Positions 1 through 33,830 of a stretch of 33,830 bases of DNA are shown here, in pieces. This DNA comes from a virus: IMG/VR virus record IMGVR_UViG_3300022074_000187. One strand, given 5' to 3'. Both the position numbers and the translations under genes were made by a program. Positions within the stretch are counted from its first letter, which is position 1; each line of letters starts with the position of its first letter. Below the pieces are notes generated by a model. It did not search any database, was not told the origin of the DNA, and saw only the letters and a list, made by a program, of their open reading frames with translations.

Positions 1-117
1 ATCATAACAATCCTTACAGTAAAACGTACCACCTTTCCATTTTACTGCATTCTTGGTGCAATACTTGCATCTCTTTTTCATACACGCTTTTCTCCAAGCA
101 TCATCAAATATACCCAC
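1..117 (-). CDS. 5' fragment (39 codons) of the zinc-ribbon gene, duplicated by the terminal repeat. Same gene as 33563..33820
   Basis: Reverse strand reads AGGAGGTATAG-GTG GGT ATA TTT GAT GAT GCT TGG..., identical to the start of ORF 33563..33820. It is cut off by the window edge. Confidence 0.6.
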   Translation of the reverse strand, partial: MGIFDDAWRKACMKKRCKYCTKNAVKWKGGTFYCKDCYD

Positions 118-127
118 CTATACCTCC
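1..127. repeat. 127-bp terminal direct repeat, left copy (exact copy of 33704..33830). Either a circular-closure overlap or terminal redundancy
   Basis: Bases 1-127 (ATCATAACAATCCTTACAG...CCTATACCTCC) recur base-for-base as the last 127 bases of the window. Confidence 0.95.
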
Positions 128-354
128 TAAAGATATACTACATTACCTTTAGTATTGTGTGCAAGATTTACTTTTATACCATAACAAGTCGATAGCAGTT
201 TGATAGTTCTTGGACTTGGTATAGTTCTTTCTGCATTTACTATTGTAGATATAGATAAGCCAGTTAGATTGCTCGCATCTAAATATGTATACGAACAATC
301 TATCCTAGCTTTTCGGAGAATCTTACAAATGTTAGAAGGGAGGTGCGTCGTCAT
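127..354 (-). CDS. XRE-family helix-turn-helix DNA-binding protein
   Basis: ORF 127..369. The segment LTGLSISTIVNAERTIPSPRTIKLL reads as an XRE-type HTH. The first in-frame ATG is at 354 (369 is GTG). Its stop is followed 4 nt later by the AGGAGG of the next gene. Confidence 0.6.
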   Translation of the reverse strand: MTTHLPSNICKILRKARIDCSYTYLDASNLTGLSISTIVNAERTIPSPRTIKLLSTCYGIKVNLAHNTKGNVVYL

Positions 355-682
355 CTTTGATACCAGCACTATCTTTCTTTTCGCATAATTCTATTCTGCT
401 ATCAAACCTACCACACACAACACTTGTGTACCAAGTACCATCATCTAATTTAGAATTTTGCAGCTCTCCTTTGACATAAACAATCATACCTTTCTTGATA
501 TACTTCATAACAAAATCTGTTTTGTATGGATCAAATATACTAATTTTGTGATGATGTGCTTTACGATTGTCTTTACTACCAGAGTTGTGAGTTACAACTA
601 ACTTGCAGTATTCCTCATTTTTCATACGTTCTGGATCTACTGCACAATGTCCTAGTATAGTTACTTCAGCTAATGTCTGCAT
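332..682 (-). CDS. ssb: Single-stranded DNA-binding protein (OB fold with acidic C-terminal tip)
   Basis: 116 aa. The pattern VTILGHCAVDPE...YVKGELQNSKLDDGTWYTS is OB-fold SSB-like. The C-terminus DDDAPPF matches the canonical SSB acidic tail (DDDIPF type). SD GAGAGGT lies upstream of the ATG at 682. Confidence 0.85.
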   Translation of the reverse strand: MQTLAEVTILGHCAVDPERMKNEEYCKLVVTHNSGSKDNRKAHHHKISIFDPYKTDFVMKYIKKGMIVYVKGELQNSKLDDGTWYTSVVCGRFDSRIELCEKKDSAGIKDDDAPPF

Positions 683-1289
683 TCTTTACCTCTCTTTCTT
701 TCATAAATTTAATTTGATCTTTGTATGCTTGTCTAAACCACTTCTGATCTTCATCTTTTAATACTGATATTTCATCTTTGTATGTTGTATACAATTCATC
801 AAGCATAGGTTTATCTGCTGAATCGTGTATAGTTTCAGCAAAATCTTTCTTTAATCTTTCTAATGCTTTAGGTGAAGTATCTGCTTTACTAGATTCATTA
901 CCATCATCATCTGGATCACCTACTACACCAAGTAATGCACACAAACCATATCTTCTAGCATATGTAATAGAACCACCTAGTTTCTGTGGATCATTAGCAT
1001 CTTTAGATACAAGAGGTATACCACCATCACAAACTACCTTACCAGATATATGTATAAGATTAGTTTGCAATACAGATCCACCACCTTCAAGTTGTTTTAT
1101 TACTTGTTGTAATGCAAAGTTGTTATCCTTTAGTGCTGGCTTGACTGTCTTTAGACAACTCAATAGATCAGCAAACTTACTTTTGTAGTGAGGATTCTGA
1201 GAACCTTGATATGGATTATTTACGTCGTGCAATAAGTTGAATAGATCTCTATCAAAGTCTGGTTTATTCTTTGTCTTTTGTTCTGGCAT
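666..1289 (-). CDS. erf: Erf-family single-strand annealing recombinase
   Basis: The motif GGSITYARRYGLCALLGV is typical of the ERF superfamily. It sits next to ssb and an exonuclease. Tandem ATGs at 1295 and 1289; the second has normal SD spacing (GGAGTATGACAATG). Confidence 0.75.
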   Translation of the reverse strand: MPEQKTKNKPDFDRDLFNLLHDVNNPYQGSQNPHYKSKFADLLSCLKTVKPALKDNNFALQQVIKQLEGGGSVLQTNLIHISGKVVCDGGIPLVSKDANDPQKLGGSITYARRYGLCALLGVVGDPDDDGNESSKADTSPKALERLKKDFAETIHDSADKPMLDELYTTYKDEISVLKDEDQKWFRQAYKDQIKFMKEREVKNADIS

Positions 1290-1398
1290 TGTCATACTCC
1301 ACTATTAGGTTGTTGATAAATCCTGGGTGTTTACCTACAAGATTCTCGTTGTAAGTTTTTGCCCACATATCTATTAGTTCTTTCAATGTAAACTTCAT
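1264..1398 (-). CDS. Small hypothetical ORF (about 44-46 aa) bridging the exonuclease and erf
   Basis: Below the ORF-track size cut-off. Hand translation gives MKMKFTLKELIDMWAKTYNENLVGKHPGFINNLIVEYDNARTKDKE. Its first ATG (1404) overlaps the exonuclease stop as ATGA and is preceded by GGAGA. Confidence 0.3.
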   Translation of the reverse strand: MKFTLKELIDMWAKTYNENLVGKHPGFINNLIVEYDNARTKDKE

Positions 1399-1400
1399 CT

Positions 1401-2216
1401 TCATTCTCCTTTTGTTTTGACAACAAGTGTACCTTTCTTGTTGCGTGTTATTACATAGTTACTGTTAGGAAACTCACATCTTCTAGCATCCTTAGGTACA
1501 AGTAACTTCATCTTCTTCTTCGTTTCTTCGAAGCTGGATACAGCACCTTGATACTGATTCATCATACCATCAAGGCTTCTGTATAATTCATTGTCAAACT
1601 CAAGATAGTCTTTCATACCATCTACAAGTACGTGTTCTTCTGCCAAAGTTTCAATAGCACTTTTGCCATTTGATTCTGGTGGTTGCTTGTCATTTTTTAC
1701 GAACAACCAAAACCTTTTCATCTTTGCAAATAGTCTATCGTAGAACTCTTGATTCCAATCTACTCTTACTACTTTGGGATCATCATTACCAAGTATAACA
1801 GATAGGTAACACCAGTCTTGATTATATACTTTCATATAATGATGTAGCTGTGGTGCATAGTATCTAGCCTTGTGTTCAACAGTTGCTCTTGCATTACTGT
1901 GTTTACATTCTAGTATTACATTGTCTACCTTGGCATCAAGATGAGCAAACAATGGTACATCTCTAAATGTAAATTGTTTTACTTCTTGTCCTGGAGTTGG
2001 TCTAGTTACTATCTTACCAGCAAACTCTGTCTTAGCTAACCATTCAATATGGAATGATTCTGTATGTACTCCAAGTTGCACACGAAATACATTAGATAAA
2101 TCTTCTTCCACATCTCTTTTAGTTTTTACTTTCCATAGTTGTACTAGGTTTTGGTTGTGCCATATTCTGTTGGCATCACTACCACCTAGACCTACAGTAC
2201 GGTCAAAATTATTCAT
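1401..2216 (-). CDS. YqaJ / lambda-exonuclease-like PD-(D/E)XK recombination exonuclease
   Basis: N-terminal GLGGSDANRI, then AHLDAK...ILECKHS (D...ExK nuclease core) and YYAPQLHHYMKV (QxxxY-type motif). Start taken at the SD-supported MTMNNF (ATG 2222/2216), not the far-upstream ATG at 2336. Confidence 0.8.
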   Translation of the reverse strand: MNNFDRTVGLGGSDANRIWHNQNLVQLWKVKTKRDVEEDLSNVFRVQLGVHTESFHIEWLAKTEFAGKIVTRPTPGQEVKQFTFRDVPLFAHLDAKVDNVILECKHSNARATVEHKARYYAPQLHHYMKVYNQDWCYLSVILGNDDPKVVRVDWNQEFYDRLFAKMKRFWLFVKNDKQPPESNGKSAIETLAEEHVLVDGMKDYLEFDNELYRSLDGMMNQYQGAVSSFEETKKKMKLLVPKDARRCEFPNSNYVITRNKKGTLVVKTKGE

Positions 2217-2226
2217 AGTCATTCTC

Positions 2227-2457
2227 CTAGTAATGTCGTTCTGAAACAAAAGATACTTGCACTTTATCATAACCTCTGTCGTGACAGTTTTTAAGCTGCA
2301 AATATAATTCACCAATATCAAAACAACTATCTTCAAATATTACTTTGGTAGTTATTTTTGGTTTTTTATAGTCAATATGTTTTTTAGTTTTTGGATTGTA
2401 ATAAGTTGTTTCTGTTCTTGTGTAAGTTATTTTTATTTTATCAAAATATAAACTCAT
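2227..2457 (-). CDS. Hypothetical protein
   Basis: ORF 2227..2541. An SD-supported internal start reads GGAGAATGATTATG (ATG 2463/2457). First gene downstream of the 2483-2511 promoter. Confidence 0.55.
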   Translation of the reverse strand: MSLYFDKIKITYTRTETTYYNPKTKKHIDYKKPKITTKVIFEDSCFDIGELYLQLKNCHDRGYDKVQVSFVSERHY

Positions 2458-2482
2458 AATCATTCTCCTTTTTGTTAATAAA

Positions 2483-2511
2483 ATTATAATGCATTTCTGC
2501 ATTGTAATCAA
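2483..2511 (-). promoter_or_regulatory. Sigma70-like promoter (minus strand)
   Basis: Minus strand reads TTGATT-17 nt-TATAAT (-35 at 2506..2511, -10 at 2483..2488). It lies just downstream of a terminator and upstream of an SD. Confidence 0.5.
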
Positions 2512-2513
2512 GC

Positions 2514-2548
2514 ATAAAAAAAGCCTTGCAAAATTAATCACAAGGCTT
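2514..2548 (-). terminator. Rho-independent terminator (minus strand)
   Basis: Minus strand reads AAGCCTTG-12 nt loop-CAAGGCTT followed by TTTTTTT. It sits 20 nt after the stop of ORF 2569..3159. Confidence 0.6.
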
Positions 2549-2568
2549 GGAACAAATTGAAGAATGAA

Positions 2569-3159
2569 CTAGGTGAATGTTGTGAGTCTGTGTAAGACAG
2601 ATCTACACCATCCAAGAAAACTTTGACAGAAATTTATCTTGTTGTCAACAGGTTCTCGTATGGTAGCTGGTAATGGAAACGTATTATACTTGTGTGTTTT
2701 CATTACAGATACGATAGCATCCTTCAAGAATATAGCTGGTATATCTTTGATTGCTTCTATATAATACTTCAAACCTTCACGTTGTGGTAGTTCAGTTTGA
2801 AATGTATTGCCCAGCACTTGCAAACTTTTTACAATAGTTTCGTTCGGAGCTGGTTGCATTTGTACTTCAAGATTATGAATAACACCATCAATTTTTTTCT
2901 TGAGTGGTGCTAGTTCTTTATGATCCTTTAGTTCTAGTAATGCTTCTGATGTTGCTCTCGCTATTGTATCTATCAAGATAATCTCCGACTGCGTCAGCAT
3001 TACTGGCAGAAACTCTGGCTGGTTTAGAATTGTTCCAGGTTTTCTGTGTTTTGTTACCCAACTTGAAAGAGCACCGACACCAAAATCTGAAGGCGGCATC
3101 CCAGTTGTTTTTTCTGTTACCTTTTGCGAGGTAGTAGTCGACAAATTGTTCGTGTTCAT
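2569..3159 (-). CDS. Hypothetical protein of the replication/recombination module. Overlaps the upstream ORF out of frame
   Basis: 196-aa ORF. The ATG at 3159 has a good SD (GGAGGATTTGAACTATG). No motif recognised by eye. Confidence 0.5.
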   Translation of the reverse strand: MNTNNLSTTTSQKVTEKTTGMPPSDFGVGALSSWVTKHRKPGTILNQPEFLPVMLTQSEIILIDTIARATSEALLELKDHKELAPLKKKIDGVIHNLEVQMQPAPNETIVKSLQVLGNTFQTELPQREGLKYYIEAIKDIPAIFLKDAIVSVMKTHKYNTFPLPATIREPVDNKINFCQSFLGWCRSVLHRLTTFT

Positions 3160-3271
3160 AGTTCAAATCCTCCATTGTTGCTTGCTTAAATTTATCAAAG
3201 AACCAAGACTGCAACGTGGTACTTGGCTCCCAATCTTCTTCTATTGGTTTAGAGGTATAATCTCTTTCCAT
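2918..3271 (-). CDS. Hypothetical protein with a DnaT/replisome-organiser-like N-terminal motif (tentative)
   Basis: 117-aa ORF. The stretch W-x-PS...FVDYYLAKGNRKNNWDAAFRFW resembles the helical W/F-rich domain of phage replication-initiation helper proteins. The C-terminal 80 codons overlap ORF 2569..3159. Confidence 0.45.
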   Translation of the reverse strand: MERDYTSKPIEEDWEPSTTLQSWFFDKFKQATMEDLNYEHEQFVDYYLAKGNRKNNWDAAFRFWCRCSFKLGNKTQKTWNNSKPARVSASNADAVGDYLDRYNSESNIRSITRTKGS

Positions 3272-3642
3272 TCTTCAATCTCCTTTGCTGGTATTGTATG
3301 AATTTTTATACCATATGTTACTTCAGCTAATCTTTTCTTTAGCTTGTAAGTATCTGTCGTTACACCAACAACAGATTCTACTACTACATATCCTCTATGA
3401 TTGTTAGGCTCAAGAGTAACATACCTAAAGTCTGCAACATAATCTGCTATACGCACATTGTTTACTACAACAGGTAGCTGTGGATTGAGTTCAAGATCAG
3501 TTATAAGTTTATCACCTACAAACTGTACTAACTGTAAGTATCTATCTGCCTTGGCAGTAGAGTTGAAGTATACCATATTACCTTGGTATGCTTCGTATCT
3601 ACCACTAGATTTCTTTACGGATTTTTTCGTAGTGGGTTTCAT
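3241..3642 (-). CDS. DUF1064-like PD-(D/E)XK nuclease (possible Holliday-junction resolvase type)
   Basis: The pattern FNSTAKADRYLQL...ITDLELNPQ...ADYVADFRY...VVVESVVGVTTDTYKLKKRL fits the DUF1064 arrangement. Start uncertain: ATG at 3642 or GTG at 3693. Confidence 0.6.
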   Translation of the reverse strand: MKPTTKKSVKKSSGRYEAYQGNMVYFNSTAKADRYLQLVQFVGDKLITDLELNPQLPVVVNNVRIADYVADFRYVTLEPNNHRGYVVVESVVGVTTDTYKLKKRLAEVTYGIKIHTIPAKEIEEWKEIIPLNQ

Positions 3643-3817
3643 ATATATAATTCCATACTGTTTTTGCAGTTGATTCACGTAAACAAAACTCACCTGTCTT
3701 TATTCTATGATAGGTACTATCTTGAATACCAGACTTTCTAAAAGCTTCACGTAAGTTGATACCTTTTTTATCAGCTAGTTTTTGTAACTGATTCATATAA
3801 GTATTAAGTTCATTCAT
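3605..3817 (-). CDS. Small helix-turn-helix protein (Cro/Ner-like, tentative)
   Basis: 70 aa. The segment INLREAFRKSGIQDSTYHRIKTG looks like an HTH. It lies directly downstream of the 15-bp operator-like repeat at 3840..3854. Confidence 0.5.
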   Translation of the reverse strand: MNELNTYMNQLQKLADKKGINLREAFRKSGIQDSTYHRIKTGEFCLRESTAKTVWNYIYETHYEKIRKEI

Positions 3818-3823
3818 AAATAA

Positions 3824-3854
3824 TACCTATCATAGTTAGTGCATAAATGCAAGT
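3824..3854 (-). promoter_or_regulatory. Putative early promoter/operator
   Basis: Minus strand reads ACTTGCATTTATGCA (exact 15-mer shared with 6024..6038), containing -35 TTGCAT. The hexamer 17 nt downstream is only TAGGTA, so the -10 is ambiguous. Confidence 0.3.
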
Positions 3855-4117
3855 TATATGTTTGCTTCTGCTTCTATCTCTAGTTCTTCTAACTTATATC
3901 TTGCATCATACCAGTTATCGAATACCCAGTATTGCTTTTCGTGTAGCCAACCTTTGTTCAGACACTTGATCATTTGATAGTAGTCTTTACCAACAAGATC
4001 AAAACCAGCACTAGTTTCTTCTACAATCCAGAACATATCTTTACCACTCAATATCTTTTGTCTTGTACTTGAACAAGCTCTGTTAAACATCTTCTCTCTT
4101 ACTGTACCTATATACAT
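3854..4117 (-). CDS. Hypothetical protein
   Basis: 87-aa ORF. Its start overlaps the upstream stop (ATGTAA junction at 4117). Confidence 0.55.
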   Translation of the reverse strand: MYIGTVREKMFNRACSSTRQKILSGKDMFWIVEETSAGFDLVGKDYYQMIKCLNKGWLHEKQYWVFDNWYDARYKLEELEIEAEANI

Positions 4118-4452
4118 TACTTACTCTCCTTTATTTTTAGATATAATACTTTACCTTTTTCTGTAGCAAACCAAACTCTTTGGTACTTGCCATGCTTTGA
4201 TTTGCGTTGACCAACTGCACCAATGTAGTGTTGTCTTTCCAACCATACTCTAGCAGTGCGATACTTGCTGGTTGTCACACCATCGTGGAAAGATATTTCT
4301 TCATCAGTCATACCAGATGTACCACCAATATCTATGATGATCTCCAGCACTCTGTCTTTTGCTCGTCTTGTTCTTTGTACTTCTTGTTTGGCGGCAGTCT
4401 TACTAGTTTCTGGATCTGTTCGCCTTACCATATTGTACCAATCTTCACTCAT
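4117..4452 (-). CDS. Winged-helix DNA-binding protein
   Basis: The pattern TDPETSKTAAK...RVLEIIIDIGGTSGMTDEEI...RTARVWLERQHYI...WFATEKG is typical of small phage wHTH proteins. Start context is GGAGAATGAATATG. Confidence 0.6.
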   Translation of the reverse strand: MSEDWYNMVRRTDPETSKTAAKQEVQRTRRAKDRVLEIIIDIGGTSGMTDEEISFHDGVTTSKYRTARVWLERQHYIGAVGQRKSKHGKYQRVWFATEKGKVLYLKIKESK

Positions 4453-4501
4453 ATTCATTCTCCTATATTGTTAATAAATAAATGTATGCCCAGACTATAA
4501 C

Positions 4502-4530
4502 ATTAGTTATTGTAATTATATAGACTGCAA
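4502..4530 (-). promoter_or_regulatory. Putative sigma70-like promoter (minus strand)
   Basis: Minus strand reads TTGCAG-17 nt-ACTAAT (-35 at 4525..4530, -10 at 4502..4507), in the 72-nt gap after the ArdC-like gene. Confidence 0.3.
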
Positions 4531-5427
4531 TCATACATCACCTACTGCTTTATCGCTAGCAATCACTTCTGCTTTCTCACGTACAAAGAAGAAGGATTGA
4601 CTAGCGTACTTACAAGCAGAACGTAGTGAGTCTGGCTTATCTCTAAGAGCCTTAGCCCACGACTTTAAGTAATGCACGTGGTCACTTCTTGTTTCGTGCA
4701 ACAAGTTATAGTGAGCCATATGAAAACTTGCACCAAGTTCTGCTATAAGTTCCTCGAAGGCATAGTCATTTGATGCGAAGCTACCCTTGAGGTTTCTGTC
4801 GCATCTGCTTTTATGCCCTGTCCAATGTGTGATCTCGTGAAACAATGTACTGTAGTATGCTTCACGTTTCTCAAACTGTGTTCTGTGTGGCATCTTGATC
4901 TCATCTGTTTGTGGTATATAACAAGCTCTGTTACTACCATCAGTAATTTTTGCACCTACTTTTGGTATGTCAGTTTCTATTTCTTCTATGACATCGTGAT
5001 CTACTTTTCTTGTAGGTTTAATCAAAGATATTTTAAGATCGTTAATGATTTTTGTATCACCAGTTACATCATCAATACTAAAAATAGCTACAGTCTTGAA
5101 TGTTTTCCTTACTTTTTCTTTGTTAGTTTTAGGATCTACTTCTGTCTTTATGATGGGTTGCCATAAAGGTATGCCTGTGCGTGGTGCTGGATGTAATCCT
5201 ATCTTGTTCCATTGATTGTATGTACCCCAGACAGGTGTCTTGTAACCATACTTGAAGTTCAGATGAAACTGATTCCAACCTGTGTATGCTTTGCCATCTA
5301 CATTCATATGAAAGTTCTCGATCCACTTTGGTATAAATGGTTTACTGGGATCGTGTTGTTCCATATCTTTTATAATCTGCTCGGTGATTGCCTTGAGATT
5401 ATCTTCTGCTATTTGTTTAATTGACAT
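4531..5427 (-). CDS. ArdC-like protein: N-terminal ssDNA-binding domain (DUF1738 type) plus C-terminal zincin metalloprotease motif
   Basis: N-terminal AYTGWNQFHL...TPVWGTYNQWNKIG and C-terminal STLFHEITHWTGH (HExxH followed by WTGH), as in the ArdC / anti-restriction family. Confidence 0.75.
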   Translation of the reverse strand: MSIKQIAEDNLKAITEQIIKDMEQHDPSKPFIPKWIENFHMNVDGKAYTGWNQFHLNFKYGYKTPVWGTYNQWNKIGLHPAPRTGIPLWQPIIKTEVDPKTNKEKVRKTFKTVAIFSIDDVTGDTKIINDLKISLIKPTRKVDHDVIEEIETDIPKVGAKITDGSNRACYIPQTDEIKMPHRTQFEKREAYYSTLFHEITHWTGHKSRCDRNLKGSFASNDYAFEELIAELGASFHMAHYNLLHETRSDHVHYLKSWAKALRDKPDSLRSACKYASQSFFFVREKAEVIASDKAVGDV

Positions 5428-5755
5428 GCCTATCCTCTCTATAATATTTTCTCCACGCTTGAAGTGTTTGATTCATAGCTAACACAAAACTATTTAGATC
5501 TTTTCTTTTGAGCAGCACTCTGAGTTCATCACCTAATAAGTTCTTGTGTTCTAGCCATAGATCGTGAACGTCTGCTAGCTTTTCGCTTTGATAACTTTTT
5601 ACATAGTTTAATCTAGCTTGTAGTTGTTGTATGTTTATGTAAGCACAAGCAAGACGTTTGACTCTATAACTATAACCTTGTAAAAAGTTACAACCATTTT
5701 CAAACAACGTATCGTTAAGCAATTGTTCGTGTGTTTGTTCAGCTAATACATTCAT
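5417..5755 (-). CDS. Hypothetical early protein
   Basis: 112-aa ORF with GGGAG upstream of its ATG. It overlaps its neighbours by 11-17 nt. Confidence 0.55.
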   Translation of the reverse strand: MNVLAEQTHEQLLNDTLFENGCNFLQGYSYRVKRLACAYINIQQLQARLNYVKSYQSEKLADVHDLWLEHKNLLGDELRVLLKRKDLNSFVLAMNQTLQAWRKYYREDRHVN

Positions 5756-5984
5756 AATCTACTCCCTGTTTTTGTAATCTTTTATTTATCATTTCTGCTT
5801 TCTCTTGGTACTCACGTAGAAAAGCATACTTTATTTCTAGGTTTTCTTTACCAGAGTTTATCTTGATTGAATCACGCAAGCACATAATCAAATCATTAAG
5901 CTCTTTTAGATATGCAAGATCAAGTTGTTGCTGTTGCCACATATGATCTTCTAGTCCTTGTAATATGTTTGCTTCTAATGTCAT
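5739..5984 (-). CDS. Hypothetical early protein (first gene of the minus-strand operon)
   Basis: 83-aa ORF. Start context GGAGAATGAAAATG (ATG 5990/5984). It lies directly downstream of the promoter at 6008-6036. Confidence 0.55.
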   Translation of the reverse strand: MTLEANILQGLEDHMWQQQQLDLAYLKELNDLIMCLRDSIKINSGKENLEIKYAFLREYQEKAEMINKRLQKQGVDYECIS

Positions 5985-6007
5985 TTTCATTCTCCTTTGT
6001 TACTAAT

Positions 6008-6036
6008 AGTATAATTAATACAATGCATAAATGCAA
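6008..6036 (-). promoter_or_regulatory. Sigma70-like early promoter (minus strand) with overlapping operator-like palindrome
   Basis: Minus strand reads TTGCAT-17 nt-TATACT (-35 at 6031..6036, -10 at 6008..6013). TGCA-TTTA-TGCA overlaps the -35. Confidence 0.5.
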
Positions 6037-6179
6037 GTATTAAGTTTACAAAATAATTAAACAATAACTACATTGCAGCTCTTCTGTATTTGCATTGTTT
6101 ATTTGTTTGCTGGTGGTACTCTACTACAAGCCCTTCGGTAGCCCAGTCGTGGTTGCCAGCTCCTAAACAAACGTCGCAT

Positions 6180-6211
6180 AAAAAAAACCCTCTGGGCGTG
6201 AACCCAGAGGG
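6180..6211 (-). terminator. Rho-independent terminator (minus strand) of the orphan gene 6224..6748
   Basis: Minus strand reads CCCTCTGGG-TTCACG-CCCAGAGGG followed by TTTTTTTT. 9-bp GC-rich stem, 12 nt after the stop codon. Confidence 0.75.
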
Positions 6212-6223
6212 CAGGAAGCTGTG

Positions 6224-6748
6224 TTACAGCTTCACTGGGGTGTATACTTTCGTTACACCCTTTTTTCTATATGCTAGTTTTCTTTTAGCTGATATATCAA
6301 AGTCACCTTTGGTGTAGATTCGATTGATAGCTGGAACAGCTACAATCTCATCTAGGAAACTCTTGATCATCTCAAGTCTTTCTAATCTTCTCTTTACGTC
6401 ATATCTGATTGCTTCATAGTGTGAAGCCTTGTCATCTATGTCGTTGTCAATCATACCAGTCTTATCTTCAAAACCGGATGCTTTCTTGTGTTGTTCTTGT
6501 GATTTAGAGTCATACTCGTTGTACAGTTCGTCATACTTGTCATAACTCTCTTTGGTTTTATTAATCATTGCAAACATACCATACATAATGCTGTCTACAT
6601 AGTACATACCCACTACCTCGTTCTCGTCACGTGGTAAAGGACTTAGCTTCACAATCTCTTCTGAAGCCTTCTTTAGCTTATCTAGAATTGTTGTAGACGA
6701 AATGTCTTGATTTGCTTTTTTATCGTGTGATTTTTTTGCGTTTGTCAT
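6224..6748 (-). CDS. Hypothetical protein in a stand-alone transcription unit within the divergent control region
   Basis: ORF 6224..6799. An SD-supported start reads AAGGAGTTCAAAATG at 6748 (MTNAKKSHDKK...). 174 aa, with an acidic middle (DKYDELYNEYDSKSQEQ...DNDIDD) and a basic C-terminus. No recognisable family. Confidence 0.65.
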   Translation of the reverse strand: MTNAKKSHDKKANQDISSTTILDKLKKASEEIVKLSPLPRDENEVVGMYYVDSIMYGMFAMINKTKESYDKYDELYNEYDSKSQEQHKKASGFEDKTGMIDNDIDDKASHYEAIRYDVKRRLERLEMIKSFLDEIVAVPAINRIYTKGDFDISAKRKLAYRKKGVTKVYTPVKL

Positions 6749-6772
6749 TTTGAACTCCTTTGTTTTGGTTAT

Positions 6773-6791
6773 AAAAAAATCCCCAAGGGGG
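6773..6791 (-). terminator. Short GC hairpin plus U7 (attenuator/terminator-like) between the structured element and the SD of 6224..6748
   Basis: Minus strand reads CCCCCTTGGGG-A-TTTTTTT. The stem is only 3-4 GC pairs, so it is weak on its own. Confidence 0.3.
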
Positions 6792-6893
6792 TAGTACATA
6801 TAGATAGGAAAGTCTAGGGCGAAGCCAGCTCTCGCTGGGGCGACAGGGGTCGCACCCTAGACTAGTAGGGACGGTTCCTATCTATATGTGCTA
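6792..6893. other. GC-rich nested inverted-repeat element folding as a three-way junction. Candidate structured RNA or MITE-like insertion
   Basis: 6792-6810 pairs with 6875-6893 (19 bp, one G.T). 6811-6819 AGTCTAGGG pairs with 6855-6863 CCCTAGACT. Inner hairpins are CCAGC-TCTC-GCTGG (6825-6838) and GCGAC-AGGG-GTCGC (6840-6853). An 11-nt one-sided bulge lies at 6864-6874. No ORF. Confidence 0.6.
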
Positions 6894-6915
6894 GTTGCAC
6901 TTGCAACATTTTTTT
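6894..6915 (+). terminator. Terminator-like hairpin plus T7 (plus strand) flanking the structured element
   Basis: GTTGC-ACTT-GCAAC-A-TTTTTTT. 5-bp stem. Confidence 0.4.
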
Positions 6916-7025
6916 GTAACCATAACAAACCTTCGGAGTTCAAACCTACCATTGACAAACCAATACAAAATCCAGATAAAAAACGAATCATTATGACATT
7001 TCGGCTATAACAATTCGTTCGTGGT

Positions 7026-7049
7026 AACTTGCTTGGCAACTTACTTGGG
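7026..7049. repeat. Tandem 12-bp direct repeats (iteron-like)
   Basis: AACTTGCTTGG-C-AACTTACTTGG-G, followed by a partial third unit AACT (7050-7053). ACGTTACGTTAC follows at 7066-7077. Confidence 0.5.
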
Positions 7050-7083
7050 AACTAAGTCCTTTGCCACGTTACGTTACAGGTAG

Positions 7084-7104
7084 TGTCAAATTATTTACTT
7101 GACA
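7084..7104. promoter_or_regulatory. Inverted repeat TGTCAA-N9-TTGACA (operator-like, or back-to-back -35 boxes)
   Basis: TGTCAA at 7084-7089 and TTGACA at 7099-7104 with a 9-nt AT-rich spacer. Confidence 0.5.
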
Positions 7105-7127
7105 GCTATATGGATGCTTTGCAATAT
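7099..7127 (+). promoter_or_regulatory. Sigma70-like promoter for the plus-strand (packaging/structural) operon
   Basis: Consensus TTGACA-17 nt-CAATAT, 19 nt upstream of the TerS ATG. Confidence 0.45.
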
Positions 7128-7145
7128 AGAACCAGAGAATGTTAG

Positions 7146-7535
7146 ATGACGAAGCAACTAGACACTAAATCAGACACAACACAAGAACTTACCACTAGGC
7201 AAAGCAACTTTATTGATAACTTGTTAGCTGGTGGTGTTAGTGCAAAACAATGTGCCATAGATGCTGGTTACTCAGAACGATCAGCCAAGGTTGAGGCTAG
7301 TCGCTTACTCAAGAACAGTAAGGTTTTGCACCACTTACACCAGCGTGCTAAGAAGGTGCTAGGAGTCAGAGCAATAACAGCACTACAAACTGTATCAAAT
7401 CTCTCACAATATGCTAACTCAGAGTATGTACGTCTGGAAGCTAGTAAAGACTTATTAGACCGAGCTGGCTTACGGGAAGAGCAGAACCAGACTCTGGGTA
7501 CGAACAACATCCAAGTAAACATAGATCTAACATAG
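7146..7535 (+). CDS. terS: Terminase small subunit (Terminase_2 / P27 type)
   Basis: LTTRQSNFIDNLLAGGVSAKQCAIDAGYSERSAKVEASRLLKNSKV is the characteristic N-terminal HTH signature of this TerS family. Confidence 0.8.
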   Translation: MTKQLDTKSDTTQELTTRQSNFIDNLLAGGVSAKQCAIDAGYSERSAKVEASRLLKNSKVLHHLHQRAKKVLGVRAITALQTVSNLSQYANSEYVRLEASKDLLDRAGLREEQNQTLGTNNIQVNIDLT

Positions 7536-7705
7536 GTAATTTAGCTCGGACTAATAATGCTCTGACTGCTATACCTTCGGTTGTGTAGTTACTGGGGGTA
7601 TCCGAAAACTCTGCTACCGATAACAGGTAGAGGACTTCCTTTCGTATTTTTCCTTTACAAAAGCTCCTCAATGTTTTATGTATGATCTATAACAAGGAGA
7701 TAACA

Positions 7706-7837
7706 ATGCCAGGAACTATGAAATCCTATGGAACAATGAATAAGAAAACAAACAAAAAGAAACCAATGAAGAAGTCTGCCAACATAGTTGGTAAGAAGGT
7801 CAAGAAGAAAAAAGGTAAGGGAACAATGTATGGCTAA
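7706..7837 (+). CDS. Polybasic miniprotein 1 (43 aa)
   Basis: Below the ORF-track cut-off. Hand translation gives MPGTMKSYGTMNKKTNKKKPMKKSANIVGKKVKKKKGKGTMYG. SD AAGGAGATAACAATG. Its stop overlaps the next start. Confidence 0.5.
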   Translation: MPGTMKSYGTMNKKTNKKKPMKKSANIVGKKVKKKKGKGTMYG

Positions 7838-7988
7838 GCTGTGTGCAAAAGGTAAAGCCGCCGCCAAAAGAAAATTTAAAGTATATCCAAGTGCTTATGC
7901 TAATATGTATGCTTCTGGTGTTTGTTCTGGTAGAATCAAACCAAAATCTGCTAAGAAAAAAACTACACGTAAAAGGAAGCGTGCATGA
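7830..7988 (+). CDS. Polybasic miniprotein 2 (52 aa) with a YPSAYANMYASGVC motif
   Basis: Internal ATG of ORF 7788..7988: MAKLCAKGKAAAKRKFKVYPSAYANMYASGVCSGRIKPKSAKKKTTRKRKRA. Its start overlaps the previous stop. Confidence 0.6.
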   Translation: MAKLCAKGKAAAKRKFKVYPSAYANMYASGVCSGRIKPKSAKKKTTRKRKRA

Positions 7989-8236
7989 GTTTACGTAAAT
8001 GGGTTGGTGAGAAGTGGGTTGATATTGGTGCTCCAAAGAAGAATGGTAAGTATCAACCTTGTGGTAGGAGTAAAGGATCTAAAAGAAAGTATCCAAAATG
8101 TGTACCATTAGCAAAGGCTAGAAAAATGACAGCATCACAGAAAGCTTCAGCAGTAAAAAGAAAGCGAGCAGTAAAACAAGGGGTTGGTGGTAAACCAACT
8201 AATGTAGCAACCTTTAAAAGAAAGAAAAAAAAGTAA
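7985..8236 (+). CDS. Polybasic miniprotein 3 (83 aa)
   Basis: WVGEKWVDIG...YQPCGRSKGSKRKYPKCVPLAKARKMT...KRKRAV...KRKKKK. ATGA overlap with the upstream gene. Confidence 0.65.
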   Translation: MSLRKWVGEKWVDIGAPKKNGKYQPCGRSKGSKRKYPKCVPLAKARKMTASQKASAVKRKRAVKQGVGGKPTNVATFKRKKKK

Positions 8237-8502
8237 TGGCGAAATCACCAGCTTGGCAACGTAAAGAAGGCAAGAACCCTAGTGGTGGATTAAATGCAAA
8301 GGGTCGTGCTAGTTATAACAAAGGTCGCACCAAGACAGGTAAAAAAAGAAATCTTAAAGCACCATCAAAAAAAGTTGGTAATAAAAGACGTGCAAGTTTT
8401 TGTGCAAGGATGAAAGGTATGAAGAAAAAACTTACTGGTGCAAAGAAACGTAACGATCCTAATTCAAGAATTAATAAATCACTACGTGCGTGGAACTGCT
8501 AA
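8236..8502 (+). CDS. Polybasic miniprotein 4 (88 aa)
   Basis: SPAWQRKEGKNPSGGLNAKGRASYNKG...KRRASFCARMKGMKKK. TAATG overlap with the upstream gene. Confidence 0.65.
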   Translation: MAKSPAWQRKEGKNPSGGLNAKGRASYNKGRTKTGKKRNLKAPSKKVGNKRRASFCARMKGMKKKLTGAKKRNDPNSRINKSLRAWNC

Positions 8503-8666
8503 TGTATGTAATTAATTACAAAATGTTTTTTCATAAAAGACCAGCAAAAGCAGATGTAGAAAATAAATTGTTTGATCTGTTGCGTGATGGTTTTACTTTA
8601 CGCACTGCTGAAGAAGAAGATGATTATGTTAAAAGAAAAGATATACAGGAGAAAAAATGTTTATAA
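8502..8666 (+). CDS. Small hypothetical ORF (54 aa)
   Basis: Below the ORF-track cut-off. Hand translation gives MYVINYKMFFHKRPAKADVENKLFDLLRDGFTLRTAEEEDDYVKRKDIQEKKCL. TAATG junction with the upstream gene. It fills an otherwise empty 154-nt gap. Confidence 0.3.
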   Translation: MYVINYKMFFHKRPAKADVENKLFDLLRDGFTLRTAEEEDDYVKRKDIQEKKCL

Positions 8667-8845
8667 GAGAACTATCATTTACAGATCTAAATAGATTGCG
8701 TAAAATTGTACGTAATACACATCTTAAATTTTATCCAAATGGTTATCTTACTAACACAGAAGTAGATAAATTTATAAATTCACTCGGTCCAGATGTAGCT
8801 GGTAAAATGATAAAGTTTGCAGTAGACAACAGACAAGTTGACTAA
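8657..8845 (+). CDS. Hypothetical protein
   Basis: 62-aa ORF. SD AGGAGAAAAAATG. Its stop overlaps the TerL start (TAATG). Confidence 0.55.
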   Translation: MFIRELSFTDLNRLRKIVRNTHLKFYPNGYLTNTEVDKFINSLGPDVAGKMIKFAVDNRQVD

Positions 8846-10377
8846 TGCAATTTAAATATAAACCAGACGGACAAATACTAAAAAATTTTATGAAAGACAA
8901 TAGTTTCTTTCGTGGTATACGTGGACCAGTTGGTTCTGGTAAATCAGTTGCTTGTTGTATAGAAATATTTAGAAGAGCAATAGCACAAAAAAAATCTCCA
9001 GATGGTATTAGAAAAAGTCGTGTTGCTGTTGTGCGTAATACTAATCCTCAGTTACGAACAACCACAATGAAAACGTGGCTTGATTGGTTTCCAGAAAAAG
9101 AGTTTGGTAAAATGAATTGGTCACCACCATACACACATAGAATCAAAGTAGGTGATATAGATCTTGAAGTTATCTTTTTAGCTTTAGATAGACCAGAAGA
9201 TGTAAAAAAATTACTTTCCCTGGAATTAACTTTTTTATTCTTTAATGAGAGTAGAGAGATAGCAAAACCAATTATAGATGCTGGCACAATGCGTGTAGGC
9301 AGATACCCTTCTATGAAAGATGGTGGTCCGAGTTGGTATGGTGTAATAGCAGATACCAATGCACCAGATGAAGATCATTGGTGGTCGGTAATGAGTGGAG
9401 ATGCACCACCACCAGAACATCTATCTAGAGAAGAAGTAATGATGTTAGTCAAACCTGATAACTGGAAATTTTTTACACAACCATCTGGTATGATAGAAAA
9501 ATCAAATAATCAAGGTGAAGTAGAAAGATATGAAATAAATCCAGTAGCAGAAAATAAAATGAATCTTATGTCAGATTATTATACTTCTATCATAAGAGGT
9601 AAAACTAAATCGTGGATTGATGTTTATGTAATGAATAGATTAGGATCTATAGAAGATGGTAAACCAGTTTACAAACAATTTTCAGCAGATATACACGTAG
9701 CAAAAGAACCAATTATACCAGCAGAAGTTCCATACTATGTAGGTATAGACTTTGGTCTTACACCAGCGTGTGTGTTTGCACAACAAGTCCGAGGAAGATG
9801 GATAATCTTACACGAAATCGTAGCAAAGGATATGGGGATGGTACGTTTTGGAGAACTGCTTAGACAAGAAATGCAGTCCAAATTTAGACAAATCCCAGTA
9901 GCACGAATATTTGGAGACCCAGCTGGGGATTATAGAGCACAGACTGATGAGTCTACCCCATTCCAAATACTACGTGGTGCTGGTATTCGTGCCATTCCAG
10001 CACCATCCAATGATGTATCTTTGCGTATAGAATCTGTTTCAGCACCATTGAGTAGATTGTTAGAAGGTAAGTCAGGATTGCTGATAGATAAAAGCTGTAA
10101 ACATCTAATCAAAGGTTTTGAGGGTGGGTATCAGTATAGACGTATGCAAGTTTCTGGTGAAAGATATACCGATAAACCAGATAAAAATCATTATTCTCAC
10201 GTGCATGATGCGTTACAATATCTGATGTTGGGTGCTGGTGAAGGACAAAACATAACCAAGTCCATAAATCCAGCAAAAGTGGTGCAAGCAAAAACTGATT
10301 TTGATGTCTTTACAAAACAACCAAAAAAGACTATAAGAAAGAAATGGAATATCTTTGATATTCGTTCAAGATTATAG
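8845..10377 (+). CDS. terL: Terminase large subunit
   Basis: Walker A GPVGSGKS near the N-terminus. Acidic nuclease-type motifs (GIDFG, GDPAG, HVHDAL) lie in the C-terminal half. Size and position are typical. Confidence 0.9.
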   Translation: MQFKYKPDGQILKNFMKDNSFFRGIRGPVGSGKSVACCIEIFRRAIAQKKSPDGIRKSRVAVVRNTNPQLRTTTMKTWLDWFPEKEFGKMNWSPPYTHRIKVGDIDLEVIFLALDRPEDVKKLLSLELTFLFFNESREIAKPIIDAGTMRVGRYPSMKDGGPSWYGVIADTNAPDEDHWWSVMSGDAPPPEHLSREEVMMLVKPDNWKFFTQPSGMIEKSNNQGEVERYEINPVAENKMNLMSDYYTSIIRGKTKSWIDVYVMNRLGSIEDGKPVYKQFSADIHVAKEPIIPAEVPYYVGIDFGLTPACVFAQQVRGRWIILHEIVAKDMGMVRFGELLRQEMQSKFRQIPVARIFGDPAGDYRAQTDESTPFQILRGAGIRAIPAPSNDVSLRIESVSAPLSRLLEGKSGLLIDKSCKHLIKGFEGGYQYRRMQVSGERYTDKPDKNHYSHVHDALQYLMLGAGEGQNITKSINPAKVVQAKTDFDVFTKQPKKTIRKKWNIFDIRSRL

Positions 10378-10389
10378 AAAGGATAATAT

Positions 10390-10632
10390 ATGTGTTCAGG
10401 ATTATTTGGTGGAAGTAAACCTTCACAAGTATACATACCACCTCCTCCAGCTCCAGATCCAGGTTTAGCGGCAAAAGAAACACAAATGCGTGAACAAGGA
10501 TTACAGAATCAACAAGAAGCAACTAAAGCTAGAAAGAAACAAATAGCAGAAGGATTAGGAAGAAGAAGTTTATTAACTTCTAGTGGTGGTGGATATTTAT
10601 CTAACACTGGTAGTGGTAATACATTAGGATAG
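10390..10632 (+). CDS. Small conserved virion-associated protein (function unknown)
   Basis: 80 aa. Pro-rich N-terminal part, then GLGRRSLLTSSGGG, a motif seen in small proteins encoded next to portals in podoviruses (from memory). Confidence 0.6.
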   Translation: MCSGLFGGSKPSQVYIPPPPAPDPGLAAKETQMREQGLQNQQEATKARKKQIAEGLGRRSLLTSSGGGYLSNTGSGNTLG

Positions 10633-10633
10633 T

Positions 10634-12226
10634 ATGGTAGCATTAGTTCCAGAACCTATTTCAAAAGAAATGGGTGATATTGAAAATATGATAGCACGTT
10701 ACAAACGTGCTCAAAGTATTAAAGAATTATGGCGACCAACATTTGAAGAATGTTATGAATACAGTATGCCAGCAAGAGAAAGCTTTTATCCTACAACTGC
10801 TGGTCAAACAAAGACAGATAAAATATTTGATGAAACTGCTGTTGTTGGTGTACAAGAATTTGCATCAAGATTAGTAGCTGGTATTGTGCCAAACTATGCA
10901 AGATGGGCAGAGATGGTTGCTGGAACTGAAGTACCAGCAGAAGAACGAACACAAGTAAATGAATCACTTGATGCAGTAACAAACTATGTATTTGAAATTT
11001 TACAAAATAGTAATTTTGCACAAGAAATACACGAATCATTTTTAGATCTTGCTGTAGGCACAGGAGCATTACTAATAGAAGAAGGAGATGCAATAAAACC
11101 TATAAGATTTACAGCAGTACCATTATCAAGATTATGTTTAGATACTGGACCAAATGATATAGTAGATACTGTATATAGAACAAGAAAAGTAAAAGCATCA
11201 AATATAAAATTAACTTATCCACAAGCTATATTAGCACCAGAAACAGAAAGGCAATTATCTGCTGGTAAAGATTTTTTTGTTGAAATAGTAGAATGTGTAT
11301 CTAGAAATTATACGAAACCAAATGTAGAGATGTATGATTTCACAGTATTTAGTATGAATCCACAACATATATATTTACAGAAAAAATTTTTAGGTGAAGG
11401 ATCAAATCCATATGTGGTGTTTCGTTGGAGTAAAGCCGCTGGCGAAGTGTATGGTCGTGGTCCACTTTTAAATTCTATGCCAGCAATAAAAACTTGTAAC
11501 TTAGTAATAGAAATGATTTTAGAAAATGCACAGATGGCAATATCTGGTATGTATCAAATGGAAGATGATGGTATAATAAATGTAGATACAATTCAGTTAC
11601 TTCCAGGAACAATCATTCCAAGAAGTCCATCATCAAGAGGATTAGAACCTATAGCACCAGCAGGCAATTTTAATGTTGCTGATTTGGTATTAAAAGATAT
11701 GCGTACAAATATTAAACGTGCATTGTATAATGAAATGCTTGGTGATCCAAATAGAACACCAATGTCAGCTACAGAAGTAGCAGAACGTATGGCAGATTTA
11801 TCAAGACAAATTGGTTCATCATTTGGCAGATTACAAGCAGAAATGGTACAACCTGTTTTACAAAGAGTAGTGCATATTTTAAAAAAACAAGGAAGAATAA
11901 ATATACCTACAGTTAATGGTAGAGAAATAAAAATACAATCTACATCACCATTAGCACAAGCACAAGCAAACCAAGATATAAATGGATTCAATAGATTTTT
12001 AGAATTAGTTGGTACAAGATTTGGACCACAACTTATAAACTTATTAGTAGATAGTAATGAAGCTACTAAATATCTTGCAGAAAAATTTGGTATTCCAGAA
12101 AAACTTACTAGAAGTAAAGAAGAAATGGAACAAGTTATGATGCAGATGCAACAAGCATTACAACAACAACAACAACTTCAACAAATGGCACAACAAGATG
12201 GACAAGAAAATACACCCCCAAGTTAG
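10634..12226 (+). CDS. Portal (head-to-tail connector) protein, T7 gp8-like
   Basis: 530 aa. By-eye colinearity with T7 gp8, e.g. GRGPLLNSMPAIKTCNLVIE vs GRSYIEEYLGDLRSLENLQE, and MSATEVAERMADLSRQIGSSFGRLQAEMVQPVLQRVV vs VTAEEIRYVASELEDTLGGVYSILSQELQLPLVRVL. Q-rich C-terminus. Confidence 0.85.
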   Translation: MVALVPEPISKEMGDIENMIARYKRAQSIKELWRPTFEECYEYSMPARESFYPTTAGQTKTDKIFDETAVVGVQEFASRLVAGIVPNYARWAEMVAGTEVPAEERTQVNESLDAVTNYVFEILQNSNFAQEIHESFLDLAVGTGALLIEEGDAIKPIRFTAVPLSRLCLDTGPNDIVDTVYRTRKVKASNIKLTYPQAILAPETERQLSAGKDFFVEIVECVSRNYTKPNVEMYDFTVFSMNPQHIYLQKKFLGEGSNPYVVFRWSKAAGEVYGRGPLLNSMPAIKTCNLVIEMILENAQMAISGMYQMEDDGIINVDTIQLLPGTIIPRSPSSRGLEPIAPAGNFNVADLVLKDMRTNIKRALYNEMLGDPNRTPMSATEVAERMADLSRQIGSSFGRLQAEMVQPVLQRVVHILKKQGRINIPTVNGREIKIQSTSPLAQAQANQDINGFNRFLELVGTRFGPQLINLLVDSNEATKYLAEKFGIPEKLTRSKEEMEQVMMQMQQALQQQQQLQQMAQQDGQENTPPS

Positions 12227-12491
12227 TATAGACGGATATAGAAGAACACAAGCAAATGAAGATAAGCTAAATACTACAGTATTGTCTTGTTTTTTAACAG
12301 ATGCTGGTGTAGAAACACTTAAATATTTACGCAGTATTACTATAGAAAGTGTTGCTGGATTTAATATATCTGATCAAGAACTAAGACAAAGAGAAGGAAT
12401 GAGATTTTTAGTTGGTATTATTGAACAAAGAATAAAGGAGGGCAAAAATGTCAGAGCAAGAGAGTCTAATAAACGCAGAACAGGAAACTAA
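12198..12491 (+). CDS. Hypothetical protein between portal and scaffold
   Basis: 97-aa ORF overlapping both neighbours. FLTDAGVETLKYL...REGMRFLVGIIEQ resembles a small conserved family found at this position in BPP-1-like phages (memory-based, tentative). Confidence 0.5.
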   Translation: MDKKIHPQVSIDGYRRTQANEDKLNTTVLSCFLTDAGVETLKYLRSITIESVAGFNISDQELRQREGMRFLVGIIEQRIKEGKNVRARESNKRRTGN

Positions 12492-13170
12492 AGACGAAGT
12501 AGGAGAAGTAGCAGAAAGACCAGAGTGGTTACCAGAAAAATTTTTTAAAGATGGTAATCCTGATTATGAAAGTTTAGCTAAATCTTACACAGAAGCAGAA
12601 TCTTATATTGGTAAAAAGAAAGAAGATCTTACTGCTGAAATAAAAACACAAATGGAACAGGAACTTATTAAATCTTTACCAGAAGCACCAGATAAATATG
12701 CTTTACCAGAGATACCAGAACAGTATGAAACAGATACACCACTTATGGATGGATGGAGAAAATATTGTCACGACAATAAATTAGGACAAGAAGCATTTAA
12801 TAAAGGTATTGATTTGTTTATACAATCACAACCACAAGTAGATATAGAAGCAGAAAAACAAAAACTTGGTGAAAATGCTAATCAAAGAATAGAAGCAGTA
12901 TCATTGTGGGTAAATAAAAACTTTGATGAGTCACAAAAACCTATGCTTGAAATGATGTGTAGCACTTCTTCTGGAGTAGAAACAGTAGAAAAAATTATGA
13001 GTATGCTTCAAAATAGTATGAGCCAAGCACCTGAATCTACTGCTATGGGTGGTAAAACAAGAGAAGATTTACAAGAAATGATGAAAGATAGAAGATACTG
13101 GCATCCTACTAGTAGAGATGAAAACTATGTAAAACAAATAGATACGGCTTTTGAAAAACTTTACAAATGA
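12448..13170 (+). CDS. Scaffolding protein (T7 gp9 position)
   Basis: 240 aa, strongly acidic with helical composition. Located between portal and capsid. Strong SD AAGGAGG. Confidence 0.6.
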   Translation: MSEQESLINAEQETKDEVGEVAERPEWLPEKFFKDGNPDYESLAKSYTEAESYIGKKKEDLTAEIKTQMEQELIKSLPEAPDKYALPEIPEQYETDTPLMDGWRKYCHDNKLGQEAFNKGIDLFIQSQPQVDIEAEKQKLGENANQRIEAVSLWVNKNFDESQKPMLEMMCSTSSGVETVEKIMSMLQNSMSQAPESTAMGGKTREDLQEMMKDRRYWHPTSRDENYVKQIDTAFEKLYK

Positions 13171-13631
13171 TAAGTATACAACCTTCAACTGAGAAGGATG
13201 CAGTAAAACTTGCTAGAAATATGAGAAAGCAAGATATTATGGAAGTAGAAGCAGTAGATGTAGATCCTCTTACAGCTTTATTATATCCAGTACGACACCA
13301 ATCTGCACAAACATTTACATTATTTTATGACAAAGATCCTGTTTTGATGGGTGGTACAGTAGGAGAAAGTATAGGATTGGCAAGAGTTTGGTTACTTGCT
13401 AGCGATAAAGCTTTTCAAAAACCTATGAAACTTGCACTATTAAGTAGAAAATGGGTAGATTTAATACATAGACCTTATGAAATTTTATATAATTATGTGT
13501 GGATTGGTAATGAAAAAGCAGTAAAATTACTTAAACACCTTGATTGTCGTTTTGATAATGAAATAGTTAAAAGAAAAAATCTTGACTTTGTAAAATTTTC
13601 TCGTTGCAAAAGTAAACATTTATCGTTATAG
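13167..13631 (+). CDS. Hypothetical protein (possible GNAT-like fold)
   Basis: 154-aa ORF with an ATGA junction to the scaffold gene. Function not recognisable by eye. Confidence 0.55.
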   Translation: MISIQPSTEKDAVKLARNMRKQDIMEVEAVDVDPLTALLYPVRHQSAQTFTLFYDKDPVLMGGTVGESIGLARVWLLASDKAFQKPMKLALLSRKWVDLIHRPYEILYNYVWIGNEKAVKLLKHLDCRFDNEIVKRKNLDFVKFSRCKSKHLSL

Positions 13632-13739
13632 ATGTATTAGTAGTCCTAGAATATTAGAGTATTGCCCTTCTGGATAACTATACAAAGATACGCTAGATAA
13701 ACTCGGTGAAACTTTTTTTAACTTTATAGGAGATAACTT

Positions 13740-14561
13740 ATGTCTGTAGGAATAAGCACTGCTTTTATAAAACAGTTTGAGAGTGACGTTCATATGGCTT
13801 ATCAGCGAATGGGATCTAAACTCAAGGACACCATTAGACAGAAGCCAAGTGTCAATGGTAATCAAACAGTTTTTCAAAAAGTAGGAAAAGGCTCTGCTGT
13901 CCAAAAATCACGTCATGGACAAGTGCCAATAATGAATATCGATCATAGTAATGTAACAGTAACTTTACAAGATTACTTTAGTGCTGACTATGTAGATAGA
14001 CTTGACGAATTAAAAACCAACATTGATGAAAGAATGGTAGTAGCACAAAGTAGTGCTGGTGCGTTAGGAAGAAAAACTGACGAACTAATTACTACTGCTC
14101 TTGATGGTACATCAAATCTTTCAGGTAACTCTGATTCAAATGGTTTAACACAAGCTAAGATTGAAGCTGTGTTTGCTCAAATGGGTGAGAACGATATACC
14201 TGATGATGGTGATAGATACTTTATCGTATCACCTGATGGTTGGGTTGATCTGTTACAGATTGCGGCATTTACAGATGCTGACTTTATTGGACCAGATGAA
14301 CTTCCATTCAAAGGTGGAATGGTAGCAAAAAGATGGCTCGGTTTTATGTGGATGATACATAGTGGTTTACCATCAACAGGTGGTAGAAGACAATGTTTTG
14401 CATATCACAGAACTGGTTTGGGTGTAGCTATGGGTGCTGATGTAACAACAGAAATCAACTACATTCCAGAAAGAGTGTCTAATTTAATAACTGCATATAT
14501 GAGTCTGGGTGTCGCCTTAATTGATGATAACGCAGTCTTTGAAGTGCAAATAACTGAATAG
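13740..14561 (+). CDS. Major capsid protein, T7 gp10-like (HK97 fold)
   Basis: FIKQFESDVHMAYQRMGSKL...GNQTVFQKVGKGSA parallels T7 gp10 LKVFGGEVLTAFARTS...GKSAQFPVLG. C-terminal GFMWMIHSGLP...AYHRTGLGVAM parallels GFEVVEVPHL...MHRSAVGTV. Strong SD. Confidence 0.8.
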   Translation: MSVGISTAFIKQFESDVHMAYQRMGSKLKDTIRQKPSVNGNQTVFQKVGKGSAVQKSRHGQVPIMNIDHSNVTVTLQDYFSADYVDRLDELKTNIDERMVVAQSSAGALGRKTDELITTALDGTSNLSGNSDSNGLTQAKIEAVFAQMGENDIPDDGDRYFIVSPDGWVDLLQIAAFTDADFIGPDELPFKGGMVAKRWLGFMWMIHSGLPSTGGRRQCFAYHRTGLGVAMGADVTTEINYIPERVSNLITAYMSLGVALIDDNAVFEVQITE

Positions 14562-14570
14562 GAGGTACAA

Positions 14571-14819
14571 ATGGCTTTAGATGCAACAAATTTATTTAAG
14601 GTTGGTGGTGCCAATCCTGGAATGTGGATTTACAAATCTACAGATGCAGTAGGCACTATTGATGATTCTGGTTACTTTAGTAGTGTAACTAATGAATTAA
14701 AGCAATTTGATGTAATAGTTATTATAGGAGCAACTGGTGGTGGATCACCAACAGTAGACCTAGCAACTGTAACATCTGCAACTGGTGCTACACCAGTAAC
14801 AGTAGCATTACTTGCTTAA
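14571..14819 (+). CDS. Small Gly/Thr/Val-rich protein (possible capsid decoration protein)
   Basis: 82-aa ORF directly after the capsid gene with SD AGGAGG. The functional call rests on position only. Confidence 0.5.
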   Translation: MALDATNLFKVGGANPGMWIYKSTDAVGTIDDSGYFSSVTNELKQFDVIVIIGATGGGSPTVDLATVTSATGATPVTVALLA

Positions 14820-14827
14820 CGGAGTAT

Positions 14828-14845
14828 GGGGGAGGTAACTCCCCC
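14828..14845 (+). promoter_or_regulatory. GC-rich stem-loop after the capsid genes
   Basis: GGGGGAG-GTAA-CTCCCCC. 7-bp stem, GNRA-class loop, no U-tract. Confidence 0.5.
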
Positions 14846-14854
14846 TAACAACAT

Positions 14855-15478
14855 ATGGCAACAACAAAAATAGATATATGTGCGAGAGCACTTGTAATGA
14901 TAGGAGCAAGTCCTATTACTTCTTTTACAGACGGAACAACAGAAAGTACAGTAGCTAGTAACCTATATGAAGACACTATAAAGAATATGTTATCTAGTTA
15001 TCGTTGGAGGTTTGCTAGTAAACAAGCACAACTTTCAAGATTAACAGATGCACCAGATCACAAATGGGATTCAGCTTACCAATTACCAGCAGAATTAGTA
15101 GGTCTGCATGGAATATTTGTAAATGATATGCCTATACGTTTTGAAAGATATGGTGATATGGTTTATAATGATGCAGTATCTACTGATAAAGTATATGCAG
15201 ATTATACATATTACGATACAACATTATCAAATCCAGAAGCATTTTTTCCACCATATTTTATATTTTCTGCTGAACTAACATTAGCTTCTATATTTGCATA
15301 TGCAGTTGCACAAAATTCAGATTTATCTAATGCATTAGAAGCAAAAGCTAATAGACAAATAGCAATAGCTAAAAATATAGATGCACAACAAAGAACATCT
15401 AGTAGACTTCGAGTTACTAGATTTAATAATACTCGTAATTCTACAGGAGCTTCTAACATAGAAGGGATTGTAGAATAG
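14855..15478 (+). CDS. Tail tubular protein A (adaptor), T7 gp11-like
   Basis: ICARALVMIGASPITSFTDGTTES...LSSYRWRF parallels T7 gp11 [23 protein letters not shown]...IQSRGWTF. 207 aa vs 196 aa. Confidence 0.8.
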   Translation: MATTKIDICARALVMIGASPITSFTDGTTESTVASNLYEDTIKNMLSSYRWRFASKQAQLSRLTDAPDHKWDSAYQLPAELVGLHGIFVNDMPIRFERYGDMVYNDAVSTDKVYADYTYYDTTLSNPEAFFPPYFIFSAELTLASIFAYAVAQNSDLSNALEAKANRQIAIAKNIDAQQRTSSRLRVTRFNNTRNSTGASNIEGIVE

Positions 15479-15479
15479 A

Positions 15480-17666
15480 GTGGCAAAATCAAGAAATATT
15501 TTACGACAAATAAAAACAACATTTCAAGCTGGTGAATTAGATCCACTTATGAATATGAGAAGTGACGTTAATGCTTATGCGAATGGTGCTAAACAAATGC
15601 AAAATGTAGCTTTATTTTCGCAAGGTGGTTTCAAAAGACGTAATGGTACAAAGAGATACGCAAGTTTAACTGGTAATGCTAGATTAATTGGTTTTGATTT
15701 TGATGATAATGAACAATACATTATGGCATTTGGTAATCAAAGAGTAGATATATATTATCTTGAAACAAACGCATTAGCACAAGCTATAACAGGTTGTCCT
15801 TGGACAACAAGTATATTGTTTGATATGCAATTTAGTCAAGCTGGTGATACTATGATAGTAACACATCCTAGTATGCCTACACAAAAAATACTTAGAACAG
15901 GATTAACTTCTTTTACAAGAACAGCTTTTACATTTGATGAAGATTCAGAAAATGTTTATCAACCTTATTATAAATTTGCTAGTGCTGGTGTTACATTAAC
16001 TGCTAGTGGTTCTACAGGAAGTGTAACTATAACATCAAGTGCAGATCATTTTAATGCAAATTATGTAGGAACATATATACGTATAGAAGATACTACTTTA
16101 GAGATAACTGCATTTACAAGTGCTACACAAGTAACTGCTACTGTAGAAGGCACTCTAAGAAAACAACTTATAACAGATCCATTTAGAACAGAAAATGGTA
16201 CAAAAACAATTACAGTAAGTGATCCTTTGCATGGATTATCAAATGGAGCAAGTGTTACATTTAGTGGATCTAATAGCATAGAAGGAATAAATGCTTCAGA
16301 TATAAATGGATCAAAAACAATTACAGTATTAAATGATGATGAATATACATTTACTGCTGGTGGTACTAATAATGCTAATAATACTGCCGCTGGTGGTGGT
16401 ACAGGTGTATTTATTACTAGTAGTGGTCAAGCAAACTCTAGATGGGAAGAACAAGTATTTAGTGCAGTAAGAGGTTATCCAGCATCATCTACATTTCACG
16501 ATGGTAGATTATGGTTTGGTGGAACATCTAGTTTACCAGATTGGGTATGGGCATCAAAAGTAGATGAGTATTTTAATTTTGATGTAGGAGATGCAGAAGA
16601 TAGTGATAGTATACAATCAAGTATTGGAGCATCACAAGTAGCAGATATAAGACATTTAACAAGTAATAGACATTTACTTATATTTACAGCTAATGGTGAG
16701 TTTTTTTGTCCACAAGCAGATCAAGCAGTATTAACACCAGCAAACTTTACAGCAAGACGACAGACAACGCATGGATGTAGTACAGTAAATGTAAAGACGT
16801 TAGAAGGTGGTGTTTTGTTTGTTCAAAAACATGGGCGAGCAGTAAGAGAGTTATTATTTACAGATTTAGAATTATCTTATTCTGCAACAAATATAAGTGT
16901 ACTTGCTAGTCATCTTATTAATACACCAGTAGATATGACAATACTGCAAGGCACTTCTGAAAGACCAGAGTCTTATGCTATATTTATAAACTCAGATGGT
17001 ACTGCTGGTATATTTCACGCAGTACGATCAGAAAAACTAGCTGGTTGGACAGAATGGAAAACAACATCTGGTGCATCTTTTAAAAGTGTAGAAGCAGTTG
17101 GCAGTAGATTATTTTTTACAGTATATAGAGATAGTGCATATTATATAGAAGAAATGGGTACAGAAGCAAATACATTAGATCACTCTACTACTTTTACTAT
17201 AGGAAGTGCTGGTACAACATTTACAGGATTGACAAACTATGCTAGTAAAACAGTAAAGGTAAGAAGTGGTGATTTTTATATGGGTGAGTTTGCAGTATCA
17301 AGTGGTGGTGTTTTAGAATTATCAACTGGTTTTGATACTACTACTATAACAGTAGGTTTTGACTATGATGTTGAAGTAGAAACTATGCCTGTAGAAACTG
17401 TATTAGCAAGTGGCACTTTACAAGGTAAACCAAAAAGAATAAGTAAAGTAGTTATGGGATTAAATTCTACATTAGCAACAACTGTATCTGGCACAAGATT
17501 AATATTAAGACAAGTAACAGATGATTTGTCTTTATCGCCTACACCAGTTACAGGCAAAAGAGATTTTTATTTATTAGGGTATAATAAAGATGCAACAGTA
17601 ACTTTAACACAAAGTGATCCTTTACCACTTAGAGTAACAGGATTAGTAATGGAGTATATGTATTAA
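15480..17666 (+). CDS. Tail tubular protein B (nozzle), T7 gp12-like
   Basis: 728 aa, GTG start. FHDGRLWFGGTSSLPDWVWASKVDEYFNF...SNRHLLIFTANGEF parallels T7 gp12 FFRNRLGFLSGENIILSRTAKYFNF...SEELLIWSDEAQF. Confidence 0.85.
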   Translation: MAKSRNILRQIKTTFQAGELDPLMNMRSDVNAYANGAKQMQNVALFSQGGFKRRNGTKRYASLTGNARLIGFDFDDNEQYIMAFGNQRVDIYYLETNALAQAITGCPWTTSILFDMQFSQAGDTMIVTHPSMPTQKILRTGLTSFTRTAFTFDEDSENVYQPYYKFASAGVTLTASGSTGSVTITSSADHFNANYVGTYIRIEDTTLEITAFTSATQVTATVEGTLRKQLITDPFRTENGTKTITVSDPLHGLSNGASVTFSGSNSIEGINASDINGSKTITVLNDDEYTFTAGGTNNANNTAAGGGTGVFITSSGQANSRWEEQVFSAVRGYPASSTFHDGRLWFGGTSSLPDWVWASKVDEYFNFDVGDAEDSDSIQSSIGASQVADIRHLTSNRHLLIFTANGEFFCPQADQAVLTPANFTARRQTTHGCSTVNVKTLEGGVLFVQKHGRAVRELLFTDLELSYSATNISVLASHLINTPVDMTILQGTSERPESYAIFINSDGTAGIFHAVRSEKLAGWTEWKTTSGASFKSVEAVGSRLFFTVYRDSAYYIEEMGTEANTLDHSTTFTIGSAGTTFTGLTNYASKTVKVRSGDFYMGEFAVSSGGVLELSTGFDTTTITVGFDYDVEVETMPVETVLASGTLQGKPKRISKVVMGLNSTLATTVSGTRLILRQVTDDLSLSPTPVTGKRDFYLLGYNKDATVTLTQSDPLPLRVTGLVMEYMY

Positions 17667-18265
17667 TGTGTAGTATAGAAGCGGCAATAATAGGTTCAGC
17701 AGTTGTAGGTGCAACCTCATCAATTTATCAAGGCAATCAAATGGCTAAGATAGATAAAATGAATAGAGAAAGAGCACAAAGAGAAGCAGAAATACAAAAT
17801 GCACAACTTAAAGAAGAAAGAAGATTATCAAAAGTAAATGCACAAATAGAAGAAAACAATAGAAGAAATGCATTAGAAAGAAATTTATCAAGTGTAAGAG
17901 CTTATAATAGAGGTAAAAACAGCAAAAGTTTTGATGCGTTTTTAAGTGCAGAACGTGATGCTTTTAGACTAGATGTAGAAAATCTTAGATTAGGTAGTCG
18001 TATACAAGATAATAGGTTAGCTACACAAATATCAGTAAATGCTAGCAGATCTGCACTTCCAGATATGAGTGGATATTATAAAACTTCAGGATATTTAAAT
18101 GCCGCTGGTAGTTTAGCTTCAGGTGCATCTAATTATTATATGGTACAAAAACCAAACAATCCTCAAGTAAATACACAATCTTCACCAAGTGGAGGATATG
18201 GTAATTATCAAACAAGTACAGCTTCTGGCACATCAAGTTGGTATCAAACAAGAAAGCCTTATTAA
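17666..18265 (+). CDS. Internal virion protein, T7 gp14-like
   Basis: N-terminus MCSIEAAIIGSAVVGATSSIYQGNQMAK parallels T7 gp14 MCWAAAIPIAISGAQAISGQNAQAKM. 199 aa vs 196 aa. Correct synteny. Confidence 0.65.
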   Translation: MCSIEAAIIGSAVVGATSSIYQGNQMAKIDKMNRERAQREAEIQNAQLKEERRLSKVNAQIEENNRRNALERNLSSVRAYNRGKNSKSFDAFLSAERDAFRLDVENLRLGSRIQDNRLATQISVNASRSALPDMSGYYKTSGYLNAAGSLASGASNYYMVQKPNNPQVNTQSSPSGGYGNYQTSTASGTSSWYQTRKPY

Positions 18266-21200
18266 TGGTAAAAAGATATTCTGATACAGCAAGAGTTAAA
18301 ATACAAAGTGGTGGTGTAAGCAATCCAAACTTAGGTCGTATAGATCCTAGACCATTAAATACAATGTTAGATAGTGTAAGAAATTTAGCAGATACTGTGC
18401 AAAAAACAGCAGTACAATTAGGAAAAAATGAAGCTGAAAAATTAGGTAGAGAAAGAGGTTTAGCTGTAAATATTGAATATAAAAATGGTGTGCCTGTAAT
18501 ACCAGCTTATGAAGTAAATGCTGGACCGATATATGAAAATGCTTATCGTGATGCAGTAGAATCAGTTTATAAAACAACATTACAACAAGATATAAGAACA
18601 AAAATAAATGAAGCTAGATTTACACACGATTCAAGTGATCAGAGAAATAATCCAGAAAACTTAGCAGAAGCTATTGCATCTATAAGATCTGGAGTTTTAG
18701 AAACTGTAGATCCTAAATATTTTAATTTAGCAAAAAATGCTATAGAACAATTTGGTACAACTACACTATCAGATGTTAGAGAAAGAACTGCAAGATTAAA
18801 TTATAATAATACAGTTAAAGGATTAGAAAATACAATTGCACAAATAAGTGATAGTATTGTAGATGATAATATTACTATGGAAGATTTTAATAATAGTGAA
18901 TATTTCAAAGAGTTTGAAAACGTTTCAAAACAATATTTACAAATAACAAATGGTAATATGGCTTTTATAGAAAGCTATAATGAAAAAATACAATCAGCAT
19001 TAGCTGGTAATAGTTTTAAAAGACAACTGTTTGGAGTAACAAATGGTGTGCCTAATTTAAAAGATTCAGATTTACACAAGGTATCTATGATGTTAACTGG
19101 TGCAGTTTCTGAAGAAGAAACTATTGAAATTGCTGGACAAGAATATAATAGAAGTAATATTGTAGAACTTATACCAGATGCAGATATAAGAACAAAATTA
19201 TCTACACAAATAAATACAGTTATTAATCAAAAGAATAAAGGTTCTACTGAAGCATTAGAACTATCAAAATCATTTAAAGGTATACTTGACAATCTTACTG
19301 AAACAATAGCAAAAGATTCATCAGATCAAGATGCACTTACAGCAATAACTGATGCAGAAAATAAAATAGCAAATATATATGATAAAATAGATTTATCTAA
19401 CTTTACACCTACTACAGAAACAAATATAGAAAATACTTTTTTAAAATATAATAATTCTTTACAAAAACTTCGTAATACACATTTATCAAATATTACAAAA
19501 AAAAATATAGATAATAGAAATGCCATACTAGAAATAAATCTTAAAGAAGCAGTAGGTAATAGTAATCCTATTCTTATAAAAGATAACGCACAAAGTTTAG
19601 TTGATAATGGTATATCTAAGTATAAAGCATTATCAGAACTAGAACCAAATAAAATTGCTATATATAATTCTCTTATTAATGATTTAGGGTCTGTTGATGA
19701 TAAAGGAGAATTGTTAGCAAATAAAAGTACATTTGATAAAATTGATTTAATTGCAAATAATTTATATCAAAAACCAACAATAATGATAAATGGTACAAAT
19801 TATGATGTAAAAGAGTTATCAGAAGTATTGCCAGCTTTTGTTGATTCTGGTGTTTATAGCACACAAATATCATCACTAGATAATGCGGCAACAGCAAGTA
19901 GCACTACTGTAAAAAAATCTGTACAAGATTTATTAAATACAATACCTGATAATGGTTTATTAGATGAAAATGCTATCTATAGTATGAGTTTAGCAAACTC
20001 GAGTGTATATAATGAAGCTATTAGATATATTGTAAATGGTGGTAATGATCAATTAATATCTACAATGATAAGTGATGATCCAGAAGATGTAGCAAAAAAA
20101 GTAGTTGCTTTTGATATTATAGGGCAAACAAAAAGAATACCATCAGATATAATAAACTTTATGAAAAATAGTAGAATATCAGGAGATCGAAATAGTATAA
20201 TACAAGCTAGTAATTTATTTGGATTGTTATCTCAAAGCACAGATATTAAAAATGTTTTATATGAAACAAATAATTTTAAAAGTGATTATACATTTTATGA
20301 AACAATGAATCAATTACCAGATTCAATTACAGAAGAGGATATTACTAAAATAAGAGAACTAACACAAGATCCAGATAATAATAATGTAAGAACTATTTTA
20401 TTAAATATAAATCAAAATATTAATAGCGATTCAAAAAAAACAAGTAGCACATCAAGCAGTGAACTAATATCTGATACCTCAGAATTTCTTATAGCTGGAT
20501 ATAGAAAAGATATTAAAGGTGATAATATTAAATTAAGCAAAATGGATAAATATCAACTAGCAGAAACAAAAAAGTTTTTAAGATTGCACGCTATAAAAAG
20601 ATCAATAGGTGTAGTAGAAGATATAGATTCATCATCAATAAAAGATTCTTATAAACAACATATGGATTTTGTTTTAGATAATAAAATATCTTTTGAAGAT
20701 GGATCAAGTGTTATATTTGGACATTCATCAAAATCAAATTATCCTATGGAAAATTTATCTATAGATTTAAGAGCTGTTAATTATTCACCACATAATAATT
20801 TTAGAGCAATATATGATGTGCAAGGAATGTTACAAAGCAAAACTGATGGTAAATACAGACCAAAGAATTTTTTACCTAATATACATATAGTACAACTATT
20901 TAAACAAGCTGGTGGTATTGATGTACGTGGAGAAGAAATATCAGCACAAGAAACAGAAAACTACTCTTATCTTGATGAAACAATACCTCAAATACACGAA
21001 CCACATTTAGGGATCATAAATGAAACATCAGCAAAAAATTTATTGTCTATAGATAATAAACCTTTATTACTTGGTGTAAATGCTGGTTTAGTAGAAATGG
21101 ATGGTCAATATGCTTTAGCACGTAAAATAGATAATGGACCATTAGAACCAGTATTAGATAAAGATAATGAGATAGTTTTAATTCCAGGTAATGTTGTTTT

Positions 21201-21681
21201 TAATAATAATTTAAAATCTAATTTATATCATACAGCAATAACTGCTGACAAAAATGCTACTATTATTACAGAAAAAGCAAGTGGTTTTGTAGGAATGCAA
21301 GAAGCTAGATTTAAAAAAGGGCACGAAGCATTACGTTTTAATTTTGATAATGTAAATATAGAAAATAACGGAGAAAGTTATTTAATTGGTTTAAATAGAT
21401 TTTATCTTACAAATAGTATTATTAGAAATAACATTGAAGAACCTATAGAATATGAAGTAAAAAAATTTAATAGAAACTTTTATGTAGTTCCTACACAAAC
21501 ACCTATAGTATCTGATAATAAATTATTACTAAAAGATGTGCCTGATAGAGAACATAATTATATGATGTATCCTGTATTTGATACAAAAGAAAAAGCAGAA
21601 AGTGTATTACAGAATATTACAAATATTACAAATAATGATACAAAAAAATATATTGAGTTTAGAAATAAAAGGATTAGATAG
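18265..21681 (+). CDS. Large internal virion (ejection/core) protein, gp15 position
   Basis: ORF 18238..21681. The ATG at 18265 forms TAATG with the upstream stop. About 1138 aa, N/K/I/D-rich. Called from size and synteny only. Confidence 0.55.
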   Translation: MVKRYSDTARVKIQSGGVSNPNLGRIDPRPLNTMLDSVRNLADTVQKTAVQLGKNEAEKLGRERGLAVNIEYKNGVPVIPAYEVNAGPIYENAYRDAVESVYKTTLQQDIRTKINEARFTHDSSDQRNNPENLAEAIASIRSGVLETVDPKYFNLAKNAIEQFGTTTLSDVRERTARLNYNNTVKGLENTIAQISDSIVDDNITMEDFNNSEYFKEFENVSKQYLQITNGNMAFIESYNEKIQSALAGNSFKRQLFGVTNGVPNLKDSDLHKVSMMLTGAVSEEETIEIAGQEYNRSNIVELIPDADIRTKLSTQINTVINQKNKGSTEALELSKSFKGILDNLTETIAKDSSDQDALTAITDAENKIANIYDKIDLSNFTPTTETNIENTFLKYNNSLQKLRNTHLSNITKKNIDNRNAILEINLKEAVGNSNPILIKDNAQSLVDNGISKYKALSELEPNKIAIYNSLINDLGSVDDKGELLANKSTFDKIDLIANNLYQKPTIMINGTNYDVKELSEVLPAFVDSGVYSTQISSLDNAATASSTTVKKSVQDLLNTIPDNGLLDENAIYSMSLANSSVYNEAIRYIVNGGNDQLISTMISDDPEDVAKKVVAFDIIGQTKRIPSDIINFMKNSRISGDRNSIIQASNLFGLLSQSTDIKNVLYETNNFKSDYTFYETMNQLPDSITEEDITKIRELTQDPDNNNVRTILLNINQNINSDSKKTSSTSSSELISDTSEFLIAGYRKDIKGDNIKLSKMDKYQLAETKKFLRLHAIKRSIGVVEDIDSSSIKDSYKQHMDFVLDNKISFEDGSSVIFGHSSKSNYPMENLSIDLRAVNYSPHNNFRAIYDVQGMLQSKTDGKYRPKNFLPNIHIVQLFKQAGGIDVRGEEISAQETENYSYLDETIPQIHEPHLGIINETSAKNLLSIDNKPLLLGVNAGLVEMDGQYALARKIDNGPLEPVLDKDNEIVLIPGNVVFNNNLKSNLYHTAITADKNATIITEKASGFVGMQEARFKKGHEALRFNFDNVNIENNGESYLIGLNRFYLTNSIIRNNIEEPIEYEVKKFNRNFYVVPTQTPIVSDNKLLLKDVPDREHNYMMYPVFDTKEKAESVLQNITNITNNDTKKYIEFRNKRIR

Positions 21682-24600
21682 TGGCAGATATTCTTAAAGA
21701 AGCACCAGAATTATTATCTGTTAATAGTGTCAATGTAGATGATAATGTAAGTAAAAAAGTTGGTTGGTGGAAAGATGTTGGTAATAACTATAGATACACA
21801 TATGGCAATCCATTAGCAAAACTTAGACAAAGCATTGTAGGACAAGCAGATCCTAATTTTGTTGTCAATAGAGATCATATAGCTAATGCACCTTTAGAAA
21901 TTTTAGATGATGTACTGGATTCTAATAGTCAAGAAGAAGTAGATTTTCATATGGATTTGTATAAAAAAAATCTTGAACTAAGAGATGAGTTATCTAATGG
22001 TAGGTTTTCTGCAATGATATTTGCTGGAATAGCTGACCCTATAAATTTAATACCTTTACCAACAGTAAAAGGTTTAGGTTTTTATAGAGGATTTAAAAGA
22101 ACTGCTGGTGGTGTTTTTGCATTAAGTGCTGGTGTAGAAACAATACGTAAAAAAACCGATCCTCTTGATACAGGAATGTTTGAATCAGTATTAAATGTAG
22201 GAGGTTCTGCATTATTTGGAGGACTATTAGGTGGTGGTGTTGGTCATATAACAGCAAAAAGATTTGGCGAAAATTATCATAATGCATCTAATTTTGCAGA
22301 AGGAAGAAAAAGTAATGTATTTCCTGTATCTACAAAAACTGTAAAATTTAACAATACAAATACAGACAAATTTGATGGCACTATAGAAGTACCAGATATA
22401 AAAAAAGTATCAGAAGAACAATTATTTGAAGAAAATGGTTTTGAATATTTACCAAAAAACGAAAAAGCAAAAGCACAATTAGAAAAAGATAATAAACTTG
22501 TATGGACACCACTTAATAAACTAAGTGAAATATCACCAGTATATAAAGGTATATCTAGATTTAGTAAGTCTGATAAAACACAAAATATATTTTTATCAGC
22601 TTTTGGTGATGGTGGGCAGTATTTAAATAAAACAAAACTATCAGGCAGAAAAGGCTTTATAAATGATTCAGGTGGTACTGTTCTAATGAACAATTTAGAA
22701 TGGACAGGAGAAACAGCTAAATTTATAAAAAGTATGCAAAAAGATTTTTTAGCATTACATAATATAGACAAACCATTTGAACCATTAGAAGTAAAAGTAG
22801 GTTTTGCTTTTAAAGATTATCAACAACAAGCAAAAGGTTTATATAATAGATTTACAGGTAAAGAAGATACAACAATGACCTTTGATGATTTTCAAAGAGA
22901 AGTAGGTGTAACTTTAATTAAAGCAGAACAATTAGGTAAACTAGATGCTGAGATGCAACCTAATCCACATATATTAAATAGTGCTAAAAGTTTACATAAA
23001 TTTTTTAAAAAGTTTGAAGTAGCTGGTGATGAAGTAGGGTTTTTTGTACGAAGTAGAACTTTTGAAAATACAGAAGCACGTATATCAAAAGATATAAAAA
23101 ATGTTTTATTAAGAAGAAAAGAACTTAGTAAAATAAAAAGTAAAAAGAAAAGTGATTTTTTAAGATACAATTTAGCTACAGAAAGATTATTAGATGCTAT
23201 TGATGATTATGAATACATACAACTACAATTAAAAAAGAATATTGAAAAACAAAGAGGAGCATCATTATATCCAGTAAGTGAAAAGTATTTACAAAAAATT
23301 ATAGATAACTCTGATTATCCAAAAGTATATAAAAGAAAGTTTAATGAACAAAACATTGAACAAGCTATAAATGATAAATTCCAGGGCAAATTAGAATTTG
23401 ATATAGCTGAACTTAAAAGAATAGATAGTCATTTACATTCATTTAAAAAATCAAATAATCCAACTGACGATCAATTTATTGATAGTTTATTTGTAGATCA
23501 TAGAAATTTATTAATTGATATGTTAGATGATCTAATGGGTAACAGTTTAAATCTAAAACAATACAAAACAGTTATGCCAAAAGACAATGTATTTTTATTA
23601 AAGACAGAAAAAACAAAAATACCAGATAGTGTATTTAGTAAAATTAAAGTAAAAGATATTGATGTAGATACGTATATGCGACACTATAAAGTAATTAATG
23701 ATAGATTTAGAGGCGAGTTAAGTTTAGATAGTATTAATACTAAATACTATTTTCCTCATAATCACATTACAGAAAACTATGTAGCCTATAGAGATACAGC
23801 AGTAGATCTTTTTAAAAATCATTATCTTAATAAACCTATTGGAAAATTAAAAGCAATACAACAAGCACATAAAAGAAATATAAAAGTAAAATTTAAAAAT
23901 CCAAAAGTATTATTAAGACTTACAGATGATACAAGATTAGAAGTAGAAAGAGTGCCAACACTAGAAGATGTAGAATTACAAGCACAATTTGAAGCAGAAA
24001 AAACTATAAATAAATTAACACAAACATCTGTAATGGGTGATGTTGATGGTGTTATGAACAAAGGATTAACAAGACATCAAATGAGTAGAGAGCTTGATAT
24101 ACCACCATATCAATTATTAAAAGAATACAATGGAGTAGCAGATTTTATACACGCAAATGCAGAAACAATATCAAGAAACTATAGTACAAAGGTCGGACCA
24201 AGTATTGAATCTGCTAGAATGTTTAGAGGTGATAGATTTGCACAACAAGAAAAATATGAAATGTTAGATGACATATTGGTAAAATATGCAGACGAAGCAA
24301 ACAATGATACTAAAAACTTTTTAAGTAGATTTAATAATCAAAATGATGATTTTGAAATATCTCTTAGTCTTTTACTACAAAGACAACCTATATCAACTGA
24401 TCTTGGCAGTCCTACAAATCAAGCATCTAGAATAGCAATGGATTTAGCACACACTACAATGATGGGACAAGTTTTATTTGCAAGTGCCGCAGATCCAATG
24501 AAAGTTATTTTAAACAGAGGAATGAACGAAGTGTTTGGTAGATATTTAAGAAGCTGGTTTAGAGATATGGATGAATGGTCTAAGGCAACTAAAGCAAATC

Positions 24601-25736
24601 AAGATCTTATTTTTAATGCTGGTATAGGAATAGAAAATATTTTAAACAATGCTAGTCGAATGAAAGCAGAAGGTATAAATGATGGTGGTGTAGGATTTAG
24701 AAGAGCAACAAGTAGATTTGTTGATGGTGCAGAAAAACTAGCATCTTACGCAAAAGATAAATTATATGTATTAAGTGGTTTAAATGAATGGACTGCTAAA
24801 GGTAAAAAAATGATATTACCAATGGCGGCTGATAGAATAATAAGAGTAGGTGCAATATTAAACAAAAGAGAAAAAAGTTCTGCACTAAATAAATATTTTG
24901 ATTTAGATTTACAAATATTAAAAACTTATGGATTAGATGAAAAAGATCTAAAAGCTATACATAACAACTGGTCAAAGCACAATTCTAAAAATACATACAA
25001 AGGCAAACTTGGAGTTTATTATGACAATCATAGATTCTGGTATGATAAAGATCCTATACTTACTAGAAAGTATTTAAATGCTATTAGAATGGAAGTTACA
25101 AATACTTATATGACTCCTACACAAGCAGACAAACCATTAGTAATGGAAGCTGGTATTGTACGATATAGTAAACTTAATAAAAAGTTAAGAGATCATCAAT
25201 CTACATATTATAAAATACCATTTCAATTTATGACTTGGGCAGTAGGAGCACAAAATAAAATATTAAATTCAACATTGCAAGGAAGACATAGAGGAGTTTT
25301 TTCTGGTATAGCTTCTATGATATTAGCTGGAGGTATCGGAGTTGCTTTACGAAATCCAGGTTACTTTCCATATATGTCAACTGAAGAAAGATTATATAAA
25401 GCTATTGAGTATAGTGGTATTACATCTTATTGGCTCGATATAAATAATATGTTAGAAATTCTAAGTATAAATGAATATGGTATAAGACCAAATATATTAG
25501 GAGTAGATAATCCTTTTGCAAGAAATACAGGTGATGCAATAGCAGAACCATTTGGTCCAGCTGGGGGAATGGTTCAAAATGTAGCAAGATTATTTTATGA
25601 TGAAGAACTTACAACCAATGAAAAAGCACATATGATAAAAAGGTTATTACCCTTTAATAATATTTTTTACTTAAAATGGTTGTTTAAAAGTGCAACTAAC
25701 AGTATAGTGGATTCAATGAAACCAGAAAGATATTAA
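21681..25736 (+). CDS. Very large internal virion (ejection/core) protein, gp16 position
   Basis: 1351 aa, GTG start sharing the G of the upstream TAG. Gly-rich hydrophobic segments (VLNVGGSALFGGLLGGGVGHI, GVFSGIASMILAGGIGVAL). No transglycosylase motif recognised by eye. Confidence 0.55.
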   Translation: MADILKEAPELLSVNSVNVDDNVSKKVGWWKDVGNNYRYTYGNPLAKLRQSIVGQADPNFVVNRDHIANAPLEILDDVLDSNSQEEVDFHMDLYKKNLELRDELSNGRFSAMIFAGIADPINLIPLPTVKGLGFYRGFKRTAGGVFALSAGVETIRKKTDPLDTGMFESVLNVGGSALFGGLLGGGVGHITAKRFGENYHNASNFAEGRKSNVFPVSTKTVKFNNTNTDKFDGTIEVPDIKKVSEEQLFEENGFEYLPKNEKAKAQLEKDNKLVWTPLNKLSEISPVYKGISRFSKSDKTQNIFLSAFGDGGQYLNKTKLSGRKGFINDSGGTVLMNNLEWTGETAKFIKSMQKDFLALHNIDKPFEPLEVKVGFAFKDYQQQAKGLYNRFTGKEDTTMTFDDFQREVGVTLIKAEQLGKLDAEMQPNPHILNSAKSLHKFFKKFEVAGDEVGFFVRSRTFENTEARISKDIKNVLLRRKELSKIKSKKKSDFLRYNLATERLLDAIDDYEYIQLQLKKNIEKQRGASLYPVSEKYLQKIIDNSDYPKVYKRKFNEQNIEQAINDKFQGKLEFDIAELKRIDSHLHSFKKSNNPTDDQFIDSLFVDHRNLLIDMLDDLMGNSLNLKQYKTVMPKDNVFLLKTEKTKIPDSVFSKIKVKDIDVDTYMRHYKVINDRFRGELSLDSINTKYYFPHNHITENYVAYRDTAVDLFKNHYLNKPIGKLKAIQQAHKRNIKVKFKNPKVLLRLTDDTRLEVERVPTLEDVELQAQFEAEKTINKLTQTSVMGDVDGVMNKGLTRHQMSRELDIPPYQLLKEYNGVADFIHANAETISRNYSTKVGPSIESARMFRGDRFAQQEKYEMLDDILVKYADEANNDTKNFLSRFNNQNDDFEISLSLLLQRQPISTDLGSPTNQASRIAMDLAHTTMMGQVLFASAADPMKVILNRGMNEVFGRYLRSWFRDMDEWSKATKANQDLIFNAGIGIENILNNASRMKAEGINDGGVGFRRATSRFVDGAEKLASYAKDKLYVLSGLNEWTAKGKKMILPMAADRIIRVGAILNKREKSSALNKYFDLDLQILKTYGLDEKDLKAIHNNWSKHNSKNTYKGKLGVYYDNHRFWYDKDPILTRKYLNAIRMEVTNTYMTPTQADKPLVMEAGIVRYSKLNKKLRDHQSTYYKIPFQFMTWAVGAQNKILNSTLQGRHRGVFSGIASMILAGGIGVALRNPGYFPYMSTEERLYKAIEYSGITSYWLDINNMLEILSINEYGIRPNILGVDNPFARNTGDAIAEPFGPAGGMVQNVARLFYDEELTTNEKAHMIKRLLPFNNIFYLKWLFKSATNSIVDSMKPERY

Positions 25737-25737
25737 T

Positions 25738-27813
25738 ATGGCTATAGTCGTAAATGATACAACACCAAGAAATCAGTACACAGCTACGTCTACACAGACT
25801 ACGTTTACTTACTCCTTTGAAATATTTGAAGTAACTGATATAAAAGTATTTCAAGGTTCTACACTCCTAACATACGCTAGTAGTCCTTCGGACAAAACTG
25901 AGTATAGGGTTACAGGTGCTGGTACATCAGGTGGTGGCACTATTGTATTAGGTGGTGGTGCTACTGCTAATGATGTGTATACATTAGTAAGAGATATACC
26001 TGTTGCAAGAACAACAGACTTTCCTACATCTGGTCCATTTGTAATAGATAGTTTAAATACTGATCTTGATAAGATGGTTGCTATGATGGGTGAAAGAGAA
26101 GATGAGATAGCAAGGTCAATAAGACTAACTGATGATGATTCTTCTGCAACATTAACATTACCACTAAAAGCAAGTAGAGCAAATAAAGTATTAACATTTA
26201 GTAGTACAGGTAATGTAGAAACTTCTATTACAGCAACAGACGTAAGTACCGTTGCTAGTATTTCAAGTAACATAACAACAGTAAGTGGCATAGCAAGTAA
26301 TGTAACAACAGTAGCTGGCATTAGTAGTAATGTAACTACTGTTGCTGGCAAGGCATCAGAAATAACTTCTGTTGCGGCAGTTGCAAGTTTAATAACTTCA
26401 GACTTTGTATCGGATCTAAACACATTAGCAGTAACAGATGTAGTAAATGATATTAATACATTAGCTACTTCTGATATTGTAAGTGATCTTAACACACTAG
26501 CCACATCAGATATTGTTAGTGATTTAAATACTTTGGCAACAAGTGATATTGTTTCTGATATAAACACTCTTGCTACAAGTGATATAGTAAGTGATTTAAA
26601 TACACTTGCTACTAGTGATTTTGTATCAGATTTAAATACAATAGCTACTTCAACAAATGTAAACAATATTGCAACAGTTGCTGGTAATAACTCAAACATA
26701 AATACGGTAGCTGGTAACAATTCTAATATTTCTACTGTAGCTGGAATATCAAGTAACGTTACTACTGTTGCTGGCATTACAAGTAATATTGCTACAGTCG
26801 CTGGTATATCAGCTAATATAACTACAGTTGCTAGTAACAATGCAAACATAACTACATTAGCTGGTATAAGTTCAGACGTAACATCTCTTGCTAGTGCTCT
26901 TGCATCTACTACTAATTATACTGTAACAGTAGCAAGTGGTACATTATATGGTGGTGGTACTGGTAATGTATTTTATTTAGATGGTACTGGTAATCCAGCA
27001 ATTACTTTAATAAGAGGTAATACATATGTATTTGATCAAAGTGATTCTAGTAATGCTTCACATCCAATAGCATTTAGGACTAGTGCAGATGCAAGCTATA
27101 CAACAGGTGTAACTTCTACTGGTACTCCTGGAAATGCTGGAGCAAAAACTACATTTGTTGTACCTTCAGATGCACCAGCTTCGTTAAAGTATTACTGTAC
27201 TACGCATGGAAATGGTATGGGTAATGTTATTACTGTAGATACTTCAAACATAAATGTTGTTGCTAGTAATATAGGTGAAGTAAATAGTTTTGCACAAAGA
27301 TATAGAGTAGGAAGTAGTGATCCTACGTCATCACTAGATGAAGGAGATTTAGCATATAATAGTACAGCAAATGTTTTAAAATATTATAATGGATCTGCTT
27401 GGGTAACTATTGTTGCTGGTTCTTTGACAGATATAGTACAGGATGGTAGTCCACAATTAGGTGGAGATCTTGATGTTCAAACAAATTCAATAATATCTAC
27501 AACAAATAGAGATATAAATATTACACCAAATGGATCTGGTAAAGTAGTTTTAGATGGATTAAGTTATCCAACATCTGATGGTACAGCAAATCAAGCAATA
27601 ACAACAGATGGTTCTGGCACTCTTACTTTTGCTACAATACAAGCAAGTGAGTTGACAAGTGCTGGAAATTTGTTTAGTAATTATAATAGTGTAAGTAGTA
27701 ATGCTACTTCTACAACAGCCAGCACAAAGAATGCGTTTCTCTTTGGACCGATAACTGTAAGTGGTTCTGCTACTTGGACAATAAATGGAAATGGCACATT
27801 AGAAATTTTATAG
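25738..27813 (+). CDS. Tail fibre: gp17-like N-terminal adaptor, tandem-repeat shaft, cupredoxin-like domain, C-terminal domain
   Basis: The N-terminus (YTATSTQTTFTYSFEIF...IKVF...YRV...LVRDIPVARTTDF...LNTDLDK) parallels the T7 gp17 N-terminal domain (LDGSNRDFNIPFEYL...YRF...LRRVTSTTDRLVDF...LNVAQ). Confidence 0.8.
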   Translation: MAIVVNDTTPRNQYTATSTQTTFTYSFEIFEVTDIKVFQGSTLLTYASSPSDKTEYRVTGAGTSGGGTIVLGGGATANDVYTLVRDIPVARTTDFPTSGPFVIDSLNTDLDKMVAMMGEREDEIARSIRLTDDDSSATLTLPLKASRANKVLTFSSTGNVETSITATDVSTVASISSNITTVSGIASNVTTVAGISSNVTTVAGKASEITSVAAVASLITSDFVSDLNTLAVTDVVNDINTLATSDIVSDLNTLATSDIVSDLNTLATSDIVSDINTLATSDIVSDLNTLATSDFVSDLNTIATSTNVNNIATVAGNNSNINTVAGNNSNISTVAGISSNVTTVAGITSNIATVAGISANITTVASNNANITTLAGISSDVTSLASALASTTNYTVTVASGTLYGGGTGNVFYLDGTGNPAITLIRGNTYVFDQSDSSNASHPIAFRTSADASYTTGVTSTGTPGNAGAKTTFVVPSDAPASLKYYCTTHGNGMGNVITVDTSNINVVASNIGEVNSFAQRYRVGSSDPTSSLDEGDLAYNSTANVLKYYNGSAWVTIVAGSLTDIVQDGSPQLGGDLDVQTNSIISTTNRDINITPNGSGKVVLDGLSYPTSDGTANQAITTDGSGTLTFATIQASELTSAGNLFSNYNSVSSNATSTTASTKNAFLFGPITVSGSATWTINGNGTLEIL
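26239..26904 (+). repeat. In-frame tandem repeat array inside the tail-fibre gene
   Basis: Three blocks. 30-nt units x5 (NxTTVAGISS type, 26239-26388). 36-nt units x about 7 (LATSDIVSDLNT type, about 26398-26664). 30-nt units x8 (NIxTVAGxxS, 26665-26904). Confidence 0.9.
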
Positions 27814-27822
27814 GAGTTATAA

Positions 27823-28404
27823 ATGGCAAGTACAGTAGCAGTAGATAAAATACAAGGAGCAAGTGGAACAACAGTAACTATACCTACTGGACATTCTTTA
27901 GTAGTTACAGATGGTATAGGTATATCAAGTTTACCAACAATAACAGTAGCAAAAGGTGGCACAGGATCAACAAGTGCAAGTGCCGCTAGAACAGCATTAG
28001 GTCTTGCAATAGGCAGTGATATACAAGCATTTGATGCTGATACAGTAAAGAAAGATGAAAACAATACATTTACAAAATCACAAAGAGGTAGCACACAAAC
28101 TGCTGGATCACAAACAGGTAGTGTTACACTTGATTTTGATACTTATCAAAACTTTGTTTTAACAGCTACAGGTAATGTAACACTAGCTAATCCTTCAACT
28201 GAATCAGTAGGACAATCTGGTATCATAGTATTTATTCAAGATGGTACAGGAAGCAGAACATTATCATTAGGTACAGATTATGAAACTGCTGGTGGTGCTG
28301 GATTAACAATATCAACAGCGGCAAATGCTGTAGATGTGATACCATATTTTGTTAAAGCATCAGGGTCAATTCAACTAGGAGCACCACAACTTGCATTTGC
28401 ATAG
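27823..28404 (+). CDS. Tail fibre-associated protein
   Basis: 193 aa. ITVAKGGTGSTSASAARTALGL is the GGTG..A...LGL motif common in phage fibre proteins. SD AGGAG. Confidence 0.55.
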   Translation: MASTVAVDKIQGASGTTVTIPTGHSLVVTDGIGISSLPTITVAKGGTGSTSASAARTALGLAIGSDIQAFDADTVKKDENNTFTKSQRGSTQTAGSQTGSVTLDFDTYQNFVLTATGNVTLANPSTESVGQSGIIVFIQDGTGSRTLSLGTDYETAGGAGLTISTAANAVDVIPYFVKASGSIQLGAPQLAFA

Positions 28405-28416
28405 GAGACATAAGTA

Positions 28417-29205
28417 ATGCCGTTACAAGGTGAATTTTTTCAAAAACCAGCTAGTTCTACAGGAATATATTCGTATCAAATCGAGCAAAGTTTAAGGTTC
28501 GATTTTGCAGATGATAGTTATATGAATTTTTCTCCTGGAACTGCTACCAGTAGAGATGTTATGACTTGGAGTTTTTGGTTTAAGTTTGGTGGCGACCCAT
28601 ATTCTGGTGGACAAGAAAATATATTATGGACTGCTGGTAGTGGTGGTGGTGCTGGACAATATTCATTTTTGGAAGTAAGAGCTTCAGACAGAAATTTAAC
28701 TTGTGACTTTTATAATTTAGGTATAGGTGCTCTTGATGTATCACTAGTTGATCCTTCTTCTTGGTATCATTTAGTTATGCGATATAACTCTAATGAAAGT
28801 ACACAAATAGATAGATTAAAAATTTGGTTAAATGGTAGACAATTAACAATATCTTCTAATAGCATATCTTCTGGAGAAGATTTTCCTAATTGGAACAATA
28901 ACAATATGTATATAGGCAACAAAACAAATATAGGTCACGCAGTACAAGGTACTAATTTTAGTTTTGCAGAATGGATTTTTGTTGATGGTACTGCTTATGA
29001 TGAAACGCAGTTTGGCGAATTTAAGAATAATATTTGGGTGCCGAAAAATCCAGCTGGAACTTCATTCGGTAATAATGGTTTTCATTTAAAATTTGCGTCT
29101 GGAGCTTTTGGTACAGATTCAAGTGGTAATGGTAATAACTGGTCTACCAACAACATAGGTACTGATCACGCTTCTATTGATACACCAACAAGTGGAGGGA
29201 GTTAA
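28417..29205 (+). CDS. Concanavalin-A/LamG-like lectin-fold protein (putative distal fibre / receptor binding)
   Basis: MTWSFWFKFGG ... SSWYHLVMRYNS ... LKIWLNGRQL follows the LamG (Laminin_G_3) strand pattern. Confidence 0.6.
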   Translation: MPLQGEFFQKPASSTGIYSYQIEQSLRFDFADDSYMNFSPGTATSRDVMTWSFWFKFGGDPYSGGQENILWTAGSGGGAGQYSFLEVRASDRNLTCDFYNLGIGALDVSLVDPSSWYHLVMRYNSNESTQIDRLKIWLNGRQLTISSNSISSGEDFPNWNNNNMYIGNKTNIGHAVQGTNFSFAEWIFVDGTAYDETQFGEFKNNIWVPKNPAGTSFGNNGFHLKFASGAFGTDSSGNGNNWSTNNIGTDHASIDTPTSGGS

Positions 29206-29207
29206 TT

Positions 29208-30962
29208 ATGGCGGCTAATTGTAATTTTGCAACTTGGAATCCTGGTGCTAAAGTAAATCCTGGTCTATCTTATTCAGGATCAATTTTTGATAAAGCTAAT
29301 ACTAGATTCAGAGGTAACACTGGTGGTACATCATCTGCAACTTCTACAATCAGTATGAAAAGTGGTAAATGGTATGTAGAATTATATGCAGAAAATAATC
29401 CAAACGGAGGTTGGCCTACACTAGGACTTCTTAAAACTTCATCTATTTCAATAATGCAAAATGTAAGTAATTACCAAGGTTATACAAGTGCTACTGTTTC
29501 TCATAGGTCAGAAATTGTTGGAACAAATGGTAACATAAATGCATTTGGTTCAACATCAGGTGCTTCTGTAGGAGGTAGTGCTTGGGCAGATGGTGACATA
29601 GTACAAATAGCTGTGGATATAGATGCTGGTAAATGGTGGTTTGGTAAAAATAATACTTATTTTAATAGTGGAAATCCAGCAGCTGGAACTGGGCAAGTAG
29701 ATACATTTACTGCTGGAACAGAAATGTCTATATGGGTAGCTAGTTATAATGGCTCTTCTTATATGCACATTAATGCTGGTCAAAGCAGTCAGTTTAATGG
29801 TAATAAAACAAGTGGTTCTGCGAATGCAACTGATGGTAACGGCTTCGGAGATTTTTATTACACCCCACCTACAGGCTTCAATGCCCTATGTCAGGGCAAC
29901 GTTGCGATTGATGATGACATTGATCCAGCACAAACTGATAATGATTTTATAGGTGGTAAACAATTTGCTATAGCTACTTGGACTGGTGATGGTGTAAATG
30001 ATAGAGCTATATCTTTAGGTATGCAACCTGATTTAATAGTAATAAAAGAAAGAGGTTCAGCTAATAATTGGTATTGGATAGATAGCACAAGAGGAATAAA
30101 TAATTCTTTACAAAGTAACACAGATGGTGGAACTCATGTAGATACAGGAATTGCAAATGCTTTTACATCAACTGGTTTTACCCTAGGAACTTCAGGTGGT
30201 TCAAATAATAGTAGTGATACATATTGTGGTTGGGGTTGGCGTTGTAATGGGGGAACAACAGCTAGTAATAGTAGTGGTTCAATAACTTCTACAGTACAAG
30301 CAAACGCAGAAGCTGGTTTTAGTATAATTACCTATACAGGAAATGGTAGTGCTGGTGCTACAATAGGGCACGGTCTAGGAAAGGCACCAGAATTTTTTTT
30401 AATTAAAAGATTAAGTTCTCAGCAAACTTGGGCAGTATATTCTGTAGGTTTAGGAGCCACAAAAAACGTTGCTTTAAACAATAACAATGCTGTTGCTACA
30501 GGTACTGCTTGGTTTAATGATACAGAACCTAGTGCTACTTTAATTACTATAGGTACTGAGGGTAGAGTTAATCAAAATGGTGGAAATTATGTTTGTTATG
30601 CGTGGACATCAATTCCTGGTTTCTCTTCATTTGGGTCATACAACGGCACAGGCAATACTCAAGGTGCTTTCGTGTATACTGGCTTTCGCCCAAAATTAGT
30701 AATGCTAAAAAGGACAGATGGAGCAGGTTCGTATTTAGTGTCTGATGCAACAAGAAGACCTTTTAATGATGAAGATTACAGAGAGGTGTATTGGAATGAT
30801 ACAAGTTCAGAGCAAACAGGTACAAATACACACGATGGAGTAGATTATTTATCAAACGGATTTCGTTTAAGAGGTACTAATTTAGGGTCGCAAGGTAGCA
30901 ATAATGATTATATTTATTCTGCTTGGGGAGATATTCCATTTCGCTATTCTAACCCATTTTAA
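29208..30962 (+). CDS. SPRY-domain-containing structural protein (putative receptor binding)
   Basis: SGKWYVELYAENNPNGGWPTLGLL and GDIVQIAVDIDAGKWWFGKNN are the two hallmark SPRY/B30.2 motifs. A further Gly/Ser/Thr/Asn-rich region of about 390 aa follows. Confidence 0.65.
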   Translation: MAANCNFATWNPGAKVNPGLSYSGSIFDKANTRFRGNTGGTSSATSTISMKSGKWYVELYAENNPNGGWPTLGLLKTSSISIMQNVSNYQGYTSATVSHRSEIVGTNGNINAFGSTSGASVGGSAWADGDIVQIAVDIDAGKWWFGKNNTYFNSGNPAAGTGQVDTFTAGTEMSIWVASYNGSSYMHINAGQSSQFNGNKTSGSANATDGNGFGDFYYTPPTGFNALCQGNVAIDDDIDPAQTDNDFIGGKQFAIATWTGDGVNDRAISLGMQPDLIVIKERGSANNWYWIDSTRGINNSLQSNTDGGTHVDTGIANAFTSTGFTLGTSGGSNNSSDTYCGWGWRCNGGTTASNSSGSITSTVQANAEAGFSIITYTGNGSAGATIGHGLGKAPEFFLIKRLSSQQTWAVYSVGLGATKNVALNNNNAVATGTAWFNDTEPSATLITIGTEGRVNQNGGNYVCYAWTSIPGFSSFGSYNGTGNTQGAFVYTGFRPKLVMLKRTDGAGSYLVSDATRRPFNDEDYREVYWNDTSSEQTGTNTHDGVDYLSNGFRLRGTNLGSQGSNNDYIYSAWGDIPFRYSNPF

Positions 30963-30976
30963 ACAAGGAGGAAAAA

Positions 30977-31612
30977 ATGTGGGCTTACGTTAAAGATAAT
31001 AAAATACAAGAAATTATACCTATACCTAAAAATATAGTGATAGATGATGTTAAACATCCTGCAAAAATATTTAGTGCTTGGAGTTGGAGTGAATTAAATA
31101 GTATAGGTATCTATACAGTAGAAAGTGCAAGTGAAGGAGATAATAGATTTGAAGTAACATCTAGTCCTACATATGCCTTTGATAGCTCTAACAAAAAAGT
31201 AACTAGCACAGTGACAAAAACAAATAGAGAATTAGATGATACTGAAGCTAAAGATGAAAGTGGTAAAAACATTTTAGATAATGATGGCAACAAAGTAATT
31301 AATTATGGTTTAAAAACTTTAGCTAAAGAACAAGCAAAAACACAAGCACATAATTTAATAAAAAGATTTGGTTGGTTGGTGCAAAGAGTTACTATGGATA
31401 GTAGTGCAACCATACCTAGTGCAGTAACAACATATTGTGCGGCAATAAGGAAAGATTGTGGAGACATTTGCACAGCTATTGATAATGCAAGTGATATGGC
31501 AGCATTTAAAGCATTGTATGCAGATACTGTAAACAGTGAGGGGGTTGTAACACAAGTAAACAGAATAGATAGGTGGACAAGTGATAGCACAGTTCAAGAT
31601 TATATTAGGTAA
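30977..31612 (+). CDS. Hypothetical protein
   Basis: 211-aa ORF with strong SD AAGGAGG. Confidence 0.55.
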   Translation: MWAYVKDNKIQEIIPIPKNIVIDDVKHPAKIFSAWSWSELNSIGIYTVESASEGDNRFEVTSSPTYAFDSSNKKVTSTVTKTNRELDDTEAKDESGKNILDNDGNKVINYGLKTLAKEQAKTQAHNLIKRFGWLVQRVTMDSSATIPSAVTTYCAAIRKDCGDICTAIDNASDMAAFKALYADTVNSEGVVTQVNRIDRWTSDSTVQDYIR

Positions 31613-31676
31613 AATAAAATCTATTTTTAAAAAGAAACGTAAAAGAGGTAGACCTCGAAAGACAAGAGCATTTTAA
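31581..31676 (+). CDS. Possible 31-aa cationic peptide with a GRP (AT-hook-like) tail
   Basis: GTG at 31581 preceded by GGTGG. Reads (M)IAQFKIILGKIKSIFKKKRKRGRPRKTRAF. Its TAA overlaps the ATG of the next gene (TAATG). Very short and uncertain. Confidence 0.2.
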   Translation: MIAQFKIILGKIKSIFKKKRKRGRPRKTRAF

Positions 31677-31915
31677 TGACTGTTGATCCTTTTCTAGTTT
31701 GGAATATAGTTCTTTCTTTTATTATAGTTCCTTTTGGTTGGGCATTTGGTAAAATGTTTTCAGAAGTTAAGAGGTTGCAGTTACATCTTAATGATACACG
31801 TGAAACATATGCTACCAAATCTGAGTTAAATAATGAAGCAAGAGAAACAAAAGAAGCTATAATAAGACTTGAACAAAAACTAGATAGGATGGCAATCAAA
31901 TGGTCGAACCAGTAA
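31676..31915 (+). CDS. Membrane-anchored coiled-coil protein (N-terminal TM helix)
   Basis: FLVWNIVLSFIIVPFGWAF is followed by a charged helical segment. It lies upstream of the holin-like gene. Confidence 0.55.
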   Translation: MTVDPFLVWNIVLSFIIVPFGWAFGKMFSEVKRLQLHLNDTRETYATKSELNNEARETKEAIIRLEQKLDRMAIKWSNQ

Positions 31916-32532
31916 CAGCAGTACTTACTGGTATAGCACTGGTAAAACAAGCAACCTCATTCATAAAAGAAAATATCAATACAGTAAATGATATATCTGG
32001 TGTAGCTAAACAGATAGATCAAATGTTTACTGGGCAACAAGAGATAAACAAAGAACGCAGTAAGGCGGCAAACAGTACAGCTAATGAGTTAGGTTTATCA
32101 AATGTTACACAAAGTATAATTGATGCCAAGTTAGCAAATGAGCAAATGCAAGAAGTAAAGAATATGATTAATCTTAGATTCGGACCTAATACTTGGGATC
32201 AGATTCTAATGGAACGTAAACGTAGGATAGAAGCAGTAAAGCAACAAAAGTTATTAATTAAAAAAAGAAAGTTAGAGAAACAAAAAGAAATGATGGATGT
32301 TGCGAAACAAGCAACGATAGGTATTAGTATAGTAATATTAATATTATTTCTGAGTGTAATAGCTTACGTTGCCTTTGCTTCGGAAGAAGAAGAATGTATG
32401 GAGTTTTATCCAAAGTACTATCTTGTATGTCTTAATGAAGGTAAAGAGATAGCTTTGACTGAACAATATTTAGATCGTCTTAAATACAGACAGCAAAATA
32501 CTTGTTGTTTATTACAAAATGAAAAGGAGTAA
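31900..32532 (+). CDS. Hypothetical membrane protein (C-proximal TM helix)
   Basis: 210 aa. IGISIVILILFLSVIAYVAF is followed by a Cys-containing tail. Confidence 0.5.
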   Translation: MVEPVTAVLTGIALVKQATSFIKENINTVNDISGVAKQIDQMFTGQQEINKERSKAANSTANELGLSNVTQSIIDAKLANEQMQEVKNMINLRFGPNTWDQILMERKRRIEAVKQQKLLIKKRKLEKQKEMMDVAKQATIGISIVILILFLSVIAYVAFASEEEECMEFYPKYYLVCLNEGKEIALTEQYLDRLKYRQQNTCCLLQNEKE

Positions 32533-32534
32533 CT

Positions 32535-32924
32535 ATGGCACTAACAGCATTAATCGGACCAGCAACTAAACTTATTGGCAAGTTTGTCAGAGATAAAGAT
32601 AAACAGGCACAACTTGCACACGAGATCTCAACTATGGCAGAGAAGCATAGTCAACAACTTATGATGCAACAGTTAGAAGTAAATAAAGCTGAAGCAAAAG
32701 GTAACTGGTTTCAATCTTCGTGGCGACCCCTTGTCGGTTGGATCTGTGCGATTTCCCTGGGAATTAATTTTATGGTTTCGCCAATTTGTGCTGGGTTTGG
32801 TATTACTATACCACAAGCTGATATGAGTGTAATGATGCCATTGCTTTTAGGTATGCTTGGACTTGGTGGTTTACGATCTTTCGATAAGTTAAAAAAAACT
32901 GATACTAAAACTTTGAAAAAGTAG
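32535..32924 (+). CDS. Holin, 3-TM (GTA-holin-like) type
   Basis: NKAEAKGNWFQSSWRPLVGWICAISLGINFMVSPI... matches the EA...WRP.(V/I)GW signature followed by hydrophobic helices. Confidence 0.65.
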   Translation: MALTALIGPATKLIGKFVRDKDKQAQLAHEISTMAEKHSQQLMMQQLEVNKAEAKGNWFQSSWRPLVGWICAISLGINFMVSPICAGFGITIPQADMSVMMPLLLGMLGLGGLRSFDKLKKTDTKTLKK

Positions 32925-32979
32925 GTACAATCATAAGCAAAACTTTTTTACCTACACTCAGTGCTCATTTAAATGGATC

Positions 32980-33016
32980 GAAAAATCCCTGATTTCTGGG
33001 GTTTGTGACTAGGGAT
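32980..33016. terminator. Convergent (bidirectional) terminator region between the late operon and the endolysin gene
   Basis: Plus strand: AAATCCC-TGATTTCT-GGGGTTT. Minus strand: ATCCCT-20 nt-AGGGAT followed by TTTTT. The stems are short. Confidence 0.4.
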
Positions 33017-33117
33017 ACCAACCACAACATATAGTAATATATCCACATAATTAATTAACATTGTGTTTGTTTTTTAAAATCCCTAGTACAAATAATATAT
33101 ATACTTATACAATCAGA

Positions 33118-33561
33118 TCAAGAAAAATGTTTTTCAGAACATTCACTTATTGTTTTTACTATACGTTCTGCTCTTGCACCTACTTGATTGTACCATTGAC
33201 TGTCTTGTGCTTCTTTGCCAGCAGTAATATAATCACCAACCTCGAGAGCTGCAATCATTTTTTTAAATTTACTTAATCTTGTTATCCCTAAATTGAAAGC
33301 CATGTTGTAGAAACATAGCTTTATAGGGAGAGGAGAAATTTTTATGAATGGATAGTTATTATCCACTTCTTTAATAACATCTAAGATCCTTTGTCGCAAC
33401 AACATTCTTGCTTCATCTTCTGATAATCCATGTTCTTCAACTTCGATTCCATATCCTACAGTATACTTACCAGCTGGACATTTATAAACTATATGTCTGC
33501 CATTATCATTCTTTACTGTACCTTCATCTTCTGCTAATTGATTTATTAGTTCTTCTATCAT
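33118..33561 (-). CDS. Endolysin, GH24 (T4/lambda-type lysozyme)
   Basis: LAEDEGTVKN...GKYTVGYGIEV (the EG...T.G.G core) and FNLGITRLSKFKKMIAAL...WYNQVGARAERI are typical of phage lysozymes. Confidence 0.85.
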   Translation of the reverse strand: MIEELINQLAEDEGTVKNDNGRHIVYKCPAGKYTVGYGIEVEEHGLSEDEARMLLRQRILDVIKEVDNNYPFIKISPLPIKLCFYNMAFNLGITRLSKFKKMIAALEVGDYITAGKEAQDSQWYNQVGARAERIVKTISECSEKHFS

Positions 33562-33562
33562 A

Positions 33563-33820
33563 TCACCTCACTACTTTATATTTATCTATTGTTATCTTTC
33601 TTTGTTTCTTTTTACTAACCTTAACTTTAGAATTTTCAGATCCCCCCTTTTTTTGTGGAGGGGGTTCCGAAAATTCTAATCTCATTCCTTTTACCACTGC
33701 CTTATCATAACAATCCTTACAGTAAAACGTACCACCTTTCCATTTTACTGCATTCTTGGTGCAATACTTGCATCTCTTTTTCATACACGCTTTTCTCCAA
33801 GCATCATCAAATATACCCAC
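33563..33820 (-). CDS. Zinc-ribbon (CxxC...CxxC) small basic protein
   Basis: 85 aa, GTG start with AGGAGG 5 nt upstream. Contains CKYCTKNAVKWKGGTFYCKDC. The 5' 117 nt lie inside the terminal repeat. Confidence 0.6.
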   Translation of the reverse strand: MGIFDDAWRKACMKKRCKYCTKNAVKWKGGTFYCKDCYDKAVVKGMRLEFSEPPPQKKGGSENSKVKVSKKKQRKITIDKYKVVR

Positions 33821-33830
33821 CTATACCTCC
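33704..33830. repeat. 127-bp terminal direct repeat, right copy (identical to 1..127)
   Basis: Exact match to bases 1-127. Confidence 0.95.

What the first reader, a model, noticed from the sequence alone, without database searches (positions are those of the whole stretch)
6773..6915. GC-rich three-way-junction element with terminator-like hairpins on both sides, in the divergent control region
What the sequence shows:
- TAGTACATATAGATAGGAA (6792-6810) is the reverse complement of TTCCTATCTATATGTGCTA (6875-6893), apart from one G.T position.
- Directly inside, AGTCTAGGG (6811-6819) pairs with CCCTAGACT (6855-6863). This leaves an 11-nt one-sided bulge, AGTAGGGACGG (6864-6874).
- The enclosed core holds two 5-bp tetraloop hairpins, CCAGC-TCTC-GCTGG and GCGAC-AGGG-GTCGC, joined by single nucleotides. 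That is a compact three-way junction.
- Read on the minus strand, the loops are GAGA (GNRA class) and CCCU.
- The core is conspicuously GC-rich in an AT-rich genome and contains no ORF.
- The flanks are mirror-like. On the left is A7-T-CCCCAAGGGGG (on the minus strand, a GC hairpin followed by U7), ending about a dozen nt before the SD of gene 6224..6748. On the right is GTTGC-ACTT-GCAAC-A-T7, a plus-strand terminator-like hairpin.

Hypotheses (inference):
1. A riboswitch- or attenuator-like leader for the orphan gene: a junction aptamer, then a terminator hairpin, then the SD. The UCCC in the bulge and the CCCU loop could compete for the GGGG strand of the terminator hairpin.
2. A stand-alone small RNA bounded by terminators.
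3. A MITE-like insertion, with 17-19-bp inverted termini bounded by TA...TA.
4. A DNA cruciform at an origin.

I could not match it to any RNA family I know.
Basis: partly seen in the sequence, partly recalled or inferred. Interest (0 to 1): 0.8.

Follow-up and report, generated by a model that had tools for sequence, protein, structure and literature searches.

The report
Hairpin apex of phage gene-start palindrome
The GC-rich three-way hairpin is real and kept by paired mutations, but it is only the tip of a 0.5-0.7 kb imperfect palindrome joining the starts of two back-to-back genes in a family of ocean (SAR11) phages; it most likely folds in the mRNA leader of the first early gene and hides its ribosome-binding site, though a DNA-level role is nearly as likely.

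Summary
The structure is far beyond chance (fold z-scores of -8.6 to -12 on both strands, as RNA or as DNA). In five relatives, 10 of 23 outer-stem pairs changed on both sides and none on one side only.

It is not a self-contained 143-nt element. It is the apex of an imperfect inverted repeat spanning about 6483-7187.
- The left arm holds the SD, AUG and first ~88 codons of the orphan 174-aa gene.
- The right arm is a non-coding mirror copy that runs through the late promoter into TerS.

The same architecture sits upstream of TerS in the cultured Pelagibacter phage EXVC031P Hodr and in most of 65 related viral contigs. The apex cores there are unrelated in sequence.

Rejected or unsupported:
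- MITE: rejected. There is one copy per genome, it is syntenic, and it is absent from 185,579 prokaryote genomes.
- Known Rfam family: none found.
- Ligand riboswitch: unsupported. Close relatives carry swapped, unrelated cores, and no alternative fold competes.

Best reading (0.35): a minus-strand 5' leader fold-back that sequesters the gene's RBS, with a weak hairpin-U7 checkpoint just before the SD. Close rivals are a DNA-level palindrome (origin, packaging or recombination; 0.30) and a plus-strand countertranscript (0.15). The strand and the molecule cannot be settled from sequence alone.

The parts
6483..7187 (.). Whole imperfect inverted repeat (quasi-palindrome), centred near 6843. The reported element is its apex.
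   Evidence: Local alignment of 6150-7550 against its own reverse complement scores 230, against a maximum of 43 in 20 shuffles. 268 of 308 aligned pairs are Watson-Crick.
6773..6791 (-). A7 + T + CCCC-AAG-GGGG. On the minus strand this reads as a 4-bp GC hairpin followed by A-U7, 11 nt upstream of the SD.
   Evidence: It is kept in all relatives with one compensated change (CCAC/GTGG in L005). It is too short for the terminator scan.
6792..6893 (.). Y-shaped apex: a 19-bp AT-rich outer stem (6792-6810 / 6875-6893) enclosing the GC-rich core.
   Evidence: Folds. Outer stem plus the first 4 bp of P1: 10 of 23 pairs changed on both sides, 0 on one side only, 94.9% of cells paired, 0 of 500 shuffles as good.
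6811..6874 (.). Type A core. It comprises P1 (6811-6819 / 6855-6863), junction CGAAG, hairpins 6825-6838 and 6840-6853, and an 11-nt purine-rich bulge (6864-6874).
   Evidence: The GC content is 65.6%. The core is nearly identical in L005, with hairpin 1 compensated (CCACC/GGTGG). In L002, L003 and L004 it is replaced by an unrelated type B core.
6894..6915 (+). GTTGC-ACTT-GCAAC + A + T7: an intrinsic-terminator-like site for plus-strand transcripts.
   Evidence: It is one of two terminator-like sites found in 6000-7400. The stem sequence is replaced in relatives (AGGCA/TGCCT; GGC/GCC) while the A+T6-7 tail is kept.
6740..6764 (-). AUG (6748..6746), spacer and SD (GGAG = 6758..6755) of the 174-aa gene. 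These form the left halves of helices H1-H3.
6923..6960 (-). Mirror (anti-SD / anti-AUG) segment. GGAGTTCAAA (6935-6944) pairs with 6749-6758. TGACAAAC (6953-6960) pairs with 6740-6747. Two bulges (CCTTC, CCTACCAT) are kept in all relatives.
   Evidence: All 138 cells are paired. Three H2 pairs changed on both sides across four haplotypes, and none changed on one side only. In the 301-nt minus-strand fold (-117 kcal/mol, z -11.3) the SD and AUG lie inside helices.
6224..6748 (-). Orphan 174-aa gene. It is helical and found only in this phage group. Its first ~88 codons form the left arm.
   Evidence: The ORF is kept at 173-176 aa in five diverged variants with conserved motifs. It has no Pfam, PHROG or phage tblastn hit. 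Only 4 hits appear among 1.84 billion representatives. The structure model has pLDDT 56.
6187..6212 (-). Strong intrinsic terminator closing the 174-aa gene's transcription unit.
   Evidence: 11 pairs, T8. The structure is kept with unrelated stem sequences in L056, L057, L058 and L004.
7084..7127 (+). Late/packaging promoter P_R. It is a TGTCAA-N9-TTGACA palindrome (-35 = 7099-7104), a 17-nt spacer, and CAATAT (7122-7127). It lies inside the right arm.
   Evidence: Present in all 7 variants at 9-10 of 12 matches. The block is invariant in the alignment.
7123..7152 (-). Candidate leftward promoter TCGTCA-18-TATATT. It shares the -10 region with P_R. If real, the transcription start is near 7116, giving a leader of about 358 nt.
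   Evidence: It is one of only three promoter-like hits in 6000-7400. A counterpart exists in 6 of 7 variants. This is an inference; it has not been shown to function.
6751..6780 (+). Weak plus-strand promoter-like site TGAACT-18-AAAAAT. It would start an RNA near 6788 that ends at 6915.
   Evidence: A counterpart exists in 7 of 7 variants, but only at 7-9 of 12 matches and in low-complexity sequence.

Best explanation
The element is the Y-shaped cap of a long fold-back formed by the 5' leader of the mRNA of the 174-aa gene (minus strand).

Proposed mechanism:
1. Transcription starts to the right of the element. The best candidate is TCGTCA-18-TATATT at 7152..7123, which competes with the late promoter for the same -10 region.
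2. RNA polymerase first transcribes the mirror (anti-SD) segment, then the apex. The very stable apex hairpins fold at once and bring the two arms into register.
3. Next comes a weak GC hairpin with A-U7, which acts as a leaky termination or pause checkpoint 11 nt before the SD.
4. Last come the SD, spacer and AUG. These pair with the mirror segment (helices H1-H3), so ribosomes are kept off until the fold-back is opened or cut. The 19-20 bp perfect AU-rich stem is the kind of duplex RNase III cuts.

The gene is thus a tightly gated, monocistronic unit closed by its own strong terminator.

Shown: the fold, its conservation by compensated changes, the pairing of the SD and AUG with the mirror segment, and the gene's insulation.
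Inferred: the promoter, that the minus strand is the active strand, attenuation, and processing.
For: 1. Structure and significance.
2. Outer stem: 10 of 23 pairs changed on both sides and none on one side only.
3. The SD/spacer helix takes four forms: TTTGAACTCC/GGAGTTCAAA (window), TTTAGACTCC/GGAGTCTAAA, TGTAAACTCC/GGAGTTTACA and TTTTGACTCC/GGAGTCAAAA. It is always 10/10 Watson-Crick. Two right-arm bulges persist in every variant, which argues against simple homogenisation.
4. The gene is real. Only 11 nt separate the U7 from the SD, and no promoter-like site fits there in any variant, so its mRNA must read through the left hairpin.
5. A leftward promoter-like site at 7152..7123 is conserved in 6 of 7 variants.
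6. A strong terminator directly after the gene is kept in structure with unrelated sequences. The next early genes have their own promoter-like site.
7. Across the wider family, 19 of 51 distinct RBS windows of the first leftward gene have an exact complement of at least 9 nt on the far side of the apex. The two control regions give 2 and 1.
8. Between close relatives there are Watson-Crick-to-Watson-Crick double changes in the arms. Synonymous changes are about half as frequent in the palindromic half of the gene: 15 against 28.
Against: 1. The inverted repeat runs past the candidate start site, through P_R and into TerS codons. This holds here, in Hodr and in several relatives. No single minus-strand transcript explains that.
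2. The plus strand folds better than the minus strand in 27 of 32 apex clusters and in all six window-group 301-nt fold-backs. G.T outnumbers A.C on the plus strand. Flank controls show that part of this is a composition effect.
3. The leftward promoter is weak (9 of 12 matches), is missing in L005, and has no clear counterpart in the Hodr cluster.
4. The hairpin before the SD has only 3-4 bp.
5. Some relatives (for example L079) have no U-run after the apex in either direction.
6. There are no expression data.
Confidence: 0.35

Rival explanations
1. A DNA-level palindrome. The roughly 0.7 kb quasi-palindrome acts as DNA at the early/late junction next to terS, either folded single-stranded or as an extruded cruciform at the apex. 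Possible roles are a replication origin, a packaging-initiation region, or a programmed junction or break site for the phage's own Holliday-junction resolvase and Erf/RecE recombination system. The apex provides the stable hairpins that nucleate extrusion. The arms are kept alike by selection for intrastrand pairing or by templated conversion.
For: - The repeat ignores transcription-unit boundaries. It covers P_R and the first 14 to about 50 TerS codons on one side and up to about 88 codons of an unrelated gene on the other. This holds in the window, in Hodr and in L068, L079 and L084.
- The arms are alike within a genome but undetectable between the window and Hodr lineages. The left-hand proteins are not homologous either.
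- The extent varies from 55 to about 800 nt among relatives.
- The apex sequence is hypervariable but always structured.
- No outer-stem pair changed on one side only, and many changes are A-T to T-A flips.
- The same fold is predicted for ssDNA.
- The cumulative GC-skew minimum lies here.
- The leftward module encodes an HJ resolvase, Erf, a RecE-like exonuclease and SSB.
Against: - The 19-bp arms are separated by a 64-nt asymmetric core, which is unfavourable for cruciform extrusion from duplex DNA.
- The hairpin + A + T6-7 modules on both flanks, with stem turnover but conserved T-runs, look like RNA terminators and have no DNA-level rationale.
- Bulges of 5-8 nt persist between perfectly co-varying helices, which broad conversion tracts would erase.
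- No iterons or known origin, cos or pac motifs were found.
- GC skew here equally reflects gene orientation.
Confidence: 0.3
2. A plus-strand small RNA or countertranscript. A transcript of about 128 nt starts near 6788 from TGAACT-18-AAAAAT and ends at GTTGC-ACTT-GCAAC-A-U7 (6915). It is exactly antisense to the apex part of the 174-aa gene's leader. It would act as plasmid countertranscripts do, or on other targets. This could coexist with the leader model.
For: - The plus strand is the better-folding strand, carries the G.U pairs, and is purine-rich at unpaired positions (19 of 26 in the window).
- The plus-strand terminator-like site is recognised by the scan and is kept by structure plus a T-run in all variants.
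- The promoter-like site has correct spacing in 7 of 7 variants. Its mirror image on the right arm is put out of spacing by the conserved 5-nt insertion.
- Swapped core 'cassettes' within conserved flanks are what specificity determinants of antisense systems look like.
Against: - The promoter matches only 7-9 of 12 positions, and its -10 is an A-run.
- The flank controls show the strand bias is partly compositional.
- The apex and the leader's hairpin-U7 do not overlap, so binding has no evident way to switch termination.
- The model does not explain the arms.
- Several Hodr-lineage apexes have no plus-strand U-run.
Confidence: 0.15
3. A plain bidirectional terminator or insulator. The apex plus the two flanking hairpin/U-run modules only stop stray transcripts crossing the junction in either direction.
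For: - The layout A7-hairpin ... hairpin-T7 terminates whatever exits the element on either strand.
- The stems are free to vary while the T-runs are kept.
Against: - The flanking genes diverge from the element, so there is nothing obvious to terminate.
- A block on the minus strand would silence the 174-aa gene.
- The model does not explain SD/AUG pairing, the long arms, or relatives without U-runs.
Confidence: 0.07
4. A ligand-sensing riboswitch, or a put/nut-like antitermination RNA, in the leader.
For: - A three-way junction is followed by a hairpin-U7 and then the SD.
- Two 5-bp hairpins joined by one nucleotide recall HK022 put (from my own knowledge, not tested here).
- A strong terminator follows the gene.
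Against: - The core is not conserved. Type B relatives, and the Hodr relatives, have unrelated cores in the same place.
- No alternative pairing exists: the centroid equals the MFE.
- No Rfam family matches.
- The downstream early genes have their own promoter-like site, so read-through is not required.
Confidence: 0.04
5. A MITE-like mobile insertion.
For: - Terminal inverted repeats of 19 bp.
- A GC-rich core in an AT-rich genome.
Against: - There is one copy in the window at up to 3 mismatches.
- The core has no match in 185,579 prokaryote species genomes.
- In viral and metagenome collections it occurs only at the same syntenic site.
- The 'terminal repeats' co-vary and continue outward as a 700-bp palindrome.
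- No empty site exists among the relatives.
Confidence: 0.01

Closest known systems
Phage lambda N-leader (nutL to N): a large RNase III-sensitive leader stem that hides the N ribosome-binding site (from my own knowledge)
   Same: - The first gene of a leftward early unit is a small, fast-evolving protein with a basic N-terminus.
- A long structured leader has its stem covering the SD and AUG.
- A terminator lies right after the gene.
- Recombination and anti-restriction genes lie further downstream.
   Different: - There is no boxA/boxB.
- The leader here would be an almost complete mirror image of the gene's own 5' coding region.
- The cap is a GC-rich three-way junction.
- The downstream genes seem to have their own promoter.
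- RNase III cutting is untested.
Countertranscript (ctRNA) attenuation of plasmid rep genes (pT181, pIP501, R1 CopA/CopT) (from my own knowledge)
   Same: - A highly structured leader sits upstream of a gene.
- A possible small antisense RNA with its own terminator is made from the same DNA.
- A hairpin-U-run lies just before the RBS.
- Variable 'specificity' cores sit within conserved flanks.
   Different: - No mutually exclusive terminator/antiterminator pairing is visible.
- The antisense promoter is weak.
- The pre-RBS hairpin is only 3-4 bp.
- The setting is a phage, not a plasmid.
Palindromic replication origins between divergent genes (HSV-1 oriL 144-bp palindrome; polyomavirus control region) (from my own knowledge)
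   Same: - A palindrome lies exactly at the junction of divergent transcription units.
- AT-rich paired segments are present.
- The GC-skew minimum lies here.
   Different: - The palindrome here is 5 times longer and imperfect, with an asymmetric structured centre.
- The arms include coding sequence.
- No initiator-binding repeats were identified.
AAV / parvovirus T-shaped terminal hairpins, and single-strand origins (sso) of rolling-circle plasmids (from my own knowledge)
   Same: - A long stem is capped by two small hairpins (Y/T shape).
- The folding is strand-biased.
- The same fold is predicted for ssDNA.
   Different: - The site is internal, in a 33.7-kb circularly assembled dsDNA phage.
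- No flip/flop orientation was seen among the variants.
- No HUH/Rep gene was found.
'Palindromic genes' of the Polytomella magna mitochondrial genome (PMC3787674, title and abstract listed)
   Same: Coding regions are themselves part of palindromic units, which implies concerted evolution of the arms.
   Different: - The source is an organelle, not a phage.
- There every gene is involved.
- Here there is a single junction palindrome with a structured apex.

Membership tests
Any Rfam family (riboswitches, sRNAs, ribozymes, tRNA-like elements) | Covariance-model score at or above the family's gathering threshold | tested here: not met
   There are 0 hits in the whole window and 0 in 20 related loci. 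The best sub-threshold hit is Tymo_tRNA-like at 21.8 bits against a gathering score of 40, on the minus strand, E 0.026. ARAGORN finds no tRNA or tmRNA.
Riboswitch | Aptamer core (junction and loop nucleotides) conserved across relatives | tested here: not met
   The type A core is replaced by an unrelated type B core in L002, L003 and L004 within the same flanks. The Hodr lineage has yet other cores.
Riboswitch / attenuator | Mutually exclusive terminator and antiterminator (or sequestrator) pairings | tested here: not met
   The apex and the hairpin-U7 are adjacent and do not overlap. The MFE equals the centroid at 32% of the ensemble. The proposed UCCC/CCCU partners are absent from type B relatives.
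Riboswitch | Ligand binding | not testable with these tools
   This needs in-line probing, ITC or a reporter assay.
Intrinsic (rho-independent) terminator | G+C-rich stem of at least 5 bp, a loop of 3-8 nt, and a U-run directly after | tested here: met
   The plus-strand site 6894-6907 with ATTTTTTT is found by the scan. It is kept by compensated stems and T6-7 in all variants. Function is untested.
Intrinsic terminator (minus-strand site before the SD) | Same criteria | tested here: not met
   The CCCC/GGGG stem has 4 bp here and 3-4 bp in relatives. The scan does not report it. The U7 is present.
RBS-sequestering leader (translational operator or fold-back) | SD and start codon paired with an upstream segment, and the pairing conserved by covariation | tested here: met
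   H1-H3 are 100% paired across 6 variants. Three pairs in the SD spacer changed on both sides and none on one side only. The family-wide enrichment is 19 of 51, against 2 and 1 in the controls.
RBS-sequestering leader | Both halves lie on one transcript (promoter upstream of the anti-SD) | tested here: inconclusive
   Only a 9-of-12 promoter-like site at 7152..7123 is available. It is present in 6 of 7 variants. There are no transcript data.
MITE / mobile element | Multiple dispersed copies, target-site duplication, and empty sites | tested here: not met
   There is a single copy and none in 185,579 genomes. It is always syntenic.
Protelomerase target (telRL) / hairpin telomere | Perfectly palindromic centre and a protelomerase gene | tested here: not met
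   The centre is a 64-nt asymmetric core. No large tyrosine-recombinase-like ORF was seen among the leftward genes screened.
Replication origin | Initiator-binding repeats, a DNA-unwinding element, and a mapped start of replication | tested here: inconclusive
   AT-rich stems and the GC-skew minimum are present. No iterons were found.
HK022 put / lambda nut antitermination site | Conserved two-stem-loop RNA (put) or boxA/boxB (nut) downstream of an early promoter, needed to read through terminators | not tested
   The resemblance (two hairpins joined by 1 nt) is recalled from memory. The core is not conserved among relatives, and the downstream genes have their own promoter-like site. Both points argue against membership.

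The most novel reading that the evidence does not exclude
A family of abundant SAR11 phages keeps a 0.5-0.8 kb 'gene-start palindrome'. The 5' parts of two divergent, unrelated genes, plus the late promoter, are held as imperfect mirror images of each other around a hypervariable but always strongly folded Y-shaped cap. Under this reading the structure works as folded DNA. It would be a strand-biased fold-back or cruciform that starts replication, packaging or recombination, or that flips the early/late decision. It would not be an ordinary RNA leader. That would be a kind of cis element not described for tailed phages, and an example of coding sequence constrained to mirror a neighbouring promoter.
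Probability: 0.25. Interest if true: 0.8.

Novelty: new variant of a known kind. Interest (0 to 1): 0.6.

Why it matters
Pelagiphages are among the most numerous viruses in the sea, and almost nothing is known about how they time gene expression or start replication and packaging. This junction element is a conserved, easily recognised landmark. It lies about 180-400 nt upstream of terS in Hodr-like phages, and one of those phages is in culture, so the question can be tested directly.

If it is an RNA leader, it is an unusually large RBS-sequestering fold-back with an exchangeable cap. It would add to the picture of RNA-based control in SAR11 systems.

If it acts as DNA, it is a new type of phage cis element. 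It would show that several hundred bases of coding and promoter sequence can be kept as a palindrome by co-evolution.

On the practical side, the arms already caused a scaffolding error in a public TARA assembly.

Tried and rejected
- Rfam search at gathering and at permissive thresholds, on the window and on 20 related loci, found nothing usable.
- tRNA/tmRNA scan found none.
- MITE or host origin was tested with the core pattern. It is absent from genome contigs and has one copy in the window. It occurs only at syntenic sites in viral and metagenome contigs.
- The hunt for more window-group variants exhausted the collections. Only five distinct sequences exist.
- TerS-N-terminus relatives L007-L054 have no palindrome above chance, so the feature is not general to that TerS type. 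Methylophilales phage MEP301 (TerL 44% identical) has a different gene order.
- The function of the 174-aa protein could not be found. There are no Pfam, PHROG or phage hits, and only its own group appears in 5.8 billion and 1.84 billion protein searches. The structure model has low confidence, so no fold search was run.
- I looked for a protein whose similarity tracks the core type (A or B). None does, and the core type is incongruent with the flanking genes.
- The sigma-70 promoter search was inconclusive for the element's own transcripts. Only P_R is strong, and all candidates that would transcribe the apex are weak.
- G.U versus A.C counts and plus/minus fold energies were tried as a strand test. 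They show a plus-strand bias, but flank controls show a compositional component, so the test is not decisive.
- Hammerhead and other small ribozyme cores, and a protelomerase site, were considered by eye and dropped because the core motifs or a palindromic centre are missing.
- The literature search found no description of pelagiphage palindromes or of Hodr.
Full report
CONTEXT

The window is a complete, circularly assembled phage genome. Bases 1-127 equal 33704-33830. It has 33.2% GC.
- Leftward genes (332..6748) encode SSB, an Erf annealase, a RecE-like exonuclease, a replication-initiator fragment, a Holliday-junction resolvase and an ArdC-like anti-restriction protein.
- Rightward genes start with TerS (7146) and TerL (8845).
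- The nearest cultured relative is Pelagibacter phage EXVC031P Hodr, with TerL 64% and TerS 38% identical.
- The finding lies in the 397-nt gap between the first leftward gene (6224..6748, 174 aa) and TerS.

The predicted minimum-energy fold is exactly the described structure on both strands.
- As RNA: z -8.6 on the plus strand and -10.0 on the minus strand.
- As single-stranded DNA: z -10.6 and -12.3.

The core 6811-6874 is 65.6% GC.

RELATIVES

Scans of viral and metagenome collections found only five distinct relatives of this exact locus. The scans used a core pattern, a conserved flank pattern, TerS and the 174-aa protein.
- All five keep the same layout: an A-run, a small GC hairpin, an 18-20 bp AT-rich stem, an inner core, the matching stem arm, a small hairpin and a T-run.
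- On the outer stem plus the first four P1 pairs, 10 of 23 pairs changed on both sides and none on one side only. 94.9% of cells are paired, and no shuffle in 500 does as well. In that alignment the core was replaced by an artificial GAAA loop to keep the register.
- The small hairpins also show compensated changes: CCCC/GGGG to CCAC/GTGG, GTTGC/GCAAC to AGGCA/TGCCT, and CCAGC/GCTGG to CCACC/GGTGG.

The core comes in two unrelated versions.
- Type A occurs in the window, L001 and L005. It is the three-way junction.
- Type B occurs in L002, L064, L003 and L004. It consists of a 9-bp hairpin TGTCAACAG...CTGTTGACA, 14 unpaired nt and a 7-bp hairpin.
- Within a type the core is more conserved than its surroundings.
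- The type does not follow the phylogeny of the flanking genes, and no protein tracks it.

THE ELEMENT IS ONLY AN APEX

Aligning the region with its own reverse complement gives an imperfect inverted repeat from about 6483 to 7187. The score is 230 against at most 43 for shuffles, and 268 of 308 aligned pairs are Watson-Crick.
- The left arm is the SD, AUG and first ~88 codons of the 174-aa gene.
- The right arm is a non-coding mirror copy that continues through the late promoter into the first ~14 TerS codons. That promoter is the TGTCAA-N9-TTGACA palindrome, a 17-nt spacer and CAATAT (7084-7127).
- All relatives have it.

Three helices next to the apex stand out.
- GTTTGTCA (6740-6747) pairs with TGACAAAC (6953-6960) and covers the AUG.
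- TTTGAACTCC (6749-6758) pairs with GGAGTTCAAA (6935-6944) and covers the SD and spacer.
- TTGTT pairs with AACAA.
- All 138 cells are paired in six variants. The SD-spacer helix exists in four different, always perfectly complementary versions. Two right-arm bulges (5 nt and 7-8 nt) are present in every variant. That pattern is hard to get from broad gene conversion and points to selection for pairing.

Between close relatives there are Watson-Crick-to-Watson-Crick double changes further out in the arms. Synonymous changes are about half as frequent in the palindromic half of the gene, 15 against 28 over three non-independent pairs.

A FAMILY-WIDE FEATURE

Hodr has the same design at the same place (L065 3402-4095, score 292 against 37).
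- It has mirrored SD boxes, CCTCCTTTGG and CCAAAGGAGG.
- A long AT-rich stem surrounds an unrelated 49-nt GC-rich core.
- Its right arm runs through a strong TTGACA-17-TATACT promoter into TerS.

Of 65 Hodr-lineage viral contigs examined, most have a palindrome centred 180-400 nt upstream of TerS.
- Scores reach 409 and spans range from 55 to about 800 nt.
- The apexes are always multi-hairpin but very different in sequence.

The first leftward proteins of the two lineages are not homologous, and their arms share no detectable DNA similarity. The arms therefore co-evolve within genomes. More distant TerS relatives lack the palindrome.

In 19 of 51 distinct cases the RBS of the first leftward gene has an exact complement of at least 9 nt across the apex. 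The controls give 2 and 1.

WHAT IT IS NOT

- Not a known RNA family and not a tRNA-like gene.
- Not a MITE. There is one copy, none in 185,579 prokaryote genomes, and it is always syntenic.
- Not a convincing riboswitch. The putative aptamer is exchangeable. The fold is monostable, with the centroid equal to the MFE. The suggested UCCC/CCCU-GGGG competition has no counterpart in type B relatives.

WHICH MOLECULE AND WHICH STRAND?

This cannot be settled from sequence.

For the minus strand:
- The 174-aa gene is real and conserved.
- It is an insulated unit with a strong, structurally conserved terminator right after it. The next genes have their own promoter-like site.
- No promoter fits in the 11 nt between the U7 and the SD. 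Its mRNA must therefore come from the right and carry at least the left hairpin, and probably the whole apex and mirror segment.
- The only reasonable leftward promoter-like site is TCGTCA-18-TATATT at 7152..7123. It shares the -10 region with the late promoter and is present in 6 of 7 variants.
- A 301-nt minus-strand RNA folds into a single fold-back with the SD and AUG buried (-117 kcal/mol, z -11.3).

For the plus strand:
- It folds better in 27 of 32 apex clusters (Wilcoxon 3e-5) and in all six window-group fold-backs.
- G.T outnumbers A.C by 96 to 45 in the central parts.
- Unpaired positions are purine-rich.
- Control windows show that whichever strand is G-rich, usually the sense strand of the local genes, folds better anyway. 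Part of the bias is therefore composition.
- A weak plus-strand promoter-like site (TGAACT-18-AAAAAT) has correct spacing in 7 of 7 variants. Together with the right-hand terminator-like hairpin it would delimit an RNA of about 128 nt.

For DNA:
- The repeat runs beyond any plausible single transcript, through the late promoter into TerS. This holds in several independent lineages.
- Its extent varies widely.
- The junction is the GC-skew minimum.
- The phage carries a junction resolvase and a recombination system.

VERDICT

I commit, at 0.35, to a minus-strand 5' leader fold-back.
- It gates the 174-aa gene by RBS sequestration.
- The reported element is its nucleating, exchangeable cap.
- The hairpin-U7 is a leaky checkpoint.
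- A plus-strand countertranscript may coexist (0.15).
- A DNA-level role of the whole palindrome is nearly as likely (0.30). It is the reading that would make this really new.

The riboswitch and MITE ideas are not supported.

Noticed in passing
window 1-127 and 33704-33830: The two ends are identical 127-nt stretches. This is the overlap of a circular assembly, so the window is a complete genome of about 33.7 kb.
   Followed up: partly
window 6187-6212 (minus strand): A strong intrinsic terminator (11-bp stem, T8) lies directly after the 174-aa gene. Relatives keep it with completely different stem sequences, so the gene is a monocistronic, insulated unit.
   Followed up: yes
window 6008-6036 (minus strand): A promoter-like site TTGCAT-17-TATACT lies just upstream of the SD of the next early gene (5739..5990). 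This suggests the main early operon does not depend on read-through from the 174-aa gene (read by eye, 8 of 12 matches).
   Followed up: partly
window 7084-7152: The late promoter has a palindromic TGTCAA-N9-TTGACA box over its -35, which is operator-like and invariant in relatives. A minus-strand promoter-like site uses the same -10 region, so the two would exclude each other.
   Followed up: partly
window 26238-26891: Runs of 30- and 36-nt periodic repeats (7-8 copies, 60-80% alike) lie inside the 691-aa ORF 25738-27813. This is probably a repetitive fibre-like protein.
   Followed up: no
L147 (TARA scaffold) 2240-2290: A public scaffold has an N-gap inside the left gene followed by an inverted copy of the TerS start. 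This is a scaffolding error caused by the similarity of the palindrome arms.
   Followed up: partly
Hodr-lineage loci, e.g. L067 ~2215-2250, L090 ~1210-1240, L068, L075, L077: Many apexes carry two G5-G8 tracts, each followed by (A/G)(A/G)CC (GGGGGAACC ... GGGGGAACC). They always lie on the TerS-sense strand, and the tract lengths vary. The window has two TAGGG motifs (6814-6819, 6865-6869) in comparable positions.
   Followed up: no
window 2569-3271 (minus strand): Two overlapping ORFs (196 aa and 117 aa) lie here. The second matches only the C-terminal part of phage replication-initiation proteins. This may be a frameshifted or two-part initiator.
   Followed up: no
window 4531-5427 (minus strand): An ArdC-N plus zincin MPTase-PolyVal protein is encoded here. 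This is an anti-restriction type better known from conjugative plasmids, found here in a pelagiphage early module.
   Followed up: no
window 6723-6750: A 28-nt block covers the first nine codons of the 174-aa gene. It is invariant at the nucleotide level (27 of 28) in five variants whose proteins are only 37-49% identical. This implies an overlapping non-coding constraint.
   Followed up: partly

What the first reader, a model, noticed from the sequence alone, without database searches (positions are those of the whole stretch)
26917..27240. Cupredoxin-like domain with a full type-1 copper ligand pattern inside the tail fibre
Fibre residues about 394-501 read YTVTVASGTLYGGGTGNVFYLDG...ITLIRGNTYVFDQSDSSNASHPIAFRT...TTFVVPSDAPASLKYYCTTHGNGMGNVITV.

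- The C-terminal YYC-TT-H-GNG-M-G...V is the Cys-x2-His-x3-Met loop arrangement of plastocyanin/amicyanin-type blue copper proteins.
- The candidate ligand residues are Cys487, His490 and Met494.
- The upstream His442 (SHPIAF) lies where the N-terminal His ligand sits, after a G-x-TY-x-F strand.

A redox/metal-binding fold used as a fibre module is unusual. It could be a true Cu site, or a cupredoxin scaffold reused for receptor binding.
Basis: partly seen in the sequence, partly recalled or inferred. Interest (0 to 1): 0.65.

Follow-up and report, generated by a model that had tools for sequence, protein, structure and literature searches.

The report
Blue-copper-like module in phage fibre
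A marine phage's tail fibre carries an optional 110-residue domain that is predicted to fold like plastocyanin-type blue copper proteins and keeps all four copper-binding residues. The same unannotated module is very common in ocean phage tails and bacterial surface proteins, but nobody has yet tested whether it binds copper.

Summary
Fibre ORF 25738-27813 (691 aa) holds a domain at residues 391-501 (nt 26908-27240) with His442, Cys487, His490 and Met494. These are the protein's only Cys and its only two His.

- **Fold:** AlphaFold2 gives a confident all-beta model (pLDDT 91.5). All 26 Foldseek PDB hits at E <= 0.001 are cupredoxin domains of multicopper oxidases or copper nitrite reductases.
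- **Register:** hhalign places the four residues on plastocyanin His37, Cys84, His87 and Met92. Sequence-level homology is not significant, and Pfam and NCBIfam have no model.
- **Family size:** at least 8,952 clusters at 50% identity. They occur in fibres, gp7- and gp9-like baseplate proteins and SU10-like tail proteins of cyanophages and pelagiphages, and in giant secreted proteins of marine bacteria.
- **Ligand behaviour:** His/Cys/His are kept together (320 copies) or lost together (93 copies). 158 of 161 single-domain proteins have all four residues.
- **Dispensability:** a close relative lacks exactly this 124-codon cassette.

Best reading: an accessory cupredoxin-fold module with a type-1-like metal site, probably copper, that stabilises an exposed knob on the fibre shaft. 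Copper binding is untested. It is a new variant of a known kind.

The parts
25738..27813 (+). Tail fibre gene, 691 aa
   Evidence: ORF. PHROG tail and tail-fibre families hit it. tblastn finds annotated tail fibres of pelagiphages, T7-like cyanophages and roseophages. The gene follows the tail-tube and internal-virion-protein genes.
25750..26082 (+). N-terminal region (residues 5-115), probable attachment to the tail
   Evidence: phrog_1640 and phrog_13893 'tail protein', E 1e-16 and 6.5e-9. 45% identical to a protein of Pelagibacter phage Hodr.
26264..26868 (+). Shaft made of 10-aa and 12-aa peptide repeats (NvTTVAGISS; SDIVSDLNTLAT)
   Evidence: Tandem DNA repeats of 30/60 and 36/72 nt. Translation.
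26868..27239 (+). Optional 372-nt (124-codon) in-frame cassette: a linker plus the cupredoxin-like domain. It is absent from the fibre of a close relative (L041) and present in another (L042).
   Evidence: DNA alignment. BLASTP joins shaft repeats directly to residue 503 at 83% identity. tblastn and HMM scans of L041 and L042.
26908..27240 (+). Cupredoxin-like beta-sandwich domain, residues 391-501
   Evidence: AF2 pLDDT 91.5, nine strands. Foldseek PDB hits are cupredoxin domains. The family HMM hit has E 1e-48 and is the only copy in the window.
27034..27054 (+). Conserved loop D-Q-S-D-S-S-N just before His442
   Evidence: Conserved both in copies that keep the His/Cys/His triad and in copies that lost it. 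Its role is therefore separate from the metal site; a Ca2+ loop is only a guess.
27061..27063 (+). His442, candidate N-terminal His ligand, immediately before strand 5
   Evidence: Codon CAT. Aligned with plastocyanin His37. His in 371 of 535 copies, and in all copies that keep the Cys.
27196..27219 (+). Ligand loop Cys487-Thr-Thr-His490-Gly-Asn-Gly-Met494
   Evidence: Codons. Cys lies at the end of strand 8, His in the loop and Met in the last strand of the model. Aligned with plastocyanin Cys84, His87 and Met92.
27241..27810 (+). Distal fibre region, residues 502-691; probably holds the receptor-binding end
   Evidence: phrog_21412 and phrog_13518. 275 homologues found; only 1 of the 120 listed carries the cupredoxin-like domain. 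The AF2 model is moderate (pLDDT 75.9) with no significant PDB match.

Best explanation
Residues 391-501 of the fibre form an accessory, cassette-like beta-sandwich domain of the cupredoxin fold. The domain is inserted in-line between two repeat units of the fibre shaft. In a cupredoxin both chain ends lie at the pole opposite the metal site. Three copies per trimeric fibre should therefore project sideways as a knob, with the site pointing outwards (inferred from the known topology, not measured).

The domain keeps a complete type-1-like site: His442, Cys487, His490 and axial Met494. It most probably binds one metal ion there, with copper the best candidate. The main effect would be to lock the two ligand loops and stabilise an exposed domain that has no disulfide.

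The module itself most likely acts like the Ig-like decoration domains of other phages. It would be a sturdy exposed surface that gives weak, auxiliary contacts with the cell envelope or simply spaces the fibre. It is probably neither an electron carrier nor the primary receptor-binding tip.

- **Shown here:** the fold prediction, ligand positions, ligand conservation, correlated loss of the ligands, the wide distribution, and dispensability in a close relative.
- **Inferred:** metal binding, the identity of the metal, the orientation on the fibre, and the adhesion or stabilising role.
For: **Fold.**
- AF2 model with pLDDT 91.5 and pTM 0.83, nine beta strands.
- There are 26 PDB matches at E <= 0.001, all cupredoxin domains of multicopper oxidases or Cu nitrite reductases. 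49 of the 50 listed matches are cupredoxin domains; rank 31 is a Shewanella peptidase. No Ig or FN3 domains appear.
- As an internal control, the distal-fibre model gave no significant hit.

**Site geometry by position.** Cys lies at the end of the penultimate strand, His in the loop, Met in the last strand, and the first His just before strand 5.

**Register.** Two hhalign runs put the four residues on His37, Cys84, His87 and Met92 of poplar plastocyanin. That sequence was verified as 1PLC.

**Weak family signal.** PF00127 is the Pfam family matched by most members: 5 of 30, best E 0.0099.

**Selection on the site.**
- The three residues are the only Cys and the only two His in 691 aa.
- HCHM occurs in 311 of 432 complete copies and in 158 of 161 single-domain proteins.
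- The 2x2 table of His47 against Cys94 is 320 / 14 / 5 / 93, so the triad is kept or lost as a unit.
- Lost sites are refilled with Tyr, Glu/Asp/Ser and Ser/Thr/Asn.
- HCHM is found in 29 of 30 loci from marine genomes. It is also in every complete copy examined in P-RSM4 (two copies: the gp9-like gene and the next gene), P-HM2 gp7, pelagiphage Baldr, Methylophilales phage Melnitz, P-SCSP2 and S-TIM61.

**Accessory nature.**
- The domain sits in many different virion proteins.
- It occurs in arrays of up to 26 copies alongside lectin-like domains.
- It occurs in secreted giant proteins of marine Bacteroidetes and SAR86.
- It is missing as an exact in-frame 124-codon cassette from a relative whose distal fibre is 83% identical.
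Against: - **No direct evidence of any metal.** The tools do not return model coordinates, so convergence of the four side chains could not be measured.
- **Sequence homology to cupredoxins is not significant.** Pfam and NCBIfam give no hit for this copy. A profile search of PDB sequences gives only E 0.01-0.4, mixed with antibody V domains that share 'YYC'. hhalign probability is 56% with one alignment and 3.9% with a broader one.
- **The structural match is moderate.** Foldseek TM-scores to solved cupredoxins are 0.42-0.53.
- **Copper supply is a problem.** Virion proteins fold in the host cytoplasm, where free copper is essentially absent. Known cellular cupredoxins are loaded outside the cytoplasm (established knowledge).
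- **One second-sphere residue differs.** The Asn that follows the first His in plastocyanin (His37-Asn38, sequence) is Pro or Gln here.
- **The site and the domain are dispensable.** Site-less paralogues and a natural deletion variant exist.
- **Met is not specific evidence.** Met494-Gly495 is conserved even in site-less copies, so Met conservation does not by itself point to a metal site.
Confidence: 0.55

Rival explanations
1. The fold and site are the same, but the metal bound in the virion is not copper. Zinc (or iron) would be picked up in the host cytoplasm and would serve purely as a structural ion.
For: The fibre is made in the cytoplasm and has no export signal (sequence). Type-1 sites are known to accept Zn(II) when copper is unavailable (established knowledge about azurin expression). 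Phage fibres commonly use structural metal ions; T4 gp37 binds iron through His-x-His motifs (established knowledge; the 'Ferrojan Horse' literature was found). The correlated retention of His/Cys/His fits any metal.
Against: A His2-Cys-Met set on a cupredoxin scaffold with amicyanin-like spacing is the signature of copper. The same intact site is kept in secreted bacterial giant proteins, which could load copper outside the cell.
Confidence: 0.2
2. No metal is bound. The domain is only an Ig-like spacer or adhesion module. The four residues are conserved for packing or hydrogen bonding, as a relic of a cupredoxin ancestor.
For: About a quarter of copies lack the triad and evidently still fold. 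Met-Gly is conserved regardless of the triad. The whole domain is dispensable in a close relative. The module co-occurs with lectin-like domains in giant proteins.
Against: A relic site should decay residue by residue. Instead the mixed states are rare (14 + 5 against 320 + 93). 158 of 161 single-domain proteins, drawn from clusters no more than 50% identical to each other, keep all four residues. A lone, invariant, unpaired Cys in an extracellular protein is hard to explain without a ligand role.
Confidence: 0.13
3. The site is functionally active copper on the virion surface. It could be a redox-active centre, or a 'Trojan horse' that presents bound copper to a host copper-uptake or cupredoxin-docking receptor during adsorption.
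For: In blue copper proteins the C-terminal His ligand sits in the exposed patch used for partner docking (established knowledge). The domain is often the C-terminal, outermost part of a protein: the 223-aa SU10-like phage proteins and the gp9-like protein of P-RSM4. An analogous idea exists for iron in tail fibres.
Against: There is no partner, no second redox centre and no enzyme domain in the fibre. The domain is internal here and is absent from a close relative that keeps the same distal fibre. Hosts of carriers range from cyanobacteria to SAR11 and Methylophilales, which argues against one specific receptor.
Confidence: 0.07

Closest known systems
Small blue copper proteins: plastocyanin, amicyanin, pseudoazurin (Pfam PF00127, cupredoxin clan)
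   Same: About 100-residue Greek-key beta-sandwich. The ligand set is His ... Cys-x2-His-xn-Met, with Cys at the end of a strand and Met in the last strand. The local motifs G-x-x-[YI]-x-F ... H-x-[IL]-x-F and Y-Y-C-x-x-H-x-x-G-M-x-G-x-[IV]-x-V align with 1PLC. Most relatives have amicyanin's C-x2-H-x2-M spacing.
   Different: Not recognised by PF00127 at its threshold. It is not a stand-alone exported electron carrier but a module inside virion and surface proteins. It has an extra N-terminal hairpin and strongly conserved loops of its own (FDQSDSSN, YTTGV, GTPGxxGA). The residue after the first His is Pro or Gln, not Asn. No redox partner is evident.
Cupredoxin domains of multicopper oxidases (CueO, laccases, bilirubin oxidase) and copper nitrite reductases
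   Same: These are the best structural matches in the PDB (E 2e-4 to 2e-3, TM 0.42-0.53). They also show cupredoxin domains used as repeated modules, some with and some without copper sites.
   Different: There are no trinuclear or type-2 site residues, no partner domain and no enzyme context. Sequence identity is 12-22%.
Ig-like accessory domains on phage virions (Ig I-set, FN3, Big_2; for example T4 Hoc), as surveyed by Fraser and colleagues in 2006 (own knowledge)
   Same: A roughly 100-residue beta-sandwich added to many different structural proteins, at variable positions and copy numbers. It is present or absent between close relatives and shared with bacterial surface proteins. This is what it most probably works like.
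   Different: Different fold class, with a conserved metal-ligand set that Ig-like decoration domains lack. No hit to Ig, FN3 or Big Pfam models.
Structural metal sites in phage fibres (iron in the T4 gp37 tip; the 'Ferrojan Horse' hypothesis)
   Same: Metal ions built into tail fibres of phages, with possible consequences for trace-metal chemistry in the sea (own knowledge for T4 gp37).
   Different: Those sites are inter-subunit His-x-His arrays on the trimer axis. Here the site lies within one globular domain and has copper-type ligands.
Cyanophage-encoded plastocyanin (petE auxiliary metabolic gene)
   Same: A cupredoxin encoded by marine phages (own knowledge).
   Different: petE is a stand-alone, host-derived photosynthetic electron carrier recognised by PF00127. 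The module here is part of the virion, is not recognised by PF00127, and also occurs in phages of non-photosynthetic hosts.

Membership tests
Cupredoxin fold / type-1 blue copper proteins | Greek-key beta-sandwich of 7-9 strands superposable on solved cupredoxins | tested here: met
   AF2 pLDDT 91.5 with nine strands. Foldseek against the PDB gives 26 hits at E <= 0.001, all cupredoxin domains, at a moderate TM of 0.43-0.53.
Cupredoxin fold / type-1 blue copper proteins | Ligand set His ... Cys-xn-His-xn-Met at canonical positions: first His before the fourth or fifth strand, Cys at the end of the penultimate strand, Met in the last strand | tested here: met
   His442, Cys487, His490 and Met494 correspond to model residues 63, 108, 111 and 115. 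The strands span 65-69, 103-108 and 112-122.
Cupredoxin fold / type-1 blue copper proteins | Ligands fall in register with those of a solved blue copper protein when aligned | tested here: met
   hhalign against 1PLC pairs H442 with H37, C487 with C84, H490 with H87 and M494 with M92. The register was the same in two independent runs. The 1PLC sequence was verified.
Cupredoxin fold / type-1 blue copper proteins | Statistically significant sequence homology (Pfam PF00127 or PF13473 above the gathering score, or a confident profile-profile match) | tested here: not met
   No Pfam hit for this copy. 5 of 30 relatives hit PF00127 only at E >= 0.0099. PDB profile search gives E >= 0.1 for plastocyanins. 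hhalign probability is 56% and 3.9%.
Cupredoxin fold / type-1 blue copper proteins | Ligands conserved among homologues | tested here: met
   HCHM occurs in 311 of 432 copies and in 158 of 161 single-domain proteins. The triad is kept or lost as a unit.
Cupredoxin fold / type-1 blue copper proteins | The four side chains converge on one point in three dimensions | not testable with these tools
   Structure prediction returns confidence and secondary structure but no coordinates.
Cupredoxin fold / type-1 blue copper proteins | Binds copper: intense absorption near 600 nm, small parallel hyperfine splitting in EPR, about 1 Cu per domain | not testable with these tools
   Needs protein chemistry.
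Cupredoxin fold / type-1 blue copper proteins | Matures outside the cytoplasm (export signal, copper loaded in the periplasm, thylakoid or outside the cell), as in known cellular members | tested here: not met
   The domain is internal to a virion protein with no N-terminal signal. Secreted bacterial relatives (RTX- or Big/FG-GAP-containing giant proteins) would meet this criterion.
Accessory beta-sandwich decoration domains of phage virion proteins (works-like comparison) | The same ~100-aa module occurs in unrelated structural proteins, with variable position and copy number, and is optional between close relatives | tested here: met
   Found in fibres, gp7- and gp9-like proteins, SU10-like tail proteins and giant proteins with up to 26 copies. 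A 124-codon presence/absence difference separates the window from L041.
Accessory beta-sandwich decoration domains of phage virion proteins (works-like comparison) | Belongs to the Ig I-set, FN3 or Big_2 sequence families | tested here: not met
   No such Pfam hit. Structural matches are cupredoxins, not Ig-like domains.
Cyanophage plastocyanin (petE) auxiliary gene | Stand-alone small protein recognised by PF00127 | tested here: not met
   The domain is embedded in a 691-aa fibre and has no PF00127 hit.

The most novel reading that the evidence does not exclude
Marine phage particles, and the giant surface proteins of marine bacteria, would carry a very large and so far unrecognised class of genuine type-1 copper sites on their outer surface. 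Virions would then be copper-binding colloids. They would contribute to the strong organic copper-ligand pool of seawater, as a copper counterpart of the 'Ferrojan Horse' idea for iron. The bound copper, or its exposed docking patch, could take part in recognising the host envelope.
Probability: 0.15. Interest if true: 0.85.

Novelty: new variant of a known kind. Interest (0 to 1): 0.62.

Why it matters
If the site binds copper, this would be the first blue-copper-type centre known as a building block of virus particles. It would not be a curiosity. The family has at least 8,952 clusters at 50% identity and is present in cultured cyanophages, pelagiphages and phages of methylotrophs, that is, in viruses of the most abundant ocean bacteria.

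- **Annotation.** It gives a name and a testable property to a domain that is currently blank in Pfam, NCBIfam and phage genome annotations.
- **Protein evolution.** It adds a fourth fold, after Ig, FN3 and Big_2, to the set of mobile decoration modules of phage tails.
- **Ocean chemistry.** It raises a concrete question about phages and trace-metal speciation.
- **If no metal is bound.** The family would still be a clean natural experiment in how a metal site is kept or dismantled as a unit.

Tried and rejected
- **Pfam and NCBIfam** scans of the fibre and of the domain found nothing relevant.
- **phmmer and profile hmmsearch against PDB sequences** gave only non-significant hits. They were dominated by antibody variable domains that share the 'YYC' motif. 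An Ig V-like reading was rejected: there is no second Cys for the Ig disulfide, and structural matches are cupredoxins, not Ig domains.
- **A plastocyanin profile from a database search** was meant to sharpen the profile-profile comparison. It returned only near-identical plant sequences. With a broader family alignment the hhalign probability fell to 3.9%, though the register stayed the same.
- **The distal fibre (502-691)** was modelled to identify the receptor-binding tip. The model was moderate and had no significant PDB match.
- **Literature searches** combined cupredoxin, plastocyanin-like or blue copper with tail fibre, virion, cyanophage or marine phage. None found a description of this module.
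- **Chance occurrence** was rejected by shuffling.
- **A second copy in the window** was looked for and not found.
Full report
**1. The observation.**

The window reads like a T7-like-order podovirus genome of about 34 kb. It carries a terminase, a portal-type protein, a major capsid protein, a 728-aa tail protein and large internal virion proteins, followed by fibre genes.

ORF 25738-27813 (+) encodes a 691-aa protein.
- It matches PHROG tail and tail-fibre families.
- It matches annotated tail fibres of pelagiphages, T7-like cyanophages and roseophages.

The candidate ligands are His442 (27061-27063), Cys487 (27196-27198), His490 (27205-27207) and Met494 (27217-27219).

Three results show this is more than chance.
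- The fibre has only one Cys and only two His in 691 residues, and these are the three proposed ligands.
- The full pattern occurs once in the six-frame translation, against 0.08 expected in shuffled windows.
- Random placement of the fibre's own Cys, His and Met never produced the pattern in 200,000 trials.

One detail needs correcting. The loop is C-x2-H-x3-M, which lies between amicyanin (x2/x2) and plastocyanin (x2/x4). Most relatives have C-x2-H-x2-M.

**2. The fold.**

An AlphaFold2 model of residues 380-510 was built with 57 aligned sequences. It is confident (pLDDT 91.5, pTM 0.83) and all-beta, with nine strands.

Foldseek against 350,542 PDB chains gives 26 matches at E <= 0.001.
- All 26 are cupredoxin domains of multicopper oxidases or copper nitrite reductases.
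- 49 of the 50 listed matches are cupredoxin domains; rank 31 is a Shewanella peptidase.
- No Ig-like or FN3 domain appears, although those are far more numerous in the PDB.
- TM-scores are moderate (0.42-0.53).

In the model the residues take the canonical type-1 positions. Cys487 ends the penultimate strand, His490 is in the following loop, Met494 lies in the last strand, and His442 immediately precedes strand 5.

As an internal control, the model of the distal fibre gave no significant match at all.

**3. Sequence relation to blue copper proteins.**

Sequence methods alone do not establish homology.
- Pfam and NCBIfam have no hit.
- A profile search of PDB sequences gives E 0.01-0.4, with plastocyanins mixed among antibody V domains that share 'YYC'.
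- PF00127 is the Pfam family hit by most members (5 of 30), but only at E >= 0.0099.

hhalign against poplar plastocyanin was run twice; that sequence was verified as 1PLC, 99/99 identical.
- With the 30-sequence alignment it aligns 74 columns at 56% probability.
- With a broader alignment the probability is 3.9%.
- Both runs use the same register: His442 on His37, Cys487 on Cys84, His490 on His87, Met494 on Met92.

I therefore treat the fold and site assignment as resting on structure prediction plus ligand register. Family membership by sequence is not shown.

**4. The family.**

The domain is not peculiar to this phage. A profile search of 1.84 billion cluster representatives finds 8,952 proteins at E <= 0.001 and 4,925 at E <= 1e-10. 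Single proteins carry up to 26 copies.

tblastn finds it in 294 phage records, mostly Synechococcus and Prochlorococcus phages, with a few pelagiphages and Methylophilales phage Melnitz. The features under the matches are annotated as tail fibre, gp9 'baseplate wedge tail fibre connector', gp7 or 'virion structural protein'. Foldseek against predicted viral structures agrees, with TM 0.6-0.8.

Other contexts:
- The closest relatives are about 223-aa proteins of SU10-like podophages. They are encoded right after two SU10_adaptor genes, and a second copy lies in the next gene.
- Thirty loci in marine MAGs and single-cell genomes carry the domain.
- Some of these are clearly cellular giant proteins on megabase contigs. 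One is a Bacteroidetes protein with DUF285, FG-GAP and Big domains; another is a SAR86 protein with RTX repeats.
- Array-bearing giant proteins combine the domain with Laminin_G_3, F5/8 type C and Gly_rich_2 modules.

No paper in the searchable library links cupredoxin, plastocyanin-like or blue-copper terms with phage tails.

**5. Behaviour of the ligands.**

In the first 120 homologues the four residues are nearly invariant. Across 432 complete copies from 267 proteins, 311 are His/Cys/His/Met.

The rest mostly lack all three of His, Cys and His together.
- The His against Cys table is 320 / 14 / 5 / 93.
- The Cys against second-His table is 320 / 5 / 3 / 104.
- The lost positions are refilled with Tyr, then Glu/Asp/Ser, then Ser/Thr/Asn.

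Of 161 single-domain proteins, 158 have HCHM and 2 have HCHL. The site-less copies sit mainly in tandem arrays.

Residues that track the triad are G32, T34, Y61-T62 and P87 of the profile. The FDQSDSSN loop and Met-Gly are conserved with or without the triad.

HCHM is present in 29 of 30 genome loci. It is also in every complete copy examined in P-RSM4 (two copies), P-HM2 gp7, pelagiphage Baldr, Melnitz, P-SCSP2 and S-TIM61.

Keeping or dismantling a set of residues as a unit is what is expected of a cooperative metal site. The copies are related to each other, however, so the counts are not independent events.

**6. Place in the fibre.**

The fibre has four parts:
- an N-terminal tail-attachment region (residues 5-115);
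- a shaft of 10-aa and 12-aa repeats;
- the domain (residues 391-501);
- a 190-residue distal region.

Homologues of the distal region are numerous, but only 1 of the 120 listed carries the domain.

Two near relatives on contigs of about 33-34 kb are decisive.
- L042 has a co-linear fibre with the domain. It is 80-93% identical, and its frameshifts are typical of long-read assemblies.
- L041 has a distal region 83% identical. Its shaft repeats run directly into residue 503.
- L041 therefore lacks 372 nt, or 124 codons, in frame (window 26868-27239). No copy lies elsewhere on its 20.7-kb locus.

The module is therefore an optional cassette inserted between two shaft repeats. It is neither the receptor-binding tip nor an essential part of the fibre.

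**7. Mechanism.**

My best-supported reading (confidence 0.55) is an accessory cupredoxin-fold module with a functional type-1-like metal site.

In cupredoxins both chain ends lie at the pole opposite the site. An in-line insertion should therefore project sideways from the trimeric shaft, with the site outwards. This step is inferred from topology.

The metal is most probably copper. It would clamp the ligand loops and stabilise an exposed, disulfide-free domain. The domain would act like the Ig-like decoration domains of other phages, as a weak auxiliary adhesion surface or a spacer.

The main objection is supply. Virions assemble in the cytoplasm, where free copper is negligible, so zinc may occupy the site, or copper may be acquired only after release.

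The rivals are:
- a structural non-copper metal (0.20);
- no metal at all (0.13);
- an active redox or 'Trojan horse' role for surface copper (0.07).

**8. Verdict.**

- The fold is cupredoxin-like (about 0.9).
- A real metal site is likely (about 0.7).
- Copper specifically is about even odds.

It is a new variant of a known kind: a cupredoxin module used as a mobile building block of phage tails and marine surface proteins. It is absent from Pfam (2025 copy) and NCBIfam (2026), and from the literature I could search. Interest is 0.62. It would rise sharply if copper is found in virions.

Noticed in passing
window 26264-26868 (and minus-strand ORF 25851-26849): The fibre shaft is encoded by tandem DNA repeats of 30/60 and 36/72 nt, which give 10-aa (NvTTVAGISS) and 12-aa (SDIVSDLNTLAT) peptide repeats. 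The 332-aa antisense ORF across them looks like a by-product of the repeats, not a gene.
   Followed up: partly
window 28417-29205 and 29208-30962: Two adjacent ORFs match consecutive parts (437-681 and 694-1225) of a single PHROG profile, phrog_19943 'virion structural protein' (1227 positions). What is one large gene in relatives is two abutting ORFs here.
   Followed up: no
window 27034-27054 (D433-N439): The loop FDQSDSSN before His442 is among the most conserved parts of the domain. It is conserved equally in copies that have lost the His/Cys/His triad. It must serve another purpose; a Ca2+-binding loop is a guess only.
   Followed up: partly
L041 10080-10260 versus window 26868-27239: A close relative (34,040-bp contig) lacks exactly the 124-codon cassette with the domain, while its distal fibre is 83% identical. 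Another relative (L042, 32,999-bp contig) has the cassette but shows frameshifts typical of a long-read assembly.
   Followed up: yes
L001-L003 (SU10-like podophage contigs), genes at 8001-8672 and 8672-10534 of L001: The closest relatives of the domain are 223-aa proteins encoded after two SU10_adaptor genes. The next gene (620 aa) carries a second copy. Both copies have His/Cys/His/Met.
   Followed up: partly
P0121 (3815 aa; L040 264-11711), P0122, P0128: Giant proteins carry 10-26 tandem copies of the domain. Most of these copies are site-less (Tyr / Glu, Asp or Ser / x / Met). Often only one copy keeps His/Cys/His/Met. They are combined with Laminin_G_3, F5/8 type C and Gly_rich_2 domains.
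   Followed up: partly
L013 703-12285 (Bacteroidetes SAG AAA795-G10, 1.06-Mb contig); L033 3922-10119 (SAR86 MAG, 1.3-Mb contig): Cellular giant surface or secreted proteins (DUF285, FG-GAP and Big domains; RTX repeats) carry one intact copy of the domain. The module is therefore shared between marine bacteria and their phages.
   Followed up: partly
P0392 (homologue of window 27241-27810): A protein 78% identical to the distal fibre is deposited as 'hypothetical protein [Polaribacter sp.]' on a 24.8-kb contig. This is a possible hint at a flavobacterial host, or a phage contig binned with a Polaribacter MAG.
   Followed up: no
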